Positions 1 to 61,375 of a DNA stretch of 61,375 nucleotides are shown in pieces. A program made the position numbers and the translations under genes. Position 1 is the first letter of the stretch. The number at the start of each line of letters is the position of its first letter. This DNA is from a virus (taxonomy: Duplodnaviria > Heunggongvirae > Uroviricota > Caudoviricetes): IMG/VR virus record IMGVR_UViG_3300006145_000003. One strand, 5' to 3'. Below the pieces are notes generated by a model. That model was not told the origin of the DNA. It saw nothing but the letters and a program-made list of their open reading frames with translations, and ran no database searches.

Positions 1-3
1 AAC

Positions 4-345
4 GTGAGATGTGTTGTATGTGACAGGTGCCGAGCAATTATTGAAGACCCGAGAAAGTGCAGGGTGATTACATGCGCCAAACCTCTCAGGGTCGACATGG
101 AACCGAAGCATCAGTGCCGTGGAAACGACAGAATGATGAATGACATCCTATGGGAAAAAGAGCTGTGCAGTACTTGCGCAGACCTTTTGGAGTCATTTAT
201 GGAGAACTCATCTGATACCCCTGAGCCATCGCCAGACCCCGAACCTACACCAGACCCCGAACCAAACCCTGACCCTGAGCCGGCTGAAGGAAATACGGAC
301 GAGCCTGATGGAGGGTCAGACGATAATGGTGGTGTAGAACCTTGA
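4..345 (+). CDS. Hypothetical phage protein with Cys pairs and a Pro/Glu/Asp-rich C-terminal repeat
   Basis: 113-aa ORF; CDRC and CSTC Cys pairs; (S/T/N)PDPEP repeats; the RBS lies outside the window so the start is uncertain. Confidence 0.5.
   Translation: MRCVVCDRCRAIIEDPRKCRVITCAKPLRVDMEPKHQCRGNDRMMNDILWEKELCSTCADLLESFMENSSDTPEPSPDPEPTPDPEPNPDPEPAEGNTDEPDGGSDDNGGVEP
217..281 (+). repeat. 18-bp coding tandem repeat (xPDPEP)
   Basis: ccagaccccgaacc at 232-245 and 250-263, degenerate copies at 268-281 and 219-227. Confidence 0.8.
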
Positions 346-454
346 TGTGCGAATCGTGCTGCCATCGGGTAAACGACTGTCGACCTCAATGTATATACCA
401 AATTGGGATTTGGTAAACAATGCCAGCCATACAAAAGCATCAGAGAAGAGGTGA

Positions 455-670
455 TTGCATTTGAGAAAGCGAGTTTGCAACATGTGCGGGAAGGACTTTG
501 ATATCTGGGATAATCAAGAGGACTTTGCGTTGTACCGGAATGTTGGATATGGGAGCGGGTATGATGGGTGCAAAATTGAGCTCGATTTGTGCTGCAATTG
601 TTTCGACAAACTTGTAAGGGAATACATAGTACCAAATTGTAAAATAAATCCAATAGAAGATTGTGAATAA
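455..670 (+). CDS. Small Zn-binding hypothetical protein
   Basis: CNMC...CCNC; GAGGTG RBS at 448-453; start TTG at 455 or 461. Confidence 0.55.
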   Translation: MHLRKRVCNMCGKDFDIWDNQEDFALYRNVGYGSGYDGCKIELDLCCNCFDKLVREYIVPNCKINPIEDCE

Positions 671-685
671 AAGGAGAAATATATT

Positions 686-950
686 ATGAAAAAAAGCTCA
701 GACGAAGTACAGCGTTTTGACGGAAAAAGAGAATCAGCTTCGCGCTCTTACAAGTGAATCAGAAAATGCAGTTTCCCTGATTACTAACACCATCAGCAGG
801 CTTGAAACTGTAAATGGTCGTATCTGTGATACTCGACAGGAGATTGATGACTATCGTAAAGAGATTACACGAATTGATAGCTCAATGGAAGAACAGTTCT
901 CCCATAATGCAAAGATAATTGATAAGTTCAGAAGTTTCCTGGAAGACTAA
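686..950 (+). CDS. Coiled-coil hypothetical protein with an apparent frameshift in an A7 tract
   Basis: AAGGAG RBS at 671-676 and ATG at 686; removing one A from the run at 689-695 joins it to the 717-950 ORF (MKKAQTKYSVLTEKENQL...). Confidence 0.5.
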
Positions 951-962
951 AGGGGTGAGCAT

Positions 963-1637
963 ATGAAGAGATTTATCAGTGTTTTTTTGGTTGCAGTCTT
1001 ACTCATGTGTGTTCCGATGACGGCTTTCGCTGCACCAAATCCACAAGAGCTTGACACCAGTATCGACTATATGCATGAGATGATAAGGGCTGCTAATGAT
1101 GGCAGTCCTTATGCTTTGCACGCCGGAGCAATATTTGAACGACTTAGAAATTATAAGATTGATGTTCTAGGTTGGGGAAATAAATACGAGAAAACCAATT
1201 TCTTTACGAACGGTTGCACACAAGCATCTGTGCTACAAGCCATAGAGGAGTTTCGTAATCCAAAGCCAAAGTATACGGATGAAGAAATTGATTGGATAAC
1301 AAGGGTTGTGTCCGAGGAAGCTGGTTGCGATTGGATGCCCGATTGGGTGCCTGAAGCCGTGGCGAGCGTTATTCTGAATAGAGTAGCCTCTACCAAGTTT
1401 CCAAATGACATTAAGTCTGTGATTAAGCAGCCGGGTCAATATGGCCCATACATAACCGGTTCGATGTGGAGACGTGAACCTACGGCACGAGTCAAGCGTA
1501 TTGTCAAAGAAACATTGGAAAAAGGAAGTGTTCTTCCTGCTGGGGTTCTTGGTCAAAGCGGTTATCCAACAGGAGCAGTTCACAAAAGCTACTATGATTA
1601 TGTGCTTGGAACTACTATCTACTTTTTCTATGTATAA
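963..1637 (+). CDS. Secreted SleB-like cell-wall hydrolase (Hydrolase_2)
   Basis: Signal peptide MKRFISVFLVAVLLMCVPMTAFA; C-terminal RVVSEEAG...VASVILNRV...FPNDIKSVIKQPGQY. Confidence 0.75.
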   Translation: MKRFISVFLVAVLLMCVPMTAFAAPNPQELDTSIDYMHEMIRAANDGSPYALHAGAIFERLRNYKIDVLGWGNKYEKTNFFTNGCTQASVLQAIEEFRNPKPKYTDEEIDWITRVVSEEAGCDWMPDWVPEAVASVILNRVASTKFPNDIKSVIKQPGQYGPYITGSMWRREPTARVKRIVKETLEKGSVLPAGVLGQSGYPTGAVHKSYYDYVLGTTIYFFYV

Positions 1638-1651
1638 GGTAGGTGAGGTAA

Positions 1652-1891
1652 TTGGGCTCACAAATAGACTGGAATAACACTTACTGGTGGTTGCGTTCAC
1701 CCACTGCATCTAATTTTGCAACCTTTGACCCTTACACCACAGTAACATCTTCAGAGTCCAGTGCTGAAAATGCATATATTTCAAGCGAACTTTGGGAGGC
1801 GTTGATATCCACTTTCAAAGAACAAGAAAAAGAGCTTGACCCAGGAAACACAAAAGCGATAGATGAGTTCTTGAACGAATTCATCAATTGA
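1652..1891 (+). CDS. Hypothetical protein with a YWWLRSP motif
   Basis: 79-aa ORF, GAGGT RBS, TTG start, fits the operon spacing. Confidence 0.5.
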   Translation: MGSQIDWNNTYWWLRSPTASNFATFDPYTTVTSSESSAENAYISSELWEALISTFKEQEKELDPGNTKAIDEFLNEFIN

Positions 1892-1911
1892 AAAGAGAAA
1901 GGGCTTGATAC

Positions 1912-2559
1912 ATGAAAATCGTTGAACCAAGTGTTGAATTTGTATTCCCATCAGACGTCGATGGTATTATCAACGTTATTGAGAAATGTGGAAGAACCTG
2001 TTATCAATCAGGGGATAAAATTGATTCTGAAAGCGCTGAAAAGTTTGTAGAGAAAATTATTAAGCTTGGACATGAATCTGTCTTAGAACACCGCGTTATA
2101 ACTGTAAGAATCGTGTGTGACCGTGGTGTGAGCCACGAACTGGTCAGACATAGACTGGCTAGCTACAGCCAGGAATCCACAAGATATTGCAACTATAGCA
2201 AAGGGAAGTTCGGAAATGAAGTTACTTTTATCCAGCCGTTCTTCCTTATGAAAGATACACTCCCATACGATAGCTGGTATCACGCCTGTAAGGTTAGCGA
2301 AGAAAGCTACTTTGATATGTTAAATGCGGGATGTACTCCGCAACAGGCAAGGTCTGTGCTAACCAATAGTCTAAAGACAGAAATAGTTATGACCGCAAAC
2401 ATAAGGGAATGGAGAACTGTGCTTAGACAACGCTGTTCGGAAGCAGCCCATCCACAGATGCGTGAGGTGATGCTAATGGCGCTTGAGATGTTTCACGAGG
2501 CCGTCCCGGTTCTCTTTGATGATATCTATGCGGAGGTACATAAATGGAACCGTTCATAG
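1912..2559 (+). CDS. thyX: Flavin-dependent thymidylate synthase ThyX
   Basis: GHESVLEH and ELVRHRLASYSQESTRY (RHR-x7-S-x-R) motifs; QARSVL; AHPQMRE. Confidence 0.95.
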   Translation: MKIVEPSVEFVFPSDVDGIINVIEKCGRTCYQSGDKIDSESAEKFVEKIIKLGHESVLEHRVITVRIVCDRGVSHELVRHRLASYSQESTRYCNYSKGKFGNEVTFIQPFFLMKDTLPYDSWYHACKVSEESYFDMLNAGCTPQQARSVLTNSLKTEIVMTANIREWRTVLRQRCSEAAHPQMREVMLMALEMFHEAVPVLFDDIYAEVHKWNRS

Positions 2560-2636
2560 TTGCGTTTGAGGTTGGCTTGCTGCTGTTCCTTGCAATTATT
2601 TGGGACAACGACCGCAATCATCCACGACCGTCATAA
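2544..2636 (+). CDS. 30-aa membrane peptide (not in the ORF track)
   Basis: GGAGGT at 2532-2537, ATG at 2544; MEPFIVAFEVGLLLFLAIIWDNDRNHPRPS; fills the gap between thyX and the next gene. Confidence 0.45.
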   Translation: MEPFIVAFEVGLLLFLAIIWDNDRNHPRPS

Positions 2637-2642
2637 GAGTGA

Positions 2643-3065
2643 ATGAATATGAAAAGTAAAATATTGAATCCTAAGAGGATGAGACAACTCGTCGATTTTC
2701 AAGGACTTGAACTAAGTGGTGGTATTTATCCAACAGATATTGATGGGCTTGTGGAGTATAAAGACTCTGAATACATAATATTTGAGGTTAAACACGAAAA
2801 CGCAGAAGTCCCATATGGACAGAGGCTGGCACTCCAACGGATGGTCGAGGATTTTACAAAGGCTGGTAAACGAGCTCTGGCGATTGTATGTGAGCACCAC
2901 GTCAACAGCACGAGCAAATCTGTGATTGCAGCCAAGTGTGATGTGAGAGAACTTTACTATGGAGAGGAGCATCAGTGGCGACACCCAAACAAAAAGATTA
3001 AAGTTCGTCAAGCAATAGACGAATTTCTTGGGGCATCGAAAAGTAGAAGGAGTGTAATGGCATGA
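2643..3065 (+). CDS. Hypothetical protein, PD-(D/E)xK nuclease-like fold
   Basis: PTDIDGLVE...IIFEVK pattern. Confidence 0.55.
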   Translation: MNMKSKILNPKRMRQLVDFQGLELSGGIYPTDIDGLVEYKDSEYIIFEVKHENAEVPYGQRLALQRMVEDFTKAGKRALAIVCEHHVNSTSKSVIAAKCDVRELYYGEEHQWRHPNKKIKVRQAIDEFLGASKSRRSVMA

Positions 3066-3664
3066 AAGTAATAACGATTTCTGGAAAAGCCCAAAATGGC
3101 AAAGACACTACGGCACAATTACTCAAATATGCTTTGGAAAATGATGGAAACACAGTACTGATTACACATTATGCGGATTTGCTAAAGTATATTTGTAAGC
3201 AGTTTTTTGGATGGGATGGAAATAAAGATGGGCAAGGGAGACACATTCTGCAGTATGTAGGTACCGACGTAATACGGAAGGATTGTCCAGATTATTGGGT
3301 AAACTTTCTAATTGATTTAGCCCACCTATTTCCAAACGAATGGGACTACATGTTGATTCCAGATTGTCGCTTCCCAAATGAAATAGAGAGGTTGTCTGAG
3401 GCAGGATTGGACACAGTCCATGTAAGAGTTACGCGCGATGGGTTTGAAAGTTCACTAACCCCTGAGCAACAGTCTCATCCCTCAGAAACCGCTCTTGATA
3501 ATATCAAACCAGATTATTACATAAGTAACAATGGGTCATTGCTGGATTTGAAAAATGCAGTAGACAATTTCTTGGCCGAACTAAATGGATACCATCAAGT
3601 CACTGTTGAGGAGTATACGGCAAGCAAGTATGGCCATCAGCCAGTATTATTATATGGGGCATGA
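3062..3664 (+). CDS. Deoxynucleoside monophosphate kinase
   Basis: N-terminal P-loop ISGKAQNGKDT; R-x-x-LQ-x-x-GTD; IPDCRFPNE; HPSE; ATGA overlap with the upstream gene. Confidence 0.75.
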   Translation: MKVITISGKAQNGKDTTAQLLKYALENDGNTVLITHYADLLKYICKQFFGWDGNKDGQGRHILQYVGTDVIRKDCPDYWVNFLIDLAHLFPNEWDYMLIPDCRFPNEIERLSEAGLDTVHVRVTRDGFESSLTPEQQSHPSETALDNIKPDYYISNNGSLLDLKNAVDNFLAELNGYHQVTVEEYTASKYGHQPVLLYGA

Positions 3665-3674
3665 GGCAAAGACA

Positions 3675-4229
3675 ATGAACCCAGTAATACTTTTTGATTC
3701 TGATGATGTGTCTGTGGATTTTATGAAAATGTGGCTCCAAGAAATAAACAGGCTACATGGTTGTGGCCTAAAATCTGAACAGATTAAAAGCTGGAATTTA
3801 ATGCAATACTTCCCTGACCTGACTAAAGAGCAAGTATTCAGTGTGCTCGATGATATCAATATTTGGCAAAACCTCAATCCAATTCCAGAAAGTCAGAAAT
3901 ATCTTTCTTTATTACATAAGGAAGGTTATGAACTGTATTTAGTTACGGCAACACCATATTCACAATGCCCTCACAAGTGCAAACGGCTTCAACAGCTGTT
4001 TGCATTCTTGGACGATGAGCACATTATCATATCACACAACAAGCAGATGGTTCGTGGTGATGTGCTAATTGATGATGGCCCACATAACCTTGTGTATGGT
4101 GAATATTTCAAAATCCTATTTGACCGGCCACACAACCGAAAGTTTCCGAATGATGAGTACGATATGCATCGCGCTAAAGGGTGGAGCGATGTGTATCGTC
4201 TTATTCATGATATTTTTCCAATTAAATAA
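3675..4229 (+). CDS. 5'(3')-deoxyribonucleotidase (HAD/NT5C family)
   Basis: ILFDSDDV DxD motif; LVTA; K-x5-DVLIDDGPHN; likely start ATG at 3675 rather than 3585. Confidence 0.8.
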   Translation: MNPVILFDSDDVSVDFMKMWLQEINRLHGCGLKSEQIKSWNLMQYFPDLTKEQVFSVLDDINIWQNLNPIPESQKYLSLLHKEGYELYLVTATPYSQCPHKCKRLQQLFAFLDDEHIIISHNKQMVRGDVLIDDGPHNLVYGEYFKILFDRPHNRKFPNDEYDMHRAKGWSDVYRLIHDIFPIK

Positions 4230-4243
4230 GGAGGGAGGTCATA

Positions 4244-6391
4244 ATGACACCAGAAAACAAGATTGTTTTGTACACAACAGGATGTCCAAGATGTGTTGTA
4301 CTGAAGAAAAAGCTTGCCGAAAAGCAGATTCAATATGGCGAGTGCAACTCTGGGGCTATAATGGCTCAAATGGGCATCACTCATGTACCCATTCTCAGTG
4401 TTAATGGAGAGCTTCTAGGTTTTTCTGACGCTATAAAATGGGTAAACGAACAGATAGGGAGGGAAGATGAGCAAATGAACATTCCAATTAAGGTTGATAG
4501 GGACTTTGAGAAGGCTATGATGGCTATGGGGGAAAAGTATGGAGAAGATTTTGAGTTCTTGAATGGATTTCATGAGACTCAGCTGAATTTTTCGGACTTC
4601 ATCGATGGATTTATTGATAAAAAGGTCGCCGATGTGACTATCGATGCAAACGCGAATGCATCAAATAAGGACATTCGTAGTCTTCTTAATGAAAAAGGCA
4701 AGTCTCACGATAAGCTCTTTGCTTTTTCGAAGATTTTTTACGAGCTGAAGAAACGTTATAACCTTGCAACAGCCAAAGAGTGGCTTGAGACTGAGTATAA
4801 TGGCGGCTTTTATCTCCACGATGCGGCATCATCTACCTATTTGCCGTACTGTTATGCATATGACTTGACACGGTTGGCTACTGAGGGCTTGTTTTTCTTG
4901 AGCAACTACAATAATCAGCCGCCAAAGCACCTCACCACATTCTTGGATGACGTGATAGAGTACATTAGCTATATGAGTAATCGGAGCTCAGGTGCTGTGG
5001 GTATCCCCAACATCCTTATTTGGACGTACTACTTCTGGAAGAAGGACTGTGAGAGCGGCCATTACATAAAAGACCCTGACTACTATATCCGGCAGTGTTT
5101 CCAGAAGTTCATTTATAGGCTAAACCAGCCGTTTATGCGTATAGACCAGACCGCGTTTGTAAATATGTCCATCTTCGACCGGAACTACATAGAAGCCTTG
5201 TTTGGTGGAGTGGAGTACCCAGACGGCTCTTTTGTAATTGATTCTATAGAAGAGCTAATTGAGCATCAAAAGCTTTTCATGGAGGTTGTGTCTCAGATTC
5301 GAAGTGAGAATATGTTTACCTTCCCGGTTCTGACGTACAGTCTACTTTACCGTGATGGGAAATTTGTCGATGAAGAGTTTGCTCGCTGGTGTAGCGACCA
5401 CAATACTACATGGAATGATAGCAATTTCTTTGTAAGCGGAGATGTAAACACGTTGAGCAATTGCTGCCGGCTGCTGTCCGACACCTCAAAACTCAATGCA
5501 TTTATCAATTCGATTGGTGGCACGGCACTTTCAATCGGTTCTGTCAAGGTCAACACCATCAATCTTATGAGGATTGCCCTTGAAACTAATTGCGATAAGC
5601 GAAAGTACCTGGAACTGCTTAAGGAGCGCACGCTGCTATGCTGTAAAACACTGGACATCGTCCGTCATATTATCCAGCGCAATGTTGAAAAGGGGCTGCT
5701 GCCGAACTACCAAGAGGGCGCTATCGAGATGGATAAGCAATATTGCACTGTAGGCATTTTGGGGCTGTATGAGGTTATTGAAAAGTTAGGATACACCAAT
5801 ACGGATGAATTTGGATACGTGACCTATACGAATGAGGGCATTCAATTCGCAAGTAAGATTTTTGAAGTCCTGAATGAAGTAAAAGATAGTTTCACAAACA
5901 ACTATTCTTTTAATATTGAGAGCGTTCCAGCAGAAAGAGCGGCCGTCATTCTGTGTCAGAAAGATAATAAGCTTTTTGACCTGGAAGACAAAGTGATTTA
6001 CTCAAATCAGTGGATTCCGCTTTCTGAAAAGTGCTCTATCCACGAAAAGCTCCGTCTGAGTTCCATTCTTGATGAAAAGTGTTCTGGTGGCAGCATTGCT
6101 CATATCAATCTGGAATCCAACTTTCCCAACACCGATATGGCATGGGATATGCTTAACAAGATTGCTCAGTCTGGTGTGATTTACTTTGCATTTAACACTC
6201 GTATCAATGAATGCAAGAATCACCATGGCTTTGTTGGAACAGACCATTGCCCTGAATGTGGGGAGCCCGTGTTTGATACATACCAACGTATTGTAGGGTA
6301 TTTAGTACCGTCACGAGCTTATTCAAAAGACAGATTCAGAGAATTCAACACAAGGCAATGGTATAGCTATGCAGGGGAGATGCAAGAATGA
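4244..6391 (+). CDS. nrdD: Anaerobic (class III) ribonucleotide reductase NrdD with an N-terminal glutaredoxin/NrdH-like domain
   Basis: N-terminal LYTTGCPRC...VP redoxin fold; finger-loop SNCCR; ESVPAE; CxxH...CxxC Zn site; glycyl-radical motif RIVGYL. Confidence 0.9.
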   Translation: MTPENKIVLYTTGCPRCVVLKKKLAEKQIQYGECNSGAIMAQMGITHVPILSVNGELLGFSDAIKWVNEQIGREDEQMNIPIKVDRDFEKAMMAMGEKYGEDFEFLNGFHETQLNFSDFIDGFIDKKVADVTIDANANASNKDIRSLLNEKGKSHDKLFAFSKIFYELKKRYNLATAKEWLETEYNGGFYLHDAASSTYLPYCYAYDLTRLATEGLFFLSNYNNQPPKHLTTFLDDVIEYISYMSNRSSGAVGIPNILIWTYYFWKKDCESGHYIKDPDYYIRQCFQKFIYRLNQPFMRIDQTAFVNMSIFDRNYIEALFGGVEYPDGSFVIDSIEELIEHQKLFMEVVSQIRSENMFTFPVLTYSLLYRDGKFVDEEFARWCSDHNTTWNDSNFFVSGDVNTLSNCCRLLSDTSKLNAFINSIGGTALSIGSVKVNTINLMRIALETNCDKRKYLELLKERTLLCCKTLDIVRHIIQRNVEKGLLPNYQEGAIEMDKQYCTVGILGLYEVIEKLGYTNTDEFGYVTYTNEGIQFASKIFEVLNEVKDSFTNNYSFNIESVPAERAAVILCQKDNKLFDLEDKVIYSNQWIPLSEKCSIHEKLRLSSILDEKCSGGSIAHINLESNFPNTDMAWDMLNKIAQSGVIYFAFNTRINECKNHHGFVGTDHCPECGEPVFDTYQRIVGYLVPSRAYSKDRFREFNTRQWYSYAGEMQE

Positions 6392-6870
6392 GGGTAAAAA
6401 CTATCATTGATGAGGATTTCACCAACTACAAGGAGCCCGCTATGTTTATCGGCACTGTGTCTTGTGACGGTAAGTGCTGTAAAGAAGCTGGGATTCCCAT
6501 GTCAGTATGTCAAAATGATGGGTGGCGCGAAAGCGCCACCATCTATATTAGTAACAATCAAATCTGTGAAAGGTACGTCAGGAATCCAATTACAAAGGCC
6601 ATGGTATTTGGTGGTCTTGAACCATTTGAACAGTTTGAAGAAGTCTTCAATGTAATTGGGAAACTTAGGGCCGAGTATAACTGCAATGATGATGTGGTTA
6701 TCTATACGGGATATAATCGGGACGAGATTTCGGATAAGGTAGATGCTCTTGACCTCTTCGGAAATGTTATTGTTAAGTTTGGTAGATATATTCCGAATAG
6801 AGCAACTCGGTATGATGAGGTGCTCGGCGTTACTTTGGCCTCAGATAATCAATATGCAGAAAGGGTATAG
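6388..6870 (+). CDS. nrdG: NrdG-like activating enzyme (radical-SAM-like)
   Basis: Directly follows nrdD with an ATGA overlap; CDGKC...CQN; FGGLEPF; IYTGY; VKFGRY. Confidence 0.75.
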   Translation: MRVKTIIDEDFTNYKEPAMFIGTVSCDGKCCKEAGIPMSVCQNDGWRESATIYISNNQICERYVRNPITKAMVFGGLEPFEQFEEVFNVIGKLRAEYNCNDDVVIYTGYNRDEISDKVDALDLFGNVIVKFGRYIPNRATRYDEVLGVTLASDNQYAERV

Positions 6871-6872
6871 AA

Positions 6873-7061
6873 ATGATACAAGTAAGGACTAATCCTGATA
6901 AAGAATTTGTGCGCGATATGAAGAAAGCATTGAAGGCCAACAATGGATTTTGCCCTTGTGCGCTAGAGAAAAATTCAGATACGAAGTGCATGTGTAAAGA
7001 ATTTAGGGAGATGGAGACCGGTGTATGTACATGCGGTCTATACATAAAGGAAGACATATGA
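6873..7061 (+). CDS. Ferredoxin:thioredoxin reductase catalytic-chain-like mini protein
   Basis: Three CxC motifs in FTR order: GFCPC, KCMC, CTCGLY. Confidence 0.75.
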   Translation: MIQVRTNPDKEFVRDMKKALKANNGFCPCALEKNSDTKCMCKEFREMETGVCTCGLYIKEDI

Positions 7062-7189
7062 TTTTTACAAAGCACGGGCGAGAAGATTTAACGGCTCTGG
7101 CAGGCCTCGCCTCAGCTGTTTCAGTTGCAGTGCCAATATATATAGTTTATAAAAACTGCATTCATAAAGGAGTGGAAAAATGCTTGTAG
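7058..7189 (+). CDS. 43-aa possible membrane peptide (not in the ORF track)
   Basis: ATGA overlap with the upstream stop; MIFTKHGREDLTALAGLASAVSVAVPIYIVYKNCIHKGVEKCL. Confidence 0.35.
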   Translation: MIFTKHGREDLTALAGLASAVSVAVPIYIVYKNCIHKGVEKCL

Positions 7190-7707
7190 TTAATCTATTT
7201 GGGGCACCTGGCGCTGGTAAGTCTACGGGTGCAGCTTACATATTCTCTAAATTGAAAATGGCTGGTGTAAATGCTGAACTAGTCACAGAGTTTGCAAAGG
7301 ACAAAGTGTGGGAAGAGAGCAAGGCGGTATTTGAAAATCAGGCATATATTTTTGGAAAACAATATTTTCGAGTTAGCCGGTTACAAGGAAAGGTAGATGT
7401 AGTCGTTACGGACTCACCTATAATTTTATCAAGCTTTTATTGTAATGATAATGTACTAGGCAAAGAGTTTGCACAGTTAGTAACAAAAGTGTTTCACTCA
7501 TATCCATCAGTGAATCTATTTATTGATAGGGTGAAGGAGTACAATCCTGCTGGTAGGTTCCAGAATGAGGCTGAAAGTGATAAGTTAGCTACTGAGATGA
7601 TTGACTTCTTGGGAAAACATAATATTGGAGTTATCCATTATAGCGGGTGTGAAGATGGATATGATAGCGCGGTTGAATATATTAAGATGGTATTGAAGGA
7701 GGGCTAA
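7180..7707 (+). CDS. P-loop NTPase/kinase (AAA_28/NadR-kinase-like)
   Basis: VVNLFGAPGAGKST Walker A; ELVTEFAKD; VVVTDSP. Confidence 0.7.
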   Translation: MLVVNLFGAPGAGKSTGAAYIFSKLKMAGVNAELVTEFAKDKVWEESKAVFENQAYIFGKQYFRVSRLQGKVDVVVTDSPIILSSFYCNDNVLGKEFAQLVTKVFHSYPSVNLFIDRVKEYNPAGRFQNEAESDKLATEMIDFLGKHNIGVIHYSGCEDGYDSAVEYIKMVLKEG

Positions 7708-7708
7708 A

Positions 7709-8230
7709 ATGAATCGTGTGGGAGAATTTGAGAAGGTGGGCTTTGCGCAGTTTAGAAACGCTATGAAAGAAACTTTTGACATTAAAGAAGATTATATTGT
7801 AAAAACGATGTATGAAGGAATTCGACTTCCTGAACGAGCAACAAGCGGTTCGGCTGGATATGATTTCTTTGCCCCATTTGAGTTTTCGCTTTCTCCAGGC
7901 AAAACCATCAAAATTCCTACTGGCATTCGCGTTCAGATTGATGACGGATGGTGGTTGGGGTGTCTTCCTAGGAGCGGGCTTGGTTTCAAGTTCCGTCTGC
8001 AGCTTAACAATACCATGGGGGTAATTGACAGTGACTACTATTTTTCTAATAACGAGGGGCACATCTTCGCCAAGATAACTAATGACAGCAATGAGGGCAA
8101 GACAGTTTCACTTAAGACTGGAGACGCCTTTATGCAGGGCATTTTCTTGCCATATGGCATCACGCGGTCAGATGACGCTCAGGGCGTAAGGAACGGTGGC
8201 ATGGGCTCTACGGATGGGGCAAAAAAGTGA
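7709..8230 (+). CDS. dut: Trimeric dUTPase
   Basis: All five motifs: SAGYD, PRSG, GVIDSDY, MQGIF, RNGGMGSTD. Confidence 0.92.
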   Translation: MNRVGEFEKVGFAQFRNAMKETFDIKEDYIVKTMYEGIRLPERATSGSAGYDFFAPFEFSLSPGKTIKIPTGIRVQIDDGWWLGCLPRSGLGFKFRLQLNNTMGVIDSDYYFSNNEGHIFAKITNDSNEGKTVSLKTGDAFMQGIFLPYGITRSDDAQGVRNGGMGSTDGAKK

Positions 8231-8577
8231 GCTGGCAATTTTGGGTAACAACTCTCCTGATAGTTATTCTCAATACGATTTTGATGGTGTTATGCATTAA
8301 GAGAACGCTGTATACCCTTAGAGATAGGCATCCAGACTGGGAGCTGGAGGTTTTGCCGCCGGACGGAATATTCTTTTGGATTAAGTTCGGGATAGCAATG
8401 TCAATTCCATTTCTGGGGGCATTGTACTGCATTGCATTCATCTTTGGTAGCAATATCATATTCGATGTGGCTGTACGGCGTATTGAGAATAGGATAGAGC
8501 TGGAGTTGATAGCTGAGCAATATAGAGCAGCACACAGTAAAGTGTTGTGTCCGCACAACGAAAAGAAAGAAGCATAA
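8227..8577 (+). CDS. Hypothetical membrane protein (2 TM)
   Basis: Two hydrophobic segments; GTGA overlap with dut; last gene before a terminator. Confidence 0.6.
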   Translation: MSWQFWVTTLLIVILNTILMVLCIKRTLYTLRDRHPDWELEVLPPDGIFFWIKFGIAMSIPFLGALYCIAFIFGSNIIFDVAVRRIENRIELELIAEQYRAAHSKVLCPHNEKKEA

Positions 8578-8582
8578 AAGAG

Positions 8583-8619
8583 ACCCGGTCATCAGCAATG
8601 GTGGCCGGGTTATTTTTTT
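8583..8619 (+). terminator. Intrinsic terminator of the + strand operon
   Basis: 12-bp stem acccggtcatca/tggtggccgggt (2 G-U pairs), GCAA tetraloop, T-tract. Confidence 0.85.
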
Positions 8620-8694
8620 ATACACTGCTTTAGCAGCTTGAAATCAAGCGGTTAAAGCAATGCATAAGCGTAGGGAAGACGCGCTCTTGCGAGT

Positions 8695-8739
8695 TTGGTA
8701 AGGATGAGGTCTCCAGTTCGAATCTGGATAGCAGCTCCA
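8695..8739 (+). mobile_element. attP core: 3' half of tRNA-Thr(GGT)
   Basis: TTGGTAA GGATG AGGTC TCCAG TTCGAAT CTGGA TAGCAGC T CCA = anticodon loop through CCA; 5' half absent; about 210 bp from the integrase 3' end. Confidence 0.85.
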
Positions 8740-8756
8740 GGAAAATTTTATAGGAG

Positions 8757-8792
8757 AAACGCTTGAATCCTTAGGGATTTAGGCGTTTTTTC
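8757..8792 (+). terminator. Terminator downstream of the attP tRNA fragment
   Basis: 14-bp stem aaacgcttgaatcc/ggatttaggcgttt (2 G-U pairs on +) followed by a T-run; would terminate the tRNA restored after integration. Confidence 0.75.
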
Positions 8793-8844
8793 TTTGCCTC
8801 CACGGCGCTTTTTACGCATAATTACTCGAACAAAGCATGGCCTC

Positions 8845-8960
8845 ATAGCTGAAAATATCGCTTTGGGCAATTTTTGAGCAATTTTTTCGAACTGAAATGC
8901 TCAAAATTCCCAGTGTTTTCTAGGGCTTCCAGGTTTTAACCCCGGCAAATTATTGGCAAA
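8845..8960. other. Probable integrase arm-type sites
   Basis: Short direct repeats GCAATTTTT x2 and GGCAAA x2 between the att core and the integrase stop. Confidence 0.35.
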
Positions 8961-10200
8961 CTTCTTCCTCAGATGTGTACGCGTTGGCGATAGCCGCAGC
9001 CGCATTGGACACATCCTCCCTGCCCTTCACATAGTACTTTAGGGTCATGGCCGATGTGGTATGCCCAGCGGCTTGCTGCGCCAGCTTAATGTCCTTGGTC
9101 TGATTGTAGAGGTCGGTAAGCACCGTTGTGCGAAAACGAATTGGGGTAACCTTCTCCTCGAATCCGGTCTCCCTCTGGATACGCTCGCACATTCTACGCA
9201 CAGAGGTATAGGACAATGGCTTCTCACCACCGATTACATACTCTTCTGGATTACCAGGGTCAAGGTACTTTAGAGCAATCCGTGACAGCCCTATAACGCG
9301 TGTACTGCTCTCTGTTTTCGGGGTCTTCACCTCTGGCTGGTTGCGCGTGGGGTGTGTAACAGCCCTTTTGACGTGTAGCGTAAGGTTTTCGATGTCTATG
9401 TCGGCCCACGTTAATCCTAACACTTCTTCGAGCCGGAGTGGATGAAGTGCCTGTAGGGATAGATATGTCCTATCCTGCGGTATCTTGATATCTTCAATGT
9501 GCTGGACTAGGAAACGCATTTGCTCTACGCTGTACGGTTCCGTGGATTTACTTGCCTTTCCAGATATCCTGACCCGGCTGGAACGCAGTGGGTTGCGGAA
9601 AAGCAGGTTGTCCTCTACAGCGGCCTCAAGGATTTGGTTTAGCACCATCTTAACCTTCTCCTTGGTAGCTTTTGCGGTTTCCATACCGTTGAACAAGCGC
9701 TGCACGTCATCTGACGTAACATCTTCTATTGCTATGCCATGAAAGGCGGGGATTAGATAGCGCTCCAGCTGGCGCTTGTATGTGGTTGCAGTAGAGGTTT
9801 CGATATTGGGTTTGCTGTATACCTCAAACCAGTTCGTAGCGTATTCTTTAAAGCTGTGCTTCTGTGGTTCTGTTGGTGCAGTTGGCTGAAAGAGCTGCAA
9901 TAGCTTTTCAGCGTACTCTTGCTCATTGTTAGCACTTACCCAGCGCTTTGCACCGTTGATAGTAAAGCATCGTTTGAATTTAGCCATTTCTGTTTCCTCC
10001 CGAAATGGCGCATCTTCCCTTCCTATGCTGTTTTCAAAGAGCGATAAGTTCTTCAGCCAAGTAGATGTTACCATATCACCGGCATCGTTGTAAATATCAC
10101 AGCGATAAAAAGGGCCAAGAATTTTTGCCGTTTGAGCTGGAATGTCCTCTGGTCGTTCAGATTGTGGCATAAAAAAGTTTTTTATTTCATTTTCTTTCAT
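8950..10200 (-). CDS. int: Tyrosine integrase
   Basis: LRLEEVLGL (R), PKT (K), PIRFRTT (second R), AGH, TLKYY (Y); N-terminal SAM-like TTYKRQLERYLIP; starts with RBS at 10200 and 9987. Confidence 0.9.
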   Translation of the reverse strand: MKENEIKNFFMPQSERPEDIPAQTAKILGPFYRCDIYNDAGDMVTSTWLKNLSLFENSIGREDAPFREETEMAKFKRCFTINGAKRWVSANNEQEYAEKLLQLFQPTAPTEPQKHSFKEYATNWFEVYSKPNIETSTATTYKRQLERYLIPAFHGIAIEDVTSDDVQRLFNGMETAKATKEKVKMVLNQILEAAVEDNLLFRNPLRSSRVRISGKASKSTEPYSVEQMRFLVQHIEDIKIPQDRTYLSLQALHPLRLEEVLGLTWADIDIENLTLHVKRAVTHPTRNQPEVKTPKTESSTRVIGLSRIALKYLDPGNPEEYVIGGEKPLSYTSVRRMCERIQRETGFEEKVTPIRFRTTVLTDLYNQTKDIKLAQQAAGHTTSAMTLKYYVKGREDVSNAAAAIANAYTSEEEVCQ

Positions 10201-10278
10201 TTGCTCTCCTCGTATGTATTTTGATTTAGAAAAAAATGAGAGCAAATCCGCATTGGATTCACTCTCATAAAAATTATC

Positions 10279-10662
10279 TTACCGTTTAGGCCATGTTACT
10301 GCTCTGCCAGGAGAATCCTCGGACGCATGGTCTGTCCTCAGCTCATACACCTTCTCAAGTCGTGCATCCATATCTCCATTCCACCCATGTGCCTTATAGT
10401 TATAGTACATCTCATCAAGGATACGCCTTTCGGCTGGTGTGGCGTACCCCTGTGTGAGCAGCCGCTCGATTTCCTCGGACATACGGGCATACGCCAATAG
10501 ACGGATGGTCTCAAGGCTGTTCTTGATTTCTTTCAGCATTTTTTCGGACTCCATGTTCTTGTTGTTCTCCTTGGCGTCTCTGCGGTCAAAATAGCGCTTG
10601 ATAAAGAACATAAGAATTCCACTTGCACCCAAGACTGACAAAAGTGATATGACAATTTCCAT
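10279..10662 (-). CDS. Holin-like / lysis-cassette membrane protein
   Basis: N-terminal TM helix; C-terminal MYYNYKAHGWNG pattern typical of phage lysis-cassette proteins. Confidence 0.6.
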   Translation of the reverse strand: MEIVISLLSVLGASGILMFFIKRYFDRRDAKENNKNMESEKMLKEIKNSLETIRLLAYARMSEEIERLLTQGYATPAERRILDEMYYNYKAHGWNGDMDARLEKVYELRTDHASEDSPGRAVTWPKR

Positions 10663-10664
10663 TA

Positions 10665-10991
10665 TTACGCACCCACTTTCTCCCCAGGCGCGTTAATCAC
10701 CTTGCTCATGCCGCAGAGATTATCAATCAGCTTACCAATTGCTTCCATGTCAATGTCATAATTGATGGTATCCGCAGATGCTTTAACCATCGCCATCACC
10801 CACTCTTTGCGGTCAGCGCCGGTCTCAAACATAGCCTCAGCACGCTCCATGTAGTTGGTGACCATCTCAATAACCTTCGGCCATTTCTTTTCCCTGACCG
10901 CTTTCTGCACGTATTTAATCAATTGAACGACCAGCGGTATGGCCGTTGCCAAACCGGCCAACACAGATACTACAAGCTGCAAAACATCCAT
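10665..10991 (-). CDS. Holin (LL-H-like)
   Basis: One N-terminal TM; AEAMFETGADRKEWVM; position after the endolysin. Confidence 0.7.
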   Translation of the reverse strand: MDVLQLVVSVLAGLATAIPLVVQLIKYVQKAVREKKWPKVIEMVTNYMERAEAMFETGADRKEWVMAMVKASADTINYDIDMEAIGKLIDNLCGMSKVINAPGEKVGA

Positions 10992-11010
10992 AAATTATTC
11001 CTCCGTTCAT

Positions 11011-11340
11011 TTAGATTGCTGGACTGTCCGTGCTACCAGCATCCAGATAATTACTTGCTCGGGCGCTCTCAAATGTAATACCGCCCTCCTTGTGGTCAGA
11101 CTTCGCCATATTCAAGTAGAATGAACAGACCACCCCGTGGGCCGACCAGGGCAAGCCCACCATAGCGGAAAGCCACGGTAAGCTGCCCGTGTAGCCTTTA
11201 TGAATACAATACGCTGCCAGTACGATACCACCCGTGGTAACGAGCCAAAGCAGCGCACGGATGTCTGAAATCATGCTTTTGGAGTAATCAGGCTTTCTCT
11301 TAGCCTTACGGCGAGTTATCTTTCTTGCATGAGCGGCCAT
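11011..11340 (-). CDS. Two-TM lysis-cassette protein
   Basis: Basic N-terminus, two TM segments, translationally coupled to the endolysin stop. Confidence 0.6.
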   Translation of the reverse strand: MAAHARKITRRKAKRKPDYSKSMISDIRALLWLVTTGGIVLAAYCIHKGYTGSLPWLSAMVGLPWSAHGVVCSFYLNMAKSDHKEGGITFESARASNYLDAGSTDSPAI

Positions 11341-12335
11341 TATGCTTTACCAATCCACTGAGCAAAACGATAAAGCACCATTACTAGCTGCTCTCGGGTC
11401 ATAAGGTCTTCCCACATACCGTTAAATTCCTTTGAACTTCCACCGGCAATGAGTCCATTATCGACCGACCATTTACGAGCTGCCTCGCTGTACTTACTTG
11501 CATCGTTATCGCGCCACTGCTGGCGCATCTCGTTGAAGAGCTTGTTAAACTGCTTGCCATCCATGATTTCTTCCTCCTTTGTTGCCGGGTCCTTAGCCGA
11601 CGCGATTTTGTTGATGTAGTCCAGGCACACCCAACCTTCGCCAGTGTAGCCCCAGTTTCCATCCTCTTTAGAAATAATTACCACAGTACCGTCAGGATAG
11701 GTCTTGAGGACATTGCCGCTTATAGGGCTTGTCCTACAGTTTAGGCCGTCATCCGCATTAACCTGGCCTTGGTATGCTTTGAACGGGCCAGCAGATTCTC
11801 CGCCAAGCTTTTGATTTACCTCTTTAGCCAGCTGCCCCAGACGGTTATAAATATAGTCGCCAGGACAAGATTTGTTATCAAACCAGCGGTGAGCAGTCAA
11901 AACCATTTCATCAGTTTTGGGATTGTAGGATAGGGTTTTATCCTTGCTGCCAAGCCAGAGGAGCTTCTTCTTACCGTTGCGCTGGCAGATATCAGCGCAC
12001 AGGTTTACAAGAGATTTCCATACATTTGCGTTGACGGCATAGGGATGGAATGTATCGCTGGCGCACTCGATGGTGACGGCCCGGTCATCATTATCCCAGT
12101 TGGACGTACACCAAGAATGGTCAATCTCGTCTACAATAGTTCCAATCCTTCCATCAACACCAATTCCATAGTTACAGCTGGCTTCTTTGCCGGAACTATA
12201 GAAGAATTCGCAAAGCCACTCGACGGAAGTTTGCCCCACAACACAGTGTGGGGTTATTCTAGTGACAGCATGGGACTTTCGTCCGCTTTGCATTGGGCTG
12301 ATTTTGCGCATACAGCTAAGAGAACTGTTGCTCAT
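11340..12335 (-). CDS. Endolysin: N-acetylmuramoyl-L-alanine amidase + SH3 + SLH-like tail
   Basis: ITPHCVVG, ASCNYGIG, AVTIEC, HRWF..KSCPG; LNCRTSP...GWVCLDY SH3; C-terminal MTREQLVMVLYRF. Confidence 0.9.
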   Translation of the reverse strand: MSNSSLSCMRKISPMQSGRKSHAVTRITPHCVVGQTSVEWLCEFFYSSGKEASCNYGIGVDGRIGTIVDEIDHSWCTSNWDNDDRAVTIECASDTFHPYAVNANVWKSLVNLCADICQRNGKKKLLWLGSKDKTLSYNPKTDEMVLTAHRWFDNKSCPGDYIYNRLGQLAKEVNQKLGGESAGPFKAYQGQVNADDGLNCRTSPISGNVLKTYPDGTVVIISKEDGNWGYTGEGWVCLDYINKIASAKDPATKEEEIMDGKQFNKLFNEMRQQWRDNDASKYSEAARKWSVDNGLIAGGSSKEFNGMWEDLMTREQLVMVLYRFAQWIGKA

Positions 12336-12355
12336 AAGTACCTACCTCCTTACTT

Positions 12356-12535
12356 TTAGGAAACAATGGGCATAGCGACTCCGTTCAGCACAACATAGAA
12401 GATATTGCGATTTTCGCGTTGTGTTGCAAAGCGCTCGTATGCCTCTGCAGTAATTTCCCGATTGTTGATAAAACTATGCTTTGATGTACGATTACTACCA
12501 TGAATAACCTGCATAAGTTTACCCATTTGTACCAT
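12356..12535 (-). CDS. 59-aa hypothetical protein (not in the ORF track)
   Basis: AAAGGGG RBS, ATG at 12535, TAA at 12356; MVQMGKLMQVIHGSNRTSK... Confidence 0.45.
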   Translation of the reverse strand: MVQMGKLMQVIHGSNRTSKHSFINNREITAEAYERFATQRENRNIFYVVLNGVAMPIVS

Positions 12536-12559
12536 CCCCTTTCTTTATTAAAGTTTTCA

Positions 12560-12588
12560 TTGACATGAATTGGCTCTGCGTGTATAAT
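12560..12588 (+). promoter_or_regulatory. Consensus sigma-A/sigma-70 promoter
   Basis: TTGACA (12560-65), 17 bp spacer, TATAAT (12583-88): perfect consensus. Confidence 0.85.
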
Positions 12589-12628
12589 GTGCTTATAGAA
12601 ATCTACCGTCTATATGGGAGGGTGGCTT

Positions 12629-12808
12629 ATGGATACACCCATTGCATTTAATTGCAAAAAATGTGGTGAACCTATTCAGTCGAATACAAACCGAGCCGAC
12701 GGGAAGGTCATTTGTCCAAAATGTGGCTACAAGAATGTACCGCCAGAACACTATACTCCTGCGGGTTCGGTTACCATATTGGTGAAGGATATCTATCACG
12801 GCGATTGA
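12629..12808 (+). CDS. Small Zn-ribbon protein
   Basis: CKKC...CPKC; GGAGG RBS before ATG at 12629; has its own promoter. Confidence 0.65.
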   Translation: MDTPIAFNCKKCGEPIQSNTNRADGKVICPKCGYKNVPPEHYTPAGSVTILVKDIYHGD

Positions 12809-13008
12809 GTCACCTTTGTTGGGTCTATGTCAATTTTACAAACAAATGGTATGCCAACGAATCTTTTAAACACTCCAATCTTTTGTATCTTGACGCTTAT
12901 CTGGTTTCCCTCCTGGTACCATTCTACAACAGCGCAAGTTTTTCGGAGTTGGATGCGGTTTATGAGTAATCGTATTGCCTTTCTCATGGTTTTTATCCCT
13001 CTTTCCAT
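12796..13008 (-). CDS. Hypothetical basic protein
   Basis: 70-aa ORF in the late-operon orientation, 13-bp convergent overlap with the Zn-ribbon gene. Confidence 0.4.
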   Translation of the reverse strand: MERGIKTMRKAIRLLINRIQLRKTCAVVEWYQEGNQISVKIQKIGVFKRFVGIPFVCKIDIDPTKVTQSP

Positions 13009-13081
13009 TCCGGTGAAATTGATTATGGGAGCCAGCTTAACCGCTGTGCTCCCATTTTTTATTCAATCATATTTTAATTGT

Positions 13082-13507
13082 TTACCAAAACGTATAATGT
13101 GGTTTCTCCTCATTGAAGAATCGATACCGTATGTAGTCATCCAGTACGATTGCCACACAGGACAACGGCACCCACAACAACGTATAAACTACTGAAATCT
13201 GTCCCATGAAATTCAGAGGTAGATTTGAATAGTCCCATACGCCTAGGCCAAGGTGCACATTGACTATCAAACCAGTAATGAGTTCTAATATTGTTACTAT
13301 CCCAGAGCCTATGAGAGCCTGCCATAGCAACCCCATATTCCATGGTAGAAGCTCGTTAATAAGCCCAAGCAATACAAAACATATACCGCCAAGTATCAGC
13401 ATAGAGATATGGCTATAGCCCCTCCAGAGCAGTTCTATGGCGTAGTATGTTACTCCGCCAACTCCAAACAGGAATAGCAGTTTGGCCGCAGTCTTAAGCC
13501 TAGTCAT
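13082..13507 (-). CDS. Multi-TM protein ('putative ABC-transporter permease'-like family common in phage late modules)
   Basis: GGVTYYAIELLWRGYSH; ELITG..VN..L...VWDYS..P.NF.GQI; start ATG at 13507 with GGAGG RBS. Confidence 0.7.
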   Translation of the reverse strand: MTRLKTAAKLLFLFGVGGVTYYAIELLWRGYSHISMLILGGICFVLLGLINELLPWNMGLLWQALIGSGIVTILELITGLIVNVHLGLGVWDYSNLPLNFMGQISVVYTLLWVPLSCVAIVLDDYIRYRFFNEEKPHYTFW

Positions 13508-14078
13508 TCTGCCCTCCCAGTTTGGCAATGATAGCATCCATCTGTGCCTGAGCTACTGCCAGCTTAGCGTTCATGGTGGTTTCGTATTTCTTGGGAAGTT
13601 TCATACCATATGTGACAGCAGAAATCTTATCTAGGTCGCTTAGGGACAATACGTACTCTTTTAGGGTATTATGATAGGTAGTCTGTGTAGTAATGAGAGT
13701 CTGTGCGGCAATATAAATCTGGGCGATTTCGGCAGCAGAGTAGACACGGCAAACACCCCCATCAGCTTGATATGGGAATTCTGTGCCACCGAGTTCAACT
13801 ACTCTGAACAGGTTGGCAATATTTGTTTGGTCTTCAATGTTCAGATTGAAGTGTACGGAACCCTCCGTCAGTTCCAGGTCAATCCCAGCCGTAATAACGG
13901 CATTACAGGTGGCAGATATTTCTGCTAACTTAGCTGCACGAATTACCTCCGTAGATTTGTCTTCTCCTACGATTTCTACGACATCCTCCATTGAAATCCA
14001 TCCGCGTTGTACGGCCTTGAGCAAACGTGGACTGTCAATTGAGGAGCCCGCATACATACTTTTTAGTTTTTCTTTCAT
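13500..14078 (-). CDS. Tail-fibre-associated protein (XkdX-like N-terminus, DUF4376-like C-terminus)
   Basis: AVQRGWIS motif; HFNLNIEDQTNI; YQADGGVCRVYS; TYHNTLKEY. Confidence 0.6.
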   Translation of the reverse strand: MKEKLKSMYAGSSIDSPRLLKAVQRGWISMEDVVEIVGEDKSTEVIRAAKLAEISATCNAVITAGIDLELTEGSVHFNLNIEDQTNIANLFRVVELGGTEFPYQADGGVCRVYSAAEIAQIYIAAQTLITTQTTYHNTLKEYVLSLSDLDKISAVTYGMKLPKKYETTMNAKLAVAQAQMDAIIAKLGGQND

Positions 14079-14081
14079 GCA

Positions 14082-14351
14082 TTAACCCTCCAATGCTGCC
14101 AGAATTAGTTCATCGACCAAATTACCCTGCTGGAAAGCCAGTGAACCAGCATCTATCGCAGATACGACGACGGTATCCGCTCCTTCGATTAGATTGTACC
14201 CAACTAGATTGTATGGTACACTTAGGTAGGCAACCCCAATAGCGTCTTCAGGGCCGCATGGGGTTAAGTCTCCACTGTCACCAATTCTTATGTAACGAAC
14301 AGAGTCGGTAATACCAAGCTCCGTTCCATCAATTTTGATAATCCGGTACAT
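14082..14351 (-). CDS. Hypothetical tail-associated protein
   Basis: 89-aa ORF, GGAGG RBS, tightly coupled to its neighbours. Confidence 0.6.
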   Translation of the reverse strand: MYRIIKIDGTELGITDSVRYIRIGDSGDLTPCGPEDAIGVAYLSVPYNLVGYNLIEGADTVVVSAIDAGSLAFQQGNLVDELILAALEG

Positions 14352-14752
14352 TAAATTACCTCCTTTACTCCAGCGACAAAAGCTATGTGCCGGAGTTCGT
14401 TGATATCGGCCTGAAAGAAATCATGATTCCAGAGCCAATAATCTTCATCTTCTGGGCGCTTGTATTTTTGGCAAAGAGGGTCGTCCCAGACTCGATTCCA
14501 ACGCTCCTGATATTGCGAATCACGCTTCTTAAGAGTATTTAAGATTGCTTGAGTCAATTTTCCTCGTGTCATTCCTTGACCATCGTTGTTTCGCGCAAAG
14601 AACTGGTGAGCATTTTCGCTAGTGGCAAAACAAACAGGTTTGCCTTTATAAAAGATGACATCGCCAATCTTTTCACATTTAGACATAGCTGGAATATTCA
14701 CTTTTCCACAAATTGCTTCGTCCTTGAATCTCCGGTGCGTTATGTATTTCAT
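14351..14752 (-). CDS. Uncharacterised protein directly downstream of and overlapping the DGR RT
   Basis: AAGGAG RBS; 74-nt overlap with the RT 3' end; WLWNHDFF motif. Confidence 0.7.
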   Translation of the reverse strand: MKYITHRRFKDEAICGKVNIPAMSKCEKIGDVIFYKGKPVCFATSENAHQFFARNNDGQGMTRGKLTQAILNTLKKRDSQYQERWNRVWDDPLCQKYKRPEDEDYWLWNHDFFQADINELRHIAFVAGVKEVI

Positions 14753-15902
14753 TCGTTACTCCTTGTCTTCTAAAGTTTTCAATGTGTTCTGGTGAAAAAC
14801 CATAAATTGAATAGAAAAGCCTACGCAGTCGCAACACTCTGTTATGGTCGTCGTAAGCTCCAAAGTAAGCTAGGATACCATTCACAGAAGTCCACAGGTC
14901 TTCGTAGGTCATCTCTCCATGTTCAATTTTGTTTTTAAAGGCTTTGATTTTTCTTCGAGCTCTTTTTACTCCATCTCGATTGCCGTTAACAATTACGCGT
15001 CCAGTATCAGTAAGACTGTATTTTGCCTTGCAATACCTGAATGGTTTTACTAAGGGAACAATCCTGGACTTTGACTTGCTGATTGTTAGCTTGAGACTTT
15101 CAGCTTTGGCAATGATAAGCCGCATGATTTCTTTCGGGTCACGGTCTGGCGGAACAATGATGTAGTAATCATCCATATAATGCCCTGCGCACTTCATAGA
15201 TAACTGGCATTTGATATAGTTGTCCAGCGCAGATGGGAATGCAATCATCTCGGCCTGGCTCGGTTCGACGCCTAGCGGTAATCCGTAGCCGCCAGGAACG
15301 GTTTTAACTACGCTGTCTCCAACTGCTCTAACTTCAGAATTTAGAATGAGGCTTCGGTGTCGCTTGAATACTTCTTCGTGTGAAACAGATGGAAAGAACT
15401 GTTTAAAGTCCAATAGAATAATATAACCCTCTCGACCATATCTCCTATAATGCCACCTTAGTTCCCTCTTGAGTTCGCGCTTGGAAAATTCAAATCCTTT
15501 TCCTGGTAGACTTGCTCCATTGTTGTATATCATTTGTGGTAAGTATATGGGAAGCAGCGCATTTTGGGTGTATGCTTTATGTATTTGTCTATCTTGAATT
15601 CGTGGTGCATCAATCGGCCTTGTCTTACCTCTTTCAGAGATGACAAAGTGTACATAGGCGCACGGCTTCCATTTGTGGGCAAGCAGTAACTTTCGCCTTC
15701 TGGCAGTCCCAGAAAACAGATGCATTTCAAATCTCTGCGTGCTGTTCTTCCACCGTACACCTTTGCAACATTGCTTACCGGCTTGATACATATCATCGTA
15801 CCCAAATACTTCATGCAAACCGCCAATAGCACGGTTCCGTTTCATAAGATTGACCTTTCTCTTTGCTTGTCTCCGCAAATATCGGCCTTTCCTTCTACTC
15901 AT
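14679..15902 (-). CDS. DGR reverse transcriptase
   Basis: RPIDAPRIQDR, NNGASLPGKG, LDFKQFFPS, GLPLGVEPSQ (DGR-type GxxxSQ), HYMDD catalytic motif; adjacent TR. Confidence 0.95.
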   Translation of the reverse strand: MSRRKGRYLRRQAKRKVNLMKRNRAIGGLHEVFGYDDMYQAGKQCCKGVRWKNSTQRFEMHLFSGTARRRKLLLAHKWKPCAYVHFVISERGKTRPIDAPRIQDRQIHKAYTQNALLPIYLPQMIYNNGASLPGKGFEFSKRELKRELRWHYRRYGREGYIILLDFKQFFPSVSHEEVFKRHRSLILNSEVRAVGDSVVKTVPGGYGLPLGVEPSQAEMIAFPSALDNYIKCQLSMKCAGHYMDDYYIIVPPDRDPKEIMRLIIAKAESLKLTISKSKSRIVPLVKPFRYCKAKYSLTDTGRVIVNGNRDGVKRARRKIKAFKNKIEHGEMTYEDLWTSVNGILAYFGAYDDHNRVLRLRRLFYSIYGFSPEHIENFRRQGVTNEIHNAPEIQGRSNLWKSEYSSYV

Positions 15903-16152
15903 AAATAATTCGCCCTCCGTACAGATTTATTGTAGGGTATCGTTCAATCTGCTTTGCTCCTACACATGAAACGGGGTAAGATACATTGCCCGCCATGCAC
16001 GCTCGTATTAAACGGCGGCGTTCGTGTCAAAGCATCACAGGGCAGTTTTGGACAAAGACTCTTTGTCGCGGGAAGTATTTCTCCTTTCAAATAGGGTCGT
16101 GTTTCACCCTGCATCGGGTTACTGTGATTGACCCAAAGTCATCTCTGACTTC
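15903..16152 (-). ncRNA. DGR spacer (Sp), 3' part of the TR-containing RNA
   Basis: 250-nt non-coding stretch between TR and RT with several stem-loops (agtca-GAGA-tgact right after TR; gacaaag/ctttgtc; agggt/accct). Confidence 0.6.
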
Positions 16153-16284
16153 TTTTGAAATCCGGGGCCACGCCATTGGAATTCCTGGCGTTGTTGTTGT
16201 TCGCGTTGCCGTTCGTGTTCACATTGCAGAAGTTGTTGCTGTTGTTGTAATTAGGAGACCGCTCCCACCAATAGGCCGCAGAAC
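16153..16284 (-). repeat. DGR template repeat (TR), 132 bp
   Basis: Gap-free alignment to 17021-17152 (offset 868); AAC/AAT-rich; reads AYWWERSPNYNNSNNFCNVNTNGNANNNNARNSNGVAPDFK. Confidence 0.97.
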
Positions 16285-16349
16285 ACCAAGGGGAAAACCA
16301 AAACACCCAACCGACAGGTTTTACAGAAATACACCCATAAAATTGTTAA

Positions 16350-16805
16350 CTATCTTGATTTATCACTCTTTAGGACGCTAGTAAGCATCCCATTTTCAGC
16401 ATCAATCAGTTCGCCAAGCTCTTGCGCCATGTGCTCCAGCTTTTTCTTAGCCTCAGCGGGCCTTAGAGTTGCACCACTGCTGTTAGTAAAACAACCTGCC
16501 GGGTTGGTCATCATAAGCTCATAGCAGTGTGCAAGATGGACATCGAGCGCCATCAAGGAGGCGCGAGCTTCAAGTAGGTGTCGCTTGCGCAGTTCCTTTC
16601 TGGTCGCATCGGACGGATAGATACTGTTTGCTTTCTCGGTATGGTCAAGCACTTCTGAGGCTAATGTAGAAACCGAAGACGAAATTAGCCTAGAATATCT
16701 TGACGACAAACGCGAGAGGAAGTTAATGGTCTGAATGTATATTTTGTTTGCAGCATTTACAAACTCGGCTTTACTTTCAGACCGGTGTGCCTTTAGAACC
16801 GACAT
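16350..16805 (-). CDS. avd: DGR accessory variability determinant (Avd-like four-helix protein)
   Basis: 151 aa, basic and helical, EKANSIYP...RKRHLLEARASL; sits between target and TR; AAGGAG RBS before ATG at 16805. Confidence 0.85.
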   Translation of the reverse strand: MSVLKAHRSESKAEFVNAANKIYIQTINFLSRLSSRYSRLISSSVSTLASEVLDHTEKANSIYPSDATRKELRKRHLLEARASLMALDVHLAHCYELMMTNPAGCFTNSSGATLRPAEAKKKLEHMAQELGELIDAENGMLTSVLKSDKSR

Positions 16806-16833
16806 AGACTCTCCTTTCATTTTTTCTTTTGGA

Positions 16834-16860
16834 CACCTCTAACCGCAAAGGGGGGTCACC
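16834..16860 (-). promoter_or_regulatory. Repeated oriented motif, copy 1 (GGTGACCCCCCTTTGCGGTTAGAGGTG)
   Basis: 26/27 identical to 61327-61353; ends 28 nt before the avd ATG. Confidence 0.7.
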
Positions 16861-16934
16861 ACGCAAATCTTCAATTTGAATATAAGGTTTACATGATAGG
16901 GGGATAGGGGGGAAATTTAAGGTCCCATCCTTAT

Positions 16935-16950
16935 CCGCAAAGGGGGGTCA
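16935..16950 (-). promoter_or_regulatory. Repeated oriented motif, copy 2 (TGACCCCCCTTTGCGG)
   Basis: 16-bp exact core, 92 bp from copy 1. Confidence 0.6.
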
Positions 16951-16976
16951 GTTTGTTTTCAGCATTGCTTGCGCAC

Positions 16977-16992
16977 GCCCACTGTCGTGGGC
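16977..16992 (-). other. DGR target-recognition hairpin downstream of VR/IMH
   Basis: GCCCAC-GACA-GTGGGC on the - strand: 6-bp GC stem with a GRNA-type loop, 23 nt past the target stop. Confidence 0.75.
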
Positions 16993-17015
16993 TTGTACTT
17001 TTTTTGATTCTGAGA

Positions 17016-18569
17016 TTAGATTTTGAAAGCCGGGGCCACGCCAGCGGAATTCCTGGCGACGTTGGCGGTCGCGCCGCCGCCCGCGCTCACAGAGCAGAAG
17101 TAGCTGCTGCCGTCGTAATAAGGAGACCGCCCCCACCAACCGGCCGCAGAACTCGTGGCCGTATGCTGGTTCTTCACCTTAGAGTTTCCAGAAGAATAAT
17201 AGGCGTACTGCGCCTGATAGTTTTGCTCTGCACTATTGGCGTATGTTCGCGCACCGAAAATCTCAAACTCTGCCAACAGCGGCAGATAGTCAACAGTTTT
17301 GGTTACATAGGAGGCTGTATTGGAGCCGCCACCAGTGTTGTCCGTGTATTTGTTCATTGGCTGCATCACTGCACGAAGGTCGCTCGGTAAAGCTGCCATC
17401 AAGGTATTTGCAACAGGGCTGGTGGCTGTATTTGTTACCGCATCAGCATTCTTTGTCTTTGTGCTACCAAGAACATCATATCTAAGGTCGCAGCCTTTCC
17501 AACCACCTGAATTTGTATTGGAGCTGTGATTCATATTGAAATATTTAGTACCATCAGTGGAATAGCTGTTGTATTTACTATCAATGAAACAAATATCTGC
17601 ACCACCAGTAAGAGCAGTCTTAAATCCGCCAAAATGGATACCATTGCCCTCTTTTGCGCTGTTATGATTAAAACCGAGGATGTACACATAGTAAGTACCG
17701 TTTACAGAGAGCGTACCAACGGTTCCCTTAATGGTAATAGCCTTGCGGTCACCAACGCTCCAATAGTTTGCGCCTTGATTCTGAGACGAGACCTTGCGAA
17801 TAACATCCCAGGTATTTTCATTCAGCACACGACTAACAGCACGAGGAACTGCGGTAATCCGGTTCGCGGTACTTGTGTTTACAGCGCCCTCTGTAGAAAC
17901 GGGGAAGAGGGTAAAGTAATATGTAGTCTCATTCGTCAACCCAGATACTTCAATGGCATTGCTGGAATACTGGTTCCAAGTTGTGCTATTGACGATAAGC
18001 GTTCCGTCCTCAGGGGACGTTGGATAGCTTCCAGTCTTATATACAAGTTTCGTGCTTGCCCATGTGGAAAGGGTTACACCATCAATTACATTATTAGCTG
18101 CTGGGTCGTTCCATTTCAGGTATACTTTCCCATCAGCAACATCGGCTACGGCGATGTTACTGACATTACCGGTTGGGACAGGGTTGGGAGTAAGAGTTAT
18201 CTCGTTAGCCTCACTATTCGTGTAAGTACCCGTAGCGGAATATGGGAAGAATTTATAATAATAAGTAACACCATCAGACAAACCACTATCGCAAAAATAG
18301 CTTGTCTTATAAGCATCACGAGTTTTGCTATCTAACACCACTGTCCCATCACGACGGCTATTTGGCATAGAACCTGCCTTACGCACCAGCAATGTACCTG
18401 CCCACTTCGCAAGTGTAACCGAATTAAGAACTGTGTCTGCGGGGTCGGTCCACTTGAAGTATGCTTTGCCTGATGCGGTCTGTGTTTTCAAACCACTTAT
18501 GGCAGCAAGTTCAATTCCACCTCCACCGCCAGAACCACTTCCTGATGGAAAGTTAGAAATAATAGGCAT
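17016..18569 (-). CDS. DGR target: receptor-binding tail-fibre protein (2 FN3-like repeats + DUF6273/C-type-lectin-like variable domain)
   Basis: Two W(T/N)DP...DGT...YY.xxFP repeats; C-terminal domain ends in VR (WWGRSP...GVAPAFKI). Confidence 0.9.
   Translation of the reverse strand: MPIISNFPSGSGSGGGGGIELAAISGLKTQTASGKAYFKWTDPADTVLNSVTLAKWAGTLLVRKAGSMPNSRRDGTVVLDSKTRDAYKTSYFCDSGLSDGVTYYYKFFPYSATGTYTNSEANEITLTPNPVPTGNVSNIAVADVADGKVYLKWNDPAANNVIDGVTLSTWASTKLVYKTGSYPTSPEDGTLIVNSTTWNQYSSNAIEVSGLTNETTYYFTLFPVSTEGAVNTSTANRITAVPRAVSRVLNENTWDVIRKVSSQNQGANYWSVGDRKAITIKGTVGTLSVNGTYYVYILGFNHNSAKEGNGIHFGGFKTALTGGADICFIDSKYNSYSTDGTKYFNMNHSSNTNSGGWKGCDLRYDVLGSTKTKNADAVTNTATSPVANTLMAALPSDLRAVMQPMNKYTDNTGGGSNTASYVTKTVDYLPLLAEFEIFGARTYANSAEQNYQAQYAYYSSGNSKVKNQHTATSSAAGWWGRSPYYDGSSYFCSVSAGGGATANVARNSAGVAPAFKI
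17021..17152 (-). repeat. DGR variable repeat (VR)
   Basis: 25 mismatches to TR by hand alignment, 24 of them at TR adenines; 3' GC element GGCGTGGCCCCGG followed by IMH. Confidence 0.97.
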
Positions 18570-18581
18570 AGATTACCTCCT

Positions 18582-18986
18582 TTATCCGAGAAGAATAATT
18601 GTAACAGGAATATCACAGGACGGACGTTCCACTGTTGCAGTGATAGTAAGTGAGCCCTCACTTTGGCCACTAATTGTCAGCCCTGCCGAACATACAGCCT
18701 CTAGCTGTTCGGCGTTAATGTCCTGTGATACACCGATGACCCCATTTTGCTCAGCGCCAAGTCCTTCTATGGAAACAGTCTGAAAGCATACGGAGTCATC
18801 ATCTACCCAACTATCTGCCGGTAATATAAAATTGATTGATTGGCTTAGGTTGGCTTTTTCAGCCAGAACGGCGTCTATTTTCACCATGTTAGAATCAGTT
18901 TCACCATTCATTTTTTCGCGCCAGTCTTTGAACCGTTCGGAGCTATCTTCGGTGATATATAGCCCATAGTTTTTGGTCTCACTCAT
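18582..18986 (-). CDS. Tail-fibre adaptor protein
   Basis: C-terminal domain paralogous to 18999-19424 (QT...QNG.IG..QDI.A.Q.EAV..A...P.CDIPV.I.L.G). Confidence 0.7.
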   Translation of the reverse strand: MSETKNYGLYITEDSSERFKDWREKMNGETDSNMVKIDAVLAEKANLSQSINFILPADSWVDDDSVCFQTVSIEGLGAEQNGVIGVSQDINAEQLEAVCSAGLTISGQSEGSLTITATVERPSCDIPVTIILLG

Positions 18987-18998
18987 AGTGACACCCCC

Positions 18999-19424
18999 TT
19001 ATCCGAATAGGACGATAACGACAGGAATATCACATGGGGGTTGTACCCCATCAGCCGCTATTGTCAGAGTACCAGTTCCTTGTCCGCAGACATACATCTC
19101 AGCGGATTTAACCGCTTCCATCTGAGCGGCAGAAATGTCCTGAGTGATACCGATAATGCCATTCTGGTTGGCTCGAAGCTCTTTTACGGTAATGGTCTGT
19201 TCACCATTACTCCATTTGTCAGCTGCCAGAGTGCTCACCACTGCGGTGCTGTCCACGCCAGAGCCTCCAGAGTTGATGCGGACTCGTTGCTCCACACCAT
19301 CAACTACTGTGTCAACATAAAAGCCACCATCATCTGGGGTTAGATAAAACCAACCCTCATGAAACGGAGTAACGTCAACATCAATACGGGAGCTATCGCC
19401 CTTAAGAAATAAAACGTCTGCCAT
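18999..19424 (-). CDS. Tail-fibre adaptor protein
   Basis: N-terminal MADVLFLKG...GWFY; C-terminal domain paralogous to 18582-18986. Confidence 0.7.
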   Translation of the reverse strand: MADVLFLKGDSSRIDVDVTPFHEGWFYLTPDDGGFYVDTVVDGVEQRVRINSGGSGVDSTAVVSTLAADKWSNGEQTITVKELRANQNGIIGITQDISAAQMEAVKSAEMYVCGQGTGTLTIAADGVQPPCDIPVVIVLFG

Positions 19425-19462
19425 TCTATAGCCTCCCTTGTGTTTTCAAAGTAAAGAAAATG

Positions 19463-19481
19463 GGAAGAGGCGACCTCTTCC
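19463..19481 (-). terminator. Intrinsic terminator-like hairpin
   Basis: ggaagagg/cctcttcc 8-bp stem followed on - by cattttcttt. Confidence 0.6.
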
Positions 19482-19519
19482 TCCTTTCGTGTTAGTGATA
19501 TAAAACTGTCGTTTTGTGA

Positions 19520-20539
19520 TTAGAATGAACCCCACTCCATAGTGAGACCATCAGCATAATCTTTTGCATTCTGCTCAGCGGCATTCCACGCAGCAATCTG
19601 TTCAGCGGTAATACCGTCCAAAACGGTCAGATTATCGTGCTCATGTGCTTTGCCTTCAAGGCTCTCAATACGCTCCACAGCAGCGCTCAAATCCGCAGCC
19701 TTAGCATAATCAGCAATCTCCAGCGCGGCAATAGCAGCGTCAATAGCCTCCTTGATGTAAGCTACAACGGTAGCAGACTCAGCATCCTCTGGTAGAGTAC
19801 CAACCAGCGCAGTCAGGTCAGAAATGGCCTTGTTCATTGCGGCAGCATCATCCGGGTGCGCCTGAATCCACGTAGCAATCTCAGCAAGACTATCCAAAGA
19901 CTCCTTTGCGTTTTCAGGTATGAGCTGCTTAGCTAGCTCCTCATTGGCAATACTGCGAGCAGACTTGCCAGTGTCATCACCAATTAGTGTATTAAGCGTA
20001 TCCTCAGCATTGGTAACACGCTCAGTCAGTCCTTTCAGAGCGGCATCGGTGGCAATGCCGTCTGTTTTCTTGTCTACATATGCTTTGACTGTAGTAAAGG
20101 TTTCATCACCAATTTTCAGAGCACCCACCTTGGCATCAATCTGAGTATCAACATCATCAGCGGTGGTAAAAGTGGATGTTTTGGTGAAAGTCAACTTTCT
20201 GGTAGCCGGGTCATAGGAGACACCATCCAGGGCATTGCCAGTGCCAGTGGTCACAGCGGCGGTAGCGCCAGTATCTATGTTAATCTGTATATACTTCTCG
20301 CCGTCCCATTTAGCCAAGCAATTTAACTCTACAACGTAATACATAGCTGTCATGCTGGGGTTGGTATTAGCCTGCAAAGCTGACAGAGTTTCGAACTCTT
20401 GGAAGTCACCGATGCGCACACGGTTTGTACCGATATCAATATAAATGGCACGCTCATCAGTAGTTACATAAATTGTGCCGTCAGTAATAGCCGCAGGCAA
20501 ATTTGCAAGAAGACCTCTTTTGAAATCAACATTAGCCAT
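19520..20539 (-). CDS. Tail-fibre protein (Mtd/hyaluronidase-N-terminus-like head, coiled-coil body)
   Basis: MANVDFKRG...DGTIYVTTD; ESLDSLAEIATWIQAHP coiled-coil motif. Confidence 0.7.
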   Translation of the reverse strand: MANVDFKRGLLANLPAAITDGTIYVTTDERAIYIDIGTNRVRIGDFQEFETLSALQANTNPSMTAMYYVVELNCLAKWDGEKYIQINIDTGATAAVTTGTGNALDGVSYDPATRKLTFTKTSTFTTADDVDTQIDAKVGALKIGDETFTTVKAYVDKKTDGIATDAALKGLTERVTNAEDTLNTLIGDDTGKSARSIANEELAKQLIPENAKESLDSLAEIATWIQAHPDDAAAMNKAISDLTALVGTLPEDAESATVVAYIKEAIDAAIAALEIADYAKAADLSAAVERIESLEGKAHEHDNLTVLDGITAEQIAAWNAAEQNAKDYADGLTMEWGSF

Positions 20540-20562
20540 AACTTTTCTCCTTTACATAAAGA

Positions 20563-20593
20563 CCCACCCTGCAAGCAAACCTCACAGGGTGGG
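20563..20593 (-). terminator. Terminator-like hairpin
   Basis: cccaccctg/cagggtggg 9-bp stem followed on - by tcttt. Confidence 0.5.
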
Positions 20594-20638
20594 AATCCGT
20601 TTAATTTAGTATCTGGTTGTTGGGTGTCTCAAGAGAAA

Positions 20639-21307
20639 TTACATTTCCTCCCAAACAATCTGCCCGCTCTCGCCGAAAGCAACCTTAACTGGGATGTAGA
20701 TATGAGTGCTATCGGGGTCATTCAGAACTAGGTCGATATAAGGGTCGCCAACTTCAGCGCCCTCATACGGAGTATCTGCAACCTCAACGGTTTTGGTGTC
20801 ACCACTCTGGAGCACCAAATCCTTGGGAATGTTGATTACATCTCCAGCATAAGTAGTAGTTTCACCATCCACCTTCTTCAGCTTATAGGTGGCAGCGAAG
20901 CCCTCTGTAGCCTCATCGGCCTTCTCAATGCTATACTCGGGAGCATTAGAAACATTTGCGCTGGGAACGAACAGGCCATCTTCCTCAACGGTAAGAGCGT
21001 TACCTTCTTTTTCGGAGACCTTTACTCCGATAGTCATACCATCCTCACCAGAGGCAATAACGACAGAGCCATCAACAGCGGTCAGACCAATTGCGCCACC
21101 ACTAGCAAGATTGTCCAGCTTGGTCTTGTCCTCAGCGGACATCAGGCCAGATGCCAGGGTGGTAGCATTTGCGCCCTTACCATACAGCTCCTCGCCCTTA
21201 CGCAGCTCCAGAACATCATGCAGCCAGTAAAGAGTGTTGGGGTCTTTGACCGCCAGCGCGTTATACTGCTCCAGAGTACCGACCTTAAATATTACATTGT
21301 TTGCCAT
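20639..21307 (-). CDS. Tail-fibre protein
   Basis: MANNVIFKVG...KDPNTLYW; GLMSAEDKTKLD repeat motif; ends VWEEM. Confidence 0.7.
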   Translation of the reverse strand: MANNVIFKVGTLEQYNALAVKDPNTLYWLHDVLELRKGEELYGKGANATTLASGLMSAEDKTKLDNLASGGAIGLTAVDGSVVIASGEDGMTIGVKVSEKEGNALTVEEDGLFVPSANVSNAPEYSIEKADEATEGFAATYKLKKVDGETTTYAGDVINIPKDLVLQSGDTKTVEVADTPYEGAEVGDPYIDLVLNDPDSTHIYIPVKVAFGESGQIVWEEM

Positions 21308-21365
21308 AGTAGAACCTCCTTATAAATATTTTATCTATGATACACACAGAGTGTGCTCATGACAA

Positions 21366-22253
21366 TTACATTTCTTCCCACACATACCCGGATGCAGCAC
21401 CCTCACCTTCGACAGCACCCCATTCATCATTCGGATTGAGGTCAACCGGTTCAGGAATATCTCCAGGAGAACTTTCAACTGTGAAGGAAAGAATCCTGTG
21501 GTCATCAACGTGAGGAACATATACTGCTCCGTCTTCACCGACAACCTTTCCAAGATTTGTCGTTGTTTCATCTTCAAAGAAGATAAGGAGTTCACCATCT
21601 TCATTGATTTCAGCATTGATGATTGCCGCAGCATTATCCGCACGAACAAATATTGGCTCTCCGAGAGGAGTCTGCTGGATGACATCTTCACCATTCTCAT
21701 CCACAGTAATAGTGGTAGTAACTAACTGAATGGTGCTAGTCTCTTCGTCGAAGATGAGGTTGTCTGCTTTAGCGTCAATTCGCTCACTGAGCAGTCGTTC
21801 AGCTTTCTCGATTTTATCTTCCATATGACGCTGCATGGCGTAGATAATGCTCAAGTTGCGGTCGCTGATATACTCATCCATATTCTTAGAAGCTATAACT
21901 TGCATCATACATTCGCTACTCTTTGCAATGATTGGATGATGAGGCGGTCCAGCATAAATCTGTATCCAAGTACAAATCTCTCCTGCATATCTAGTCAAAG
22001 TTGCCGTGATGGGCAACGTGTATTGAAGATACCTTTCGTTATATTTATCATCTAGCCTTTTAAGCAAGGTGATATCCGCCGTACCATCAGCGCGAATATA
22101 GCTCAAATATACTGTAGCGGTCATCATATCTACCTCTCCGACCTTTAGTGGAATCAGATAGATTATTTGTTTGTTCATTATATCTCCGCGATAAATTGGC
22201 TCGTTTCGTGTAATTGACAAACACATATCTTCATCTAGCTTAATGTACATCAT
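21366..22253 (-). CDS. Baseplate/BppU-like fibre-attachment protein
   Basis: N-terminal beta domain (LSYIRADG...YTLPITATLTRYAGE); ends VWEEM. Confidence 0.6.
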   Translation of the reverse strand: MMYIKLDEDMCLSITRNEPIYRGDIMNKQIIYLIPLKVGEVDMMTATVYLSYIRADGTADITLLKRLDDKYNERYLQYTLPITATLTRYAGEICTWIQIYAGPPHHPIIAKSSECMMQVIASKNMDEYISDRNLSIIYAMQRHMEDKIEKAERLLSERIDAKADNLIFDEETSTIQLVTTTITVDENGEDVIQQTPLGEPIFVRADNAAAIINAEINEDGELLIFFEDETTTNLGKVVGEDGAVYVPHVDDHRILSFTVESSPGDIPEPVDLNPNDEWGAVEGEGAASGYVWEEM

Positions 22254-22264
22254 ATAATCACCTC

Positions 22265-23197
22265 CTAGCCTTGCAGAATAACATAGTCAACTTCGTCTAA
22301 AGGCGTATCGTTATATATTGAAATCTTATCTAAATCCATCTCAGTAAGCAAACGGTGGCGCTTTACGATAGCTGTGGCATTTGCTACCAGTTCGAAGGAG
22401 CCTATTTCTGGATTTATACAGAGCAACAATAGTTCTGATAGCTCAGATAATAGACCTAAGCAAGCCTTAACAGACTCCTGCTTTTTAATTTGTTCTCCAA
22501 CTAAAACATCTATGGTTTCCAGCTGCGATGAACCGCTACCTAAAGAAAAGTGGATTTCTGTTTTTAAGGTTTCAGCAGCAAGCGATATGGCTCCAGATGC
22601 CATGGTATATACTCGATACAACAAATCCGTTAGTACTGTTTCGGTCTGAATAGAACCAGGTACATGTAGAACACCTAGTTTCTTTATTCCGTCTAGTCGT
22701 GTTCCTGTCTCGACCTGGGAGTGTGCTTTCTCAATGGCATTCTTCAATGAATTCTTTAGCTCTGAAGATAATTCGATATTTGAATATCCGCGCCCAAAAG
22801 ATTTTTTCGTTTGAGCCAGAATAGGGCTTGCATATAACTCCAAGATATTTTGAGCAGCGGCAAATGTATTGCATAGAGTCTGTGATATGTCTGCCTGAAT
22901 GACTATGTTTGATGGTACAGGATTGAGTGCATAGTGTACTTCAAAGTCAGCACTTGTATCAATGACAGTAGGATTATTCAACTTTTCATAACATGTCTTT
23001 ATCATCTCATCAATATGTGCTGTCAATTCGGACCCTGATTCTATAGCAATGAATTTCTGCAGAGTGTAGCTCTCCAGACAAGTTTGCAAAATCAGACGCT
23101 CCATAACAGTAAGTCCATCTCTGTATGGGATAGAGTAAACTATGATGTCGCACTCAGTAAGGCGTCGGCTAAGATAGATATCAAACTCTTTTGCCAT
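22265..23197 (-). CDS. Hypothetical tail/baseplate protein
   Basis: 310-aa ORF with RBS, in the tail operon. Confidence 0.6.
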   Translation of the reverse strand: MAKEFDIYLSRRLTECDIIVYSIPYRDGLTVMERLILQTCLESYTLQKFIAIESGSELTAHIDEMIKTCYEKLNNPTVIDTSADFEVHYALNPVPSNIVIQADISQTLCNTFAAAQNILELYASPILAQTKKSFGRGYSNIELSSELKNSLKNAIEKAHSQVETGTRLDGIKKLGVLHVPGSIQTETVLTDLLYRVYTMASGAISLAAETLKTEIHFSLGSGSSQLETIDVLVGEQIKKQESVKACLGLLSELSELLLLCINPEIGSFELVANATAIVKRHRLLTEMDLDKISIYNDTPLDEVDYVILQG

Positions 23198-23219
23198 ATG
23201 CGACTCAACTCCTTACCTA

Positions 23220-23627
23220 TTACTGTGGATTCTGTGCGGCTAACTTCAGATATCCTTCCTTAATTGTCATAATCGTTGCTGTTTCGACTCTGCGTGGCGT
23301 AGACAGCTCGCCGAACATTAGCAAGTTTCCGCTATCGATAGCATCCGAATCGTAAATAACGTAGTGCGTAATAGTTCCCCAATCAGCGGTGCTTTCATCA
23401 AAGTTGATTGCAAGCTCATTGGTGACGGTTCCGTCTGTAGGGGTGGTTAGCGAGTTGAGCTCCTTACGTGAATATCCAGCATCAGTAGAAGGCTCATTTA
23501 CACCAGTGCCATCCAGGTTGGGTGTGGTAGAACTTAGACCAATATAATACTTGGAGGGTACTGTGGGAGTCTTCTGAGTGCCAAATAGATTGCCAGATAC
23601 TAGGTTAAGAAAGTATGTAGTATTCAT
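23220..23627 (-). CDS. Minor tail protein
   Basis: YYIGLSSTTP...EPS...GYSR...F.EST.DWGTITHY.IYD...GNLL..G.L family pattern. Confidence 0.7.
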   Translation of the reverse strand: MNTTYFLNLVSGNLFGTQKTPTVPSKYYIGLSSTTPNLDGTGVNEPSTDAGYSRKELNSLTTPTDGTVTNELAINFDESTADWGTITHYVIYDSDAIDSGNLLMFGELSTPRRVETATIMTIKEGYLKLAAQNPQ

Positions 23628-23658
23628 ATGTCATCCTCCATTTAAACAAAAATAAAGC

Positions 23659-23676
23659 CAGCTGCGTGAGCAGCTG
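23659..23676 (-). terminator. Terminator-like hairpin
   Basis: cagctgc/gcagctg stem followed on - by gctttatttttg. Confidence 0.5.
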
Positions 23677-23682
23677 TACAGG

Positions 23683-24063
23683 TTACTTGATGAAGCTTTT
23701 GTCTATATTGTTTGTGATGTAAAGCAAGCCTTGCTTCGGTATTTCAACATCTCCATCAATATCCTTTATCTGAATCTGATAGATATATTTACCAGCCAAA
23801 TGCACAGTCTCTGATGGTTCGAGAGTTACAGTCAATACATTGTTTATGGAGCCATCATTACTGAAGCTTACCCCCATAGGCTTTGTGAGTATAGGTACGC
23901 CGGTCTTGTTCCGTAAACTAACTATTGAAAAGCTAGAAGTACACCCACTCAGGCTGTATGGCTTCTTGTTCTTATAGAAATACACACTAATTGCAAGGTC
24001 TTGTGTTTCGCCTCCAACAAAGTCAATTGTGGGAAGTTGATATGGGCTGTAGTCTGTGAGCAT
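23683..24063 (-). CDS. BppU-N-terminus-like baseplate protein
   Basis: LSGCTSSFSI...VTLEPSET..LAGKYIYQIQI. Confidence 0.65.
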   Translation of the reverse strand: MLTDYSPYQLPTIDFVGGETQDLAISVYFYKNKKPYSLSGCTSSFSIVSLRNKTGVPILTKPMGVSFSNDGSINNVLTVTLEPSETVHLAGKYIYQIQIKDIDGDVEIPKQGLLYITNNIDKSFIK

Positions 24064-24074
24064 GATACACCTCC

Positions 24075-24245
24075 TTACTTTTCAGAGTTATCATCCTCTA
24101 GCGAGCATTTGTTAAGCGTAGTTGCTATGTCCTCAAGCGTAGCAATACTACCAGCTAAATTGGTAAGGTTGGCCTTGCCATTAACACTAATCTCATTCAG
24201 AGCATTTAGCACAGCTCCAAGCATTTGCATAACGGTTTCTTTCAT
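24075..24245 (-). CDS. 56-aa hypothetical protein (not in the ORF track)
   Basis: GAGGAG RBS; MKETVMQMLGAVLNALNEISVNGKANLTNLAGSIATLE...; exactly fills the gap. Confidence 0.6.
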   Translation of the reverse strand: MKETVMQMLGAVLNALNEISVNGKANLTNLAGSIATLEDIATTLNKCSLEDDNSEK

Positions 24246-24247
24246 AT

Positions 24248-27200
24248 TCAAACTCCTCTACTTAATTTTTTTATCTTCAATTCAAGTTCTTGAATTTTTC
24301 GATTAAGCTCTTGAATCATATATGTATTTAGGGAAATGAACTCTTCATATCGCAAACTGTATCGATAATCACTTATTCCATCTTCCATAATTTCTTCCAC
24401 GGGTTCAATTGTAAGACCAGCGAAATCTTGTGTGGATAGACCTGCATTTTCAAGGGCATTTTCTACATCCTGAGCGATGAATCCGGTATGAACGCGACCG
24501 GATGTACCTTGTTTATACTGATACGATGACGGTTTAAGATGGTAGAAAAAGTCTTTGAACTTACTTAAATCGTAGTCGATATCCTTTTTAATCCTGCAGT
24601 CAGAACCAATAGAAATTGCCTCTGTTGCATGAATCATATTACGAGTAATATAGAATGATAGCCGACCGGAATTCATACAGCATCCTGCATTAGTGACAAT
24701 GAAATAAGGATAATTATCCTTTCCATTACTTCCATACATCATTGCCCCATATGTTGTTGCTGTTCCCGTAGAGCCATAACCTTTGCAAAAACCGCCATAC
24801 CCGCAGGATAATTCAATTAGATTTGCATCTAGGGTACCTGTCTTAATAAAATTGGCATTGATATACAAGCTGTTTGACGTTGAGTTACCGAATATGCCGA
24901 ATTTAGTACCGCCATTTGTAAGCACGTTAAAGACATTCCGCTCATTGACAGTTGCGTCAGAACCATCCTTGCCGTCCTTACCGTTAACACCATCTTCTCC
25001 GCGAATCTTTATTCCCGTTGTCCATGTCTGACCACCATCATATGAGTAGGAGGCATATAGGTCATATAGATTTAATGTTTGATGCCACGACGTAGTACTG
25101 TGGGCGGGGTATTGTGGGTATCGACTAGTGGGTTTGGATAGATATGAACGCGCATAGAGTGCCAATACAGGGCTATTGGCACTTCCCCAAGTGATACTAC
25201 CATTCGATAGGTTTATACTGCCTTGCATTGTGACATTTCCGTCCGGGTCAACATAGAAGTTTCCTTTGCCGTTTTTGTAATTACCTCCAACGTTGATGCC
25301 ACACCCCTTTAACCAACTGTCTACAGGATTATCGGGGTCAGGGGAGAGGTCACCACTTAAATATGGTGCGTATAGTTTACCAGTGAAATAGCCATTTCTT
25401 ATACTTACATCGCCATTTTTCTTAACCCAGAATGGGGCAGAAGATGGGCTATTAGCTCCAACCCAAATGGCATATTGCGAGTAGGTATTTGTGCCACTAC
25501 CATTTAGTGCAACAAAGTTACCTCCGCTACCAGAGCGAAGGTAGTCTTTTTCGATAGTGAATCCCCCGATTTCGCCAGATATTGCACGCAATTTACCACG
25601 GAAATATGCATTCCCATTTTGAATATCCAGATAGAAATTTGCATTCTTTGGGAACCCCTCGCTATCAAATGTTATCGCACCATTGTTTCCAATAAAAGAT
25701 GGGTAGACCGTAGTCCCGCTTGTTGAATATAAGTTTCCTGTACCAGCGACTATCCCATATTCGGGGTCAATAATAATTTTTCCACCATAATCTTTTTGTA
25801 GGACAAACGTCGAGTTGTTTAGCCATGCACCGCTTGAATCAACCTTGAACTGCATAACTCCGTCATCAGTAGCGTTCTCAATTATAAGATTATTTCCAAC
25901 AATTAGTTTGCCTCCAATTACATCGGCGTTTACTCCGAAGTATGTTCCAACTTCGTCAGAAGAAAACAATCCAATTGCAAGCTTTGCTGTTTCCCAACCG
26001 TCATCACTAATCGCAATCATGCTATTCACAATCCGTATCTGACAGGGGGAGTCACCCCCAATATGAATGCCTGCGCCATCTATGATTACACTTTGATTTG
26101 TAGCACCAATGATAGTGTTGACGGCAGCTTTGAGTGAATTGTTCATAAACTGCGAAACTTGAGTTGCCTGATTTGATACCTGGTTATATAGGTACTTACT
26201 AGCATCGAAGTTACGACTAGAAGAGTATGTTTTCTCTAACATGTCTTTAAGAGTGTTAACATTATCATGTCTCTTGAACCGATTTGAAAACACTATTGAA
26301 AAATCGCTGCGGTCTTCAAAGTCAAGTTCTATTTCGATAATGTACGGAGTAATGAGTTGCTTACTACCGATGTTTAGATACACGCCCTTACCAAGCTCCA
26401 GTCTGTCCCTAAAAGGTTTGAACTCCTTCTCAAAAATGAAATTACCAGAATTTACGCTAAACTCATATGTTGGGACAGATAGGTCAGCTAGAACTCCAAC
26501 AGCGTAATCGTACAGCTCTTTTTTTACCGAATAGCGCTGATAATCGCTTATGTTTGCAGTCAAATACATTGTTCCAGGCGCTATGCTGAATTGTACCGAG
26601 GAACCTTCGTAAGTAGTGACTTCATCTATCGTTATAGGACGTATATCACTTGTAAGCCCCGATATAGTTCCAGCAATTGTAATTAGACCGCTTGGTGAGG
26701 TAGCGCTATTGACACATATTGTTCCAGCATATATACTTAGAATACAATCGTTATTGGATGAAACTTCGATTGTCCCACGAATTATATCACAGCTTAGACT
26801 GTGGCTTCCAGACAGATTAAAACTTCCACTGGCAATAACATACATTGTTTTTCCAAATTCTTTACCCAAATCAACTCGAGATATTGACGAACCAACTATT
26901 TCAACTGTCGCATTTGAAAGTGAATAGTTGCTCCCAGACACCGACACATCAATATCTGTGGCGACGAATGTATCTTCAGTAACATCTTGTTCTATAAAAA
27001 AGCTAGATACAATCCTATACTCTTCTTCAGTAAAAAACTTTTTTATGTCAAGGCGATTTACAATCTCTGCTATTTTGCCAGCAGCAGAATTTGGGTTTGT
27101 CCCATCTATATCGTTCTGCAAATTTGAAACTTCATGTTCTTTCTGAGTTATTTCTGACTTCTTAACGCTTATCTTTGCATTGATGTCCGAAAGTAAACTC

Positions 27201-28234
27201 TGTTGTGTATTTTTACCAGAGTCAGTTGTTTCCATCGCCAAAGCTTGAATTGTTACACTTTGCTGTCCAGTTAGGGTTTCGAGTTCGCCCTTCAACTCCG
27301 TTAGCTCGGCTTGGGCAGTGAGTAGCTTAGTGGTTGTAGATGCTCTCAATGCAGAGAGGGCCTCGTAGTACGGGATATTGTTAATGACAGTTTGTTGCCA
27401 ATATGTCCATTTGTCGGCAAGAGAGGATGGAATATCGCCCTTTGCAATAAAGTATCCTATGTCATATATCCAGTTTGTGCCTAATGGATTAACTTCTCGG
27501 ATGTCTAACTCGTCTGCTCCATATGGTCGAATCGCTGTAGCCATTTCATTACTAAGCTCTTCTATCTCAACCGAATCAAGAAGATTGTCAAAATCCAGAT
27601 ATATTGGCAAGCACGGTCTTTCCTCATCTGCATCATAGACATTTATTGTCTTTTCATATGGCTCAAATACGAATACGCACCGATATTTTTGTGGAGCAGT
27701 ATTATATATAAATGGCAGCAGATAGTCATCAAACTGGTCGAATGTCCTGTATTTTTGTGCTATCGACGGAGAAACATATCCCGCGTTCCAGGTATGTGCA
27801 ATCTCTAACATTCGGCCCATTACTGTGTTGGGATTTCGTGGGTTAGTTTGGTCATAGAACTTATACGTTCCTTCTTCTAAGAAGAACTTTTTTGACTCTA
27901 GTGTCTTTTCAATTGAGTATCCTTCTATATGTTTTATCTCAGAAATCCCATCTGCTTCCGTGCTTGGGTTTGAAATATTGTATATTCCATAATGCTTTGT
28001 ATATATAAGCATATGTCCCGTAATTATGTCATAAATCCAATTGGGCTCTCCATCAATAACTGCTGGGATATCAAAGGAAATTTCGCTCGGCTCAGAGAAT
28101 TTGATGTTTAACCGTAAGTTGTGAACTCCTGGTATTGTTCCAATTATATCCTCGCCCAGCGTAGTTAAGAGAAGGTCTGGCGTTTCGGGGAACCCATCTG
28201 CATCAAACTCTAGCTTTGAATAGTCAAGATACAT
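24248..28234 (-). CDS. Tal/central tail spike with a C-terminal S74 intramolecular chaperone
   Basis: Follows Dit; coiled coil; short collagen-like GEDGVNGKDGKDG; SDCRIKKDI...GFIAQDVE...LRYEEFI. Confidence 0.8.
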   Translation of the reverse strand: MYLDYSKLEFDADGFPETPDLLLTTLGEDIIGTIPGVHNLRLNIKFSEPSEISFDIPAVIDGEPNWIYDIITGHMLIYTKHYGIYNISNPSTEADGISEIKHIEGYSIEKTLESKKFFLEEGTYKFYDQTNPRNPNTVMGRMLEIAHTWNAGYVSPSIAQKYRTFDQFDDYLLPFIYNTAPQKYRCVFVFEPYEKTINVYDADEERPCLPIYLDFDNLLDSVEIEELSNEMATAIRPYGADELDIREVNPLGTNWIYDIGYFIAKGDIPSSLADKWTYWQQTVINNIPYYEALSALRASTTTKLLTAQAELTELKGELETLTGQQSVTIQALAMETTDSGKNTQQSLLSDINAKISVKKSEITQKEHEVSNLQNDIDGTNPNSAAGKIAEIVNRLDIKKFFTEEEYRIVSSFFIEQDVTEDTFVATDIDVSVSGSNYSLSNATVEIVGSSISRVDLGKEFGKTMYVIASGSFNLSGSHSLSCDIIRGTIEVSSNNDCILSIYAGTICVNSATSPSGLITIAGTISGLTSDIRPITIDEVTTYEGSSVQFSIAPGTMYLTANISDYQRYSVKKELYDYAVGVLADLSVPTYEFSVNSGNFIFEKEFKPFRDRLELGKGVYLNIGSKQLITPYIIEIELDFEDRSDFSIVFSNRFKRHDNVNTLKDMLEKTYSSSRNFDASKYLYNQVSNQATQVSQFMNNSLKAAVNTIIGATNQSVIIDGAGIHIGGDSPCQIRIVNSMIAISDDGWETAKLAIGLFSSDEVGTYFGVNADVIGGKLIVGNNLIIENATDDGVMQFKVDSSGAWLNNSTFVLQKDYGGKIIIDPEYGIVAGTGNLYSTSGTTVYPSFIGNNGAITFDSEGFPKNANFYLDIQNGNAYFRGKLRAISGEIGGFTIEKDYLRSGSGGNFVALNGSGTNTYSQYAIWVGANSPSSAPFWVKKNGDVSIRNGYFTGKLYAPYLSGDLSPDPDNPVDSWLKGCGINVGGNYKNGKGNFYVDPDGNVTMQGSINLSNGSITWGSANSPVLALYARSYLSKPTSRYPQYPAHSTTSWHQTLNLYDLYASYSYDGGQTWTTGIKIRGEDGVNGKDGKDGSDATVNERNVFNVLTNGGTKFGIFGNSTSNSLYINANFIKTGTLDANLIELSCGYGGFCKGYGSTGTATTYGAMMYGSNGKDNYPYFIVTNAGCCMNSGRLSFYITRNMIHATEAISIGSDCRIKKDIDYDLSKFKDFFYHLKPSSYQYKQGTSGRVHTGFIAQDVENALENAGLSTQDFAGLTIEPVEEIMEDGISDYRYSLRYEEFISLNTYMIQELNRKIQELELKIKKLSRGV

Positions 28235-28244
28235 ACTAACCCCC

Positions 28245-29033
28245 TTATGCCGCGACATTGTGCAAAAATCTTCCAGTAATAGTCAAAGTCCCATTTCCCG
28301 AAACTGAAAGATTATTATCACCATGGACTAATCTGAAAAAGTTAAGATTAAAACCTTTATATAAGTTATAACCAGATATTTCCTCTCGTATGATACCGTT
28401 GTTATTGTCTATATCAATCCTTGTATTTGCAGCTGGTAGTTCATCTAAACGAAACTCTCTGTCGTTATCGTCATGGTTAATGATGCTAAACTTTTTGCTG
28501 CCAGACGCGGATGAAAATATAAGGTGTGGTCGAATGAATTCTCTAACGGAGCTTTCATTTCTAAATAGAATATCGGCTGTTCCTTTAATTGTGTACGAGT
28601 AACTGAACTCTGCCCCGTAAGCATAAGGACAATCACATACAACCAGTGCCTCGAAAGCGACCGGTAACCACCCATGTATGATGGGTGTAAGCTCTGTAAT
28701 TAGACATCTAAACTGTACCATTTCCAAGTCGGGCTGGTCGATGGTAAGCCACTTATAGTCTTGGTGCCCAGTCAGCCATAAGCTGATATCTTCCAACTCA
28801 TACCTGTCCAGAGCCCTGTCTGTACCAAATACTAACTTGAACTGAAGTGGTGTCTTATGATAGTTAACGCCAAAATGCAGAGGTTGGATTCGGTTGTTCG
28901 TTCTCGTTTCAACAATTGAGCCTTTGTTCCCAAATCCAACTTCCTCTTGAGTACGGTCTCCAAAATCATATAGCATAAGACCATAGCTTAAAGATGATTC
29001 ACCATTAAAAGTAAATTCATAGCTGTTGAACAA
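28245..29033 (-). CDS. Distal tail protein (Dit)
   Basis: Position between TMP and Tal; FTFNGESS...CDCPYAY...NFFRLVHGDNNL. Confidence 0.8.
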   Translation of the reverse strand: MFNSYEFTFNGESSLSYGLMLYDFGDRTQEEVGFGNKGSIVETRTNNRIQPLHFGVNYHKTPLQFKLVFGTDRALDRYELEDISLWLTGHQDYKWLTIDQPDLEMVQFRCLITELTPIIHGWLPVAFEALVVCDCPYAYGAEFSYSYTIKGTADILFRNESSVREFIRPHLIFSSASGSKKFSIINHDDNDREFRLDELPAANTRIDIDNNNGIIREEISGYNLYKGFNLNFFRLVHGDNNLSVSGNGTLTITGRFLHNVAA

Positions 29034-29062
29034 CTTACCACCTCCTAATAAAAATAGAATGA

Positions 29063-29080
29063 GGGAGGGTTTACCCTCCC
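29063..29080 (-). terminator. Terminator-like hairpin after the TMP gene
   Basis: gggaggg/ccctccc stem followed on - by tcattctattttt. Confidence 0.6.
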
Positions 29081-29083
29081 CGT

Positions 29084-32000
29084 TTAACGTTTGGAAATTC
29101 TTAATTGATTCAGTACTTTATTGGCAAATTGTCTATTGATTTCGCGATGCTTCTCAACTGTCTGCTCATTGGCTCCATATATGTACACATCGCCGAAACG
29201 AACAGCTTCGCTTTGGTTTCTTATAGTGGTGTTTGGAAGCTTGCTACGCAACTCAGATATATTATTTTGGACAAGTCCCAGCATGTTTGAATTTATTGAA
29301 TTACTCATGGCATTTTTTAGCTTCTCAGAAACTGCGCTTGTAAAATCAATAAGTCGGTAAAGCCCTTGTTCTTTTTGCTTATTTAGTACAATTTCCCCCT
29401 TTTCAAGAAGTGCCAGCACTTCATTTTGTTTGAGTGAAGGGGTGTCGCCAACAATACCGCCACTGTGATATTTGTTACCTTGAAGATACCTGTATTTTTT
29501 GTAAACATCAAAGAGAAGTGGTCCACCAATTTTATCTATAAACCATGTTGCACCGTCAGTAACTGCAGTTATGCCGAGTGGCTTTAATAGCTTTGCTAAA
29601 TCCACATTTTCTTGATGTAATTCAATCTTTTTTTGCTTGCTGGCCGTTCCCCATGCTTGGCCGTTAGCATACATTCGCGCTATAATGGCATGAATTTGTT
29701 CTTCTTCTGTAGAAGTATTGTCATAATTCGGCTCTCCAACAATTGTATTGGGCTTGTCATCACCTCCACCACTACCACTACCGGAGCCGTCAGAACCTCC
29801 GCCTCCCCCGGATGTTAATGAATCAGATGTGAGGTTCTTTAGTGCATTGACATAGCTTCCATATTTTTGTGCTGCTAGCAAAGCATTTTCCCATGCACTG
29901 GTGACTTCTGAATTCAGCACTGAACCATATTGGGTATTCCACTGAATCAGTTCCTGATAAAGAGTATCCCAGTGTGTTTCAATATACTGGATTGCCATAT
30001 CATAAAGCTTTTGATACGAAGAGATGCTTTCCTCAAGAATTTGGATTTCTTTATCTTTTTCAGCGTGATAGGAATCCTCCATCTCATCAAGAACTTTTTC
30101 TTGTGTTTCCAATGCATGGTCGCCCTGCGTGTCGCCGAGCTCTTTCTGAACCCCAACGAGCTCTTCTTGTAACTTGATTTTCTCCGCCTGTGCCTCGCGG
30201 CTATCATCGAGCGACAAGGCGTTGATGCGCTCTTGCAACTTGGCTATTTGCTTAACTTTGTCGGCAACGCCATCCTGATATTCGGCCTCCTCTTTTGCCG
30301 CACGTAGTGCTTCCTTACGAAGCTTTATAATATCAGAATAATTATCTTTCATTTCTTCGAGAGCGTTAATTTGTTCTTGAATACGATGTTTCAGCATGTC
30401 CATAACATATTTAAGTATGTCATCTACGCCGCTTTTCATCTTTTTATTTGCATCTTCAGCAGCACCAGTTACTTTTCCAATGCTTTCGCACGCATTATCG
30501 GCCATGCTTCTATAAGCGTTGATATTATGCAACGCGGCCTCATATTGGTCTTTATCAAGCCCCAACAAAGCCAAATTGGCGTACACAAGTCCCCAAGTTG
30601 CATTTGTCGCATCGGTTGTTGCGAACAGGAGCTGATTTAAGTCCTCGATTGAATCATTTTCCATAGCCAAACGCAATCTCTCGACATAGTTCATTGCGCT
30701 TTGTACAGCGAGCTGCTGTGTCTTTGCTGCAATTACCTTGTTGATATTCTCAGCGTTGATTACAAGAAGCCCATTCTCGTCACGCAAGTATTGCATGTAT
30801 TCAGGGCCCAGCTCAACCAATTTTTGGAACGAATCAACCGATATGAATCCGCCGTTCTTTTCGTACTCATCCGCAGCGGCTTGAAGTGTGTCAAACACAT
30901 TTTGGATTTCATCAACAGCAGCACTTGCCTCTGTGACCATGTCCAACAGATTATCAACTACACGTTGTTTGACCTCTTTTATGTTATTCGCATACTCCCA
31001 CCAGAGGTCGCTCAATCTGCTTACCTCATCACTCGTGTCATCATACCCTTTTGAGCGATAATACTCAGCCTGTTGGTGAATAATATCTTGCATCGTCTTG
31101 TAGTATGCAACAATATCATTTGCATACTTTTCAACTTTGCCAGGATTATGCTCTCCTATAGCATTTTCCAACCAGTTTTCAGTTAATGTGATTGCGTTCT
31201 CACGTTCGCTAACTGATTTTTCATAGTCGGCGATAATAACTTCTTGTATACTATCCTGGTACTCCCACCACTGTTTCTGCAGAGCCTGGATGTAATCCGA
31301 ATTATCTTTTAATCCAAGAGCGCGGTACTTTTCTGCCTGAGCATGAACAGCCTCTTGCATTTTGCGATATACGGCAATGATATCCGAAGACTTCGCGCCT
31401 TTCTTTTCCATGAGAAAGATAGAATGCTCAAAATTCCCGATAATATCATCTATCTCTTTTTTGAGTTTATCGAGAGTGTCCTTGAGTTTCTCTTCTAAAT
31501 CCGAATCGTCTAGTGTGGCCTTAACTTTAAGAGATGATTTGCCACTGTTAGAAGAGGGTGTGCTTGAGGAGCCGCTGTTGGTCGTTCCTGAGCCAGGTGA
31601 ATATGGCTTGTACCCAGAGCCTAAGGAGTTTGTGCCACCAGCAAATGCTGGAATCGCATTGCCCAAAATACGTTTTGTATCTTTGTATGAATAGACAATA
31701 TCTCCTTCATTTAGATATCCAAGAGTCGGCCCGTCTTTACCAGCCAGATAGGCGTATTCTCCAGCCACCACTAGCTCGGGCTTTGGCTTTCCACTGGGTG
31801 AGTATTCGTCGCCAAGCAATGACAAACCCGCTTTGGCATGAGGCGTTCCAGTTGCGTTGTGTGCTACCCTGCTGCTACTTGGTACACCTACAGTCCTATA
31901 TGTAATAGTAACCGTTTTGTTTTTGTTATTCTCAATTCGCTGCAGATAGCTTAATACAGATTGAAGCTCATTAGTAACCGCGCTAGTGCGCCCATGCACA

Positions 32001-35000
32001 GATACGGTGGTGTTTTTGGGCAACCCCTTCAAAAGTTTCCCAACGGTTGAAATGTTGTTCTCTGCCTGCTTGCTATCACAATCAAGCTGTGTCTCCCAAC
32101 CATCTCCAAGTATCTTCTCGACCTCTTCAACGGTGGTTGTAACTGTCGCGATAATATCCTCATCGTCAACATTCATCTTTACAGACACTTCTACATTGTT
32201 TGAATCCGATGTTTTCTTCTTGATTGCCTCATCAACAGACTCACCGTCTATTTTCAATCCTGCCTTTATGACAACGTCATCACGGTTTGCCAACCCAGTT
32301 ACAATGCTTTCTACTTCTTGTGCGGTTGCCCCAGCAGAAGATAGCCTATCCAGCAAGTCTTGAGTTATAACAAGCGCTCCATCTGCGTTCAACTCAATAG
32401 GGATGTCTAAGCTCTCAAGATTGTCAACAATTTGTGTCAAGCTATCACTTTCGACGCCCTCAACAATCGCTTTGATTGTCCATGGAGCACCATACATTTT
32501 TGTTCGAAGGTTATCAATCTCTTCGCTTGTCCACCCGATACCTTCGAGTAGCGGTGCCATGACATCATCAAATGCACCACTGCTGTTTTGTAGCTCACGT
32601 ATTTCGTCCATAGTAAGCCCCAGCATAGTAGTGGCTTCTTTTAGCGAGGTTAGCTGCTCACCACTAAATAGCTCTCCTTGTTGCCAACCCTCCCACTCTT
32701 TAAGCGCAGAATCGTCAATCAGCTTGATTCCGGCCTCTCCATTTTCGGACTTGAGCTTATTGATTTCATCAATTAGCTCTGTAACCTCTTCTTTGGACAA
32801 ATGAGTGTATTCTTGTAGCTTGCTCATGGACGCGAAAGAGCTTTCGTCAACCTCGAATATTAGCCCAGTTTGAGTAAACTCTGCCAGGTTATCTTGGACA
32901 TCTCTGGTAAGAAAGTCTTCAGAGTACATTCGGTACTTATTGATAAAGTCCTGGAGCATCTCTTCAGACCAACCAAGGGCATCCGCAAACTCGCCCAGTT
33001 TGGTTATGTCATATGAAAACACACCGTCTTCATATGAGGCTATTCCATCCAGAGCGCCCCCAGCGGAACCCAGCTCAGACACGGTATCCAAGAATCGGGC
33101 GATACCCTCCTGGCCTTCTGTGAGGTACTTTTCATTTTGAGCGACCCACTCACGCACTTCGTCAGATGACAGACCGACTAGACCATAGTAGTCCTTATAT
33201 GCGCTGAATGCCTTGCTTCCAAATTCGCCACTATCTATAGTTTCCTTGAAACTCTCCAGATGCTTAACACGAGCGTCATATCCAGCATCATAATCGTCTG
33301 CCGCAAGAGCCTTGTCCAAATCGCTTAGTGCTTTGTTGGCATTGTTGATTGCTTCAGCAACAAGTCCGAACTCTCCAGAGATGTCTTTAATGGCTGCGTC
33401 CGGCATGGACTCAATTGCATCACACAAAACATCAATTTGATTGGCAGCTTCCTCGGTCAGGTTATTCGTTTCTTTAAGACCCTGGAGCGTTTCTATCAGT
33501 TCGGTGGGGGAGTCCGCAATTACCTTGCGAAGTCCATCATCCAAATTACCAAAACCCTCCGCCGTTAAATCAACATACTCCGCAAGTTCGGGGAACTGCT
33601 GAATCAGGTCGATAACATCAGTTGCCTCCAGAGTACCCTCGCCTAACTTAGCCAAAGCGTCCCCAAGTGTTTTGATATTTGTTTGTACGCCATCTACGCT
33701 CTTAGATAGTTCTTCTGAGAAAACGCTTGAGAATTCAACAGCTTCCGATGTCCCTTCTTCAAGCGTAGTAGTTTGAACTATGCCTAACTCCTCTAGCGCA
33801 CCGACTAACTGCTCAACGGAAACACCATACTGCGAGGCCATATCAATAAGTCCGCGATATGCCTGCTGGTCCTCGGTGTAGACTCTTTGCAGTGGACTCG
33901 GTTGTGGGCCAAATGGCAAATCTGCTCCGTGCTCATAGTCAATCCCTACGTTTAGGACTTTATGTACATCAAGTGTGCCATCGTCTTCTAGTAGAGGTTT
34001 CAGCAGATTATTGATTCTGTCCCTAAGTGTGGAGTCACTTTTTAAGTCTGTTTCAAGGTCAACCTTAATTTTTAACCCAGGAGATATGTCTTCAATTTCA
34101 TTGAGTAGATTTGTCAAATAGCTCTCTATACCGGGGTCATTTGAAAAATCCTGCGAAGCAATATTGTCGCGTATAGTAGAGATTAGACCATATGCAGCCT
34201 TAGCAGCTTCGTCATCTCCACTTGCTATAGCATCAGTCAGCTGAGACTTTGCATCTTTAATGGAATTCATTATAGAGCTGTAATCAGGCTCTACGGCAAT
34301 TTTCCATATGATTTGCTGGTCATAGATTTCACCATATTCATCAATTACACTTTCTATTTCAGATAACTGATTTTCGAATTCTGCAGAGAAAGAAATATCT
34401 GTTCCTAAAGTATCATTCCACTCTTTCCCCAACTCGCGGAAGTCTGCTGCCAATCCAACAATTGTTTCCTCAGCCTGCCGAGCATCAGCTTCAACCACAA
34501 TATCAATCCAAGGAGCTTCTCCCTGATATCCTTTTGGCCCATACTTTAGAATTGAGGCATTTTGGTACTTAGAAATGATACGTTCAATTTCACCGGAAAA
34601 TCTGTCGTCATTTGAAAGGCCAAGGTTTAGTCGATAGGACTTGACTTCTTCCATTTTTGATACGGCTTCTTTTATGGCAGAAGCATTCTGAGTCAGATTT
34701 GAATTTGCAAATGATTTTGATATTCCATCAATAGCGTTGGAAGCATCTTCTGCACTCATCCGAACCAAATCGATAGCGCCAGCTTCTTCTCCGTATGCAG
34801 CAACTATTTCATCTTGGATTGATAGCAATTCCTTTCGGACATTATAAGCTTCTTCCTCAGAAAGGTTACCGTTTTTTAGTGACTGTTTGAGTTCAGCAAT
34901 TTTTTGACGATACTCATCTAGCGTAGCAATGTTAGATTTATACTCCTCTGCACTTTCTCTGGCAGCTTCACGAGCCTCTTTTGATTTGTTAATCAAATCA

Positions 35001-37564
35001 CTTAAAGCATTTACCACAAGAGATATTGCAGCGCCTATTGCCATAGATAGAAGCATATTTGCCGCCGTAGCTACTAATCGCAATCCAACTGCTGCGGCTT
35101 TTGAGGCAATATTCATTGCAACAGTCTTAGCGGTGGTCTGGGTCAACGCTGCGCCATACTGTTCCGATGATACCTTAGCCGTATCAGTAACCTTGATTGA
35201 GTTCTTTAGTGCGGAGCTTCCTTTTGCGATTGTATCATTCCATATCGCCGTTTTGCCCTTAGTATCATTAAATCCTTCGGCTAAAGCGTCAACCTTTGAG
35301 TTATATTCATCAAGCAATCTTTTGTCATTCTTAATGATATTACCGGTTTGTCCAAAAATTGTTGTTAATCCCGTTATAGTCTTCCCAGCGGCATCAGATG
35401 TCTTTGTAACTTTCACCCAGCCGATATTTTGAGTGGACAAAGCAGCGGCAACTAAGCCGCTTGCAGTGGCTACGCCACCGAATTTTTCAATGATACCCAA
35501 GAGCACGTTAATAGCACCAGTTCCCAAATCAACGATATTTTTTACAGAATCACTATTTATTGTAATGGTGGAAAGATTTTCGAAAGCTGCCTGGAACTGA
35601 GAAATTTTTCCTTCAATAGATTCTAGATATTTCTCGTTCTCCGCCAGAGCTGAACCTGCAGCATTGGCAGATGAAGCTAACACATCCTCTACAGTATCAA
35701 AATTGTCAAGCAGTGAAACAACAACATTACTGTTCCTTTTCCCGCCAATTTTCTCAAGAATATTTGCCTGCGTAATATCAGTTAGCTCATTCCAAACCCC
35801 TGATAGTTCACGAAGAATCTGTGTGGTGCTTTTGAAAGTATTCTCGTCAAGCTGTATATCTACCTTACCGTTGGTAAGAGCTAGTATTTCATCACGTAAT
35901 TTTGAGACACTAACTGCCATGCCGTCTGTACTTTCGCCAGCTTCTTCTGCCTCGGTCTTTGCAGCACGTAAATACATCGAAACAGTCTTAAGTGCGTTGC
36001 CAACTTTGTCTGGGTCTTGCACTACATTGTTTGCAGCAGTTATTAGCGCTATGCTTTCGTCAAGGCCATTACCAGCAGCGGATAGGGCCGCAGCAGAACG
36101 AACTAAAGCATCGCCAACACCCTTTGACGAAATGGCAAAATTATTGCCAGTTTCGTTGAATTTATCAACAATAAGCATTGCATCTGATGCTTCAATGCCG
36201 AACGCTTTCATTGTTGAGATAATACTTTCAGAAGCTACAGATATATTTTCGATACCGTCTCCAACGTTCTTATACATGATAGCAGCATCTGCTAGCATCG
36301 AAGCATCTTCAATGCCATACCCTAGACGCGCAAAATCTGCGCTAGCAGTTACAACATCCGAAATGCTAGAACCGAGTTGTGTCGCACGAGTTGCTGCGTT
36401 AGTAAGGAATTGGGTGTATACAGCATCGGTTTCAGAAGTTACCTTTTTCAACTCTGTCATAGCGGTGTCAATTTCTCTGACACTGGTCACCATTTGCTTA
36501 ACAGATTGAATTGCGGCCATCATACTCCTGGTTATCAACATCCAGCCACCGAATTTTTCATATGCACCGGAAATGATATCTGCTAATGTTTTTCCCTCTT
36601 TTCCAGTGCTTTTTAGGTTTAGCTGTAACTCTTTGGCATCTGCACTCATTTTTCGGAATGTACCCTTATCCATCGTGGATACATTATCGCCTAAGCTTCC
36701 GACAGCATCTATTGCGCCCTTCATCTGGTCACGAATATATGCCAACTGCTTTCCTTGGCTAGTCTCAGCGGCACGCGGATTCATTGTAAGATATTTATTT
36801 AGGCGTTCGTATGCGCTGATTACCTCTTGAACCGTGGCCATCTGTTCCTTGTTAGTTTCCTTTTCACTCTTGGCAGCGGCCTCAGAAGCAGTCTTTCGTT
36901 CTTTAGTTACTGAAATCAGATTGCGCATTTCAGTTTGCAAACGATAAATATTATCTATATCTTCCTGTGATGCTGAGCCACGCTTAGCCCTTAATGCATC
37001 AGTTGCCTGCTCTAGTTCAAGGTATTTGCTGCGTAGCTCCTCTGCCTGACTTACATCCTCTGGATTAACTAACTTAGCGCTAGCAGAAGCATAAGCAGAG
37101 CCAATCTTGTTATTTGTAAGATTGATTTCCTTGATTATAGCGTTTAGTTCAGAGAACTCTTTTTTTGCTCCTTTAGCAGCATTTTCAACGCCCTTTGCGC
37201 TAGAAGCTATATTGCCTATATCTTTAGAGTCCAGTGTAATTGACATTCCGCTTTCGAGACTTACACTATTGACGACGGCGCTCAACTGTCTTTTGAAGTC
37301 AGCGATAGCAGCACTACAATCAATCTTTGATACCTTAACAGTGAAATTCCCATTATCATTTAGCGATTTTAGCTTGCTCCTAAGTTGCTCGCTCCAAAGT
37401 TTTTGAGTTTCTTTGGTTTCAAGTCCAATCCTAACCTTTAATGGATTTTGATTTAGACCCGAGACTATTTGCGATAACTCACTTTTGATTTGACTACCGC
37501 TCTCTCCGCTTAGAGAACCACCGCCCAACACACCAAATAGTAATTGAATATCTGGACTTGCCAT
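29084..37564 (-). CDS. Tape measure protein (about 2826 aa)
   Basis: TP901-like core (EIDTAMTELKKVT...GNNFAISS...VGNALKT), long helical repeats, C-terminal YHSGGIVG...KGEIVL; start ATG at 37564. Confidence 0.92.
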   Translation of the reverse strand: MASPDIQLLFGVLGGGSLSGESGSQIKSELSQIVSGLNQNPLKVRIGLETKETQKLWSEQLRSKLKSLNDNGNFTVKVSKIDCSAAIADFKRQLSAVVNSVSLESGMSITLDSKDIGNIASSAKGVENAAKGAKKEFSELNAIIKEINLTNNKIGSAYASASAKLVNPEDVSQAEELRSKYLELEQATDALRAKRGSASQEDIDNIYRLQTEMRNLISVTKERKTASEAAAKSEKETNKEQMATVQEVISAYERLNKYLTMNPRAAETSQGKQLAYIRDQMKGAIDAVGSLGDNVSTMDKGTFRKMSADAKELQLNLKSTGKEGKTLADIISGAYEKFGGWMLITRSMMAAIQSVKQMVTSVREIDTAMTELKKVTSETDAVYTQFLTNAATRATQLGSSISDVVTASADFARLGYGIEDASMLADAAIMYKNVGDGIENISVASESIISTMKAFGIEASDAMLIVDKFNETGNNFAISSKGVGDALVRSAAALSAAGNGLDESIALITAANNVVQDPDKVGNALKTVSMYLRAAKTEAEEAGESTDGMAVSVSKLRDEILALTNGKVDIQLDENTFKSTTQILRELSGVWNELTDITQANILEKIGGKRNSNVVVSLLDNFDTVEDVLASSANAAGSALAENEKYLESIEGKISQFQAAFENLSTITINSDSVKNIVDLGTGAINVLLGIIEKFGGVATASGLVAAALSTQNIGWVKVTKTSDAAGKTITGLTTIFGQTGNIIKNDKRLLDEYNSKVDALAEGFNDTKGKTAIWNDTIAKGSSALKNSIKVTDTAKVSSEQYGAALTQTTAKTVAMNIASKAAAVGLRLVATAANMLLSMAIGAAISLVVNALSDLINKSKEAREAARESAEEYKSNIATLDEYRQKIAELKQSLKNGNLSEEEAYNVRKELLSIQDEIVAAYGEEAGAIDLVRMSAEDASNAIDGISKSFANSNLTQNASAIKEAVSKMEEVKSYRLNLGLSNDDRFSGEIERIISKYQNASILKYGPKGYQGEAPWIDIVVEADARQAEETIVGLAADFRELGKEWNDTLGTDISFSAEFENQLSEIESVIDEYGEIYDQQIIWKIAVEPDYSSIMNSIKDAKSQLTDAIASGDDEAAKAAYGLISTIRDNIASQDFSNDPGIESYLTNLLNEIEDISPGLKIKVDLETDLKSDSTLRDRINNLLKPLLEDDGTLDVHKVLNVGIDYEHGADLPFGPQPSPLQRVYTEDQQAYRGLIDMASQYGVSVEQLVGALEELGIVQTTTLEEGTSEAVEFSSVFSEELSKSVDGVQTNIKTLGDALAKLGEGTLEATDVIDLIQQFPELAEYVDLTAEGFGNLDDGLRKVIADSPTELIETLQGLKETNNLTEEAANQIDVLCDAIESMPDAAIKDISGEFGLVAEAINNANKALSDLDKALAADDYDAGYDARVKHLESFKETIDSGEFGSKAFSAYKDYYGLVGLSSDEVREWVAQNEKYLTEGQEGIARFLDTVSELGSAGGALDGIASYEDGVFSYDITKLGEFADALGWSEEMLQDFINKYRMYSEDFLTRDVQDNLAEFTQTGLIFEVDESSFASMSKLQEYTHLSKEEVTELIDEINKLKSENGEAGIKLIDDSALKEWEGWQQGELFSGEQLTSLKEATTMLGLTMDEIRELQNSSGAFDDVMAPLLEGIGWTSEEIDNLRTKMYGAPWTIKAIVEGVESDSLTQIVDNLESLDIPIELNADGALVITQDLLDRLSSAGATAQEVESIVTGLANRDDVVIKAGLKIDGESVDEAIKKKTSDSNNVEVSVKMNVDDEDIIATVTTTVEEVEKILGDGWETQLDCDSKQAENNISTVGKLLKGLPKNTTVSVHGRTSAVTNELQSVLSYLQRIENNKNKTVTITYRTVGVPSSSRVAHNATGTPHAKAGLSLLGDEYSPSGKPKPELVVAGEYAYLAGKDGPTLGYLNEGDIVYSYKDTKRILGNAIPAFAGGTNSLGSGYKPYSPGSGTTNSGSSSTPSSNSGKSSLKVKATLDDSDLEEKLKDTLDKLKKEIDDIIGNFEHSIFLMEKKGAKSSDIIAVYRKMQEAVHAQAEKYRALGLKDNSDYIQALQKQWWEYQDSIQEVIIADYEKSVSERENAITLTENWLENAIGEHNPGKVEKYANDIVAYYKTMQDIIHQQAEYYRSKGYDDTSDEVSRLSDLWWEYANNIKEVKQRVVDNLLDMVTEASAAVDEIQNVFDTLQAAADEYEKNGGFISVDSFQKLVELGPEYMQYLRDENGLLVINAENINKVIAAKTQQLAVQSAMNYVERLRLAMENDSIEDLNQLLFATTDATNATWGLVYANLALLGLDKDQYEAALHNINAYRSMADNACESIGKVTGAAEDANKKMKSGVDDILKYVMDMLKHRIQEQINALEEMKDNYSDIIKLRKEALRAAKEEAEYQDGVADKVKQIAKLQERINALSLDDSREAQAEKIKLQEELVGVQKELGDTQGDHALETQEKVLDEMEDSYHAEKDKEIQILEESISSYQKLYDMAIQYIETHWDTLYQELIQWNTQYGSVLNSEVTSAWENALLAAQKYGSYVNALKNLTSDSLTSGGGGGSDGSGSGSGGGDDKPNTIVGEPNYDNTSTEEEQIHAIIARMYANGQAWGTASKQKKIELHQENVDLAKLLKPLGITAVTDGATWFIDKIGGPLLFDVYKKYRYLQGNKYHSGGIVGDTPSLKQNEVLALLEKGEIVLNKQKEQGLYRLIDFTSAVSEKLKNAMSNSINSNMLGLVQNNISELRSKLPNTTIRNQSEAVRFGDVYIYGANEQTVEKHREINRQFANKVLNQLRISKR

Positions 37565-37599
37565 CGTTTTATCACCGCCCTTTGCCCATAAAATGAAGA

Positions 37600-37626
37600 A
37601 AATGCTTGGCTTTGCGCCAAGCATTT
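37600..37626 (-). terminator. Terminator-like hairpin upstream of the TMP gene
   Basis: 11-bp perfect stem aaatgcttggc/gccaagcattt, T-rich tail on -. Confidence 0.65.
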
Positions 37627-37636
37627 ATGTTAAATA

Positions 37637-38242
37637 TCAGTTGTAATCTTCTCCAGCAGTAGCCGTTACGTTGTAGTCGGCACCATAGTTACCGTTAAAG
37701 TCTATAATTGCCTGCTGAATGAAATGAAGCCCATCTCTATCCTTCCTGCTACGTATGAATGTTGACGAATCTGTTCCGTCGCCACCAAACACTGATTCAC
37801 CGATATGAGAGTGTGAATCCCAATTGCCATAAACGTAATCTCTAGCGTGGTATCCGTTATTGAGAACAGCAACAATATTTTGCACTCCGTCATATCCATC
37901 TGAATAAAGAGAATCCCTGTGCAAATCTCCCCCGAAGTAAAGGTATATTTCACATGCGCCATTTGGCAATCTCACTATATCTGATGATTCAATGCTATTG
38001 ATATGTGACATTACAGATTCTGGCAGGCCAGCGCTTTGCGCTGCAGCAATCAACATCTCTTTTAGTTTGGCAACCGCTTCGTACATAGAAGATTCTGTAG
38101 TCAGCTTGGTACCACCAGCAGTTACATCCCTTCCTGACAAAGCATATTTTTTAATGCATTCGTCCATCTGCTTTTTGCCTCTGGAAGAAACACTAAATGC
38201 TTTTACCTTGTTCATGATAGAGCCTATATTTATTGCTGGCAT
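37637..38242 (-). CDS. Hypothetical tail-module protein
   Basis: 201 aa, translationally coupled to the upstream gene. Confidence 0.65.
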   Translation of the reverse strand: MPAINIGSIMNKVKAFSVSSRGKKQMDECIKKYALSGRDVTAGGTKLTTESSMYEAVAKLKEMLIAAAQSAGLPESVMSHINSIESSDIVRLPNGACEIYLYFGGDLHRDSLYSDGYDGVQNIVAVLNNGYHARDYVYGNWDSHSHIGESVFGGDGTDSSTFIRSRKDRDGLHFIQQAIIDFNGNYGADYNVTATAGEDYN

Positions 38243-38847
38243 TATTCATCCCCATTTGTGCTTTCTTGATGGGTTTGACTAAGATAAGCTTCTACAATCT
38301 TATTTGCGCTTAATTCATCTGTGTTGCCAAGAGTTTGTACCAATCTCTCTACGTCATCCGACTCAACTCCGTCAAAAATGGTGTCGGCCTTTTCTTGGAT
38401 TGCGCCAATGCTGTTTAATATTTTCTCAAAGCTAGTCCTAATAAAATTTGAATTTGAGTCACATTGGTACTCAATCTTCCTCTTAATAGCAGAATAGATG
38501 TCTTTGAATTGCTCTTGGTTTATATTTGAACATACCGTATCCACTGCGTCAGTGTTATATATCATCTCATAACGACTCTCTAAGCTTTTGGGCAAAGTGA
38601 AGTTTGCATATTTTTCAAGAATATTACTACCCATTGCAAAGTCCAAAATCTCTGGCATATAGTCGCCCTGGTCATTGAAGCAACTTGTAACTACATCATT
38701 CACGAATTGCAGCATCTCAGTGAGTGAGAGCGTAGGCTTAATTACTAACTCATTACCAAACCACTGTTTTGTGACAATTGGGAGTACGTTTTGTTTTGCT
38801 ACCTGCTCAAATGCATTAACTGAAATCCTCTTTTGTCCTTTAGCCAT
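38242..38847 (-). CDS. Possible tail assembly chaperone
   Basis: 201 aa, helical, upstream of TMP; function inferred from position only. Confidence 0.55.
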   Translation of the reverse strand: MAKGQKRISVNAFEQVAKQNVLPIVTKQWFGNELVIKPTLSLTEMLQFVNDVVTSCFNDQGDYMPEILDFAMGSNILEKYANFTLPKSLESRYEMIYNTDAVDTVCSNINQEQFKDIYSAIKRKIEYQCDSNSNFIRTSFEKILNSIGAIQEKADTIFDGVESDDVERLVQTLGNTDELSANKIVEAYLSQTHQESTNGDE

Positions 38848-39295
38848 TGGTTTTTACCTCCTTTTTCTTCTTTACCATTTTTTCGTGGGCACGAAGTCGT
38901 TTCGCTTCTTCATATGTAATCCACCCTCCGAACTTTTTTACGAATACAATCCATCGGTATGATATATCGGGATAACAATACCAGAACATCTTCCGCTTTA
39001 GATGAGCAACGGAGTCCGGCATACCTTTTATATCAATGACCTCAACTGTTCCATTGGCGTATTCTATATAAAAATCAGCAACATATGTGATAGGTAGCAC
39101 TGTTTTATTATCATGAATGAACTTAGGTTGCAATTCATATTTTTTTTGAAGCTCAAAATTTTTTACTTGACCGCTTTCCACTAGGGGACAAAGCACATCA
39201 CGATAATATTTCATTTCAAGTTGGCTATCAAACACAATATCGTTGCATGTTCGTTTCTCTTTATCTTTGTCAACATTAAATTTACTTCTTTTCAT
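38840..39295 (-). CDS. DUF1064-like PD-(D/E)xK endonuclease
   Basis: FDSQLEMKYY...LQKKYEL...YVADF...EVIDIKG; start ATG at 39295. Confidence 0.8.
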   Translation of the reverse strand: MKRSKFNVDKDKEKRTCNDIVFDSQLEMKYYRDVLCPLVESGQVKNFELQKKYELQPKFIHDNKTVLPITYVADFYIEYANGTVEVIDIKGMPDSVAHLKRKMFWYCYPDISYRWIVFVKKFGGWITYEEAKRLRAHEKMVKKKKEVKTNG

Positions 39296-39361
39296 TTCTA
39301 CTCCTAACAGAGAAAAGGGAAGGCAGTCTATACCGCCTTCCCATTGCTCTACACCTATCAT

Positions 39362-39655
39362 TTACACCTCATTATGATGAGTTTCATTTTCCATGTCGCT
39401 TGAATCCGATTGGATTTCAGCATAGCTGTTGTCGGATGGAACCTGAATATTATGTTCAACGGCCTTTTTCACTTTGCTCTTTTTGATGGGCTCTGCACTC
39501 TTACGGGAATCTTTCACCCGTTGCAAATACTTAGCCCCACATTCCGGAGAGCAAGCCACCTCCTGCCAATGAAACACGTTCGGGTTCTTAATAGCTGTGC
39601 GGCATGGCTCATATTCCTTGCCACAAACGCGACAAGTAAGCTTAGCCTTACCCAT
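39362..39655 (-). CDS. Zn-finger protein
   Basis: CRVCGKEYEPC...CSPECG. Confidence 0.65.
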   Translation of the reverse strand: MGKAKLTCRVCGKEYEPCRTAIKNPNVFHWQEVACSPECGAKYLQRVKDSRKSAEPIKKSKVKKAVEHNIQVPSDNSYAEIQSDSSDMENETHHNEV

Positions 39656-39669
39656 AATTAGCCTCCTGA

Positions 39670-40482
39670 TTACGCCACGTCCTCAGCATTTGCACCGAAC
39701 ACAGTATAAGTCCACAGCTGACCGCTCTGGCTGTGATAACCGCAACCAGCACCCGCCAGAGACTCAGCCTCAAACGCATGGACGGTCTGATTTTCACCCA
39801 TCTCGAAGCTGAAGTCGCCGTTAAAGTCTGCCTTTGGAATGTAGAACTGCATACGATAAATGTTCGCGCACTTATCTTCACAAGTAGCGTTAATATACAG
39901 GGCGCACTTACCAGAATAGGTGTCGCTCATATTGTTCAGGACGCTAGCCTGAATCTTGCGCTTATAGAACACGATAATCTCGGTGCCGTCAGCAATTGCA
40001 TCTTCGGCAAAGGTAAGCGTCTTAGTGGCGGGGTCATATGCAAACTTGCCATTTCCAGCGGTGGCGTCCTGCGTCAGAGTCTCGCCGAGAGTACCGTCGG
40101 TGTTCTTGATATGTACAGCCTCAACCTCGTTACCGGTAGTACCTACAGCGGTATATTCAGTCGTGGCAGTGTTTGCGTTTACAATCAGATAATCCGTCCA
40201 CATAACTTCGGTAGCTTTATTCTCAAACTTACCGCCAGTCTGCAGCTCAAGCAGCCCACCAGACACGATACCATTGTTGCCACTGATTGTGACAGACTTA
40301 TTCTTCTTCAGAGAAGAAAGCTTGCGTCCCTGCTTGCCCGTAATGTCGGTCTTTTCCTGAGTCTGTGCAATGGTAGTGTTCTGCAGCTCGTCCAGTGTAA
40401 ACAGGTATGCGCCAGTAACGATGTCAAATGCGTCAATCGTTTCTAGGCTAGTAATTGTGAGGTCATTAACGTTCATTTTCAT
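39670..40482 (-). CDS. Major tail protein
   Basis: 270 aa, beta-rich, canonical position after the neck genes. Confidence 0.7.
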   Translation of the reverse strand: MKMNVNDLTITSLETIDAFDIVTGAYLFTLDELQNTTIAQTQEKTDITGKQGRKLSSLKKNKSVTISGNNGIVSGGLLELQTGGKFENKATEVMWTDYLIVNANTATTEYTAVGTTGNEVEAVHIKNTDGTLGETLTQDATAGNGKFAYDPATKTLTFAEDAIADGTEIIVFYKRKIQASVLNNMSDTYSGKCALYINATCEDKCANIYRMQFYIPKADFNGDFSFEMGENQTVHAFEAESLAGAGCGYHSQSGQLWTYTVFGANAEDVA

Positions 40483-40489
40483 TCCTCCT

Positions 40490-41206
40490 CTATTTGTGAG
40501 TTAGCCAGTTTAAGTCATTCTGGCTTAGGTCTTTGGCACTCAAGGTGCCAGCATATATTCCATGCATACGGTTGTCATAGTCTATTTTCTTGATAATCTG
40601 GTACACGCATTCGTTAAACTGATAGATAGAGAGTTCTCGTGTCCCCTCAAATCCATATGGGTATTGTTCGGTATTAACAAGCGCCACTATCAACTCTTCT
40701 AATTGTGAGTCCATAATTCGTTTGTTTTGCCGACGCATTTTTGTGCGAGCACGCTCAATCAAATAATCTTTTGCTTCTCCGTTTGCAGGCTTTCTTTTAT
40801 CTTGTTTTAGGTGGTGTATTTTCCTCAATGCTGATGCAATCATACGATGCAGTTCACGGTCTATTCTTACGCCGGTTTGTGGATTAACGAGGATTATATT
40901 ACTATTTTGGTTGTTAATGGCTGTCTGAAATTGAGAAAGGTCTAGGTCTCCAAATATCAATGAGGTGTTCTGTTCTTTAAGGATGTTGAAGTAAATAAGG
41001 AACAAATCATATTCATTGATTGTTGTGAAATCGATACCGATATCATCCAATTGAACCATCATATCTATTGGCATAGAGGTTATCATTGAAACGAGACTGT
41101 AGTATTCATCTTCACATTCGAGAATTTCTCCTACTGTTGGAATTTGAACGCTAATAAACTCGTTTATTGGATATTCCCTTTTATATAAAAGGTTTCTTGT
41201 AGCCAT
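40490..41206 (-). CDS. Conserved tail-module protein
   Basis: 238 aa, coupled ORF in the neck/tail block. Confidence 0.6.
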   Translation of the reverse strand: MATRNLLYKREYPINEFISVQIPTVGEILECEDEYYSLVSMITSMPIDMMVQLDDIGIDFTTINEYDLFLIYFNILKEQNTSLIFGDLDLSQFQTAINNQNSNIILVNPQTGVRIDRELHRMIASALRKIHHLKQDKRKPANGEAKDYLIERARTKMRRQNKRIMDSQLEELIVALVNTEQYPYGFEGTRELSIYQFNECVYQIIKKIDYDNRMHGIYAGTLSAKDLSQNDLNWLTHK

Positions 41207-41706
41207 TATCCAGTTTTCCTATTTGATGGAATCGGATGATGTGATGGATGGGGCCTGTTAAAGTCATTTGCTTGGAACAGCATTACCTTTCCTTGATAAT
41301 CAGTTATGGGAGCGAACCTTTTAACAGAGTAAAGTCCAAGTTCACCCAGCCCATATGAGCGACTGCCATTGATTCTTTTAGATATCTCAGAACACAATTT
41401 ATCTGTCCTGACACCACCTTCAGGAAGACGAAGTTTGCTTTTATGGGTAAACACCCATAAATAAAGGATGGGCGACCAATAAGTCTTATTGACCGAACGC
41501 TGGATATCAACATCACAACAAATGAATGTCTGCCCATGGGTAACTGCGTTGGGAATGTATTCATATGGAAATATTTGGCTATAGATTAGTGACTCTGGAT
41601 TCTTACACACTCTGCACTCGTCGTTAAGAAGTCTAACAATTTCCATTGACGATGTGAGGTCGGCCATCAATTGATTCTTGTAGTCAAAAAATTCATCAAG
41701 CTGCAT
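41206..41706 (-). CDS. Probable tail terminator/completion protein
   Basis: QIFPYEYIP...FICCDVD...LYLWVFTHK; position. Confidence 0.6.
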   Translation of the reverse strand: MQLDEFFDYKNQLMADLTSSMEIVRLLNDECRVCKNPESLIYSQIFPYEYIPNAVTHGQTFICCDVDIQRSVNKTYWSPILYLWVFTHKSKLRLPEGGVRTDKLCSEISKRINGSRSYGLGELGLYSVKRFAPITDYQGKVMLFQANDFNRPHPSHHPIPSNRKTG

Positions 41707-42477
41707 TTATAGCAACACCTTCTTTCCATGGTTGTCAACTTTGGCGTCAACACGGTCCAATGGACACAGGTCGTCTCCACAAACTGATTCTTTCGGAAAG
41801 AATTTGTAATAGTTGGCAATGTGTAAATCAAAGTTATCTGTATCCTCTGTATTACACTCTTGCATTACTAAATTAAGAACTCCGCTGCCATTAAAGCTTC
41901 CACCCAACTTAAACGGTTTTGTCAATCTATAAGCAAGAACATTCTTGGAATCATAGTCATCTATAAGGAACCTATCTTCTCGATTGAATTGTAAGGTATA
42001 TCTGTCCCTTGCGATGATGACTGAGATTCTGGAATCGCCCCTTGTTATAATAAAATTATTGTCTCCCCATTCGCCTGTGAGATATTTCGTTCCATCAGTT
42101 ACGATACACCAACGTTCTACAATTTCGCCAGCCTCAGTAATCCATTTCAGGAGATAATTGCACTGCTTCATGATTCCTTTGGTATATAACTCATTATTAG
42201 CATCTTTTTCGGTTATAAGCCAATGGTTGTCCATCCATTCTACATACCCACCATGCGTTAAATCTTCTCCTGGCATTGTACAGATAGTTTTTTGGTCAAA
42301 ATTATCCGAATTTATAACAGCCATTTGTCGTTCTACGCCATCAAGAAGCAGGGTATGATAAGATAAAGAAGAGGGCATCTTTGAATTGAGGAAACGACTT
42401 TGGCGAATTATCTGTGCTCGGCGTCTATTGTCACCGTGAAGCCCGATTCTAGATTGATATGTATCCCATGCACCCAC
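41707..42477 (-). CDS. Probable head closure/neck protein
   Basis: GGYVEWMDNHWLIT...CNYLLKW pattern; start GTG at 42477. Confidence 0.6.
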   Translation of the reverse strand: MGAWDTYQSRIGLHGDNRRRAQIIRQSRFLNSKMPSSLSYHTLLLDGVERQMAVINSDNFDQKTICTMPGEDLTHGGYVEWMDNHWLITEKDANNELYTKGIMKQCNYLLKWITEAGEIVERWCIVTDGTKYLTGEWGDNNFIITRGDSRISVIIARDRYTLQFNREDRFLIDDYDSKNVLAYRLTKPFKLGGSFNGSGVLNLVMQECNTEDTDNFDLHIANYYKFFPKESVCGDDLCPLDRVDAKVDNHGKKVLL

Positions 42478-42478
42478 A

Positions 42479-42823
42479 TCAATCGCCCCTCTCCACATTT
42501 GAATATCTTGTCTGCAATTTACTACATATAGAAATTGCTTTAAATACTTCCGACTTGACGGTCGTAATATCAGTGGCTGGATTATCTAGTAAATACTGTA
42601 AGACTGCAACGAGCGACAACATCTGAGAGTCATTTTTTACGGACAAAATTAGTTCCTTGTAACCGAGAAGTTCGATTTGAAGGCTTCTAATATACTTTGG
42701 CAAGGTTGGCTCACTGCTTTCCCACAGTGGAAGAATCTTGAAGAATTGATTGATGAGATTTTTGAAATAATTTGATATGAATGTAGCGCTTAGTGTTACA
42801 CCAGTAGATGTTTCAATAATCAT
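42479..42823 (-). CDS. Hypothetical neck-region protein
   Basis: 114 aa, coupled ORF. Confidence 0.6.
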   Translation of the reverse strand: MIIETSTGVTLSATFISNYFKNLINQFFKILPLWESSEPTLPKYIRSLQIELLGYKELILSVKNDSQMLSLVAVLQYLLDNPATDITTVKSEVFKAISICSKLQTRYSNVERGD

Positions 42824-43269
42824 AGGTGTAACTCCGTCAGGTCGCCATGATTATACGAATACTCTCGAATCGCTTGAATAAAGTCTTTACGAGCAGCCGC
42901 ATATGCATTGCTAATTCGCAGCAACATTTCGGCAGGTGAATATGTAGAAAAGTCCCTTGTATTGAGTACACTTTCTAGATTCTCCTGTTTATATGTGTAA
43001 GGCTTCATCCATTGCACGAGCATCCCCTCTGAGACAATCTCTACAATTTCATCCAAATCATTATCTTCAATCTCAACATCAAATTCTCTTGTGTAGTCAT
43101 CAGCCGTTGTAGTCAAGTCATATTTGCAATTCTTTTTAAAAACTGAAATCGCTCTCTTCATATATCCATCGATTGTTTCGTTGCGCTCAAAGTCTTTCAT
43201 ATTAACAAATTCAAACTCAGTAATCTTTGCAAGAAATGCTTTAGTAAAGATGTCATATGGAACACTCAT
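42820..43269 (-). CDS. Head-tail adaptor
   Basis: Helical, DFSTYSPAEML; position after the capsid genes. Confidence 0.65.
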   Translation of the reverse strand: MSVPYDIFTKAFLAKITEFEFVNMKDFERNETIDGYMKRAISVFKKNCKYDLTTTADDYTREFDVEIEDNDLDEIVEIVSEGMLVQWMKPYTYKQENLESVLNTRDFSTYSPAEMLLRISNAYAAARKDFIQAIREYSYNHGDLTELHL

Positions 43270-43280
43270 GTTACACCGCC

Positions 43281-43817
43281 TTACCGTTCAATCAGCTCTG
43301 TGTTTAGACACTTTTCCAGGGTGGATATAAGCTTGTTTGAATCAATTTTCCCTTCGGAAATCAACTGCTTTGCACGGTAAGAAACCGACTTCTTTTGGCC
43401 TTCTGACAACTTTCCGATAATGTCTTCTACTTCATCTGCAGGCTTTTCAAATATCTTGTCAAATCCTTCAATTGAAATTGCATACTTGTAGTACTGTCTC
43501 ATTCCTAGATAATCAATTATCCAAGACTCATCGAACATAAACCAGTTATTGATGAAATATTTCTTGCTGGAATTACGAGCATTTTTCAACTCTCCCAACT
43601 CCATATCCTGTTCATCGCCAAAACTATCCCAAACAAACCGCTCGCCAGTTCTTTGGCTTTTATAAATTAGTCTTCCTTGAAATCCGTTTTTCACGGTAAC
43701 AATTTGGTCAGGGTTAATTTTTTTAGCTCTTGCTGGCTTCTTGGTTGTACGCTTAGAGTTAGTAGTTTCCTCCTTAGTAACCTCACCTGTCTCAATGTTA
43801 GTAAAATCGTTTTCCAT
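43281..43817 (-). CDS. Hypothetical protein downstream of the MCP
   Basis: 178 aa, RBS, syntenic with SPbeta-like head modules. Confidence 0.6.
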   Translation of the reverse strand: MENDFTNIETGEVTKEETTNSKRTTKKPARAKKINPDQIVTVKNGFQGRLIYKSQRTGERFVWDSFGDEQDMELGELKNARNSSKKYFINNWFMFDESWIIDYLGMRQYYKYAISIEGFDKIFEKPADEVEDIIGKLSEGQKKSVSYRAKQLISEGKIDSNKLISTLEKCLNTELIER

Positions 43818-43880
43818 ATATTTTCCCTTTCATACAAAAATATTTGGAGAGGCCCAATAGGGTCTCTCCTTTTATTTCTT

Positions 43881-44894
43881 TTAAGCTATTTCATAACGGC
43901 CTATACCGGCGTTACCACCTGCCAGTACGATACCCATGCCGTATTTCTCACCATACAGGTATTCCTGAGTCAGGTCGCTGTTAGTCTGTGGGTTGCCCAC
44001 AATAACAATTGGGTCACCCTCGTAGACACACTTAATAGGCTTGTCATCGCCTGCAATTATAGTAAGTATGTCATCACGCATAACAAAGTCAGTAGAGCCG
44101 ACCTTATGACGCTGAGGAGTAACAACTACGGGATTACCGAAAAATTTACCATAGTAACCCAAATTATAGATGTCGCTTTTGGAATCGGTTCCCTGAATAG
44201 AAGGGACAAGATTTCTTACAGCTTTCTTGGTTCCAATGATAGTCGCAGGCTTACCATCAGCAGCTGCCTCAACGTGAGAAATAAGCTCAAGAAGCTCGTC
44301 CTCATCATAAGCACCAGCAGCAGGAAAGTAAGTGGTACCACCAAAATCGTTTGCAGAAGCCGTGCTCCACAAAGTATAGACATCATTCAGCAACTGCTTA
44401 CGGAAAGACTCAGACACCTTATTGATAAAGGTGTTGAAGTCAACGCGCCCCGCCAAAACGCGGTTCAGTTCCTCGTATATCTTGACAACCTTTAGAGAAG
44501 TCGGGATTGACATCTCGCTGGTGCCACTCAGACGCTGACGGCGAATACCCTGCGTACCGTCTGCGGCCTCAGAAACGATGAACAGATTACTGTCTTCAAT
44601 TATGAACAAATTTTTGTCGCCCTCTGCAACATTTCGGAAGTCCACCAGGGCGTTAAAATATTCATCACCCTGCAAGCCTTCAACCGCAGTACGAGAAAGA
44701 ATCTGCTCAATCAGAGTGAAAAGACCCTTGCATTCACCGTCGCGAATTTTTCGATAATCCAGTTTGGTGTTACCACCGTTGACTTCAATAAGGGCCTTAC
44801 GTAGGACATCCTGTGACTGTCCAACAGAGTACTGCTCAACATTACCGTGGTATGCATCAACTGCAACCTTAACAATATCATTCATATCAGGCAT
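43881..44894 (-). CDS. Major capsid protein
   Basis: 337 aa, follows protease/scaffold and decoration genes, terminator-like hairpin just downstream (about 43846-43869). Confidence 0.8.
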   Translation of the reverse strand: MPDMNDIVKVAVDAYHGNVEQYSVGQSQDVLRKALIEVNGGNTKLDYRKIRDGECKGLFTLIEQILSRTAVEGLQGDEYFNALVDFRNVAEGDKNLFIIEDSNLFIVSEAADGTQGIRRQRLSGTSEMSIPTSLKVVKIYEELNRVLAGRVDFNTFINKVSESFRKQLLNDVYTLWSTASANDFGGTTYFPAAGAYDEDELLELISHVEAAADGKPATIIGTKKAVRNLVPSIQGTDSKSDIYNLGYYGKFFGNPVVVTPQRHKVGSTDFVMRDDILTIIAGDDKPIKCVYEGDPIVIVGNPQTNSDLTQEYLYGEKYGMGIVLAGGNAGIGRYEIA

Positions 44895-44912
44895 TATATG
44901 TATCCTCCTCTC

Positions 44913-45416
44913 TTACTTCTCTGTCTTATCAATCCTAATTGTGTAGTAGGTGTGACGGCCAGCAATCTCTACGTCAGCACATACACCAAGACCGGTACCA
45001 CCAGTAGCAATCTTGCCATTGGCACCGATTCCAACGGTATCGTCCTTCTTGGGCACAGCCCCATCCACAAATCCTTCTGCTGTCACAGAGAACATATTGC
45101 GACTGCGTGGAATGTAACCACGGACTGCCTTCCCAGCCTCATTGATGTACTCGTCCAAGTTCTTCTTACGCTCGTCATACATAACCTCGACACCAGCTAC
45201 GATAGCACACTCATTCAAGTCTGCTCCGGCAGTAGCGGCAACGGCCTTCATTACCTCGCGCTCGCCATCCTCATAACCTTCCAACTTGACAATTACACCA
45301 TTCTCTACTTCCGCAGGCTCGCCATCTGCATTATAAAAACGCAGGGAGACAAGGTCGGCGGGCTGGTTCGTACCGCTCATCAGGTCTGTGCGAATAACTG
45401 CATATTTATCAGCCAT
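44913..45416 (-). CDS. Capsid decoration/cement-like protein
   Basis: 167 aa between scaffold and MCP; VENGVIVKLEG...GKAVRGY. Confidence 0.6.
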   Translation of the reverse strand: MADKYAVIRTDLMSGTNQPADLVSLRFYNADGEPAEVENGVIVKLEGYEDGEREVMKAVAATAGADLNECAIVAGVEVMYDERKKNLDEYINEAGKAVRGYIPRSRNMFSVTAEGFVDGAVPKKDDTVGIGANGKIATGGTGLGVCADVEIAGRHTYYTIRIDKTEK

Positions 45417-45439
45417 TTTTGACTCCTCCTTTTATGAAT

Positions 45440-46984
45440 TTACTTATGCTTGCCCGGTGTAATAACCCCATATTTGGCAAATAAACCGCCATAGGGCTCG
45501 GGCTCAGTGTCATGCCTATCCACCGGAAACTTTGGTGTTTTAGGCTCATTGGAGAACTTTACTGCAGTACCATTCCGGCCACGGATGGCAAAGCACTTCT
45601 CCTCCAAGGTCTCCAGGTCAAACTCCTGGCAGTGCTCACGCAGGTTCTCAAAAACCTCGACGCCAGCTAGGTCTTCGAACTGAGCAAGCACCTCTTCGCG
45701 CTTTCCTTGCTCCTCAGCAATCTCAGCATCCGCCTTGAACTTGCGCAAAGCGGTCAGCTCTTCGTTTGCTTTTTCGGACTTTTCAATTTCCTTCTGGAAC
45801 TTCTCTTCCCACTCGGCGTTAACTTTACCCAATCGCTTAGTCACAAGTTCAAATACTTTACTTGTGGGGTTCGCCTGCTCACCTTCATCAAAATCTACGA
45901 TGGAATATTTCTTGCGCTTTTTGCACTTGAAATCTATGACAACATGGTCGCCATTCATAGAGTACTGGAACCCGTATAGATTCCATCCATCCTCATAATC
46001 CTCTGCGTAGACCTCGGAGGTGCTTTGGTCGTAGTCAACAAACCAGTAGCGAGGCATGGAGCCCCAATCGGTTGTAACGGTCTCCGCTTCTAGGGCGGCA
46101 AAGAGCTCCTGCGTGAACTGACTTTCCAACTCAAAGCGCTCATGCTCGTCCTCTGCGGACGCCTGTTCGCTGTTGCCGTTAGATTTCATTGCTTCAAACT
46201 TAGCGCGAAGCTCTTCCAGGGAAAAGTCGTTAATACTAAAGTCAAGCATATCAGCAGTTAGGCCATATTCAGCCATCAGCTTATTCTTCTCGTCCAATAC
46301 CTCTCCTCCTTCCGAATTGTATTGTGGATTTATGCCAACCTCTTGCGAGGATTGTGCCTTTGAAAATGTTTCCTTAAATTCTTGCATCATATCAGCAAGT
46401 TGTTTCCTAAAATCATTACAAGAGAAAAGCTCTAATGAGGCAGACTCGAAACACGGCTCAGCGGTACCAAGCAAACAAAAAGCTGTAAACTCAAAGCTAT
46501 CGATTATGTATACACCGTTGACCATTCTGCCCTCTTGAACAGAGATTTCCATAGATTCATCCGTTACTCCGTTATCTTTGATTTTTTGGTATGCCTCCTG
46601 CCTTTTCCACAGAATGACATCCACACACAAATACTCATGGATTCCGGATTCATCTTCTACTTCTTCCCACCAATAGTTTGCACTTTCTGGAACAATGCCT
46701 ACCGGTTGAGTAATATTTACTATTCGCATATTGCCTTCAGAGTCTGAAACAAGCTCTATATCATGTGAGCCTATTACATCCTCTTCTCTGTCGTAATGAC
46801 ATACAATAGGACAATTGTAGATACTAGAAATACACTTCTCATATGTTTCCTTGCTGATGAAGCTATTGTTTCGGTTTCTCCCAGTATAAGCAATTCGTAA
46901 TTTTCCGCTATCAAAAGAAGAGTTGCACTCTCTTAAATCGCTAATACTGGATGAGAATAGAATTCTCATATTGCGACCTTTCAT
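45440..46984 (-). CDS. Prohead protease/scaffold protein
   Basis: N-terminal protease-like domain (SMEISV...FTAFCLLG..EPCFESA) and acidic coiled-coil C-terminus. Confidence 0.75.
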   Translation of the reverse strand: MKGRNMRILFSSSISDLRECNSSFDSGKLRIAYTGRNRNNSFISKETYEKCISSIYNCPIVCHYDREEDVIGSHDIELVSDSEGNMRIVNITQPVGIVPESANYWWEEVEDESGIHEYLCVDVILWKRQEAYQKIKDNGVTDESMEISVQEGRMVNGVYIIDSFEFTAFCLLGTAEPCFESASLELFSCNDFRKQLADMMQEFKETFSKAQSSQEVGINPQYNSEGGEVLDEKNKLMAEYGLTADMLDFSINDFSLEELRAKFEAMKSNGNSEQASAEDEHERFELESQFTQELFAALEAETVTTDWGSMPRYWFVDYDQSTSEVYAEDYEDGWNLYGFQYSMNGDHVVIDFKCKKRKKYSIVDFDEGEQANPTSKVFELVTKRLGKVNAEWEEKFQKEIEKSEKANEELTALRKFKADAEIAEEQGKREEVLAQFEDLAGVEVFENLREHCQEFDLETLEEKCFAIRGRNGTAVKFSNEPKTPKFPVDRHDTEPEPYGGLFAKYGVITPGKHK

Positions 46985-47010
46985 ATCACTTCACCACCTA
47001 TTGACATAAT

Positions 47011-47037
47011 AAAAGCCCGCATAGATTTATGCGGGTT
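47011..47037 (-). terminator. Terminator-like hairpin
   Basis: cccgcata/tatgcggg 8-bp stem followed on - by cttttatt. Confidence 0.65.
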
Positions 47038-47212
47038 ATAGCACCAATGTATTAGATACACAAAACCGAATATTGAAAGTAGCGTAGTCTTCTGTGGCCT
47101 TATTAGCAAATATATATTGCTGATTCACATCATCTGACCTTAGCAATTCATATCCAGCTTTTATCATTATATCTGCATCGGATTTGCAAAATACGTAGAT
47201 GAATGGCTTCAT
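47036..47212 (-). CDS. 58-aa hypothetical protein (not in the ORF track)
   Basis: GGAGG RBS; MKPFIYVFCKSDADIMIKAGYELLRSDD...; between portal and protease. Confidence 0.6.
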   Translation of the reverse strand: MKPFIYVFCKSDADIMIKAGYELLRSDDVNQQYIFANKATEDYATFNIRFCVSNTLVL

Positions 47213-47227
47213 AAATTCCTCCGCACT

Positions 47228-48736
47228 TTATTCGTTTTCACGATTCTGCTCCCTGCTATCAGACACATCACCGATATCTTTTACCGGCGCTCCGCCTTCA
47301 TCAGACGTGTTTGAACTACCATTTGCTGAACTCTGCGTTGATGAACTCTGCAAAGGTACAAATCTTTGTCCTAGATTCAAAACAGTATTTTCTAAGAAGC
47401 TCATTGAATCCATATCACTCTGAGACATACCTTGTGACGCAGCATATGCGGATATAAACGGTAATCCAAACTGACAGGCTTTTAGGTATTGGTCTCCTAA
47501 TTCCTTACGATTGTAAACGCTGCAATCTAAGAAGGTTACCTCAAAATTTTTGCCATATGACTGTGCGTGTAAAAATCGGTTTACAACATCCTCAATACTT
47601 TTCACAATGCCATATGTAATTGCTTGGTCTGCCTTTATTGATAATAGTAATGCATTAGCAGAAGCTTTATCGTTATTGAATAGTAACGATGAAACACCAG
47701 CGGCCGTAAAAAGATTTTGCTCTGCTTCGCCTATGGTGTCCGTATCGCCCGTATTTGATTTTTCAAAGCTTATCTTATTGATTGGCATTGGCGTGAGCAC
47801 AGACCCGACTTCTTCGGGCAGTACGCTATCTAAATTTCTCCAGAACTCACGCGCCTTATCGAAGTCCATTGTCCAGTTACCATCTTTATCCATCCCAAGT
47901 GACATTACCAAGATGGCATAGTTTTCCAAAGTGGTCTTAGAAAGTTTTAGCTGCTTGTAATCTTCAAGGTCATAAACTTCACGAAGGATTCCTGCGAATG
48001 GTGGGAGAGAATAGTCGAGTATGTCATTATTGCATTTAACTGCAAACGACGTAGGGCAGTCTAGTTCTTGCCATCTCATACCCCTTCTGTCACTTTGGTA
48101 GGCGTTGTATCTTGTTTGGAATTCGCGTGGATAAAATTCCAAATATTGACTTCTGGAATCAAAATACGAAAAATCAAACGTCACGTTAGGCACGTTGCCC
48201 TCGATTGTTGATATTGCGCAATAATCAGACGGCAATTGCTGTATTGTAATATTATCATTTGTCACCCATAAAGTCCCATAGAACGTATCTTCGCGTAAAC
48301 AAACCGTCAGAATTTTAGGGAATTGTGTTCTTACGTTCATTGAAGACATGGCATTAAGTACCTTTCGGTAGTTACGATTGATAGATTTTGCATTAGCACT
48401 ACTTGGGTCAATTTTATATGGGGAAACAACATAAGCCAAATCTGATAGCCCTGCAAAATATTGTATCAATCTCCTAAAATGAGGACTAGCACCATATATG
48501 TATGTGACAGCTTGTCTTAGTTGCTTTTCATATGTATAAGGATTTGATAAGTATGTTGTGATATCATCCTTTGTATACAAAGAAAAAGTAGGGGAGTTGG
48601 TGTTATTATTTAGGTCTCTTGTTATCAGCTTATTAAGCGTAGCAAACCTTTCGGATATTCCAATGGCACCAGACATATTTAATCTACGCTCAGCCTTGAC
48701 ATCCTTTATTTCGGACTTATCATTTTCGCTCATCAA
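47228..48736 (-). CDS. Portal protein
   Basis: 502 aa directly after terL; PPFAGILRE...LAQ-like portal core; size and position. Confidence 0.8.
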   Translation of the reverse strand: MMSENDKSEIKDVKAERRLNMSGAIGISERFATLNKLITRDLNNNTNSPTFSLYTKDDITTYLSNPYTYEKQLRQAVTYIYGASPHFRRLIQYFAGLSDLAYVVSPYKIDPSSANAKSINRNYRKVLNAMSSMNVRTQFPKILTVCLREDTFYGTLWVTNDNITIQQLPSDYCAISTIEGNVPNVTFDFSYFDSRSQYLEFYPREFQTRYNAYQSDRRGMRWQELDCPTSFAVKCNNDILDYSLPPFAGILREVYDLEDYKQLKLSKTTLENYAILVMSLGMDKDGNWTMDFDKAREFWRNLDSVLPEEVGSVLTPMPINKISFEKSNTGDTDTIGEAEQNLFTAAGVSSLLFNNDKASANALLLSIKADQAITYGIVKSIEDVVNRFLHAQSYGKNFEVTFLDCSVYNRKELGDQYLKACQFGLPFISAYAASQGMSQSDMDSMSFLENTVLNLGQRFVPLQSSSTQSSANGSSNTSDEGGAPVKDIGDVSDSREQNRENE

Positions 48737-50505
48737 ACTCTCCTCCTTCCCTTTTTGACTTTTGGCGCTCTGAATTGGAACATATCTTTTGAATTTATCT
48801 CGTTTTTGTATGCTCTATTCATTTTACTTTCAATTTGAAGAGCCACATAGTAATTATAGCTAAGGCTCGAATATCTATCTTTTCTCATTCCAGCCTTTTC
48901 GTAAATCTTAACTTTGCCATTGGCTTCATCATGCTGTAGTTTAACTAGCTCATCAATAAGCAAAGTGGTATGTATATATGGCATTTGTAAGCTAACCTTT
49001 TCAGAAGGAGATAGCGCATTGTATCCTCGTATATCGCCCAATGTGGATTCTGCGTCATATTCAGTTGTTAGTAAACGAATCTTGCTACTTCTAAAACCCT
49101 CTCGTAATAAGATGGCACAATCTGAATTGAGCTTTGGGTTACCTTTAATTGACCAAATTACTTTCTCAGCATTATGTGAAGAGCATCGTGATGCCATTTC
49201 TGGGTCATTGCAACATGATAGAGCCGGATAAATCTCACCACTTTCTGGGTCTACTATATCTCGTACAAGTGCGTCGTACACACCCATACCGAGGCCATTG
49301 CAGTCCATTACGATATAATCACAATGAAACTCTTCATAAAGCCTTCGTATGACTAAAGCCTGGTCACTCGTAATTAACCCCTCGAAACAATCCCCATATA
49401 CGATATTGCTTGTATACCGACCAGACTTTGACGGCAACATTTGGTTTATAAAGATTGCAGATGCATCGTTATTATGTTTGTTGCTAGACATCAAGGCTAT
49501 ATCCGCAGAGAGAATCCGCTTTTCACCGTTTGCCTTCTGAGTTATTCTGAATTTTGGGTTATTGCCAAGCAAATTTGCCTGCTTATCTGGGAGCATGGCG
49601 TATGCGATTTTTCTGTTCTTGGAAATTGAGTTAAAATCAAAAAATGCTCCTTCTTCTCCGCCATGCCACAGAGCCTCCATTTCCATTTCCCATTTAATTT
49701 CACTGAAATCGGTTTCAAGCATATCGCTTTCAACATCTTCAGGAAATAACAAGCCTTCCTTAATACTCAGTTGATATGGGAAACCACATACAAAATCTGT
49801 TTTCTTATCATCTAACATCATCTTGAACGTATCAAGCATTTTGTTGTATGACCAGTGGTCTTTGAAAAATGCAGACGATAAGAAGCAAGATTTATTCGGT
49901 TCTTTGGCATACTCAATCTTTTTTTCGTCATCTGACAACTCCCTGTATGGTGGCATACGACGGCTGGTTAGAAACTTTTTCAAGACAGTATCAATAGTAT
50001 CTTTTTTTACCATCCTAAACTCATCCACAATAAGAATATTAGCTCTGTTGCTTCTGGCGTTGTCAGATGCAGTGACGACCTTAATGTAGCTTGTATTCTT
50101 AAACATGACTTTAGCATCATTTCCAGAGAATTTTGAAGTCTTCAAATCAATTTCATTTTTTAGGTTAGGAGAAATATTAAGCAGCTCGGTTTGTATTTTT
50201 TCTAGGACGTTAATAGCTTGTCCTCTTGTACCAGATGTAATAACCACCTTTGTTCCTGGATACAAGATACATCTTGCAACTGCAAAAATAGCTATAAGGA
50301 AAGATTTACCCATTCCACGAGCGGCAATCCACAGAAAGACTCTTGCTCTATTCATCATTACCAGCAAAGAAGTTTGGTACCATTTGAGGAATGTAAGTTG
50401 CAAGTATTCTTCTACAAATATGTCGATATTTTCACGATAAAAGCTTCCCCATATCGCCATACCCTCAATAACACGTTGCCGACGTGATTGTGTTGATTTA
50501 TCCAT
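48733..50505 (-). CDS. terL: Terminase large subunit
   Basis: Walker A ARGMGKS, Walker B LIVDE, nuclease SADIA ... KDRYSS. Confidence 0.9.
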   Translation of the reverse strand: MDKSTQSRRQRVIEGMAIWGSFYRENIDIFVEEYLQLTFLKWYQTSLLVMMNRARVFLWIAARGMGKSFLIAIFAVARCILYPGTKVVITSGTRGQAINVLEKIQTELLNISPNLKNEIDLKTSKFSGNDAKVMFKNTSYIKVVTASDNARSNRANILIVDEFRMVKKDTIDTVLKKFLTSRRMPPYRELSDDEKKIEYAKEPNKSCFLSSAFFKDHWSYNKMLDTFKMMLDDKKTDFVCGFPYQLSIKEGLLFPEDVESDMLETDFSEIKWEMEMEALWHGGEEGAFFDFNSISKNRKIAYAMLPDKQANLLGNNPKFRITQKANGEKRILSADIALMSSNKHNNDASAIFINQMLPSKSGRYTSNIVYGDCFEGLITSDQALVIRRLYEEFHCDYIVMDCNGLGMGVYDALVRDIVDPESGEIYPALSCCNDPEMASRCSSHNAEKVIWSIKGNPKLNSDCAILLREGFRSSKIRLLTTEYDAESTLGDIRGYNALSPSEKVSLQMPYIHTTLLIDELVKLQHDEANGKVKIYEKAGMRKDRYSSLSYNYYVALQIESKMNRAYKNEINSKDMFQFRAPKVKKGRRRV

Positions 50506-51518
50506 TATTGGTCACCGCTTTCAGATGAACCGCCAAAAATATCACTCAACAATGTATCGTCGTCTTCTTCGTCGTATTCGGGACGGCTTACTCGATATTC
50601 ATTCATAGCGTCTTCGTACATCTTCGTGTAACTGTTCCTAAGACCGACCATCTTACAGGCATGTCCCAGATACCATGTTGTAATATTTCTAATAACACCT
50701 CTTATATCGCGCTTGCTTTTTTCGGTTTCGGGCAGAGGGCGATTAAACTCCCATTTTTGTATTCCAACACCCAATGGCATATTTTCTAGCTCTGCGTCCG
50801 CATCGTCTTTTTTCTGACTCGGTTTGAGGTTGGCGCTTCCGAGAATAGAATTCAACGTATTTGCTATTTTATCTATTGGCTTTCCGGCTGCACGTTCGTG
50901 GTTTATGTCAATTTCGAGATTACAAATCTGACGCAATAGTGCTTCTTCACCGGGGTCTAGCTGATAGTTTTCTGGATACTTTGATATCCAATATTTAAAC
51001 CTATCTTCGAGTTCGAGGTACATTGTACTAGAGTACCCTGGGCCCCAGAACGATACTATTTCATCAGGCACATCTATGTCATCTTCCGGCTCGACACAAT
51101 TTGGATTAACTGGAGGCTCTATTTCATCATACTTGTTTGGCCATATCCATAGGGCGTTTTCTTCCCGAAGAGTGTCATCGTAACATTTTCCTGCATATTT
51201 TACAGCACTTAGCTTGCTTATGTATGATGTTATTAGAGAGTGTACCGTAGACACTTTTTCAGCCGAATTGAATATGGCTTCATTCCAGTAGAGGTCTAAC
51301 TTCCTGCAAACCTGCCTAACAGCATCTGCAGACGAGATGCTTTCATTCATGAGATATTCCTGGAACATTTCTTCTACACAACGTTTACAGTAGGGGAGAT
51401 AGCCAGTCCCTTTGTAGAGTGCAGCACGAGAAACAAGAAAATTGCCTTTGTTTCTACCATACGCTTCTCCACAGCGACGGCAAATAATCGAATTCGAACT
51501 TATTTCCAATCCGGCCAT
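50505..51518 (-). CDS. Probable terminase small subunit (SPbeta-like) with an N-terminal Zn finger
   Basis: CRRC...CKRC; immediately upstream of and coupled to terL. Confidence 0.6.
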   Translation of the reverse strand: MAGLEISSNSIICRRCGEAYGRNKGNFLVSRAALYKGTGYLPYCKRCVEEMFQEYLMNESISSADAVRQVCRKLDLYWNEAIFNSAEKVSTVHSLITSYISKLSAVKYAGKCYDDTLREENALWIWPNKYDEIEPPVNPNCVEPEDDIDVPDEIVSFWGPGYSSTMYLELEDRFKYWISKYPENYQLDPGEEALLRQICNLEIDINHERAAGKPIDKIANTLNSILGSANLKPSQKKDDADAELENMPLGVGIQKWEFNRPLPETEKSKRDIRGVIRNITTWYLGHACKMVGLRNSYTKMYEDAMNEYRVSRPEYDEEDDDTLLSDIFGGSSESGDQ

Positions 51519-51928
51519 TACTTACCGCCCCCCTTCAGTTCGTTAAGTTTTGCAGCCATCTTCAGCTTTTTACCTGGAGAAAACTTAGGTACATTGTGAG
51601 CTTCAATCTCAACCCATTCGTTTGAACCGGGAATTTTTGTGCGTCTTGACGCACGCTTATGAATTGAGAAAATACCAAAACCGTATAGATTTACTTCTTT
51701 CCCATCTTCCAAAATATCTTCAATTACATCCAGACAGGTGTCTAATATAAGCGATACATCCTTTTGATTAAAGCTAATTCGCCTATCACTTCGCTTAACA
51801 TTAAAATTGCATGTATTCCCCTCATCATCTGTAATGTGAAATACGTGTTTAGGACTAGATATCACTTTACGGACACCAGATGCCCTTAGGCGTTCACAGA
51901 CTTCATTTACAAGTTCCCCTTTATTCAT
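51518..51928 (-). CDS. HU/IHF-like DNA-binding protein with an internal insertion
   Basis: MNKGELV...V.L.GFG.F...R..R...P...E..EI.A..VPKF.PGK.LK. Confidence 0.85.
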   Translation of the reverse strand: MNKGELVNEVCERLRASGVRKVISSPKHVFHITDDEGNTCNFNVKRSDRRISFNQKDVSLILDTCLDVIEDILEDGKEVNLYGFGIFSIHKRASRRTKIPGSNEWVEIEAHNVPKFSPGKKLKMAAKLNELKGGGK

Positions 51929-51947
51929 TCATTCACTCCTTTACTAC

Positions 51948-52982
51948 TCACAAATCAGTAAGACCTTTCTGAGCATCAGAGCGAATTTCGCCATTTTCAT
52001 CGAAGAACTGCGATATTTGCTCTTCGGCACTAATGTCTTTATATACCTTGACCATGTCACTAGATTCCCATCCAACAATCTCTTGGATTACGTTATCAGG
52101 CAATCCGAGTTTGGATAAATGTGTTGTGAAATAGTGTCTTAGGCTATGCCAATAAAAGTCCTCTCCCGTAATTCTGCTAAATGAATTGGCCCAGCTGTTA
52201 AGAGTTGTCTCGCTTATTTGCTTTGACATATCTTCCGCATCAGGAAACAACCATTCACTATCTATTCCGAGCTCACTTCTTTGTTTAATCCAGGCATCCA
52301 AATAAGGCTTAAATTTTTTTGCCAACGTATAGCAGAATATATATTTGCCAAGGCCAAATCCCTTTGTTTGAATTGGTTCGCTTGTTTTGTATAGCGCTCC
52401 ACCACAAACTAGGTTTTCATCGAGAAAGTCCTTAACTCGAAATCTACAAAGTTCAGATTTCCTTCTTCCACTGCACATAGCTAATGCAAGCATACACGCC
52501 TTTTTGTGCTTTCCCATAGATGACAAGGTATTAAGCAAGTCATCCAGCTCTTCATCTTCCCATATAGTCTTTTTACGTACCTGTTGCATAGCTGGATTTT
52601 CGATTTTTCGGACTGTTGACCTAAACCCTTTAAAATCGTCTTCATCGTCCAGAATGTTTTCTACATAGTTACTCATTGACGATATAGCCGACTTAAGTCT
52701 CCTAACCCTAGAAGGAGAGTTGCCATTTTCGTTAATAAGCCAATGTTGATATGCCGCGTAATCACGTTTCGTTATTTTGGGAAAGAATTTATTTCCGTTA
52801 TTAAGAAGATTCCATACCCAAAATATATCTATATCATTTGAATATCCAGCAATTGTTTTTGGACTTCTTTGTACTGACTGTAAATATGCTATAAAATCTT
52901 GTTTGAGACGCATATTTTCTGGATTCACTTGTGCCAAGAGCTCGGGGCTTGTGATATCATTTTGCTTAGTTTTACGGGGCAT
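51948..52982 (-). CDS. Second tyrosine recombinase (XerC/D-like)
   Basis: SGRRKSEL (R), K, HSLRHY (H-x-x-R), VGW, VKVY (Y); N-terminal core-binding domain; start ATG at 52982. Confidence 0.88.
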   Translation of the reverse strand: MPRKTKQNDITSPELLAQVNPENMRLKQDFIAYLQSVQRSPKTIAGYSNDIDIFWVWNLLNNGNKFFPKITKRDYAAYQHWLINENGNSPSRVRRLKSAISSMSNYVENILDDEDDFKGFRSTVRKIENPAMQQVRKKTIWEDEELDDLLNTLSSMGKHKKACMLALAMCSGRRKSELCRFRVKDFLDENLVCGGALYKTSEPIQTKGFGLGKYIFCYTLAKKFKPYLDAWIKQRSELGIDSEWLFPDAEDMSKQISETTLNSWANSFSRITGEDFYWHSLRHYFTTHLSKLGLPDNVIQEIVGWESSDMVKVYKDISAEEQISQFFDENGEIRSDAQKGLTDL

Positions 52983-53011
52983 CAAAGCCACCTCGCTTTC
53001 GTAATTATTAT

Positions 53012-53087
53012 TGGGTGCGGATACGGGAGTTGAACCCGTTCTTCGAGGCTTATGGGGCCCGTGACTTAACCGTTTGTCCTATCCGCA
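53012..53087 (-). tRNA. Atypical/degenerate tRNA, anticodon CAT (Met/Ile2-like)
   Basis: 76-nt cloverleaf: TGCGGAT/ATCCGCA acceptor, GAC/GTC D-stem, ACGGG-TTCAACT-CCCGT T-arm, encoded CCA; non-canonical A8, C33, C27:C43, C73. Confidence 0.7.
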
Positions 53088-53094
53088 ATATAAT

Positions 53095-53119
53095 AAGAGG
53101 CCAAAGTATTTGGCCTCTT
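53095..53119 (-). terminator. Hairpin between the phosphoesterase gene and the tRNA
   Basis: 11-bp perfect stem aagaggccaaa/tttggcctctt. Confidence 0.55.
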
Positions 53120-53130
53120 CTAAGTCATAA

Positions 53131-54315
53131 TTAGTTCAGTGGGACATCATATGTACATCTGATTCCAGTATCATCACATACACAGACCAGCTGCTCAGGC
53201 TTACCATAAATTCTCTTTTGGACGCAAAAATCATCCATCCCCTGGAAACTGCCAGCCATGATAGTTTTTACACCTTGCACTTCATCAATTTTGTTATGGT
53301 GCATGTGTCCAGATAGAACGGCATATAAAGGCTTTCGTACCATCGTCTGCAATGTCTGTACCTTTGACGCGGTTCCATCAAAGTCTCCATGTATGCCGCA
53401 ATAGCTCTTACCACGTATGTCGATTACATACATTGTGTTGTCTATCTTGTCACCCACACCTATGGTGACATTTTCAAAATTTTGAAGCCTAGCTGCCAAA
53501 TACCACTCGATTAAATCATCTAAGCGTTCACTCGCCAAGGATAAATCTTTTTGTGGATTTATTCTGCTATGGTTGCCTGCAACACTAATATATGTTACCT
53601 TAGAAAAATGTTTGCTCAATTCAGCGATAAACTCAGAGATAAGTTCAGATACTCCTTTTATTTGCTCAATTACATTTTCTTTATTAGTAACGGCGATTGA
53701 ATGGTGTATGTTCCCGCTTATCTCATCTCCGTTTGCCCATACATAGCAATTTTCGCTGGAATGCGTAGTGGCAATCGATATTACTCTATCAAGGTACTTA
53801 CACATCATATCTTTGCATATTTCTGAGTTATACACATTCCAGTAGTTATGAATGTTAGCACCATAATGAATATCATTCAAGCTGACAAGCAAATCATTAT
53901 CAGAACAAATAAAAGTATTCGGTTCATAATTGAGGCGCGGAAGACTTCCAGAGCTCACAGCTTCTAATAGAATTTCATTTAACTCTTCTTGGCGTGAACG
54001 TTCGCGAATCACTTTATTAAGAGCGACCCTTTGGTCGAAGAACTTCTGGCGTTCTTTCATCAACTCGATACGTTTACTTTCCAGCTCGCTAATACTTGTA
54101 CTGTCTGTTGTTTTATTGATTGAATCGCGTTCGATTGCGTCAATTACAGCTTTCATGCCATACATTCGCTTTCGAACTTCACTAGAGCTAAAACAGTTCC
54201 CCTCTCCAAAAAGACGTTCACTTAACTCTTCATAATCTTCGTCTATACTATGGTCAACTAATTTGCCTAGTACAATATTTCGTATATCTTCATATGTTAC
54301 ATTGCTTGTGATAAT
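53131..54315 (-). CDS. Calcineurin-like metallophosphoesterase
   Basis: DIHYG, GDEISG, AGNH, HGD, GHMHH motifs; frame stays open 50 codons upstream of the first ATG (54165), so the start is uncertain. Confidence 0.8.
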   Translation of the reverse strand: MITSNVTYEDIRNIVLGKLVDHSIDEDYEELSERLFGEGNCFSSSEVRKRMYGMKAVIDAIERDSINKTTDSTSISELESKRIELMKERQKFFDQRVALNKVIRERSRQEELNEILLEAVSSGSLPRLNYEPNTFICSDNDLLVSLNDIHYGANIHNYWNVYNSEICKDMMCKYLDRVISIATTHSSENCYVWANGDEISGNIHHSIAVTNKENVIEQIKGVSELISEFIAELSKHFSKVTYISVAGNHSRINPQKDLSLASERLDDLIEWYLAARLQNFENVTIGVGDKIDNTMYVIDIRGKSYCGIHGDFDGTASKVQTLQTMVRKPLYAVLSGHMHHNKIDEVQGVKTIMAGSFQGMDDFCVQKRIYGKPEQLVCVCDDTGIRCTYDVPLN

Positions 54316-54491
54316 TCACATCCCCTTCCGAGTTCCCTATTCCTAATGTCACGAAGCATCTTCATAGGCCCACGTTCCTCCGCCATATAATAGTGGTGCC
54401 GCTTAGAATCCTGCCTCATTGTGCGAACAATGTGAGTATTTGGGAACTTGCTCTGAATACGAATTTTTTCGGCCTTTGTAATGGAAATCAC
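54297..54491 (-). CDS. Small basic hypothetical protein
   Basis: 64 aa; first ORF after the intergenic hairpin. Confidence 0.55.
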   Translation of the reverse strand: MISITKAEKIRIQSKFPNTHIVRTMRQDSKRHHYYMAEERGPMKMLRDIRNRELGRGCELSQAM

Positions 54492-54640
54492 TGTTAAATC
54501 ATCCTTTTCTTTTTATTTATTTCTCCGTTATAGAAGAAACAATCTATATTTATACACTAATAGCATACATCAAGTAGGGCCTAACACGTTGAGTACCAAC
54601 GCATTAGGCCACTTCATTTTTTCCAACAATCTATTTTCTG

Positions 54641-55405
54641 TTATGCATTTGCCATTCGATATCTCATAGCGGCATTGATATTTTGTTTAGCCCTAACCTC
54701 AGCTGCACAGTTCTGACAATATTTTTGTCTTCTTCCCTTGTATGGGGAGTTCATTTTCACGGTCAGTCCGCAGTTCTCGCATATAAAGTATGGCCCTCCA
54801 TAAAATTTTTCATATTGGTAGCCCAGGTTTCGAAAATCTATAATATGTATCGCGGACTCATCGTCACAAATGAATTCAACTTGAACATTCAGATTATCTA
54901 TCTTCTTTGAGAATTTAATCAGGCCATTGGCTCTTAACTCAGAAAACATTAGGCTTTGACGCTTAATTGAAGTGTTAATGTTTGCCATCTGCATTATTTC
55001 TTTGTCTGAACAATTTGACCAATGATTATTTGTTTCAGAAACTGCATCCCAGTATTTGGCGGAGCAAAGCAGAGTAAATGCAAGTCTTCGAATTTGTTTC
55101 CCATTTAGCTTTTCTATTTTTTCTAACTCATCGTATGACACATCGACTCCATCCAATATTACCAAAGAATATTTGTTGCAAGATTTCACAACTTTATCTA
55201 ATGTGTCTGACCACTTTGGGAGAGAAGCTGATGGGTCGCATTTTAACAAAAAATCATCCAATAAACTTCTAATCTCATGCTTGCTATAATGATTTGCGTG
55301 ATAGTATCTTGCAACTCTGCTTAATGTTTCAACTGGCTTGTTTCCTAATTCATGCTCCCGAATCATGTTTTCTGCCCACTCATATTCATTAAGAATCAAG
55401 CTCAT
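54641..55405 (-). CDS. RNAP-adjacent protein with a C-terminal Zn finger
   Basis: CENC...CQNC; ATG at 55405 with GGAGG RBS overlaps the RNAP stop. Confidence 0.7.
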   Translation of the reverse strand: MSLILNEYEWAENMIREHELGNKPVETLSRVARYYHANHYSKHEIRSLLDDFLLKCDPSASLPKWSDTLDKVVKSCNKYSLVILDGVDVSYDELEKIEKLNGKQIRRLAFTLLCSAKYWDAVSETNNHWSNCSDKEIMQMANINTSIKRQSLMFSELRANGLIKFSKKIDNLNVQVEFICDDESAIHIIDFRNLGYQYEKFYGGPYFICENCGLTVKMNSPYKGRRQKYCQNCAAEVRAKQNINAAMRYRMANA

Positions 55406-58142
55406 AGAATTCCTCCATTCTTTTATCAGCAACTGTAAATCTGTTTCCACCGTACTCTATTTCTCCATCAGAATCCAGGGTAGGATAGTGCATCATCCAC
55501 CCTTTGTTCATAGCGATATTTCGAATAATCTCATGCCCACACATTTCCCACGCAAATTTTTTCGTAGAACTCTTTTTATAACATACGTCCAATATAATAT
55601 CGCATAGTGCAAGCTTGTCGGTGCAAACCTTAGCACACTCCTGTTCAAATTCAGATTTCATTTCAGACATACGCATATACGCATCGCATTCATCTATGCG
55701 CTCGTATTTTGAAAATATTGCATAGCTTTGCAGCCGTTTGTTATATTCATCGTATAGCCTTGAGATTGAATTTAACTGAGAGCGTGTGTACTCGGCTCCA
55801 CTTTTCATGATGTTATAATCGAACTCGACTCCGTCATTATGACTGCCTATATATCCGTCAAAAGCTTCTTCGAACTTCCGGCATATACGATTCATTACAC
55901 AATCGTTTGTACCGACTGGCATACGCGCTTCGTAATATCTTAGAAAATCATTTTGCCTATCCGTGCGTTCATCTCGTGGAATATTATAAAGTTCATTTAT
56001 GGTCATGTGGAACTCTCTCAAAGAATTCTTATTTGTATTCTTGATGTAAGTATTATATTGTTTCATAAGGGCTGGATATATGTATCGCATAAAATACGGT
56101 TTCTTGTCAGCGACAATGCTAAGGTAGAATCTTCTTCTGTCAATATCTTCAATTTGGTTAACGCTGTGCCTATCATGCCACTCTCTCGGCATCGGTTTTG
56201 CAATGATGCCTTTAGCTTTGTCAATGGCATTCTGCTGAAAAAGCTGCCCGCATTTAATCCTATAGTCTAACTCTTTATATTCTCTGGACTCCCTTGGGTA
56301 TCCAGCCTGGACATCAAACATAGATGTTATCCAGTTTGTTGTCTTGCCAATATCATCTCCAAAACTATCTATATTAGATTGAATGGAATCCTCTTCACAA
56401 ACTATTTTTTTGTTTGCTTTGCGCTGTACGCACATGAGTGCTGGCAATTCTTTCAGTCTCGTTACAAGGATATTATTGTCAGTCAGCATCACCAAGTCGC
56501 CGTCCTTATCCATTCCATTTAGCGCATGTGCCGCCGTATCCCAGGAATTGAAGATTGTGCATGATGTCATATATTGATACCAGTGCTCTGCGTCTTGACT
56601 GCGATGTGGATAAACTAGGCGAACGTTATTATGACAGGTCATTGGAGCTCTGAAGCAGGCGAGCCGTTTTGAATCTATCCTGCACCAGTATCGGTTATAT
56701 ATTTCTCCAGACTTGAGGATACCTGTAACCTCCATCCCAAAAATGCTTTGACATAGGGAGTATGGGTCACCAGACACTATCGAGTAGTTTCCATGTACTT
56801 TGAGTACGCCGACCTTCGCCTCGTTGATTCGGTTCTTTATGAGAGAGTATATATTGCTCTTAATATGGGGGTCATCCATCATCTCCGGTGCTATCATTAT
56901 TGCTTTAGCGTAATCATCCTCTGATTTTAGGATATTAGCATCGTTCAAACCGGCCCCCTTCAAAAACAGAACGGTCTTTCTCCAATCGTTGGATAAAACA
57001 TCTTCTATCTCATGGATGGTAGGGGATATCAATTCGTCTATATCTTCATCTGACAGCTCGTAGCTTTGAATGAACTGATAGTTGAGATTTCTTTCAGACT
57101 CCAACTCTTTTGGACATGTCTTTGCTATACCGAACGAGTAACCGTTTTGAAGGCAATTCCTTATGTAGTCTTCACAGCCCTTATATGAATCCCACAGCTT
57201 TAGCATGGATGTAGTAAGAATTAGCTCAACATTCCTGATATCCACATCCTGTCCCCACGCGTCTTTAACCGTGTATGTATGTGCTACAGTTTGAGCAAAG
57301 TCCAGAAAGTCGAAGGTGAATACCATTCCTTTTTCCCACGAGAATCGAGTATTGACACCGCTTACCAAATAGTCTAATCCAAGCTCTTCGCTCCATCGTG
57401 CTGCAAGGCTTGGCAGCATCAATCCATATCCGTCAGATTCGTTTAGCTGAACCATTACATTATTGCGCTCTTCCATTAAGGGCTCGACTTGGCCTTCGTC
57501 ATTTAGATAAATGATATCTGACAGAAACTCTGTTTCACAATCTGGTACCACTAAGATTCCTTTTGGCATTGATACTGGGTTTGAGGCACTACATGTCAGT
57601 GCTTTGTATGCTTCAAGCTTGGCCGGAACCATTTCAACGCTTAAATCTCTTCCATTATCAATTCTTCGCCTTAGCTCATCCACCACCTTCGAGCTAACAA
57701 ATACGATGGTTTCATTTTTGACCCCTCCGTTTGTGCCAAGTAATCTTTGATATTTCACTCCGTTTATACTAAACCCTCTGCAAGCCCTTCGATAATCGCT
57801 TTCTTTATCCATAATTACACACATATAGTCTGGCTTGAATTGTACATCGTCTAACTTTGAATAAAGTGACTTAATCTGCTTTCTGTTTTGGATGCTGTTC
57901 GGCTCTTTGCGCAGCTGTCGAATCTGAAGCTTGGTTTCTCTTGCAATAGCGTCTGCATCTGTTATTCCGTTTATCTCATCAATCCATCTCAACACCTGAC
58001 TATCTGCGAGTGATATTATCTCATCATTTTTTCGTGCCTCTGATATAGGGAGTGTCAGTTTCCATTTTGCTTTTCGTAGTCTGCTGCTATGTATTTTATA
58101 TATATACTTTTGGCATACTAACTGTTTGCTTATGTTCTCCAC
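55389..58142 (-). CDS. YonO-like single-subunit (two-barrel) RNA polymerase
   Basis: 917 aa; NESDGYG, RAPMTCHN, NGMDKDGD (DxDGD metal motif), IGKTTN; SPbeta-like synteny upstream of the late operon. Confidence 0.85.
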   Translation of the reverse strand: MENISKQLVCQKYIYKIHSSRLRKAKWKLTLPISEARKNDEIISLADSQVLRWIDEINGITDADAIARETKLQIRQLRKEPNSIQNRKQIKSLYSKLDDVQFKPDYMCVIMDKESDYRRACRGFSINGVKYQRLLGTNGGVKNETIVFVSSKVVDELRRRIDNGRDLSVEMVPAKLEAYKALTCSASNPVSMPKGILVVPDCETEFLSDIIYLNDEGQVEPLMEERNNVMVQLNESDGYGLMLPSLAARWSEELGLDYLVSGVNTRFSWEKGMVFTFDFLDFAQTVAHTYTVKDAWGQDVDIRNVELILTTSMLKLWDSYKGCEDYIRNCLQNGYSFGIAKTCPKELESERNLNYQFIQSYELSDEDIDELISPTIHEIEDVLSNDWRKTVLFLKGAGLNDANILKSEDDYAKAIMIAPEMMDDPHIKSNIYSLIKNRINEAKVGVLKVHGNYSIVSGDPYSLCQSIFGMEVTGILKSGEIYNRYWCRIDSKRLACFRAPMTCHNNVRLVYPHRSQDAEHWYQYMTSCTIFNSWDTAAHALNGMDKDGDLVMLTDNNILVTRLKELPALMCVQRKANKKIVCEEDSIQSNIDSFGDDIGKTTNWITSMFDVQAGYPRESREYKELDYRIKCGQLFQQNAIDKAKGIIAKPMPREWHDRHSVNQIEDIDRRRFYLSIVADKKPYFMRYIYPALMKQYNTYIKNTNKNSLREFHMTINELYNIPRDERTDRQNDFLRYYEARMPVGTNDCVMNRICRKFEEAFDGYIGSHNDGVEFDYNIMKSGAEYTRSQLNSISRLYDEYNKRLQSYAIFSKYERIDECDAYMRMSEMKSEFEQECAKVCTDKLALCDIILDVCYKKSSTKKFAWEMCGHEIIRNIAMNKGWMMHYPTLDSDGEIEYGGNRFTVADKRMEEFYELDS

Positions 58143-58163
58143 CCACTTTCTGATGTAATGTGA

Positions 58164-58334
58164 CTACTCATATAATTCTTTCACGTATTCATTCCAGTAC
58201 TCTATAAACTCCCGACGTCCTCTCTCTATGTATCGAGCAATGGCAGATTCACTTGACCAGACATATCCACACTCTGTATCAAACTGCGGCATATATGTGT
58301 CTGCCTGTGCTAATACCTTGTTTATATCTTTCAT
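58164..58334 (-). CDS. 56-aa hypothetical protein (not in the ORF track)
   Basis: AAGGAGGTG RBS; MKDINKVLAQADTYMPQFDTECG... Confidence 0.55.
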   Translation of the reverse strand: MKDINKVLAQADTYMPQFDTECGYVWSSESAIARYIERGRREFIEYWNEYVKELYE

Positions 58335-58335
58335 C

Positions 58336-59550
58336 TCACACCTCCTTGCACTTTAATTCATTCATCCAGTCAAGCAATAACCTCCTCATCCTCTTGCTAG
58401 GTATGTATATATTGATTGGCTTATAATCCCTTATTGCGCTTCGCCATATCCACTGCAGCATCTCAGACAAAGCGAATTTGTCTGGGTCAATGCCTGCGCC
58501 CTTTGACGAAAAGAGCTTAATGATATTTGGGTCAGCGAAGCGATTGACCATATACGCCAAATTTGTCTTACCCCTGTATTGGTTGGTAGCTCTTGCCCCG
58601 GTTTGCAAAAAGTTACTTCTAAATCTACCGCTTTTCATATCTACAAGCTTGTTGATATCATTCTTGTAACATGTCCAGAGACGATTAGAATTATCACTAC
58701 CTGTTTCACATTGGAAAAACTGGCGAAGCCCATTGCGCAGCACCCTGATTTCTGGGTCACTGTACGAACGCTTGTCATACCACCCCTTGGATAGTGCGTA
58801 GTATCCGTTTCCAACATCATTCTTTTTCTTACCGCAGGATAAGTTTATTAGATTGGTGAAATCAAGTGGGGGAGGAGAATCAGGTTTGTTCGAGAAGAAG
58901 AATCCCCTCTTGTCTTCCTCCACGCCAACGATGGTATAAGGAATACCATAATAGTCGAGGTATGCTTTCTGATATTGTCCATCAAACATATAGGTCAACA
59001 TAAATACTTCATTAAATGCGCTCAGTAACGTGGGGTTCAGTATATTTAGAAGAGCGCTATCAAGCGTGAAGAGCGAGCCTGTGTCTGCCAAAGCTTTGTA
59101 ATCTGAGAATCTTCCGCTATAATCTTTATTTCTCCAAACGAGCCTTCCGTCATCTCCTGGGTCAGTGAGCTGGGTCATAATCAAGTTAAAATCTTGATGA
59201 GACACATTCAGTCTTTCTACAACTTGGATACTCTCGTCTATAATGAGCGAATACCCCTTATCCATGATTAGCTCCTGGCTCTCCTGGTCTATCAGGTAGA
59301 ATAGAGCGTGTGTGGCGGCTATGTTATGTCCAGAGCGAAGGAGACACTTTAGCCTTGCTGATTTGGTCAGGTTGTCACTGTCTGGCTGCTCAAAGTCACA
59401 TGACTCACATATTCGACCTACCTCGTCCAAAAAAGGAGTTATGTATAGAAATCGCTTTTTTCCTTTATTCTCGTTCATATATCGTATCGCTGCCGAAGAC
59501 TTTCCCCGGCCCATCCTGGCATCCACTACTGTAATCTGGTGTATATTCAC
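58336..59550 (-). CDS. SF2 helicase-like ATPase
   Basis: VDARMGRGKSS Walker A, LIIDES Walker B, LSEMLQWIWRSAIR; start GTG at 59550 with AAGGAG RBS. Confidence 0.7.
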   Translation of the reverse strand: MNIHQITVVDARMGRGKSSAAIRYMNENKGKKRFLYITPFLDEVGRICESCDFEQPDSDNLTKSARLKCLLRSGHNIAATHALFYLIDQESQELIMDKGYSLIIDESIQVVERLNVSHQDFNLIMTQLTDPGDDGRLVWRNKDYSGRFSDYKALADTGSLFTLDSALLNILNPTLLSAFNEVFMLTYMFDGQYQKAYLDYYGIPYTIVGVEEDKRGFFFSNKPDSPPPLDFTNLINLSCGKKKNDVGNGYYALSKGWYDKRSYSDPEIRVLRNGLRQFFQCETGSDNSNRLWTCYKNDINKLVDMKSGRFRSNFLQTGARATNQYRGKTNLAYMVNRFADPNIIKLFSSKGAGIDPDKFALSEMLQWIWRSAIRDYKPINIYIPSKRMRRLLLDWMNELKCKEV

Positions 59551-60134
59551 CGTCTCCTTTCTCAATAATTTGAAAACCTGTACACAAAATCGGGTGGGCT
59601 GCTCCACCCTTGTTGAAGTGAGCTGTTCTCATGACCTCCCTCTCTATTCTTTCTTTTTAAAGACCCACTCTAATCCGTTGTGCGCCAAGGGCTAATTTTT
59701 AAAGCTGTACAGTGGCTCTGTACAGTTTTGGTTTTCACCTATTCAATTTTCAAGGTTCGACGGCCAAGTAAACTATTTAATTGACTTGACTATGCCTTTA
59801 TTTTACCAGGTTTTTTTCAATTACGCAAGTCATATTAGTAGGCGATATTCCAGCGAGATATTTCCTAGAGAAAAACGCACGGTTATGGGGTCGCAAGGAA
59901 CAGGACATCTATTCCGTTGTCGATTTGACAATAAAACGTACAGTAATGAGCGGTACAATAAAGAGCTTTTATTGCTTTTTGGACAGGCAAATCAGAGAAA
60001 AAAGCGGTGATAGTGTGATGAACCCACTAACACAAAATATCAACGGCGCGGGGGCTGAAAATCCCATAACTACCCCCCTACTTGCCATAGCGTGAAAAGG
60101 GCAAGTAAAAATTTGCCCTATCTTTTCGGCCTAG

Positions 60135-60157
60135 GGTGACCCCCCCTTTGTGGTTAG
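60135..60157 (+). promoter_or_regulatory. Repeated oriented motif, copy 3 (GGTGACCCCCCCTTTGTGGTTAG)
   Basis: One extra C and one C>T relative to the consensus; ends 22 nt upstream of the -35 box. Confidence 0.65.
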
Positions 60158-60179
60158 CATAAGAAATCAAAAAATTATA

Positions 60180-60208
60180 TTGACAAATTGCAAACAAGGT
60201 GCTAATAT
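60180..60208 (+). promoter_or_regulatory. Sigma-A-type promoter with an extended -10
   Basis: TTGACA (60180-85), 17 bp spacer, TG-c-TAATAT (60203-08). Confidence 0.7.
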
Positions 60209-60309
60209 ATCTATGTCGAGTAACGGCAGGCGTCACCCGCTCCCCATTCTACCACATGGGGCACGCCCCCACACCACACAAAAAATACATAGCAGAAAGG
60301 AAAAACAAC

Positions 60310-61248
60310 ATGAAAAACGCAACTACCACAAATGCCACGTTTGAGAGCGTCAAGCGCAACTTTGAGAACGCCCACGCAAGCGGCGCGGACTATAGCAAGG
60401 AATTAACCGCCCTTGCAACTGCCGTTGCCTATAGCGTGTTGAAAAAATGCCTTGACCCCCAGCGCAAAACGGCCGTTGACCGGGAAGAGGTTAGCAACAA
60501 CGGCCAAAACCCCACCTTGCAAGCCGTCCGGCGCGGTATACGCAAGGACTATGAAACACTAGCAGGAACGGAATACACCGCAAGCCGCGCAACCCGCGCC
60601 ACGCTCAATGCAGACGGTGACCCCATCACCGAAACGGCAGACAAGGCCGCACAAAAAGCCCTCAATAAAATCATACGCGAAACACTTTCCGACGGTATAG
60701 ACCTAGTGCAGGGCGCGGCCCTTGCCATACTGGAACAGGCGGCAGAACACGCCGCCCCTGGTGAATGGCTTGACAGGCCGTATACTGTGCGCCGGCTTGC
60801 AAGGCGCGTATATATTCGCCGCAACGATAGCGCCGCCTATAGGGACGACACCACGACCCCAATACAAGAAATTTATAGGGCCGTCCGGCGCGAGGTGCAG
60901 AACAGCCGCGCCATACAGACAGACCCCCGGAACGGCTATAGCTACATAGAGGACATAGCGCCGGGCGGGCTGGACATTATTTTTTATCGGACGGGCAAAT
61001 ATACAGACCTTGGGGGCGTTGACAGCGCGGGCAATTACACCACAAACCGGCAGGCGTTAGCAGACTATAACGCCATCATGGAAAAGTTAAACTTGACCCC
61101 ACGTCAAGCCAAAGTGTTAGAATTGCGTATGCAAGGCAGAGGAAAAAAAGCTATCGGGACATACTTAGGGATTGACCCCAACAACGTTGGGCGCACGTTA
61201 AGACAGATACAAGCCAAGGCCAAAGAAATAGGCTTGACCCCGGCATAA
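60310..61248 (+). CDS. Sigma-factor-like / LuxR-type HTH regulator (312 aa)
   Basis: C-terminal LTPRQAKVLELRMQG...AIGTYLGI...VGRTLRQI (sigma region-4-like HTH); AGAAAGG RBS before ATG at 60310. Confidence 0.65.
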   Translation: MKNATTTNATFESVKRNFENAHASGADYSKELTALATAVAYSVLKKCLDPQRKTAVDREEVSNNGQNPTLQAVRRGIRKDYETLAGTEYTASRATRATLNADGDPITETADKAAQKALNKIIRETLSDGIDLVQGAALAILEQAAEHAAPGEWLDRPYTVRRLARRVYIRRNDSAAYRDDTTTPIQEIYRAVRREVQNSRAIQTDPRNGYSYIEDIAPGGLDIIFYRTGKYTDLGGVDSAGNYTTNRQALADYNAIMEKLNLTPRQAKVLELRMQGRGKKAIGTYLGIDPNNVGRTLRQIQAKAKEIGLTPA

Positions 61249-61256
61249 TAGACAGC

Positions 61257-61286
61257 GGCGGCGCGTATGCGCCGCCTTTTCTTTTT
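61257..61286 (+). terminator. Intrinsic terminator
   Basis: ggcggcgc/gcgccgcc 8-bp stem followed by ttttcttttt. Confidence 0.85.
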
Positions 61287-61298
61287 GGACAAAAAACC

Positions 61299-61375
61299 GC
61301 AAGCCCAGCGCCGCCCAGCCCGCCGGGGTGACCCCCCTTTGCGGTTAGGGGTGCAAGGCAAGCCCAGCGCCGCCC
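61299..61375 (+). repeat. Direct repeat with a 59-bp period containing motif copy 4, running to the window edge
   Basis: gcaagcccagcgccgccc at 61299-61316 and 61358-61375; motif GGTGACCCCCCTTTGCGGTTAGGGGTG at 61327-61353 lies between them. Confidence 0.75.

Follow-up and report, generated by a model that had tools for sequence, protein, structure and literature searches.

The nearest known kind of system to the one described here is an autoregulated alternative or phage sigma factor together with its cognate promoters, autoregulation being typical of ECF sigma factors. Another system that invites comparison is the 15-bp SPbeta repeated element (SPBRE), which is bound by the master repressor MrpR, a protein with the tyrosine-recombinase fold; early and lysogeny genes provide the roughly 10 promoter regions with MrpR binding peaks (PMC10516654). 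The cis elements of BPP-1-type DGRs include the IMH, the GC stretch and the hairpin or cruciform that flanks the VR. Literature searches brought up neither a dedicated regulator nor a promoter element described for a DGR, in agreement with the initial annotation of the DNA analyzed here, which was aware of none described for a phage DGR. They also found no report of a YonO-family phage promoter beyond one mapped start site (PMC5467207).

The window (the whole stretch of viral DNA that was analyzed, 61,375 nt) is syntenic from end to end with G008, an IMG/VR genome of 119 kb that is 99% complete, and therefore represents approximately half of an SPbeta-like gut phage of Oscillospiraceae/Clostridia with a genome of about 120 kb. 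Assemblies that contain relatives of its sigma-like gene come mostly from Oscillospiraceae/Clostridia. The YonO-like single-chain RNA polymerase encoded in the window shows 40% identity to its counterpart in Clostridium phage c-st and 26% identity to those of SPbeta phages. The module that includes the sigma-like gene (60100-61375) has a GC content of 54%, compared with 43% for the whole window; the respective values in the 119-kb relative are 55% and 46%. A host or chimeric origin of this GC-rich end (60-61.4 kb) was rejected, as the same region is syntenic and equally GC-rich in the 119-kb relative. Rfam assigns a tRNA to positions 53015-53087 (-) with 42 bits, and ARAGORN calls none in the window.

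The motif under study is found as a 27-mer at 16834-16860 (-) and 61327-61353 (+), the two copies differing in a single base (26/27 identity), and had 0 matches in 100/100 dinucleotide shuffles. Its 16-nt core is found again at 16935-16950 (-), and the copy at 60134-60157 (+) is a variant that has an additional C and a C>T replacement. In total, the window carries exactly four copies, where none are expected by chance: two before avd, the first gene of the DGR operon, and two at the locus of the sigma-like protein (Table 1), referred to here as the U (upstream) and D (downstream) copies. Core scans that allowed 1 or 2 mismatches detected no fifth copy with the C-rich 5' half in the 61-kb window, the additional matches being limited to the short core. 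All four copies are intergenic, point in the same direction as the downstream gene or unit, and lie just after a terminator or hairpin. The U copy ends 22 nt before the TTGACA box of the sigmaA promoter, and the D copy at 61327 is found 50 nt past the hairpin and T-run of the terminator. These positions, orientations and variants agree with those given in the initial annotation. The window ends 22 nt past the last copy, inside the second unit of a motif-bearing 59-nt tandem repeat (an 18-mer is present at both 61299 and 61358).

Table 1. Features of the window and of related loci (positions refer to the window unless a locus is named)
Feature	Position	Strand	Remarks
DGR reverse transcriptase (RT)	14679-15902	-	
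RT-2 RNA motif (RF03077)	15892-16136	-	Between TR and RT
DGR template repeat (TR)	16153-16284	-	
avd, first gene of DGR operon	16350-16805	-	Behind two motif copies
avd-proximal motif copy	16834-16863	-	5' box GGTGACCCC, constant core, 3' GAGGTG box; ends 28 nt before the likely avd start
avd-distal motif copy	16926-16950	-	92 nt upstream of the proximal copy; followed by a conserved G-rich/C-rich hairpin-like stretch
DGR target gene	17016-18569	-	VR at 17021-17152; hairpin at 16977-16992, just upstream of the distal motif copy
Tyrosine recombinase, intact	51948-52991		Between the two motif sets; no obvious site
YonO-like single-chain RNA polymerase	55389-58142	-	Two genes from the sigma-like gene; given as context, its use of the motif being conjecture
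U (upstream) motif copy	60134-60157	+	Preceded by a terminator (60098-60119) and followed by the sigma-like gene's sigmaA promoter
SigmaA-type promoter of sigma-like gene	60180-60208	+	TTGACA-17-TAATAT, with TG
Sigma-like protein, 312 aa	60310-61248	+	C-terminal sigma region 4/LuxR-type HTH; N-terminal 245 aa weakly sigma-domain-2-like; candidate motif reader
Intrinsic terminator of sigma-like gene	61257-61276	+	Hairpin plus T-run
D (downstream) motif copy and start of second 59-nt repeat unit	61324-61375	+	Window ends there
RAGATH-16/RAGATH-4 (Rfam) after motif array	L003:2601-2983, L010:4553-4686, L011:4454-4836	same strand	

The DGR is of the classical type, with adenine-specific differences between TR and VR, a GC hairpin behind the VR, and the RT-2 motif between TR and RT. 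Nucleotide searches gave no cultured-phage match for this region. The two motif copies, 92 nt apart, occupy the interval between the stop codon and hairpin of the target gene and avd, for which the ATG at 16805, preceded by an AAAGGAG ribosome-binding site, is a likelier start than the ATG at 16820. No sigmaA-type promoter is found on the correct strand between the motif and avd. The 92-nt spacing appears to have no special meaning: it recurs in the DGR of G007 but is 108 nt in G008 and 66-94 nt elsewhere, and the 92-nt tandem unit of the sigma-like locus L003 is unrelated to it in sequence. Directly after the distal copy, at 16885-16925 (-), there is a G-rich arm followed by a loop and a long C-run (GGATGGGAaCC...CCCCCCC); this stretch is kept in 9 distinct DGR loci and could be a leader RNA hairpin. 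Relatives of the RT with 73-76% identity (L014/L015, corresponding to G008:5368-6570 and G007:58612-59823) contain two in-frame TAA codons per match, which represent either alignment overhangs or real interruptions.

Sequence methods recognize in the 312-aa protein only a C-terminal HTH of the LuxR/sigma-region-4 type, with the Pfam domains Sigma70_r4_2 and GerE below their cut-offs and TIGR02937 matched with E = 7e-6 at 25.7 bits against a cut-off of 42.9. In the AlphaFold model (pLDDT 76), the C-terminal domain matches region 4 of sigmaH, CnrH, sigmaF, sigmaD and sigmaE with Z scores of 7-8.6 (rmsd of 1.4-3.6 over 55-67 residues); this HTH also matches LuxR/GerE/NarL domains. When residues 1-245 were modeled apart (pLDDT 77), most of the top matches were to sigma domain 2, including those of pro-sigmaK, WhiG, SigI6, ShbA, sigma28/32/S and SigC, with Z scores of 4.5-6.6 over 85-108 residues, which is below the caution level of the tool for helical proteins. 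The nearest named ESM Atlas clusters of the N-terminal domain are annotated as Sigma70_r2 (score of 0.87, taken as a lead only). A Foldseek search of the full model against PDB gave no match at E <= 0.001, and its weak rows were nearly all sigma factors in holoenzymes. In sigma factors, region 4 reads the -35 element, and region 2 serves in core binding, -10 recognition and melting. The modeled structures are consistent with a divergent two-domain sigma-like factor, in which the assignment of domain 2 is tentative. Homologs of this protein are numerous, with more than 1,300 detected, all of them unnamed; a tblastn search of 50,697 phage records found none in cultured phages.

Approximately 100 loci encoding relatives of the 312-aa protein were taken from viral, genome and metagenome collections. 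Their layout consists of an upstream terminator, one U copy, a near-consensus sigmaA promoter, the gene itself, a strong terminator, and the D copies. The U copy precedes the TTGACA promoter by 21-38 nt, with distances that vary among loci (21, 32-33 and 37-38 nt). The D copies, 1 to 7 in tandem with periods of 49-92 nt, are followed on the same strand by RAGATH-16 and then RAGATH-4 RNAs, with RAGATH-16 detected in 16 of 20 metagenome loci and in 4 of 8 loci of another set. There is no sigmaA-type promoter between the D copies and the RAGATH RNAs, and the D motif array may itself be the promoter of these orphan RNAs. Further RNAs found in such loci are RAGATH-36 in L011 and an HDV-like ribozyme in L013. 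The 119-kb relative carries exactly four copies, as does the window (U, D, and two before avd), and a complete 112-kb relative has the same four sites, three of them clear and the D copy represented by a 2-mismatch variant. Many contigs stop about 60-220 nt past the sigma-like gene, and several contigs of genome size (117.8 kb and 123.5 kb; L035, L040, L065 and others) end 140-150 nt after it; assemblies of these phages seem as a rule to break at the tandem motif array. In G002 and G008, the sigma-like gene has as its divergent neighbor a gene for a short tyrosine-recombinase-like protein of 275-284 aa that lacks the N-terminal SAM-like domain (L001:1776-2603 and L010:1523-2377), and a matching 275-aa ORF points to the same arrangement in G001. 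The product of this gene may be MrpR-like. The gene is absent from the window, where the 59608-60097 interval holds a single 74-aa ORF.

An alignment of 59 distinct U copies, 58 D copies and 23 avd copies, anchored on the TTGCGG core, reveals a constant core, CC-TTGCGG-TTA-GGGTG, and a variable 5' box. Read from 5' to 3', the consensus has GGGT at -11 to -8, variable positions at about -7 to -5, a C-run at -4 to -1, TTGCGG-TTA, and a GGGTG-like box at +10 to +14. Throughout this set, the motif lacks symmetry and keeps a strict orientation. It has no conserved dyad: the weak TGACC-n9-GGTTA symmetry, which the initial annotation took for a feature of the element, disappears in the other box types found in relatives. 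In all four site classes, the start of the 3' GGGTG box lies 21 bp from that of the 5' GGGT-nnn box, which is slightly short for a bipartite promoter (boxes about 16-18 bp apart). The strongest conservation falls between the two boxes, where a canonical -35/-10 promoter would have its spacer, an unusual feature. Two potential secondary structures were considered and rejected, a GGGG-loop-CCCC hairpin in the 5' box, which is absent in the CACCCCACCC and GTTTGCCCC types, and a stem that would join the 5' box to the 3' GGGTG box, the pairing of which is lost across box types. Single 16-mer matches in L002, L004 and L006, with no sigma-like gene nearby, look like chance or terminator sequence. An array is found at positions 4940-5380 of L005 (IMGVR_UViG_3300018427_001108), an unrelated 6.7-kb phage fragment that encodes no sigma-like homolog. 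It consists of at least 12 head-to-tail constant cores (TTTGCGGTTA plus GGGTG) with a 22-24-nt spacing and differing 5' boxes, and lies between an ORF for a treble-clef zinc ribbon and the large-terminase gene.

The 5' box falls into approximately 25 types, each paired with one type of recognition helix in the C-terminal HTH. Thus, the box GGTGACCCC goes with the helix DPNNVGR, GGGTACACCCC with TQRAIAK, GGGGTTGCCCC with TYQAVQN, and CACCCCACCC with RPDSVRD. Comparison of the U box with the D box of the same locus showed identity in 46 of 55 loci and no more than one mismatch in 52 of 55. Pairs of loci were stratified by the identity of the N-terminal domain, i.e., the rest of the protein, and their boxes were then compared. 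Over all strata, box identity was 10.6-11.0 of 11 when the two proteins had the same helix, as opposed to 5.3-9.0 when the helices were different. At 60-70% N-terminal identity, the respective values were 10.9/11 and 6.4/11, and at >90% identity, 11.0 and 9.0. Part of this covariation could come from co-inheritance, given the physical linkage of the gene to its U and D copies. The pattern supports a role of the region-4-like HTH at the C-terminus as the reader of the variable 5' box, which extends from about -11 to -3 relative to the TTGCGG core.

The motif, which is oriented, conserved and specific to these phages, stands at avd in each case where the sigma-like gene was found. Of the 36 viral contigs that encode an avd relative, about 20 carry the motif before avd, at about -150 and at -52 to -85 from the avd start, mostly as a pair (L115 and L134 carry the proximal copy only). 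Both loci could be read in eight genomes (the window, G001, G007, G008, G009, G017, G018 and G019), and in 8/8 of these, which represent five box types, the avd copies bear the box type of their own genome at a distance of about 45 kb from the sigma-like gene. As the genomes compared are related, neither of these counts (~20/36 and 8/8) represents independent events. In G001 and G018, one C>T in the C-run is the sole difference between the avd box and the box at the sigma-like locus. Between the window and G008, avd is 84% identical and the boxes are different; between the window and G001, the RTs are only 32% identical and the boxes are the same except for that C>T. As judged from these comparisons, the box type at avd is independent of DGR ancestry. 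Five phage records with a related DGR (avd 73-74% identical) lack the motif, and no sigma-like gene was found in them, one of these records being 96% complete and the other four 53-79% complete. In the motif-less DGRs that were examined, the spacer between the target gene and avd is only about 90 nt long. G016 (95% complete) has one avd copy and no detectable sigma-like gene. The presence of the motif before avd in about 20 of the 36 contigs and the matching box types in 8/8 genomes argue that the sigma-like locus and the DGR are functionally coupled. The type-matched avd copies also lend support to the initial proposal of an operator or phage-specific promoter that would place avd-TR-RT in one regulon with the sigma-like locus, for which retention of the motif upstream of avd in relatives had been suggested as a check; the early/lysis-lysogeny character suggested there for this regulon is conjectural.

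Since no other recognizable promoter stands behind the avd and D copies and the protein is sigma-like, the motif is most likely the promoter of this protein. We put the probability at about 0.55 that the motif is the cognate recognition site, most likely a promoter, of the sigma-like protein of this phage, with a regulon that includes the DGR. We infer that the protein binds the motif; the constant core and the 3' GGGTG box would be read by some part of the protein or by a partner. In this scheme, the host sigmaA promoter would provide for the first synthesis of the sigma-like protein, which would then bring RNA polymerase, most likely the host core enzyme, to the four oriented sites. The U copy upstream of its own gene would make the factor autoregulated; the D copies past the terminator would serve a non-coding unit, which in the relatives contains RAGATH-16 and RAGATH-4; and the two copies before avd-TR-RT would switch DGR mutagenesis on only when the sigma-like factor is present. 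A broader version of this scheme, to which we give somewhat less than even odds, would see about 25 mutually orthogonal factor/promoter pairs in a large family of gut phages, with a regulon made up of the factor, the RAGATH ncRNA unit and the DGR operon as a whole, and with the first dedicated DGR switch. Among the observations that speak against a promoter, tandem sets of up to 7 copies, as well as the L005 array of at least 12, resemble arrays of binding sites, and the distance from the U copy to the sigmaA -35 box varies among loci.

The covariation of box and helix would fit equally well if the motif were an operator and the sigma-like protein a sigma-derived or LuxR-type transcription factor that activates or represses nearby promoters used by another polymerase form and regulates its own gene at U, with the D arrays as a buffer. 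The matches of the HTH to LuxR/GerE/NarL domains, the full sigmaA promoter downstream of the U copy, the varying copy number of the tandem arrays and the 22-24-nt spacing in L005 all agree with such a role. However, no sigmaA-type promoter on which this factor could act is detectable beside the avd or D copies, LuxR-type dimers bind palindromic sites whereas the motif has no symmetry and a strict orientation, the spacing between U and the -35 box shifts by half helical turns, and the N-terminal domain resembles sigma domain 2, not a receiver or ligand domain. On balance we consider an operator unlikely, but it is still a serious rival because the most conserved block lies between the boxes and the arrays look like binding sites. 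It is decidedly improbable that the motif is instead a promoter of the YonO-like single-chain RNA polymerase, with the sigma-like protein as its specificity factor. The sigma-like gene does lie two genes from the polymerase gene in both the window and its relatives, the mapped YonO start precedes an unannotated ncRNA (PMC5467207), and a smaller enzyme might go with a compact motif whose boxes lie nearer to each other than those of a host promoter. Still, YonO homologs are encoded without a sigma-like protein in SPbeta, c-st and Enterocloster phages and in G011, G013 and G014, and none of the four sites per genome precedes virion genes, whereas the YonO of SPbeta drives the late operon. The docking place of sigma region 4 is the beta flap. 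YonO, on our reading of the discussion in PMC5467207, has no beta flap, which is a further argument against its use of such a factor.

The conserved, type-matched avd copies, absent only where no sigma-like gene is found, also argue that these copies are not incidental, as they would have to be if the motif formed iterons, a centromere or a packaging array and the protein were a replication initiator, a partition adaptor or a small-terminase-like protein. An arrangement of one repeat upstream and several downstream of a gene does recall P1 repA, which is flanked by the incC and incA repeats; in addition, the L005 array adjoins a large-terminase gene, and many contigs end shortly past the sigma-like gene. 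The contig ends, however, are explained by the tandem repeat, at which assembly is expected to stop; the fold matches are to sigma factors, with none to Rep, ParB or TerS; and complete relatives have just one or two D copies. Iteron-controlled replicons have an initiator of the Rep/winged-helix type and an AT-rich unwinding element next to the iterons; the D region has a GC content of 54%. We regard this reading as very unlikely. Much the same holds for an element that acts in RNA, through processing, stability or antitermination, at the 5' end of transcripts begun further upstream: the strict orientation and the structured RNAs nearby (TR/RT-2 and RAGATH-16/-4) would suit it, but no base-pairing scheme is kept across box types, the D copies are located behind a strong terminator, and the partner in the covariation is a DNA-binding helix. 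Finally, the initial annotation raised the possibility of recombination sites that flip the virion/RNA polymerase module; in that case the tyrosine recombinase at 51948-52991 would act on them to invert the 43-kb segment. The two motif sets, at 16.9 kb and at 60-61 kb, are indeed inverted relative to each other, and the recombinase encoded between them is intact and has no obvious site of its own. Yet a single order and orientation is seen in 8/8 genomes with both loci (as consensus assemblies, these are blind to rare in-population inversion), neither the dyad nor an inverted-arm core is conserved, same-strand pairs and arrays of up to 7 tandem copies would be out of place at a crossover, the type of the box goes with the HTH protein, and the DGR and the ncRNA unit would be separated from nothing evident. 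This reading is the least probable of those considered, and the proposed flipping of the module is not supported.

If the motif is a cognate promoter of the sigma-like factor, the DGR would belong to a small dedicated regulon, and there would be a first testable handle on the switching of a phage DGR. What is available here is a pair consisting of a defined cis element and its named trans candidate, seen repeatedly in a family with more than 1,300 detected homologs of the protein, together with a covariation table that predicts which factor acts on which site. Two orphan Rfam motifs, RAGATH-16 and RAGATH-4, would be assigned a likely promoter, and the family would offer a natural set of orthogonal factor/site pairs. 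These data are also relevant to transcription and promoter recognition in YonO-encoding phages (PMC5467207). A homolog of the sigma-like protein is annotated in Acutalibacter muris, a cultured gut bacterium that could provide an experimental system.

Compared with the described systems, the motif resembles the SPBRE in being a short intergenic element repeated in a large YonO-encoding temperate phage, with a phage-specific regulon. Unlike the SPBRE, it occupies four sites, and its candidate reader is the sigma-like HTH protein. The comparison with MrpR made in the initial annotation is therefore an analogy only and does not extend to the reader, which is unlikely to be a recombinase-fold repressor: the integrase-like gene of G001, G002 and G008 is missing in the window, yet the motif persists, and the box tracks the HTH protein. 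As with the cis elements of BPP-1-type DGRs, two of the copies lie in the spacer between the target gene and avd, right after the VR-flanking hairpin. In contrast to those elements, however, the motif is outside the retrohoming machinery, is dispensed with by related DGRs (avd 73-75% identical) that have a 90-nt spacer, and is also found at a locus that has no DGR. The HTH has the same four-helix structure as the DNA-binding domains of LuxR, GerE and NarL and belongs to the same superfamily, but those domains bind inverted repeats as dimers, whereas the motif has a direction, and the sigma-like protein contains neither a receiver nor an autoinducer domain.

The closest resemblance is to ECF-type (group 4) and phage sigma factors, such as T4 gp55 and SPO1 gp28/gp34, which share with the sigma-like protein, as interpreted here, a build of two domains, sigma2-like (tentatively so in this protein) and sigma4, an oriented cognate site before their own gene, a small number of target units, and a specificity that is set by the region-4 helix. 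Unlike them, the protein described here falls below the cut-offs of the curated families and has beta-hairpin inserts in its N-terminal domain, and its motif is most conserved where a canonical promoter has the spacer. It also differs from them in the diversity of its specificity, with about 25 types in one family, and in its predicted targets, a DGR and an ncRNA unit.
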